A DNA stretch of 12,148 bases, taken from assembly GCA_035405085.1 (NCBI GenBank), contig DAONII010000020.1, positions 1-12,148 on the forward strand. The letters are read 5' to 3'. Each line of letters opens with the position of its first letter. Positions within the stretch are counted from its first letter, which is position 1. The translations under genes and the position numbers were made by a program. The DNA comes from a bacterium (GTDB lineage: Bacteria; UBA10199; 2-02-FULL-44-16; JAAZCA01). Below, one piece after another: positions 1 to 12,148 of the stretch. Under the pieces are notes generated by a model that was not told where the DNA came from, ran no database searches, and saw nothing but the letters and a program-made list of their open reading frames with translations.

Positions 1-328
1 CCCTCCCCGAGGGAGAGTCGCCGGGGAAGACATGATCAATCAGCTCCCGGTGCTCCGATATCCAGTCCGCGAGCATAAAGCCCCGGCAGAGCTCTGAGGG
101 ACAGAGGGAGTTGCAGGCGCAGACCAGAATCGGATTGGATTTTGTACCAAGGCACAGCAGATCAATCCGACCCAGACCCGGCACAGGAAACTCGCGATCG
201 ATGACTTTTGCGCCGGCAAAAAGGCGCCCGATCTGCGAGGAAAGCGCCGAGACAACGTCCTCTATCGAAAATGGCGGAGGCGGAACGGAGAGGCAGAGCT
301 TCAGGGCCGAGGCCTGGCGCTTCGTCAT
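1..328 (-). CDS. Hypothetical Cys-rich protein, N-terminal fragment; the 3' end runs off the window start. Motif LVCACNSLCPSELC (CxCx3Cx4C).
   Basis: Hand translation of the minus strand from ATG at 328-326 stays open to position 1 (MTKRQASALKLCLSVPPPPFSIEDVVSALSSQIGRLFAGAKVIDREFPVPGLGRIDLLCLGTKSNPILVCACNSLCPSELCRGFMLADWISEHRELIDHVFPGDSPSGR...). Third-position GC bias matches the neighbouring genes. An AAGG lies 4-7 nt upstream. The ORF starts 20 nt downstream of the ATPase stop, so it is probably co-transcribed. It is absent from the ORF track because it has no stop inside the window. Confidence 0.4.
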   Translation of the reverse strand, partial: MTKRQASALKLCLSVPPPPFSIEDVVSALSSQIGRLFAGAKVIDREFPVPGLGRIDLLCLGTKSNPILVCACNSLCPSELCRGFMLADWISEHRELIDHVFPGDSPSGR

Positions 329-348
329 CGCCTTTGGAAATACGAGCC

Positions 349-1371
349 TCATATCCTGGACGCCGCCTCCGCAAGCCTTGTTGAAAAAGACGCGACGGGG
401 ACGGCTTCGTCACCGTCGCGGGATATCGGGAATACGCTCTGCCTTAAGACCCAGGCGCGGTGTTCCCCGGCAAGGGCGGAGGCGATGCTGCAAAGCTGTG
501 CCGTCGCGAAGCTCTTCGGATGAGCCAGAGCCAGCGGCCTGCGCATGGATACCGACTCCCCCGCGAACCGGGTCTGGGGTATCCAACCGTAAAACGACAG
601 CTCGGCACAGACGCCGTGGCGCGAGGCGACCGCGGTGATCTTCTTGTAGGCCCCCACCGCCTCGAGCCTGTCGGCCGAACGGTTCACCACCATCCGAACG
701 GGAGTGCGGATGCCGAGAGCGGCTGCTGACTTCAGGGTCGCATACGCATCGAGTAGCGCCGTTGCGTCGGGAGTGGTGACGAGCAATATAGAGTGTGCAG
801 CCGCAAGAAAGCGCATAACCTGCGGGCCTATCCCCGCGGCGAGATCGACCAAAATCATCCCGCCGTCCTCCTCGAGCAAAGCCATCTCCCCTGCAAGATG
901 GCGCAGCTTCCCGAAGGAAAGCTCGGCGAGCTCCGCGAGGCCGGATCCCCCTGAGACGAGGCGGACGCCCCCCTCGCACTCGATAGCGGCGTCTTTCATC
1001 CGCACGCGCCCGGCGATGACATCGGAAACGTCGTGCCGCGGCATCACCCCCATGAGCAGGTGCGCGTTGGCGAGCCCCATGTCGGCATCCACTAGCGTCA
1101 CCCCTATTCCCCGCTGCGCGAGCAGCACCGCAAGGTTCGTGGTGACCACGCTCTTGCCCGTCCCGCCCTTGCCGCTCGCGACGCACACGACCTGCGCCTT
1201 GGCGGGTGAGACCGGTTTCACGGGTTTTTGCGGAGGTACACCCTCGGGGAGGAGGCGTTCATCGCGCAGATCCTCCCCCCGAACGCTCGTCACGTCGCGG
1301 AGGGTCCTCGCGAGGAGTCTTGCAGTTCCGGATGCCATCGGGTTCCTGACAGTTTGGGCAGTTTTTACCAC
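349..1371 (-). CDS. MinD/ParA-family P-loop ATPase (deviant Walker A, SIMIBI class) with an N-terminal extension of ~60 aa rich in Pro and Arg
   Basis: Deviant Walker A VASGKGGTGKSVVTTNLAVLLA. DADMGLANAHLLMG and ILVDLAAGIGPQV (Walker B-like) are typical of MinD/FlhG/ParA. GTG start at 1371 is preceded by GGAAGGG with a 4-nt spacer. TGA stop at 349-351. Codon bias is coding-like. Confidence 0.85.
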   Translation of the reverse strand: MVKTAQTVRNPMASGTARLLARTLRDVTSVRGEDLRDERLLPEGVPPQKPVKPVSPAKAQVVCVASGKGGTGKSVVTTNLAVLLAQRGIGVTLVDADMGLANAHLLMGVMPRHDVSDVIAGRVRMKDAAIECEGGVRLVSGGSGLAELAELSFGKLRHLAGEMALLEEDGGMILVDLAAGIGPQVMRFLAAAHSILLVTTPDATALLDAYATLKSAAALGIRTPVRMVVNRSADRLEAVGAYKKITAVASRHGVCAELSFYGWIPQTRFAGESVSMRRPLALAHPKSFATAQLCSIASALAGEHRAWVLRQSVFPISRDGDEAVPVASFSTRLAEAASRI

Positions 1372-1576
1372 GCATCCCTTCCGGAGACAAGCAAATGTTG
1401 CTAATGGGTACAGTTATTTCAAAGGGTTAGGGCAAAAAACGATGCCCGGACTCGCCTCAGGAGAGCGGGTTCATCGGAATCGTTAAACCCGGCCGCCTTC
1501 GCCTTAAAACCCGCCGAGATTGGGCTTCACAAATCGCACAACCTTTCATATGCAACTGCGATAAGGATGTACGCAC
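1372..1576. promoter_or_regulatory. Divergent intergenic/promoter region between the MinD-like ATPase (minus) and the paralog pair (plus)
   Basis: This 205-bp stretch is noticeably AT-richer than the flanking coding DNA. Both flanking genes start here and face away from each other. TTCACA and TATGCA/TCATAT -35/-10-like hexamers lie upstream of 1577, but no confident promoter can be called by eye. Confidence 0.4.
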
Positions 1577-3079
1577 ATGAAGACATCCGAATTGCTCAGA
1601 AAGTTCTCGAGCCTGAACATGGAGAGCAGGCTCATCGACGTTCCCTTCCTGCTCAGGGCCCATGAGGAGGGGATGGTCGATGAAACCTCGCTCGAACCGG
1701 TTTCTTCGCTTCTGGCGCAGGAGTTTGCGGACGAGTGGGTTCCATATCCGATAGCCGACATACTAGATGAAATCGGCATGAGCTCGCGGCCTTCTACCAC
1801 TGGCATCGTGGGCAAGGACAGGGGAACCGGAAGCAATCTTCACAAGACCTACAAGCTCGCCCTGAGCGAACTGGGCAAACTCTCCACGCGTTTTCCCGAG
1901 GCCGCGGATTACTATCGCCCCTGGCTCGAACGAATAGATAAGGAGCTGGAGCTGCACAGGAGCAAAGCTGAGAGGGAAAAACTCGAGCAAAGCCTCAATT
2001 TCTTCAGGAAGTCGGTCTACAGGGAACTCGAACGGCAGGACATCTATGAAAAACACTTCTGGAACGGCGTTCAGGCAAAGCTCTTGGACCACTACGACAG
2101 CGAGGAGAACCGTTGGCTCACGAGCGCCCACTATTTCTTGAGCATGCTAGGAGGCGCAAACGACCTGTCCCACTCTTCGAACGTGTTGGAGCTCGGCGCG
2201 CTCAAGCTCCAGATCCCGATTCTCGCAAGGGCCATATCGCACAGCGTGGAAACGCAGGGCGTCAGGTTCAACATACTGGGGCTTGGCGAGAGGACGCTGC
2301 TGGAGATAAGGGGGCGGGGTTCCCACCTTTCCCTCGACACCCCGGAGTTCGCATCGCTCGGCGTCGCGATGGGGGCACAGGATGCGCGCCCCGCAGACGA
2401 CAGGCTCACCTCGATAGCGGTCGGCCCCGAACAGACAGGGTGGCTCAGGTGGAAAAAACTGATTCAGAGCCCTCTGTTCATAAAGCACGGCGCCAGACTT
2501 TTGCCTTCAAAGGCGTTCTGGGGGGTACGATTCCCCGAGTTCAAGCCCTCGGACCCCCCCGCCTTTCTCGAGGAACACCTCGTCGGGTGGTCCTCGGAGG
2601 ATCAGCACCTGTGGGCGAAGGTTTTGAGCCTTGGCAAATCGACTCTCTACGAGATAACGATCGTAAACCAGATGAAGGGCAGGGGCGGCTACATCCCGAA
2701 CGCAGCGCTCTCGCTCGTCATATCCGACGGCAAAATAAAATCGGCGAACTACACCATATTCAAGCTCAACGGCGAAGGGAAGATGATCGTGAACGTAGAT
2801 AAGCGCCGGATAGAAAACCTCGTCGCGCGCGCGTCAAAAAAATCGGCTCCGATAGTTTCGAAGGAGGCGAAGGAGACGACCTTAAAATCGGAAGAGGTGG
2901 AGAAGAGGTTCGGAGGAATCGTATCATCGGCCAAGGGCTCCAAACCGGAGGAATCCGAAAAGAAGGATTTGCCGGCAGTGGATACGACCGAGCCGGCTTC
3001 AAACTCAGGCGCGCAGGCAACCCAACCGTACCTGCCGGTCGTGGCAACCTCCACGCTGCCCACAACTATAAAGAAATAA
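1577..3079 (+). CDS. Uncharacterized protein, paralog A (500 aa); conserved C-terminal module plus K/S/E-rich tail carrying an EKRFGGI motif
   Basis: Long ORF with ATG at 1577 preceded by AAGGA; stop TAA at 3077-3079. It is homologous along its whole length to the next ORF: IDVPFLLRAHEEG vs INVPFLLLAHERG; RWKKLIQSPLF...WGVRFPEFKPSDPPAFLEEHL...QHLWAKV vs RWKKLMESPLF...WGIRFPAMPPSDPPSFLDRHL...QHLWAQV; IVNQMKGRGGYIPNAALSLVISDGKIKSANYTIF vs VVNQFKTKNEGYNPNAALHLVIANGEIESAKYEIF. No NTPase or other known motif is recognisable. Confidence 0.85.
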   Translation: MKTSELLRKFSSLNMESRLIDVPFLLRAHEEGMVDETSLEPVSSLLAQEFADEWVPYPIADILDEIGMSSRPSTTGIVGKDRGTGSNLHKTYKLALSELGKLSTRFPEAADYYRPWLERIDKELELHRSKAEREKLEQSLNFFRKSVYRELERQDIYEKHFWNGVQAKLLDHYDSEENRWLTSAHYFLSMLGGANDLSHSSNVLELGALKLQIPILARAISHSVETQGVRFNILGLGERTLLEIRGRGSHLSLDTPEFASLGVAMGAQDARPADDRLTSIAVGPEQTGWLRWKKLIQSPLFIKHGARLLPSKAFWGVRFPEFKPSDPPAFLEEHLVGWSSEDQHLWAKVLSLGKSTLYEITIVNQMKGRGGYIPNAALSLVISDGKIKSANYTIFKLNGEGKMIVNVDKRRIENLVARASKKSAPIVSKEAKETTLKSEEVEKRFGGIVSSAKGSKPEESEKKDLPAVDTTEPASNSGAQATQPYLPVVATSTLPTTIKK

Positions 3080-3098
3080 CGACTTTCGAGGAACTCGG

Positions 3099-4628
3099 AT
3101 GAACATATCAAAATATCTCACACGGATCAGCGACGACGGAAACTACTCGGGGCACATAAACGTGCCTTTTCTGCTCCTCGCGCACGAGCGGGGAATCATA
3201 GGCGAAAATGAACTCGCCCGGGCCGCGGTCCTCATCGAGGAACAGCAGGACGGCTTCTACCAGATTTCAAACGAGGTCCTGGTCAGCCTGCGCATAAACG
3301 CGGGTGTAGGTCCCGAACACGCCGAATTCCGAAGGAAAATCTCCGAAAACCGCATCGACGACGGCAGCAGGGAAAACCTGGAGGAGAACCGCCTTAAGGC
3401 GCAGGAGTCGCTCCGTCTTTTGGAGAAGGGTTTTCCCGGAGTCGCGCGCGACTACGGCCGCTGGCTGACGGAGATATCGCGCCTCGAAAAGAGGGCCTTC
3501 AACACTCCGACTCGTCAGTACGCGGCCGGCCAATACCGCCTCTTTCATGAAACCTCCATGTGGGAGGAGATGGAGATCCAAACCCTCGCCGAGAGACGCA
3601 TGTGGAACAGGGTCGGAATATCCGTGCTCACCGAGGTGCAGGGGAGCGACGCGCTATGGCTCAAGAGCGCCATGGACTTCATAGACGGGATAGGCGATGC
3701 AAACGCAGACATGGGGCGCCCCTCGCAGAGGTTCAGGTTTGACGCGATAGCCTTCCAGACCGCCGTCCTTTCCGCCGCCGTCACGTGGTCGCTCGCCGAG
3801 CTCTCCACCGCCTATCGCCTCACTGAGGTCGGCGAAAAAACGGTCGTGGAAGTGGATGGTCTCAAAACCCCGGTCGTCGTCAGCACCCCGGAGTTCGCAT
3901 CCGTGGACATAGCCGTCAGAATCCACGAGGGGCACCATATCGGAGGCGGATTCGTCACGCTCCCGCCTGGCCCCGTTCAGCTGGGAGAAAAACGTTGGAA
4001 GAAGCTCATGGAGAGCCCGCTTTTTTCAGCGCATCCCACGCGGCTCATACCGTCGGATGATATCTGGGGGATACGTTTCCCCGCGATGCCCCCCTCCGAC
4101 CCGCCGTCCTTCCTAGATAGGCATCTGGAGGGACTCAGGACGCCGGAGCAGCACCTGTGGGCACAGGTGAACGACATGGACAGTTTACAGAGATACGGCA
4201 TCACGGTGGTAAACCAGTTCAAGACTAAGAACGAGGGATACAACCCGAATGCGGCGCTTCACCTCGTGATAGCAAACGGAGAGATAGAGTCCGCGAAATA
4301 CGAGATCTTCGGACTGAAGGACAACCATTCGCTGACCGTCGAGGTCGACGAGGCACGAATCTCAAATCTAATCGCCCACGCCCTGAAGTACAAAAAGTCG
4401 CCTTCGCCCAGGCAGACGGCTGACCCGGCGAAGGGTTCCGAGGGCGGGAGGAAGAAGAGGTTCGGCGGAATCTCGAAATCCGGGCGGGCCCGGCGGAAAT
4501 CGTCCTCAAAGAAATCCGGCCTTTCGGTTTCAGGCGAAGACCAGCGCAAAGTCATACCCCTGCAGCCGGCCTATGCCGCCCCGGTAATAGCCGCCTCCAC
4601 AAACGCGGTTTTGAAAGCGACCCGATAA
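3099..4628 (+). CDS. Uncharacterized protein, paralog B (509 aa); same family as 1577..3079; basic Lys/Arg/Ser-rich tail with KKRFGGI motif
   Basis: ATG at 3099 is preceded by GAGGAA with a 5-nt spacer, 19 nt after the paralog A stop. Stop TAA at 4626-4628. It aligns along its full length with paralog A at roughly one-third identity by eye, including the N-terminal MxxSxxLxR(F/I)S...VPFLL motif. Confidence 0.85.
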   Translation: MNISKYLTRISDDGNYSGHINVPFLLLAHERGIIGENELARAAVLIEEQQDGFYQISNEVLVSLRINAGVGPEHAEFRRKISENRIDDGSRENLEENRLKAQESLRLLEKGFPGVARDYGRWLTEISRLEKRAFNTPTRQYAAGQYRLFHETSMWEEMEIQTLAERRMWNRVGISVLTEVQGSDALWLKSAMDFIDGIGDANADMGRPSQRFRFDAIAFQTAVLSAAVTWSLAELSTAYRLTEVGEKTVVEVDGLKTPVVVSTPEFASVDIAVRIHEGHHIGGGFVTLPPGPVQLGEKRWKKLMESPLFSAHPTRLIPSDDIWGIRFPAMPPSDPPSFLDRHLEGLRTPEQHLWAQVNDMDSLQRYGITVVNQFKTKNEGYNPNAALHLVIANGEIESAKYEIFGLKDNHSLTVEVDEARISNLIAHALKYKKSPSPRQTADPAKGSEGGRKKRFGGISKSGRARRKSSSKKSGLSVSGEDQRKVIPLQPAYAAPVIAASTNAVLKATR

Positions 4629-4674
4629 AACCGAAATGCGCAGCACCGAAAAGAGCGTCAAACGGGGATAATCG

Positions 4675-6567
4675 TTGACCTCGAGCCCGGTCCGGGAGAT
4701 TTTGCGTCAGATGCTCAGGATCGACAGCCTGCACAAGTCCTACGGATCGCAGAAGCTCTTCGACGGCGCCTCGCTCCAGATGTCACAGGGCGAAAGGCTG
4801 GGCCTCATGGGCCGCAACGGCCACGGCAAGACTACGCTGATGCGCATCGTAATCGGCGCCGAGGAGGCCGATTCCGGCACGATAGAGCTCCCGAAAAACT
4901 ACAGCATCGGCTACCTAGAGCAGCACATCCACTTCGAGAGCCCGACGGTTCTAGATGTGGCCTGCGAGCGGATCCCCGAGGACAGGCTCCACGAGAGCTA
5001 CCGCGCCGAGGAGATACTCTTCGGGCTGGGCTTCTCGAAGGACGATCTGTCGCGCGCGCCCCAAATGCTATCCGGCGGCTTCCAGGTCAGGCTTCAACTC
5101 GCGCGCACGCTCGTCGAATCGCCAGACCTCCTGCTCCTCGACGAGCCGACTAACTATCTCGACATAGTGTCGGTGCGATGGATAACGAAGTTCCTGCGCG
5201 CATGGGACCGGGAGCTGATCGTAATATCCCACGACCGGGAATTCATGGATTCGGTCACCACGCACACCGCCATCATCCACAGAGGCGTCATTCGCAGGAT
5301 GCCAGGCTCCACCGGAAAGATATGTGAGCAGATAGCGCAGGAGGAGGAAGTCTACGAGAAGACGCGCATAAACGAGGAGCGAAGGCGCGCGGAGCTTTTG
5401 AGCTTCGTCGAGCGCTTCAAGGCGAAGAACACTAAGGCCTCCGCGGCGCGCTCGAAGATGAAGATGCTGCAGAAGATGCCGCTTCGCGACAAACTCGAGC
5501 AGATAGCCGACCTCGACTTCCGCTTCCGATACAAACCCTTTCCAGCAAAGAACGTCATGGAAGTCGAAGGCCTTTCGTTTTCATACGGCGACGCAGCCCC
5601 CCTCATATCCGATTTCAAAATCAGGGTGGGCGCCGACGACCGAATTGCGGTCATAGGCAAAAACGGAAAGGGTAAATCAACCCTCCTGAGGCTTCTTGCC
5701 GGCGAACTCGAGCCGAACGCGGGCTCTGTCCGCATGCACGCGCAGGCGTCCCCCGGCTTCTTCGGCCAGACGAACATCGAACGCTTGGTGCCATCGCGCA
5801 CCGTTGAGGATGAGATCGCGGCGGCCAACCCCGCGCTCGGCAAGAGCGCGGCGCTTGGGCTCTGCGGCCTCATGATGTTTTCCGGCGAGCGCGCCCAGAG
5901 GAGGATATCGGTCCTCTCCGGCGGCGAGAAGAGCCGCGTGCTCCTAGGAAGGATACTTGCGACACCTGCGAACCTGCTCCTTCTCGACGAGCCCACGAAC
6001 CACCTCGACATGCAATCGGTGGAGGCGCTCTCCGAGAGCATCGACGAGTTTCCAGGCGCGGTCGTCATCGTAACGCACGACGAGATGCTCCTCCGAAGCG
6101 TCGCCACGCGCCTCGTAGTCTTTCAGGGCGGAGGAGTCGAGCTCTTCGACGGAGGCTACGATGACTTCCTGGAGAGGATCGGCTGGGAGGAGGAGGCCGA
6201 TTCCGGAAAAGAGGACGCCCCGCGGGAGGGGAAGCCCGCCGCCGGCAGGAGGGAGCTGCGCCGCCTGCGCTCTAAAATCGTTCAGGAGAGATCCTCCGCG
6301 ATGCGCCCGCTGAAGGAGAGGATCGACTTCGCCGAGAGTTCCATCTGCGAGCTCGAGAGACAGATGAAGGAGGCGGAGGGCGGGCTGATCGAGGCGTCCG
6401 AGAATAAAGACGCCGTCAGGTGCGCCGGGCTCTCTCGAAATCTCAAGGAGTGTGGGGAGGGCATAGAGAAGCTCTTCGCGGAGCTCGAAGATGCCACGCT
6501 CGAATTCGAGCGCCTCTCAAAGCTCTTTGAAGAGCGCCTGGAAGAACTCGAGCCCGAAAACTCCTGA
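4675..6567 (+). CDS. ABC-F family ATPase (two tandem ABC domains plus C-terminal coiled coil; Uup/YheS-like ribosome-associated ATPase)
   Basis: Two Walker A motifs (GRNGHGKTTL, GKNGKGKSTL). Two ABC signature motifs (LSGGFQVRLQLARTL, LSGGEKSRVLLGRIL). Two Walker B motifs (LLLLDEPTNYLD, LLLLDEPTNHLD). Inter-domain linker of charged residues. C-terminal heptad-like Glu/Leu/Arg-rich coiled coil, as in Uup. The track start is a TTG at 4675. An in-frame ATG at 4711 gives the classic ABC-F N-terminus MLRIDSLHKSYG and may be the real start. Confidence 0.9.
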   Translation: MTSSPVREILRQMLRIDSLHKSYGSQKLFDGASLQMSQGERLGLMGRNGHGKTTLMRIVIGAEEADSGTIELPKNYSIGYLEQHIHFESPTVLDVACERIPEDRLHESYRAEEILFGLGFSKDDLSRAPQMLSGGFQVRLQLARTLVESPDLLLLDEPTNYLDIVSVRWITKFLRAWDRELIVISHDREFMDSVTTHTAIIHRGVIRRMPGSTGKICEQIAQEEEVYEKTRINEERRRAELLSFVERFKAKNTKASAARSKMKMLQKMPLRDKLEQIADLDFRFRYKPFPAKNVMEVEGLSFSYGDAAPLISDFKIRVGADDRIAVIGKNGKGKSTLLRLLAGELEPNAGSVRMHAQASPGFFGQTNIERLVPSRTVEDEIAAANPALGKSAALGLCGLMMFSGERAQRRISVLSGGEKSRVLLGRILATPANLLLLDEPTNHLDMQSVEALSESIDEFPGAVVIVTHDEMLLRSVATRLVVFQGGGVELFDGGYDDFLERIGWEEEADSGKEDAPREGKPAAGRRELRRLRSKIVQERSSAMRPLKERIDFAESSICELERQMKEAEGGLIEASENKDAVRCAGLSRNLKECGEGIEKLFAELEDATLEFERLSKLFEERLEELEPENS

Positions 6568-6597
6568 CAGGCCATCTCCTGAAATGCCCCGAACTTC

Positions 6598-6632
6598 CGT
6601 AAAAAAACGCCCCGCGAAAGGCGGGGCGCTTT
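6598..6632. terminator. Rho-independent terminator hairpin (CGCCCCGC-GAAAG-GCGGGGCG), flanked by A7 on the left and CTTTG on the right; probably bidirectional
   Basis: A GC-rich 8-bp stem with a GAAAG loop at 6608-6628. The A-run at 6601-6607 gives a U-tract for the minus-strand gene that ends at 6654. There is a weaker T-rich stretch for the plus-strand ABC-F, which ends at 6567. Confidence 0.6.
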
Positions 6633-6653
6633 GCATGCGTCACATCCAAAAAC

Positions 6654-7694
6654 TTACCTCCTCCTCCTCCTCGCGAGCGGTATGGCCAGCGCCGGCAGGA
6701 GCAGGAGCAACCCCATCGGATTGAATGCAGCGCCGGGGATAAGGGCGCAAGAACCGTCTGCGGCTGCAGCGAAGGATTCGGGAGTCACGGTCGAGCCGCT
6801 CTCGAGCTGCATCCTCATCGCCTCCTTTTCGTCGCAGATTGCGCCGGCGGGAATCACCTGGTCGTAGTTCGCCACGTCCCTGCAGTTGTCCACGGAGTCC
6901 GGCACGCCGTCTCCGTCCGCGTCGCGGTCGGAGAGAACGAGTGCAGAGGCGGTGGAGATGAGCGGGCTGAGTTCCGGCACGAGCTTACCGTCCTCGTCCC
7001 TTATCGCCGCGGCGAACATCATCGTGCGGAAGCCCATGCCCATCGGCGTATCGGAGAGCGCTATTTTCCACTTCCTGGCGACCTCGTCCGCCGTGGTGCC
7101 GGTCAGCTTGAACTGCTCCAGAGTGGCCTCCGGGAGGGCGCAGCGGAAATACCCGGCATCGCCGACCACGCGGTCGTCAACGCAACGCACCTCGCACTCC
7201 GCCTGCTCCACTATGCGGTTCATAAGGGGCGCGGCCGGAAAGACGATCAGCGGAAAAATCTTCGCGTTTGCCAGTCTGGCCAAACACCTTGTGTTCTCGA
7301 TTGGAACGGGATGGAGCTTGTCGCAGTAAGCGCCCAGGATCCCAGGCATGTCGACGCCCTTTTCGAGCTTCACGTACGGCGCCTTCAGTTTGCCGTAGAG
7401 GATCACCTGGTGCCTCGCGCCGTCCTCGCTTAGCTTGATCGCGATGAGGTAGTCGTCGAGGTGCTTTGACAGCACGCGCTCCTTAGTCCAGGGCTCGAGC
7501 GGATCCAACACGGGGCCCGGGGTGGGAAGCGGCGGCTGTGGTTGAGGCGGCACGGGCTGCACCTGCCCCGGCAGAACCGAAGGCGGAATGATGACCGGCG
7601 GATCAAACGTAGGCGGGCCCGCAAAGGCCGCCTTCGCGCCGAAGGCTATGAGCATCAGTACCGAGACTAAAAGCGCAGGAGCAATCCTCTTCAT
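6654..7694 (-). CDS. Secreted protein: signal peptide, Pro-rich linker, Cys-rich domain, thrombospondin-type-3-like Ca-binding repeat, and a C-terminal hydrophobic helix plus RRRRR (exosortase/PEP-CTERM-like sorting tail)
   Basis: ATG at 7694 gives MKRIAPALLVSVLMLIAFGAKAAFAGPP, an n-h-c signal peptide. It is preceded by a perfect GAGGAGG (plus-strand CCTCCTC at 7700-7706) with a 5-nt spacer. The track's longer start at 7817 lacks an RBS and reads through a palindrome. Linker: PPQPQPPLPTPGP. Repeat: DRDADGDGVPDSVDNCRDVANYDQ (a DxDxDGxxDxxDNC TSP3-type repeat). Tail: ...IPGAAFNPMGLLLLLPALAIPLARRRRR-stop. Confidence 0.8.
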   Translation of the reverse strand: MKRIAPALLVSVLMLIAFGAKAAFAGPPTFDPPVIIPPSVLPGQVQPVPPQPQPPLPTPGPVLDPLEPWTKERVLSKHLDDYLIAIKLSEDGARHQVILYGKLKAPYVKLEKGVDMPGILGAYCDKLHPVPIENTRCLARLANAKIFPLIVFPAAPLMNRIVEQAECEVRCVDDRVVGDAGYFRCALPEATLEQFKLTGTTADEVARKWKIALSDTPMGMGFRTMMFAAAIRDEDGKLVPELSPLISTASALVLSDRDADGDGVPDSVDNCRDVANYDQVIPAGAICDEKEAMRMQLESGSTVTPESFAAAADGSCALIPGAAFNPMGLLLLLPALAIPLARRRRR

Positions 7695-7699
7695 AAGAA

Positions 7700-7706
7700 C
7701 CTCCTC
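7700..7706 (-). promoter_or_regulatory. Shine-Dalgarno site GAGGAGG for the secreted-protein gene
   Basis: The reverse complement of CCTCCTC lies 5 nt upstream of the ATG at 7694. Confidence 0.7.
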
Positions 7707-7807
7707 AAATGGCCCCCTTGGTATTTTATCCATCCAATAAGGATACTTAGCAAACTTCAGGCCAAAAGGGTATTCAATTTTCAACGGGATGCCCGCAGCA
7801 GCGCGCA

Positions 7808-7836
7808 GGTCCTGCATCCGGAGGGGATGCAGGCCC
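7808..7836. promoter_or_regulatory. Perfect 9-bp inverted repeat CCTGCATCC-GGAGG-GGATGCAGG (possible operator or RNA hairpin) in the 5' region of the secreted-protein gene
   Basis: Read directly from the sequence: 7811-7819 is CCTGCATCC and 7825-7833 is GGATGCAGG, with a 5-nt spacer. There is no adjacent U-tract on either strand, so it is not a classic intrinsic terminator. It lies about 115-140 nt upstream of the 7694 start. Confidence 0.3.
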
Positions 7837-7960
7837 CAATGCCGTGTAATAACTGGTTTTTTAAACTTCCCCGGCGTCCGGAAAAGCGTGTGGGCCGACA
7901 GACAAAAAAACCCGACCGATGGCGTATTTCAACTCCAGGCCTTTCATAACGATAAAAGCG

Positions 7961-9049
7961 TCAATCGGCCGACGCCTTGCCCAGCATGCGGAAATTAAGC
8001 TCCACAGAGGCAAAGGGCCCGGCCCCGAAATCGATCCGGTTGTAGTCGCGGTCCTTGTATACGGAGCGGCTCTCGAAGGAGTTCCGGTCGAATACCCACC
8101 CCCCGGCGAGCTTCAGCTCCGCCCAGCGCGCCGGGCGAAGGCGCACCCCGCCGGAGATCCGCTTGTCGACCAGGAAGAGCCTGAGCTTCTTGTCCGGCTG
8201 AGCGTTGCGGAAATAGGTCTCGTTCGACCATACAAATTCCGTGAACGCCCGCACCGGCGGTATGAAGTCGTATCCGAGTTCAGCCGTGATCTTCAAAAGA
8301 GGCAGATATGTGAGCGAAAGATTAGCCTTGTATTCGGGAAAGAGCGTAGCCGCGATGACCGGCAGCCCTATGAGGCCGCGACACCAGCGGTTTCCTCCGA
8401 AAACAAACCCGAATCCGGGCAGAGGGATATGGTTCGCGAAGTCGCGGTTGTTCGAGTAGTTGAGAAAAGCGACCCACGCATTTCTCTTGCCCGACGGGAT
8501 CCTCATGAACCATGTCGCGATAAGTTCGGCGTCATCGAAACGACCGAAAGGAACGTCGCTCGCAGAGCCGAACTGGATCGAAATCCCGCTGGTCCAGTCG
8601 TTTGAGAATTTGCGCCTGTAGGTAGGGCCGAATCGGACGTCCGTCAAATTCTTCGGAAAGGGCTCCCCCGTCGTCGGCAGAACCGCGTCGGTCTCTATTA
8701 CGTGCGCCCGCACGCTCCCCTGAAACGTGAGTTCGTCTTGCCGGTTTTGCCACACCGGCACGGAGAGGAAAAGCTGCTGCTCGAGAGATGAATAAAATGT
8801 CCCCTGGCCGCTAACCTGCTCCGAAGGCAACACGAGCATCCGGTAGCGGAGAACCGGTCTGGCGCCCCCAACGTTCGGTGACGCGAATGCCGAAAAGGCC
8901 GGCTGGCCGGCCGCATCGGAAGGCCAGAAAAAGGCAAAACTGAGCGCCAACAGGGCTGTTAAGAGGGCTTTTCGCACGGACCGCAGAAGACACGCGCCGC
9001 CCCCCTTTGTCAACAGCGGCGTACCCCGTTTCGACTTTACTGGAGGCAA
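7961..9049 (-). CDS. Exported beta-rich protein of unknown function (possible outer-membrane or periplasmic protein); start codon uncertain
   Basis: The ORF stays open from a TTG at 9049 to TGA at 7961-7963. An internal in-frame GTG at 8977 would give MRKALLTALLALSFAFFWPSDAAGQP, a textbook signal peptide. The mature part is rich in alternating aromatic/hydrophilic stretches (FIPPVRAFTEFVWSNETYFRNA, RIDFGAGPFASVELNF), which suggests beta structure. No catalytic motif was recognised. Confidence 0.75.
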   Translation of the reverse strand: MPPVKSKRGTPLLTKGGGACLLRSVRKALLTALLALSFAFFWPSDAAGQPAFSAFASPNVGGARPVLRYRMLVLPSEQVSGQGTFYSSLEQQLFLSVPVWQNRQDELTFQGSVRAHVIETDAVLPTTGEPFPKNLTDVRFGPTYRRKFSNDWTSGISIQFGSASDVPFGRFDDAELIATWFMRIPSGKRNAWVAFLNYSNNRDFANHIPLPGFGFVFGGNRWCRGLIGLPVIAATLFPEYKANLSLTYLPLLKITAELGYDFIPPVRAFTEFVWSNETYFRNAQPDKKLRLFLVDKRISGGVRLRPARWAELKLAGGWVFDRNSFESRSVYKDRDYNRIDFGAGPFASVELNFRMLGKASAD

Positions 9050-9084
9050 ATCCGATAGTAATAGTGCAAACCGAACTTAAAAAA

Positions 9085-9091
9085 AAGGAGG
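9085..9091 (+). promoter_or_regulatory. Shine-Dalgarno site AAGGAGG for the Dps-like gene
   Basis: A consensus SD lies 6 nt upstream of the ATG at 9098, preceded by an A8 run. Confidence 0.75.
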
Positions 9092-9097
9092 CGAAAC

Positions 9098-9601
9098 ATG
9101 GGAGAGAAGGCACGGCAGATAATAGGCATGGATGCTGACGAACTCATCGGGCTCCTCAACAGGGCCTACGCCGACGAATGGCTCGCTTACTACCAGTACT
9201 GGATCGGCGCGAAGGTCATAAAGGGACCGATGAAGGACGCGATCGCGACAGAGCTCACGGAGCACGCGACCGAGGAGCTTCTTCACGCCGACATGGTCTC
9301 GAACAGGATACTGCAGCTCGGCGGCACGCCCGTGACAGAGCCGAAGGAGTGGTACTCACACACTAACTGCGGCTATGACACACCCTCGGATCCTCACGTG
9401 ACGAAACTTTTGGAACAGAACATAAAGGGAGAGCGCTGCGCCATCAAGGTATACAAGGAGCTCATGGATAAAACCCAGGGCAAGGACATGATCACCTACA
9501 ACATGGCCCTCAAGATCCTCGAGCAGGAGGTGGAACACGAGGAGGACCTTCAGGCGCTCGCCGAGGACCTGGAGCTGCTCTTCGCGAAATCCAGCCGCTA
9601 G
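9098..9601 (+). CDS. Dps-like ferritin-fold protein (DPSL / thioferritin family, COG2406, 'protein distantly related to bacterial ferritins')
   Basis: 167 aa. The motif pattern matches archaeal/anaerobe DPSL proteins: ELIGLLNRAYADEWLAYYQYW...ELTEHATEELLHADMVSNRILQLGG...CGYDTPSDP...GERCAIKVYKELMDKTQGKDMITYNMALKILEQEVEHEEDL. It includes the paired Cys and the EHE-containing di-iron ligand helices. Strong SD; terminator immediately downstream. Confidence 0.9.
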   Translation: MGEKARQIIGMDADELIGLLNRAYADEWLAYYQYWIGAKVIKGPMKDAIATELTEHATEELLHADMVSNRILQLGGTPVTEPKEWYSHTNCGYDTPSDPHVTKLLEQNIKGERCAIKVYKELMDKTQGKDMITYNMALKILEQEVEHEEDLQALAEDLELLFAKSSR

Positions 9602-9617
9602 AGGAAACGGAAGCTTT

Positions 9618-9657
9618 AAAAAACGAGGGCCGCCGGCTTCGGCGGCCCTCTTTCTTT
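9618..9657. terminator. Bidirectional rho-independent terminator: A6, then stem GAGGGCCGCCG, loop GCTT, stem CGGCGGCCCTC, then TTTCTTT
   Basis: An 11-bp perfect GC-rich stem at 9625-9650. The T-tract at 9651-9657 serves the plus-strand Dps-like gene. The A-tract at 9618-9623 gives a U-tract for the minus-strand SPFH gene, which ends at 9695. Confidence 0.75.
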
Positions 9658-9694
9658 GGCGACAATGGACGGGCGAAACAGCCCCGAGAAGATA

Positions 9695-10522
9695 CTACTG
9701 CCCTAGTATAATCGGCAGGCCGTCCTTGCCGGAGCCCACCACCACGATCTTGGTGTTGTCGCTCTTCGCGAGCTCGCGCGTGGCCTCGACGCCGCGAAGC
9801 TTTAAGATGTTGTCGGTGAGCCCCCTGTTGACCTCGAAGTTGTAGTCGCTGATCCCCTTCGCCTCGATGCGCTTTCTCTCGGCCTCCTGGCTCTCCCTCT
9901 GCAAAACGAACTTCATCTGCTCGGCCTGCTGCTCGGCCTCGAGCTTTTTCTCTATGGCCACGGAGAGGATCTCCGGCAGCTTCACCGCGCGCAGAAGAAC
10001 GCGCTCGAGCCTTATGCCCCTTCCCTCGAGCATCGGCTTCAGCTGTTCGAACATCTGCGTCGCAAGCGCCTCGCGCTCGGCCGTGTAGAGGGCCTTTGCC
10101 TCGTAGCCGGCGGTCACGCCGCGGACGACCGACCTGAGCTGCGGCACCACTATGATGTCTATGTAATTAGGGCCAACGGTCTTGAAGACGTCCGGCGCAA
10201 CCCTGGGCTCGAGGCTTACCAGCGCAGAGAGGTCAAGGGTTACGATCAAGCCCTCCTTCGAGGGGACGTTCGCATCCTCCGGTATCTGAACGGTGCGGAC
10301 GCTCATCTTGTGCACGTTCAGGAGAGGGTTGATGATATGGATTCCGGCATCGAGGGACTTGTCATATACCTTTCCGAAGAGCTCCATCACGCCGACGTGG
10401 CCGGCCGGGACTACCGTGATCGACTTGATCAGCAGAACCACCAGCACGATCACGCCTATGCCGATGTATCTTATGTTCTTGGAGATGCTGGGCACGTTCA
10501 CGCCCGGAATCAGTTCCGCCAT
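9695..10522 (-). CDS. SPFH/band-7 family membrane protein (prohibitin/HflC-like), N-terminal TM anchor
   Basis: N-terminal hydrophobic anchor IRYIGIGVIVLVVLLI, followed by a PHB-domain pattern (VVPAGHVGVMELFGKVY...GLIVTLDLSALVSLEP...YIDIIVVPQLRSVVRGVTAGYEAKALYT) and a C-terminal coiled coil (AIEKKLEAEQQAEQMKFVLQRESQEAERKRIEAKG). ATG at 10522 is preceded by GAGGAGGAGG with a 4-nt spacer. Confidence 0.9.
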   Translation of the reverse strand: MAELIPGVNVPSISKNIRYIGIGVIVLVVLLIKSITVVPAGHVGVMELFGKVYDKSLDAGIHIINPLLNVHKMSVRTVQIPEDANVPSKEGLIVTLDLSALVSLEPRVAPDVFKTVGPNYIDIIVVPQLRSVVRGVTAGYEAKALYTAEREALATQMFEQLKPMLEGRGIRLERVLLRAVKLPEILSVAIEKKLEAEQQAEQMKFVLQRESQEAERKRIEAKGISDYNFEVNRGLTDNILKLRGVEATRELAKSDNTKIVVVGSGKDGLPIILGQ

Positions 10523-10732
10523 TTTGCCTCCTCCTCTGTGTTGTTTTCGTCGAAAGACAAGGTATTTCGCCGGAGGTCATCACATGGAGAGGACAATTGC
10601 AACGCTAACCGGACAGCCCCCGCACATCCTCTAACCGCGCGCGTTGCCGGAGCAGTCCCGCTAATGCTTGACTATTCCATCAGGCCGGATAGCTCTTGGG
10701 CATCGCTCTTTTGACCTTAAGGAGGACCACCT
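10523..10732. promoter_or_regulatory. Divergent intergenic/promoter region between the SPFH gene (minus) and the peptidase gene (plus)
   Basis: A 210-bp spacer between two divergently oriented starts. It contains a TTGACT hexamer (10667-10672) and a short SD-led uORF. No confident -10 was identified. Confidence 0.35.
10584..10634 (+). CDS. Possible 16-codon upstream small ORF (MERTIATLTGQPPHIL) with its own GGAGG SD; speculative
   Basis: ATG at 10584 lies 7 nt downstream of GGAGG (10572-10576). TAA stop at 10632-10634, 98 nt upstream of the peptidase start on the same strand. Confidence 0.15.
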   Translation: MERTIATLTGQPPHIL

Positions 10733-12148
10733 ATGAGAAAAGTGCTGATGACCCCTGTCGCGGTAGCCTCGGCCATGTTCCTGGCGGCGAGCTCGGGAAT
10801 CGCGTCCGCCGCTTACAAGCCCGATGCGAACGCCCCGCGCTCCTCGGTCCCCGCGGAATATAAATGGAAGACGGACCGCATCCTGAAGGGCGACGGGGCA
10901 TGGGAGGCCGCCGTGCGGGGGGTCGACGCGGGGCTCAAGCTGCTTTCGAAGCACAGGGGGAAGCTCTCCTCCTCACAGGCCATACGCCGATGCATGGACG
11001 ATTTCGTCGGGGTGAGAAAGCTGATGGATCGGGTGAGCCTCTACGCCAGCCTCAAACACACGGAGGACGACGGCGTCGAAAAGTACAACCGCATGCACCA
11101 GCGCTCACTCGCCCTCACCAGGCGATTCATGGACGGAACCTCATTCATAAAACAGGAGATACTCTCAATCGATGACGCCCGCATGGGCGAGCTCCTGAAG
11201 GAGGAAGCGCTCTCGCCGTACCGGAAGGCCATCGGGGAGATGCGCCGCCGCAAGGCGCACATGCTCCACCCCGAGGCCGAGCGCGTCATGAACCTCGCAG
11301 GCGACAACCTTCTGGCAGAGATAGATCTGAACGAGCTGCCGTCCGACGTCGAGCTCGTATTCAAAGCGGTTCAGCGCGACCTGCAGCTGCCAAGGATAAA
11401 GGACGAGGAGAACCGCGAAATCCAGCTAACGCTCGCAAACTACGGCAAATACCGCCAGTCGAAGGACCGACGCGTCAGGCGCGAGGCGGTCGAAGGATTT
11501 CTCGCCGCGCTGAAGAAATACGAGAACATACTCGCGGCAACGCTCGGCGGCGAGATGAGGCGCGACGTATGGCTCGCCCGCGCACGCCGTTACGACCGCG
11601 CGGTGGAGGCTTATCTCGACGTCGACAACGTGCCTCCCAGGGTGATGGACGATCTCGTGGCCGCGGTGCACAAAAACCTCAAGCCGCTGCACCGCTACGT
11701 CTCCCTCAGAAAGAAGCTCCTTTCGCTTCCCGACGTCCGCCTCTACGACCTGTACACACCCATCGTGCCGGCCGCGGCCAAGGATGTCCCCTACGAGGAG
11801 GCGGCGGCGGATCTCGTCGCCGCTGTCGCTCCACTCGGAAGCGAATACGCGGAGGCGCTCTCCTCAGGGGTCAAGCCGGGCAGCGGATGGGTCGACGTCT
11901 ACCCGAACAAGGGGAAACAGAGCGGCGCCTTCTCCGCTTCCATCTGGGGGGTGCACCCCTTCGTCAAGATGAACTACATGAACTCGCTCGACGACGCCTC
12001 CACGCTGGCCCACGAGTTCGGCCACGCGATGCACAGCTATCTTAACTCAAGGGCCAACCCTTACATTGAATCCGGCTACTCCACGTTCACCGCCGAGATC
12101 GCCTCCACCTTCAACGAGCACCTGCTGACCCGCCATCTTCTCAAACAG
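10733..12148 (+). CDS. pepF: Oligoendopeptidase F (M3B zinc metallopeptidase, PepF-like), N-terminal 472 aa, with a predicted signal peptide; continues past the window end
   Basis: ATG at 10733 is preceded by AAGGAGG with a 7-nt spacer. The frame is open to the end of the window. HEFGHAMH (HEXXH zinc site) and the flanking VDVYPNKGKQSGAFSASIWGVHPFVKMNYMNSLDDASTLAHEFGHAMHSYL are characteristic of M3B PepF. N-terminus MRKVLMTPVAVASAMFLAASSGIASA-AY looks like a cleavable signal peptide. Confidence 0.9.
   Translation, partial: MRKVLMTPVAVASAMFLAASSGIASAAYKPDANAPRSSVPAEYKWKTDRILKGDGAWEAAVRGVDAGLKLLSKHRGKLSSSQAIRRCMDDFVGVRKLMDRVSLYASLKHTEDDGVEKYNRMHQRSLALTRRFMDGTSFIKQEILSIDDARMGELLKEEALSPYRKAIGEMRRRKAHMLHPEAERVMNLAGDNLLAEIDLNELPSDVELVFKAVQRDLQLPRIKDEENREIQLTLANYGKYRQSKDRRVRREAVEGFLAALKKYENILAATLGGEMRRDVWLARARRYDRAVEAYLDVDNVPPRVMDDLVAAVHKNLKPLHRYVSLRKKLLSLPDVRLYDLYTPIVPAAAKDVPYEEAAADLVAAVAPLGSEYAEALSSGVKPGSGWVDVYPNKGKQSGAFSASIWGVHPFVKMNYMNSLDDASTLAHEFGHAMHSYLNSRANPYIESGYSTFTAEIASTFNEHLLTRHLLKQ

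Follow-up and report, generated by a model that had tools for sequence, protein, structure and literature searches.

The window, meaning the whole stretch of 12,148 nucleotides that was analysed, carries two adjacent paralogous genes (A and B) flanked by a divergently transcribed ATPase operon on one side and an ABC-F ATPase gene on the other, with the following features:

Positions 2 to 352, minus strand: N-terminal 117 codons of the gene for an orphan protein of 227 aa, truncated by the edge of the window and complete at the related locus L001
Positions 349 to 1371, minus strand: MinD-like ATPase with a deviant Walker A motif (SGKGGTGKS) and Pfam matches to CbiA, ParA and AAA_31
Positions 1393 to 1431, no strand assigned: 39-nt non-coding element AAATGTTGCT-N13..14-TTTCAWWGGGTTAGG in the divergent intergenic region, defined by alignment
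Positions 1558 to 1566, plus strand: GCGATAAGG, conserved in three lineages just 5' of the start codon of the first paralog
Positions 1577 to 3079, plus strand: gene A, the first paralog, an open reading frame of 500 aa with an ATG start
Positions 3080 to 3098, plus strand: A-B spacer of 19 bp with GAGGA about 7 nt before the ATG of B
Positions 3099 to 4628, plus strand: gene B, the second paralog, 509 aa with an ATG start and the same architecture as A
Positions 4675 to 6567, plus strand: ABC-F ATPase, 46 bp after B and 72% identical in L011

The first-pass annotation had described A and B as neighbours on one strand separated by 19 bp, and both open reading frames were found exactly as claimed. 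It had also called them diverged paralogs that align end to end at about one-third identity, in agreement with BLASTP (35% identity and 50% positives over 469 columns, E=5e-79), a similarity far beyond chance. Every motif that it had listed as common to A and B was present in both proteins in the alignment, and the shared motifs comprise M-x-x-S-x-x-L-x-[RK]-[FI]-S and VPFLL[RL]AHE[ER]G in the N-terminal region and RWKKL.xSPLF, WG[VI]RFP, PSDPP[AS]FL, QHLWA[KQ]V, VNQ, GYxPNAALxLVI and KRFGGI further on. A and B are real coding genes, as they have homologues and a confident AlphaFold2 model, the changes between near-identical strains are mostly synonymous (one synonymous change in A; three synonymous and one non-synonymous in B) and their GC3 is the same as that of the neighbouring genes, which also makes a recent import of the pair unlikely. 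The NCBI protein for B (HPQ80399.1) is annotated as 'hypothetical protein'. The GAGGA in the spacer, read by inspection as a ribosome-binding site, suggests co-transcription of the two genes with separate translation initiation, and the conserved GCGATAAGG probably contains the ribosome-binding site upstream of A.

A and B belong to a real orphan family which no known family or fold fits. The original reading, which saw in them neither a recognisable family nor a catalytic signature, was borne out by searches of Pfam, NCBIfam, PADLOC, PHROGs, PDB sequences and PDB and BFVD folds, all of which were negative. In searches of A, B and 12 relatives against Pfam-A, NCBIfam, PADLOC and PHROGs the best match had E=0.013 and all fell below the cut-offs, family membership requiring a score no lower than the threshold of the family or E<=0.001. 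No relative of solved structure was found either by PDB sequence-profile match or by a significant fold match over a domain, and the AlphaFold2 model gave no meaningful match in the PDB or among viral structures (BFVD), where all fold matches were non-significant, the weak Foldseek matches including EspG3 (E 0.57-1.4). The resemblance to spectrin-like or EzrA-type helical bundles is generic helix packing and no sign of homology, as designed helical bundles score equally well; unlike A and B, EzrA has a transmembrane anchor and no alpha/beta domain. An exhaustive HMMER search over 1.84 billion representative proteins recovered only 14 clusters, all metagenomic. A scan of the genome collection with the A and B motifs found no relatives, viral contigs held no family members, and the literature yielded nothing under the locus tag or the accession. 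Word-indexed homology searches returned only the query and, in one case, P0014; they missed even paralog B and were therefore uninformative. A phage or defence origin was rejected on the negative results from PHROGs, PADLOC and BFVD.

The AlphaFold2 model of A, built on an alignment with the family sequences (pLDDT 78, pTM 0.74), predicts a helical bundle (residues 1-226), an alpha/beta domain made up of a five-strand meander and a terminal helix (231-422) and a disordered tail (424-500) that terminates in LPVVATSTLPTTIKK. A model with only A and B in the alignment was poor (pLDDT 40.6) and was discarded. Residues 1-50 are predicted to be helical (pLDDT 87-96), and the first 20 residues carry a net charge of about +2 in A and 0 in B. 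The basic low-complexity tail that had been attributed to both proteins applies to B, where the tail is strongly basic (20 K/R against 4 D/E, pI 11.4), but not to A, whose tail is close to neutral (13 against 11); the tails of other family members are neutral or acidic and a basic tail is thus not family-wide. Family tails finish in short Pro-hydrophobic-basic peptides. We propose that A and B are soluble cytoplasmic proteins. No transmembrane segment was found in either (maximum KD19 hydropathy 1.3), a membrane or secreted protein was ruled out for want of a signal peptide or transmembrane segment, and exosortase-type C-terminal sorting was ruled out for want of an N-terminal signal.

The family falls into two clades. 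Members of the window clade, which comprises three lineages (window/L001, L003/L011 and L004), always occur as two tandem copies, and members of the second clade, known from six lineages, occur as one or two copies beside large unannotated proteins. In total, tandem pairs are found in five lineages, three of the window clade (with spacers of 19-48 bp) and two of the second, and a single copy was detected in L009, L010, L012 and L093, all of the second clade (L093 checked by BLASTP and HMM). Reciprocal best hits suggest an origin of the two paralog types before the three window-clade lineages separated; all three keep both types, with the order swapped in L003/L011. The proposal of an old duplication kept as a pair stands as far as the five tandem lineages and this early origin are concerned, but the split into A-type and B-type in the tree is weak (25-48% of bootstraps), the L005-L007 pair is of independent origin or homogenised (100% support) and four lineages have a single copy.

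Upstream of A, the MinD-like ATPase is transcribed divergently from the pair and starts at 1371 (GTG) or at 1338 (ATG; JGI gene call, 329 aa); it matches the NCBIfam model minD_arch at 2e-34, below the cut-off of that model. Its stop codon is overlapped by 4 nt by the gene for the 227-aa orphan, which has no family matches and begins MRLVFPKAMTKRQ; the Lys/Arg-rich N-terminus of this protein makes it a candidate ATPase partner. A second small orphan of the operon, of 88 aa, begins MRTQKTTGKTTKRTVTK. The order 88-aa orphan, ParA, 227-230-aa orphan and MinD-like ATPase, followed divergently by the two family genes, is kept in all three window-clade lineages. Identity among lineages is 28-45% for the family pair, 39-42% for the 227-aa orphan, 62-68% for the MinD-like ATPase (in L003 and L004) and 85% for ParA, so that the pair diverges much faster than its ATPase neighbours. 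The 227-aa orphan matches the pair in rarity and occurs in the same lineages, and a metagenome scan with it returned only two short contigs, again from these lineages. Recurrence of the pair with a MinD-like neighbour holds within the clade of the window, but not beyond it, as no ParA/MinD gene was seen in the second-clade sequence at six lineages (flanks of less than 1 kb to 10 kb).

Within the divergent intergenic region the 39-nt element, which reads TTGAAA-17 nt-AACATT on the minus strand, is a candidate promoter or operator. Its exact pattern occurs once in the window (0 expected), at 5 of the 5 window-clade loci holding the region and at 0 of 91 other loci, and it is conserved despite the low identity of the family proteins encoded beside it. 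A promoter and terminator scan gave background level only, and Rfam gave no match in the whole window. Downstream of B, the ABC-F gene is possibly part of the same transcript as A and B and is probably a housekeeping neighbour outside the module. It had been raised as a possible recurring neighbour, but the pair is missing from 80 orthologous ABC-F loci of other genomes, so the adjacency looks like plain synteny, and a functional partnership was rejected.

Our preferred reading, which we put forward tentatively, is that A and B may be the co-expressed scaffold or cargo of the adjacent ParA/MinD systems. A and B would come together, most likely as a hetero-oligomer, to form a protein scaffold or body. 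The divergent operon would handle this body as its cargo, its two ParA/MinD-type ATPases positioning or partitioning it. Each ATPase gene is followed by one for a small orphan with a Lys/Arg-rich N-terminus, a feature typical of ATPase partners or adaptors, and the C-terminal Pro-hydrophobic peptides, tethered via a flexible low-complexity linker, would recruit clients or link subunits. The conserved operon layout, the 39-nt element, the candidate partners and the retention of both paralogs all point in this direction, as do the cytoplasmic nature of the proteins, the resident character of the genes, the co-distribution of the 227-aa orphan with the pair and the gradient in evolutionary rate from ATPase to partner to scaffold, which is what we would expect of such a system.

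Genes for ParA/MinD ATPases frequently lie close to those for their cargo, and the partner proteins of these ATPases, which vary extremely in sequence, work via disordered, positively charged N-termini (PMC10241942). Partners such as ParB, MinE and McdB (PMC10241942) resemble A and B in being sequence-diverse with disordered charged regions and, as far as the window clade is concerned, ATPase-adjacent. In A and B, however, the N-terminus is conserved and predicted to be folded (pLDDT about 90), which argues against their being classical ATPase partners themselves; the disorder is C-terminal and not consistently basic, and neither protein has the disordered positively charged N-terminal peptide of such partners. 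The 88-aa and 227-aa proteins are candidates that fit this role better. Against the cargo reading, no ParA/MinD gene was seen within the flanks of second-clade members (less than 1 kb to 10 kb), which lie beside large unrelated proteins. In addition the adjacency could be inherited gene order, as the window-clade lineages are related and have further syntenic genes in common (ABC-F, ferritin).

In Myxococcus xanthus PomX and PomY are encoded beside the ParA-like ATPase PomZ, which positions their complex. These are lineage-restricted, fast-evolving, non-enzymatic and ATPase-adjacent scaffolds with long helices and low-complexity regions, and in this they are like what we propose for A and B. 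However, PomX and PomY have no sequence or structural similarity to A and B and are not paralogs of each other, and the present proposed system has two ATPases with two small orphans and a second clade in which no ATPase neighbour was seen. The peptide at the tail end of A and B presumably resembles an encapsulin targeting peptide; encapsulin cargo, which calls for a nearby HK97-fold shell gene, was rejected as no shell-like domain was found among the 8 window ORFs scanned or at related loci. The more specific picture of a novel-fold body or cytoskeletal scaffold positioned by two dedicated ParA/MinD ATPase-adaptor systems, which would make it a protein cargo of a new kind for such machinery in an uncultivated 'deltaproteobacterial'-grade lineage, we consider improbable.

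The main rival to the cargo reading, which we regard as doubtful, gives the family a conserved accessory role (as adaptor, chaperone, regulator or sensor) beside large multidomain effector-like proteins that would belong to a conflict or secretion module, the large partner being encoded elsewhere or lost in the window clade. In four second-clade lineages a family gene lies 57-193 bp downstream of, and on the same strand as, the gene for a homologous large protein (up1, 563-1191 aa), and another large protein (up2) is encoded close by in two further lineages. By inspection the central regions of up1 and up2 are Gly/Ala-rich and hydrophobic, and their C-terminal domains carry D...ExK...Q (up1) and GS...SDxD (up2) motifs. 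The fast evolution, repeated duplication and extreme patchiness of the family would also suit an accessory, as would a SctU/FlhB gene 65 bp downstream of the family genes in one lineage only (L005-L007). Effector adaptors and chaperones are encoded beside large secreted toxins, as with Eag/DUF1795 and DUF4123 in T6SS and EspG in T7SS, and the second-clade arrangement of a family gene directly after a large protein with a hydrophobic centre and variable C-terminal domain is similar; the family is much larger (470-540 aa), however, and the window holds no secretion-system genes. No component has a PADLOC, PHROG or Pfam match, and no match to type III secretion or flagellar export families (Sct/Fli/Flg) was found in Pfam or NCBIfam. 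The enzymatic motifs of up1 and up2 are our own reading and not significant, the match of the up2 C-terminal domain to NTP_transf_2 is weak (E=0.035), and hhalign found no relationship between the family and up1, the 227-aa orphan and up1, or up1 and up2. No large partner is seen at the window, L001, L003/L011 or L004, and codon usage is native at the window-clade locus, a stable site in the chromosome. Two different upstream proteins accompanied by the same family is the opposite of toxin-specific immunity, and polymorphic-toxin immunity was rejected as the family follows the unrelated up1 and up2 and the window has no upstream toxin-like gene.

It is unlikely, in our estimation, that A and B represent a new fold of enzyme or small-molecule-binding protein, with tandem copies that have diverged in specificity. 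Invariant polar residues could mark an enzyme or ligand site instead of a scaffold: at an identity of only 23-35% between the two clades, E150, Q154, E158, Q212 and R411 are invariant in both and H304, S311 and Y392 are conserved at 90% or more in both. The site would lie between the long helix bearing E150, Q154 and E158, whose E-x3-Q-x3-E spacing places them on one face in the predicted secondary structure, the helix 201-226 (Q212) and the C-terminal domain (H304, S311, Y392 and R411). The searches turned up neither a known catalytic motif nor a fold match, however, and the high substitution rate would be unusual for core enzymes. That there is no joint system at all, with A and B a tandem duplicate of an orphan gene whose copies act singly and the ATPase and ABC-F genes irrelevant synteny, would suit the single-copy members, the independent duplication of the L007 pair and the ABC-F loci that lack the pair, but is very unlikely given that both copies are kept, closely spaced in the window clade, in five lineages and that there is conservation of the intergenic element which the pair shares with the ATPase operon.

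A and B represent a clean and structurally confident orphan family which settles no standing question; their novelty consists in the lack of a fitting family or fold and extends to no new mechanism. Its extreme rarity, with all clusters from uncultured organisms, limits its general importance. If the family turned out to accompany large effector-like proteins as their constant partner, this would be a sign of a conflict or secretion module that has yet to be described. Should A and B instead be a self-assembling cargo or scaffold, they would provide a new fold and lengthen the short list of protein structures that ParA/MinD ATPases are known to position.

The paralogous genes A and B are neighbouring open reading frames separated by a 19 bp gap, and their products align over 469 columns with 35% identity (BLASTP, E=5e-79), which bears out the first-pass annotation of a tandem, alignable pair; all of the motifs it had named are found in the alignment.

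Genes of the pair in the window
1577-3079, plus strand: gene A, 500 aa
3099-4628, plus strand: gene B, 509 aa

The near-identical strains L001 and L002 (DNA 99.4-99.7% identical to the window) differ by one synonymous change in A and by three synonymous changes and one non-synonymous change in B. This substitution pattern, together with the existence of homologues and a confident structure prediction, shows that both are real genes. Their GC3 values (0.735 and 0.741) fall at the low end of those of their neighbours (0.74-0.84) and neither contains a transmembrane segment (maximum 19-residue hydropathy 1.3).

No known family and no solved structure that was tested accommodates these proteins, which are extremely rare; the first-pass annotation had already seen in them a candidate for an undescribed family. 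A, B and their relatives gave no match in Pfam, NCBIfam, PADLOC or PHROGs, and PDB sequences, searched with A by itself and with a profile of 14 sequences, gave E=0.14 at best. A full HMMER search with an A and B profile yielded 14 clusters (weakest E=7e-16, with nothing past these); it was run on 1.84 billion proteins, each standing for one cluster when about 15 billion are grouped at 50% identity. Ten of the 14 were examined and have 1-3 members apiece, all derived from assembled metagenomes. NCBI yielded just the window's own 'hypothetical protein' entries ('MAG TPA: bacterium'), and the family was not found in the viral contigs tested. A word-indexed protein search returned the query only, plus P0014 in a third search, and never gave paralog B although B is in the collection, so its negatives are untrustworthy for this family.

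From an alignment of just A and B, AlphaFold2 produced a poor model (pLDDT 40.6); with 14 family sequences it gave five concordant models with pLDDT 78, pTM 0.74 and 266 residues at a pLDDT of at least 90.

Elements of the AlphaFold2 model
residues 1-65: small helical subdomain
residues 66-87: variable loop
residues 88-226: long-helix bundle, with a 44-residue helix at 130-173
residues 231-254: three short strands
residues 261-340: loop-rich, highly conserved segment (LVSLPVG, W..L..SPLF..H..RLLPS..FWG..FP)
residues 343-407: five-strand antiparallel meander
residues 409-422: helix
residues 424-500: disordered tail

Conservation was scored over both clades of the family, G1 (that of the window) and G2, whose members are 23-35% identical to A. 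Invariant residues are P107, A110, E150, Q154, E158, A208, Q212, G237, P256, L308, P310, R411 and L415, with N163, W292, F301, H304, S311, P324, Y392 and others at least 90% conserved. The tails are 16-88 residues long and rich in Gly, Ser, Pro, Ala and Thr. The basic tail ascribed to both paralogs holds for B, whose tail is strongly basic, but not for A, and across the family the charge runs from acidic to strongly basic. The tails close with a short Pro-hydrophobic peptide, after which Lys or Arg is common (for example LPVVATS..IKK, APVIAAS..KATR, IPVVPAGCALRR, LPIVPLNMMLLRS), and two members with tails of 16-17 residues retain this terminal peptide alone. We infer a design of folded core, variable linker and terminal docking peptide.

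G1 and G2 are split by 100/100 bootstraps in a neighbour-joining tree. G1 comprises three lineages (the window with L001 and L002; L003 with L011 and L094; and L004), each with two tandem copies and spacers of 19-48 bp. Reciprocal best hits place window A with L004 gene 1 and L011 gene 2, and window B with L011 gene 1 and L004 gene 2, which makes it probable that both paralog types existed before these lineages separated, with the two genes in reversed order in L003/L011; the tree backs this grouping weakly (25-48% of bootstraps). Gene context is conserved in G1. A MinD-like ATPase, an orphan of 227-230 aa, a ParA ATPase and an orphan of 87-88 aa are encoded on the opposite strand, and an ABC-F gene lies downstream of the pair, with a ferritin inserted there in L004.

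Features of the G1 neighbourhood
window 2-352 (part), L001 1937-2620, minus strand: 227-aa orphan, with a 4-nt overlap with the stop codon of the MinD-like gene
L001 767-1033, minus strand: 88-aa orphan with a Lys/Arg/Thr-rich N-terminus
window 1393-1431, L001 3661-3699, L002 1173-1211, L003 1175-1213, L004 1997-2035, L011 3558-3596: 39-nt non-coding element, AAATGTTGCT-N13..14-TTTCAWWGGGTTAGG, between the MinD-like gene and the first paralog

Between G1 lineages identity is 85% for ParA, 83% for ferritin, 76% for the 88-aa protein, 72% for ABC-F, 62-68% for the MinD-like protein, 39-42% for the 227-aa protein and only 28-45% for the paralog pair. The first-pass annotation had raised the MinD-like and ABC-F genes as possible recurring neighbours. 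The former recurs in G1, but no ParA/MinD gene was seen in the G2 flanking sequence examined; the ABC-F link is probably incidental, as both the family and the ATPase operon are absent from all 80 ABC-F loci examined elsewhere. The nearest relatives of the window's ABC-F are in MAGs that are unclassified or carry the labels 'Deltaproteobacteria'/Myxococcota (identities 66%, 56% and 54%). Also in the window (6654-7817, minus strand) is a 387-aa protein with a thrombospondin type-3 repeat, whose C-terminus (…LLLLPALAIPLARRRRR) is like MYXO-CTERM/JDVT-CTERM sorting signals; its matches are weak (E 4e-4 and 0.42) and it would fit a Myxococcota-like or related host.

Neither orphan matches any family, and the 227-aa protein equals the paralog pair in rarity; on our own reading its GRIDLL...PILVC segment loosely recalls a degenerate PD-(D/E)xK strand pair. 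The 39-nt element occurs in all five G1 loci whose sequence covers the intergenic region and in none of 91 other loci. Read on the minus strand it resembles a sigma-70 promoter (TTGAAA-17 nt-AACATT, with CCTAACCC before it), and it could be that of the ATPase operon with an operator. GCGATAAGG sits directly 5' of the start codon of the first gene. The window has about 95 bp more than L003 and L004 (1440-1535), between the 39-nt element and a conserved CAAC...GCGATAAGG block.

G2 spans six lineages with GC contents from 45% to 68%. Tandem pairs occur in L005-7 and L008, and that of L007 is monophyletic (100/100 bootstraps), implying independent duplication or gene conversion. A single copy was detected in L009, L010, L012 and L093. 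The first-pass annotation is largely right to see here an undescribed protein family that is maintained as a pair, and A and B may, as it suggested, form a heteromer. Two types of large protein, up1 and up2, are encoded near G2 members.

Features near G2 members
L007 1-2214, L008 2020-5115, L010 6761-8452, L012 461-4036: up1 (563-1191 aa), 57-193 bp upstream of the family gene
L009 836-4243, L093 1-1167: up2, near the family gene
L005 5509-6576 (also in L006 and L007): stand-alone homologue of the SctU/FlhB export switch (355 aa), 65 bp beyond the pair on its downstream side

Neither type matches any family and no relationship between them was detectable. The up1 homologues share 24-36% identity over 300-630 residues, with a conserved core of about 400 aa that includes a motif, FD[GRA]-x12-17-E[EV]xK-x25-QLQxxKQLxYAKA (with [LM], QLQ.[LM]KQL.YAKA), which to our eye resembles PD-(D/E)xK nucleases and may mark a restriction-endonuclease-like domain; Pfam gives no backing for this, which we offer as a lead. 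The up2 proteins (32% identity over 149 residues) have a GSxVxG...SDxD motif and a weak NTP_transf_2/MntA-like match (E 0.035 and 0.07), and may, again as a lead, contain a domain like the pol-beta nucleotidyltransferases; that of L009 also has a Gly/Ala-rich hydrophobic stretch. The SctU/FlhB homologue falls narrowly short of both the SctU and the FlhB cut-off and is followed by a polyketide synthase cluster, and no other T3SS genes were seen in the 13 kb of sequence available there.

As neither experiment nor homology fixes the function of the pair, its assignment rests on context. We tentatively favour a G1 pair that acts as scaffold or cargo linked to the adjacent ATPase operon. Counting against this, no ATPases were seen near G2. 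The main rival, a constant accessory of large effector-like proteins, draws on that G2 context and on fast evolution, repeated duplication and patchy distribution, but finds no support in the window or in any defence or secretion database and appears doubtful. The invariant polar residues also count against a scaffold or cargo, hinting at a specific site for binding or catalysis; an enzymatic or ligand-binding role seems unlikely. A further point against it is that synteny alone could explain the linkage, since the G1 lineages are related. That A and B are independent duplicates belonging to no system is rather improbable.

For the scaffold or cargo reading, ParA/MinD genes frequently lie close to the genes for their cargo, and the highly diverse partner proteins of these ATPases act via positively charged, disordered N-termini (PMC10241942). 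A small orphan follows each ATPase gene, and the N-termini of the 88-aa (MRTQKTTGKTTKRTVTK) and 227-aa (MRLVFPKAMTKRQ) proteins are of this kind, whereas those of A and B are folded and unfit for a partner role, which would make A and B the cargo. The orphans would then be adaptors between the ATPases and A/B, and both the conserved shared intergenic element and a conservation that declines through ATPase, adaptor and A/B in turn agree with a pair serving as scaffold or cargo.

Follow-up and report, generated by a model that had tools for sequence, protein, structure and literature searches.

The gene at positions 6654 to 7694 raises the question of whether its product, which ends in a hydrophobic helix followed by five arginines, carries a C-terminal sorting signal, and if so, of which class. 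The window, by which we mean the whole 12,148-base stretch analyzed here, is an entire contig of an NCBI third-party-annotated MAG (proteins HPQ80397 to HPQ80404, locus-tag prefix PLZ86). The ORF runs on the minus strand, and its 346-aa product is identical to HPQ80401.1. It is a real, annotated gene, but its NCBI annotation recognises no sorting domain. The record carries no more than the name "thrombospondin type 3 repeat-containing protein," because the curated HMMs miss the tail.

We favor the start codon at 7694 over an upstream ATG at 7817, because a GAGGAGG sequence lies 5 nt before the former and the NCBI record has 346 aa. The alternative start variants of 387 aa and 359 aa had no exact database record; the recorded form is the 346-aa one. 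An ORF on the opposite strand (6886 to 7329) has no independent support; we rejected it as a shadow ORF of the GC-rich sequence here. A terminator scan returned one site, compared with a mean of 2.0 in shuffles, so the hairpin downstream of the gene is a consensus match only. The features of the gene, in the order in which it is read, are listed below; the Shine-Dalgarno sequence, signal peptide, membrane helix, and Arg cluster were read directly from the sequence.

7700 to 7706, minus strand: GAGGAGG, a strong Shine-Dalgarno sequence, spaced 5 nt from the ATG.
7620 to 7694, minus strand: Sec signal peptide, aa 1 to 25 (MKR, a hydrophobic core, AFA, then G).
7491 to 7619, minus strand: Pro-rich spacer, aa 26 to 68 (42% Pro; pLDDT below 50).
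6939 to 7490, minus strand: N-terminal passenger domain, aa 69 to 252 (about 185 aa), from alignments; no fold match.
6831 to 6938, minus strand: single thrombospondin type-3-like (TSP3) repeat, aa 253 to 288 (DRDADGDGVPDSVDNC...C287), from Pfam TSP_3.
6759 to 6830, minus strand: low-complexity, probably disordered linker, aa 289 to 312 (pLDDT below 50 for aa 290 to 325).
6747 to 6749, minus strand: Cys316, signature residue of the tail and predicted modification/cleavage site; invariant in three alignments.
6717 to 6722, minus strand: Asn325-Pro326, at +9/+10 from Cys316, the position of the JDVT-CTERM DP motif.
6672 to 6716, minus strand: hydrophobic, Leu/Pro-rich membrane helix, aa 327 to 341 (MGLLLLLPALAIPLA).
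6657 to 6671, minus strand: Arg cluster RRRRR, aa 342 to 346, predicted to be cytoplasmic.
6654 to 6656, minus strand: stop codon of the 346-aa ORF.
6608 to 6632, minus strand: GC-rich, intrinsic-terminator-like hairpin and T-run just past the stop codon (scan stem 6623 to 6608).

The N-terminal half has the layout of an exported protein with a passenger domain. The signal peptide, MKRIAPALLVSVLMLIAFGAKAAFA, is followed by G and contains no lipobox Cys. All 17 of 17 aligned family members begin with MK[RK] and a hydrophobic stretch. The Pro-rich spacer that follows is variable or absent among relatives in the alignment. The passenger domain has two conserved features, a YG[KR]L motif (Y100, G101) and a Cys pair, C167/C185 (FRC motif). 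A Pfam search with 17 family members matched no family other than TSP_3. The passenger domain gave no sequence or fold match in the PDB, either with the family profile and Foldseek or with phmmer and the whole protein alone. The AF2 model, built from a 10-sequence alignment, was poor (mean pLDDT of 54.8), and a Foldseek search of the PDB with this model returned nothing useful (best E of 0.05, TM of about 0.1).

The repeat region, DRDADGDGVPDSVDNCRDVANYDQ, matches Pfam TSP_3 (PF02412) with an E value of 2.2e-5 and 24.5 bits, half a bit short of the gathering score of 25. In 14 of the 17 family members, TSP_3 is matched at an E value of 0.01 or better. When the family profile was compared with the PDB, it matched the TSP3 regions of COMP (3fby), TSP-2, and TSP-1, with E values down to 7e-38, as well as the structure of an OmpA-family protein. 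The repeat resembles the bacterial, OmpA-associated form of the TSP3 repeat proteins in its DxDxDGxxDxxDNC motif and its Cys pair. However, there is one repeat only, there is no OmpA domain, and the second half of the repeat (VIPAGAICD) is degenerate, having lost the acidic Ca-binding residues that are kept in relatives. The linker between the repeat and the tail is rich in Gly, Ser, Thr, and Glu and variable in length in the relatives aligned.

This arrangement follows the original prediction in part. The signal peptide and the Pro-rich spacer are where it had them, and so is a TSP3-like Ca-binding repeat, although as a single copy that has lost half of its acidic residues. The prediction also described a domain of about 200 aa with eight Cys. 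The count of eight was right, but the residues are not all in one domain: five are in the N-terminal domain (positions 124, 137, 167, 171, and 185), two are in the TSP3 repeat (271 and 287), and one is in the tail (316). Across 17 relatives, only C167, C185, and C316 never vary. In the 10-sequence alignment C287 is also invariant, and C271 is nearly so.

The tail, ...DGSCALIPGAAFNPMGLLLLLPALAIPLARRRRR, stands at the extreme C terminus. Residues 313 to 346 read DGS-C316-ALIPGAAF-N325-P326-MGLLLLLPALAIPLA-RRRRR, and AF2 predicts a helix at 326 to 345. Cys316 is the sole Cys among the last 59 residues of the protein, and it aligns with position 6 of the JDVT-CTERM profile. Exhaustive searching with HMMER gave a single close homologue, P0002, with 65 to 69% identity depending on the tool, and about 20 distant proteins whose match spans the TSP3 repeat to the C terminus and whose tails align on a Cys. 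Conservation and proximity suggest three pairs among the six remaining Cys of P0002, with the tail Cys left unpaired.

In an alignment of 16 tails, the Cys and the Pro ten residues after it are the only invariant columns. We then considered 33 distinct tails, all of which have the Cys at the same spacing; it lies 29 to 32 residues from the C terminus in 28 of them. The invariance of the Cys in this collection is partly by construction, since the regular expression used for collecting required a Cys, but the alignments built from HMMER hits show its conservation independently of that expression. Position +1 after the Cys is S, A, or T in 29 tails, and position +2 is L, M, or F in 29. Gly occupies position -2 in 21 tails and Pro position +10 in 19. 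At position +9, Asn is found in 13 tails and Asp in 1, with a further DP tail in L027; L001 and L027 are the two relatives with DP instead of NP. A basic cluster terminates every tail collected (n = 33). The tail is modular, in that it is carried by different passengers: members of the N-terminal domain family, proteins with TSP3 only, and one protein of 646 aa. In L019, a family member stops right after the Cys (...GGCALIR) and has no helix.

We built a tail HMM for the lineage from 14 tails, leaving out the window protein and its 65%-identical homologue P0002. This model scored the window tail at 39.3 bits, and the next-best ORF in the window scored 5 bits. Applied to 2057 ORFs in 388 kb of DNA, it matched only in loci of the window's lineage, and every matched ORF has a tail no more than 10 residues from its C terminus; there were a few extra internal matches inside the same ORFs. 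A search of a database of 5.8 billion proteins with a tail-only profile gave nothing at an E value of 10 or better, the query being too short. Taken as a whole, these comparisons describe what appears to be a lineage-specific form of the tail, G-x-C-[SA]-[LMF]-x6-N-P, followed by a Leu/Pro-rich helix and an Arg cluster.

The window protein is one of several tail-bearing proteins in its genome. In the two contigs of the PLZ86 MAG that were covered, there are at least three further Cys-tail proteins, HPQ80477 (229 aa, with a TSP3 repeat and a C-x8-NP tail), HPQ80480 (275 aa), and HPQ80481 (244 aa), giving at least four clients. The three are encoded on a 10,084-base contig (PLZ86_02010, HPQ80476 to HPQ80481). 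A near-identical ENA contig has the gene order PTPS, SDR, five secreted-protein genes (three with a Cys tail), and MetH. The same synteny occurs in the MAG SKS1.bin41 (a 326-kb contig; GCA_021810905.1) and in several metagenome contigs, and in relatives three to six tail-bearing genes lie between the SDR/PTPS genes and MetH. On one more contig, four tail-bearing genes form a cluster with other surroundings. The window gene stands apart as a dispersed copy, in a neighborhood unrelated to these; its neighbors are a convergent ABC-F ATPase gene and, upstream, a gene for a 362-aa signal-peptide protein without a family match.

Three side observations belong with these searches. A profile scan of genome contigs with the family alignment returned 14 loci, of which 13 were unrelated TSP3 proteins and one, L008 (on the same contig as L001), was relevant. 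A single-protein scan of metagenome contigs returned only the 3-kb JGI contig of P0001 again. The members of the lineage came from wastewater-type metagenomes.

We compared the tail with the known classes of sorting signals. Among the NCBIfam sorting-signal models, only JDVT-CTERM and MYXO-CTERM matched the protein at an E value of 10 or better. The JDVT-CTERM model (NF033191) gave 10.8 bits against a cutoff of 27, with aa 316 to 345 aligned to profile positions 6 to 35, so that the match begins at Cys316. The MYXO-CTERM model (TIGR03901) gave 9.3 bits against a cutoff of 20. The same two models were found with 20 relatives, at 7.1 to 21.1 bits for JDVT-CTERM and up to 15.2 bits for MYXO-CTERM, and the cutoffs were never reached. 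The one exception was P0017, an evidently myxobacterial control, which passed the MYXO-CTERM model at 26.2 bits.

JDVT-CTERM is the best-scoring sorting-signal model for the window tail and for most of the relatives' tails. As described by Haft, the JDVT-CTERM signal has one invariant Cys, a near-invariant Asp-Pro nine residues after it, a Leu-rich transmembrane segment, and an Arg cluster. The window tail shares with it the extreme C-terminal position, the one signature Cys, the Pro at +10, the Leu-rich helix, and the Arg cluster. It differs in having Asn for the near-invariant Asp, the Pro being kept. Usage differs as well. The JDVT-CTERM signal, described in Pseudomonadota, has about one client per genome, and a CPBP protease (MrtJ, NF033192, proposed) is adjacent in 16 of 17 cases. 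In contrast, the PLZ86 MAG has its four or more clients and no adjacent CPBP protease.

In usage the tail is closer to MYXO-CTERM, which has many clients per genome, unlinked to the enzyme gene, so that adjacency of enzyme and client is not expected. In both systems the Cys signature follows Gly-rich, disordered sequence, and there are several clients, here with none beside a CPBP gene. MYXO-CTERM clients are often TSP3-repeat proteins, and MtsC (by its model name) combines the two elements, as the window protein does. However, MYXO-CTERM helices have no Pro, and GCGC is frequent in that signal, whereas the hydrophobic segment here includes P334, P339, and N325-P326, and there is one Cys rather than GCGC. 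The window's lineage, moreover, is not identified as Myxococcota or Bradymonadales. The tail therefore appears to lie between JDVT-CTERM, which it resembles in motif, and MYXO-CTERM, which it resembles in multiclient usage, and it is missed by both curated models.

We consider it probable, at about 0.62, that the protein is Sec exported and that its tail is a tripartite sorting signal of the Cys type, in the class of MYXO-CTERM and JDVT-CTERM, cut by a putative myxosortase-like CPBP protease. We assign the tail to the Cys-type class because JDVT-CTERM and MYXO-CTERM are the only sorting-signal models that match, because the Cys is combined with NP at +9/+10, and because the tail is modular. 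Gene neighborhood or phylogenetic profiling ties CPBP proteases to each of the four known Cys-type signals, and for this reason a CPBP protease is the parsimonious expectation. For JDVT-CTERM and MYXO-CTERM, the enzymes proposed or shown belong not to the exosortases or rhombosortases but to the CPBP/Rce1-like glutamic intramembrane proteases.

The general idea of the original prediction, a sorting tail with a dedicated enzyme encoded elsewhere, agrees with this reading and with the sharing of the tail by other proteins, of which there are at least three more in the same MAG and about 30 further distinct tails in public data. The class of enzyme that it named, exosortase or rhombosortase, does not agree, as there is neither the motif nor a model match. 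The helix and the RRRRR at the extreme C terminus were correctly described. The tail does have a signature motif, Cys316 with NP at +9/+10, of which Cys316 had been overlooked. IPGAAFNP, offered as a variant sorting motif, is indeed part of the motif, but what defines the motif is the Cys that precedes IPGAAFNP by four residues.

The tail could instead be a plain C-terminal membrane anchor, with no cleavage and no modification of the Cys, and a hydrophobic helix with a positive-inside cluster would suffice for anchoring. In keeping with this, neither the window nor about 388 kb of related loci yielded a processing enzyme. We nevertheless regard a plain anchor as unlikely. It leaves unexplained why a Cys at fixed spacing and an [ND]P in the membrane segment should be kept across unrelated passengers, and the motif fits the architecture of known processed signals. 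In addition, the paralogue in L019 ends without a helix, so that this paralogue, at least, can do without one.

The search for the enzyme also bears on a second alternative, in which the tail is a Cys-type signal but the enzyme is something other than a CPBP myxosortase, the Cys...TM...RRR layout being merely convergent. No CPBP (PF02517) gene was found in the 12-kb window, nor at eight related loci out to a distance of 10 kb, and a scan for the CPBP motifs (EExxFRG...FxxxH...HxxxN) in a set of related loci found none. No CPBP gene lies near any of these client clusters. The tail is below threshold for both known Cys-type models, and NCBI carries the lineage as an unclassified "bacterium." A different membrane protein, of the PAP2_3 family, adjoins the client cluster in L001 and L021. 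However, L019 has no PAP2_3 gene at the equivalent position, a multiclient system such as MYXO-CTERM would not be expected to keep its enzyme beside its clients, and the four known Cys-type signals all map to CPBP proteases. We therefore judge an enzyme of another kind to be distinctly improbable.

The weakest alternative, in which an exosortase or a rhombosortase acts on a variant of PEP-CTERM or GlyGly-CTERM, can hardly be right. All these classes do share the tripartite layout and the Arg cluster at the end, and Gly-Gly stands just before the Cys in many relatives. However, the window tail has no Pro-Glu-Pro and reads DGSC...NPMG, with DGS and not GG before the Cys. Neither the PEP-CTERM model (TIGR02595) nor the GlyGly-CTERM model matched at an E value of 10 or better in NCBIfam, and a conserved Cys followed by NP at +9/+10 is a trait of the Cys-type class.

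Within the Cys-type reading, we suggest tentatively, and at somewhat short of even odds, that the C-x8-[ND]P...RRR tail represents a fifth, unnamed Cys-type family, with several proteins per genome and either its own myxosortase subtype or a non-CPBP enzyme.

A mechanism for the preferred reading, a Cys-type signal cut by a CPBP protease, may be drawn by analogy with the MYXO-CTERM pathway of Myxococcus xanthus; it is this analogy that supplies the protease, the modification of the Cys, and the protein's destination. The myxosortases of that class are MrtX, MrtC, and MrtP, and MrtX cleaves the MYXO-CTERM tag in a Cys-dependent manner, also in E. coli. In this scenario, the signal peptide would be removed upon export. 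The C-terminal helix would then keep the passenger, once folded, at the periplasmic side of the inner membrane, while the RRRRR would lie in the cytoplasm. Cys316 would be modified, probably by lipidation. A myxosortase-like glutamic intramembrane protease of the CPBP/Rce1 family, encoded elsewhere, would cut just past Cys316, and the helix would be removed; the NP-containing helix may serve as the recognition element inside the membrane. The protein would stay attached via its modified Cys, and transport to the cell surface would follow, possibly through a type II secretion system.

Cys-type C-terminal signals and the CPBP "myxosortases" were described only in 2023 to 2025 and in few lineages, so far Myxococcota, Bradymonadales, some Pseudomonadota, Synergistetes, and Thermococcales. 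The tail described here probably extends the Cys-type class to one more bacterial lineage, an unclassified one, and neither curated HMM recognises the form that it has there. A model made for this lineage, of which the 14-tail HMM is an example, would flag probable surface-anchored proteins in these genomes, and it would supply the phylogenetic profile needed for finding the sorting enzyme. As an intermediate form, with the Cys-to-[ND]P spacing of JDVT-CTERM and the multiclient usage of MYXO-CTERM, the tail may offer a clue to how such signals, and the enzymes that act on them, diverged.

Genes for secreted proteins with a Cys-type C-terminal sorting tail, in which the signature Cys is the predicted site of modification and cleavage, lie in a conserved neighbourhood in five of the related loci:

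L001, 9054-14994
L019, 9034-14000
L021, 4929-9879
L023, 1543-8305
L028, 1173-7016

The order in all five is SDR and/or PTPS, then three to six Cys-tail genes, and then MetH, the B12-dependent methionine synthase, at the cluster end. In the longer loci, RNR, ThyX, and NifU are found further upstream of SDR/PTPS. The host of this conserved neighbourhood is an unclassified lineage.

Other proteins encoded in the related loci:

L001, 7079-7732, plus strand, PAP2_3 (PF14378) integral membrane protein
L021, 2404-3102, minus strand, PAP2_3 (PF14378) integral membrane protein
L023, 2508-4043, plus strand, Cys-rich secreted protein or lipoprotein, 511 aa
L023, 4304-6487, plus strand, Cys-rich secreted protein or lipoprotein, 727 aa
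L019, 6238-7218, minus strand, tail-less family member (N-terminal domain and TSP3), present in L020 too

The two large L023 proteins have no Cys tail of their own, although their genes are interspersed with Cys-tail genes. The 511-aa protein has a counterpart in the source MAG, HPQ80478, a cluster-mate at 90% or higher that is named "furin-like repeat-containing," and the 727-aa protein matches HPQ80479 exactly. The PAP2_3 gene is a few genes away from the client cluster in L001 and L021; none was found at the equivalent position in L019. Speculatively, its product could act in lipid transfer to the tail Cys.

The L019 family member ends in GSLGGCALIR, with the stop four residues past the signature Cys. 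It has neither the helix nor the Arg cluster, and there is no frameshifted tail remnant downstream of it. The L019/L020 paralogue is naturally tail-less, and in L019 its end lies near the predicted cleavage point.

In the target protein, alignment of 10 family sequences revealed a 7-residue insertion, CVDDRVV (aa 171 to 177; window 7163-7183, minus strand), that is absent from the closest homologue, P0002, which is 65% identical. C171 within it brings the Cys count of the window protein to eight. Therefore, the insertion would leave two unpaired Cys in the mature protein.

The other window genes are as follows:

349-1371, minus strand, MinD/ParA-type P-loop ATPase, divergent from the tandem pair just downstream
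1577-3079, plus strand, 500-aa ORF, PLZ86_01575
3099-4628, plus strand, 509-aa tandem paralogue, PLZ86_01580
7961-9049, minus strand, 362-aa ORF
10733-12148, plus strand, continuing past the window end, oligoendopeptidase-like zinc metalloprotease

The tandem ORFs have no Pfam match and are hypothetical proteins in the NCBI annotation. The metalloprotease, assigned solely by its HEFGH motif, is probably exported, because it has an N-terminal signal peptide. It is not a CPBP protease, the enzyme type proposed to cut the Cys tail.

The 362-aa ORF is the immediate upstream neighbour of the target; both are on the minus strand, and 266 bp separate them. As read from its TTG start, it was absent from the protein collection, so the NCBI annotation probably uses a different start. 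It has no Pfam family. Its N terminus resembles a signal peptide, and its product could be a candidate outer-membrane partner of the target.
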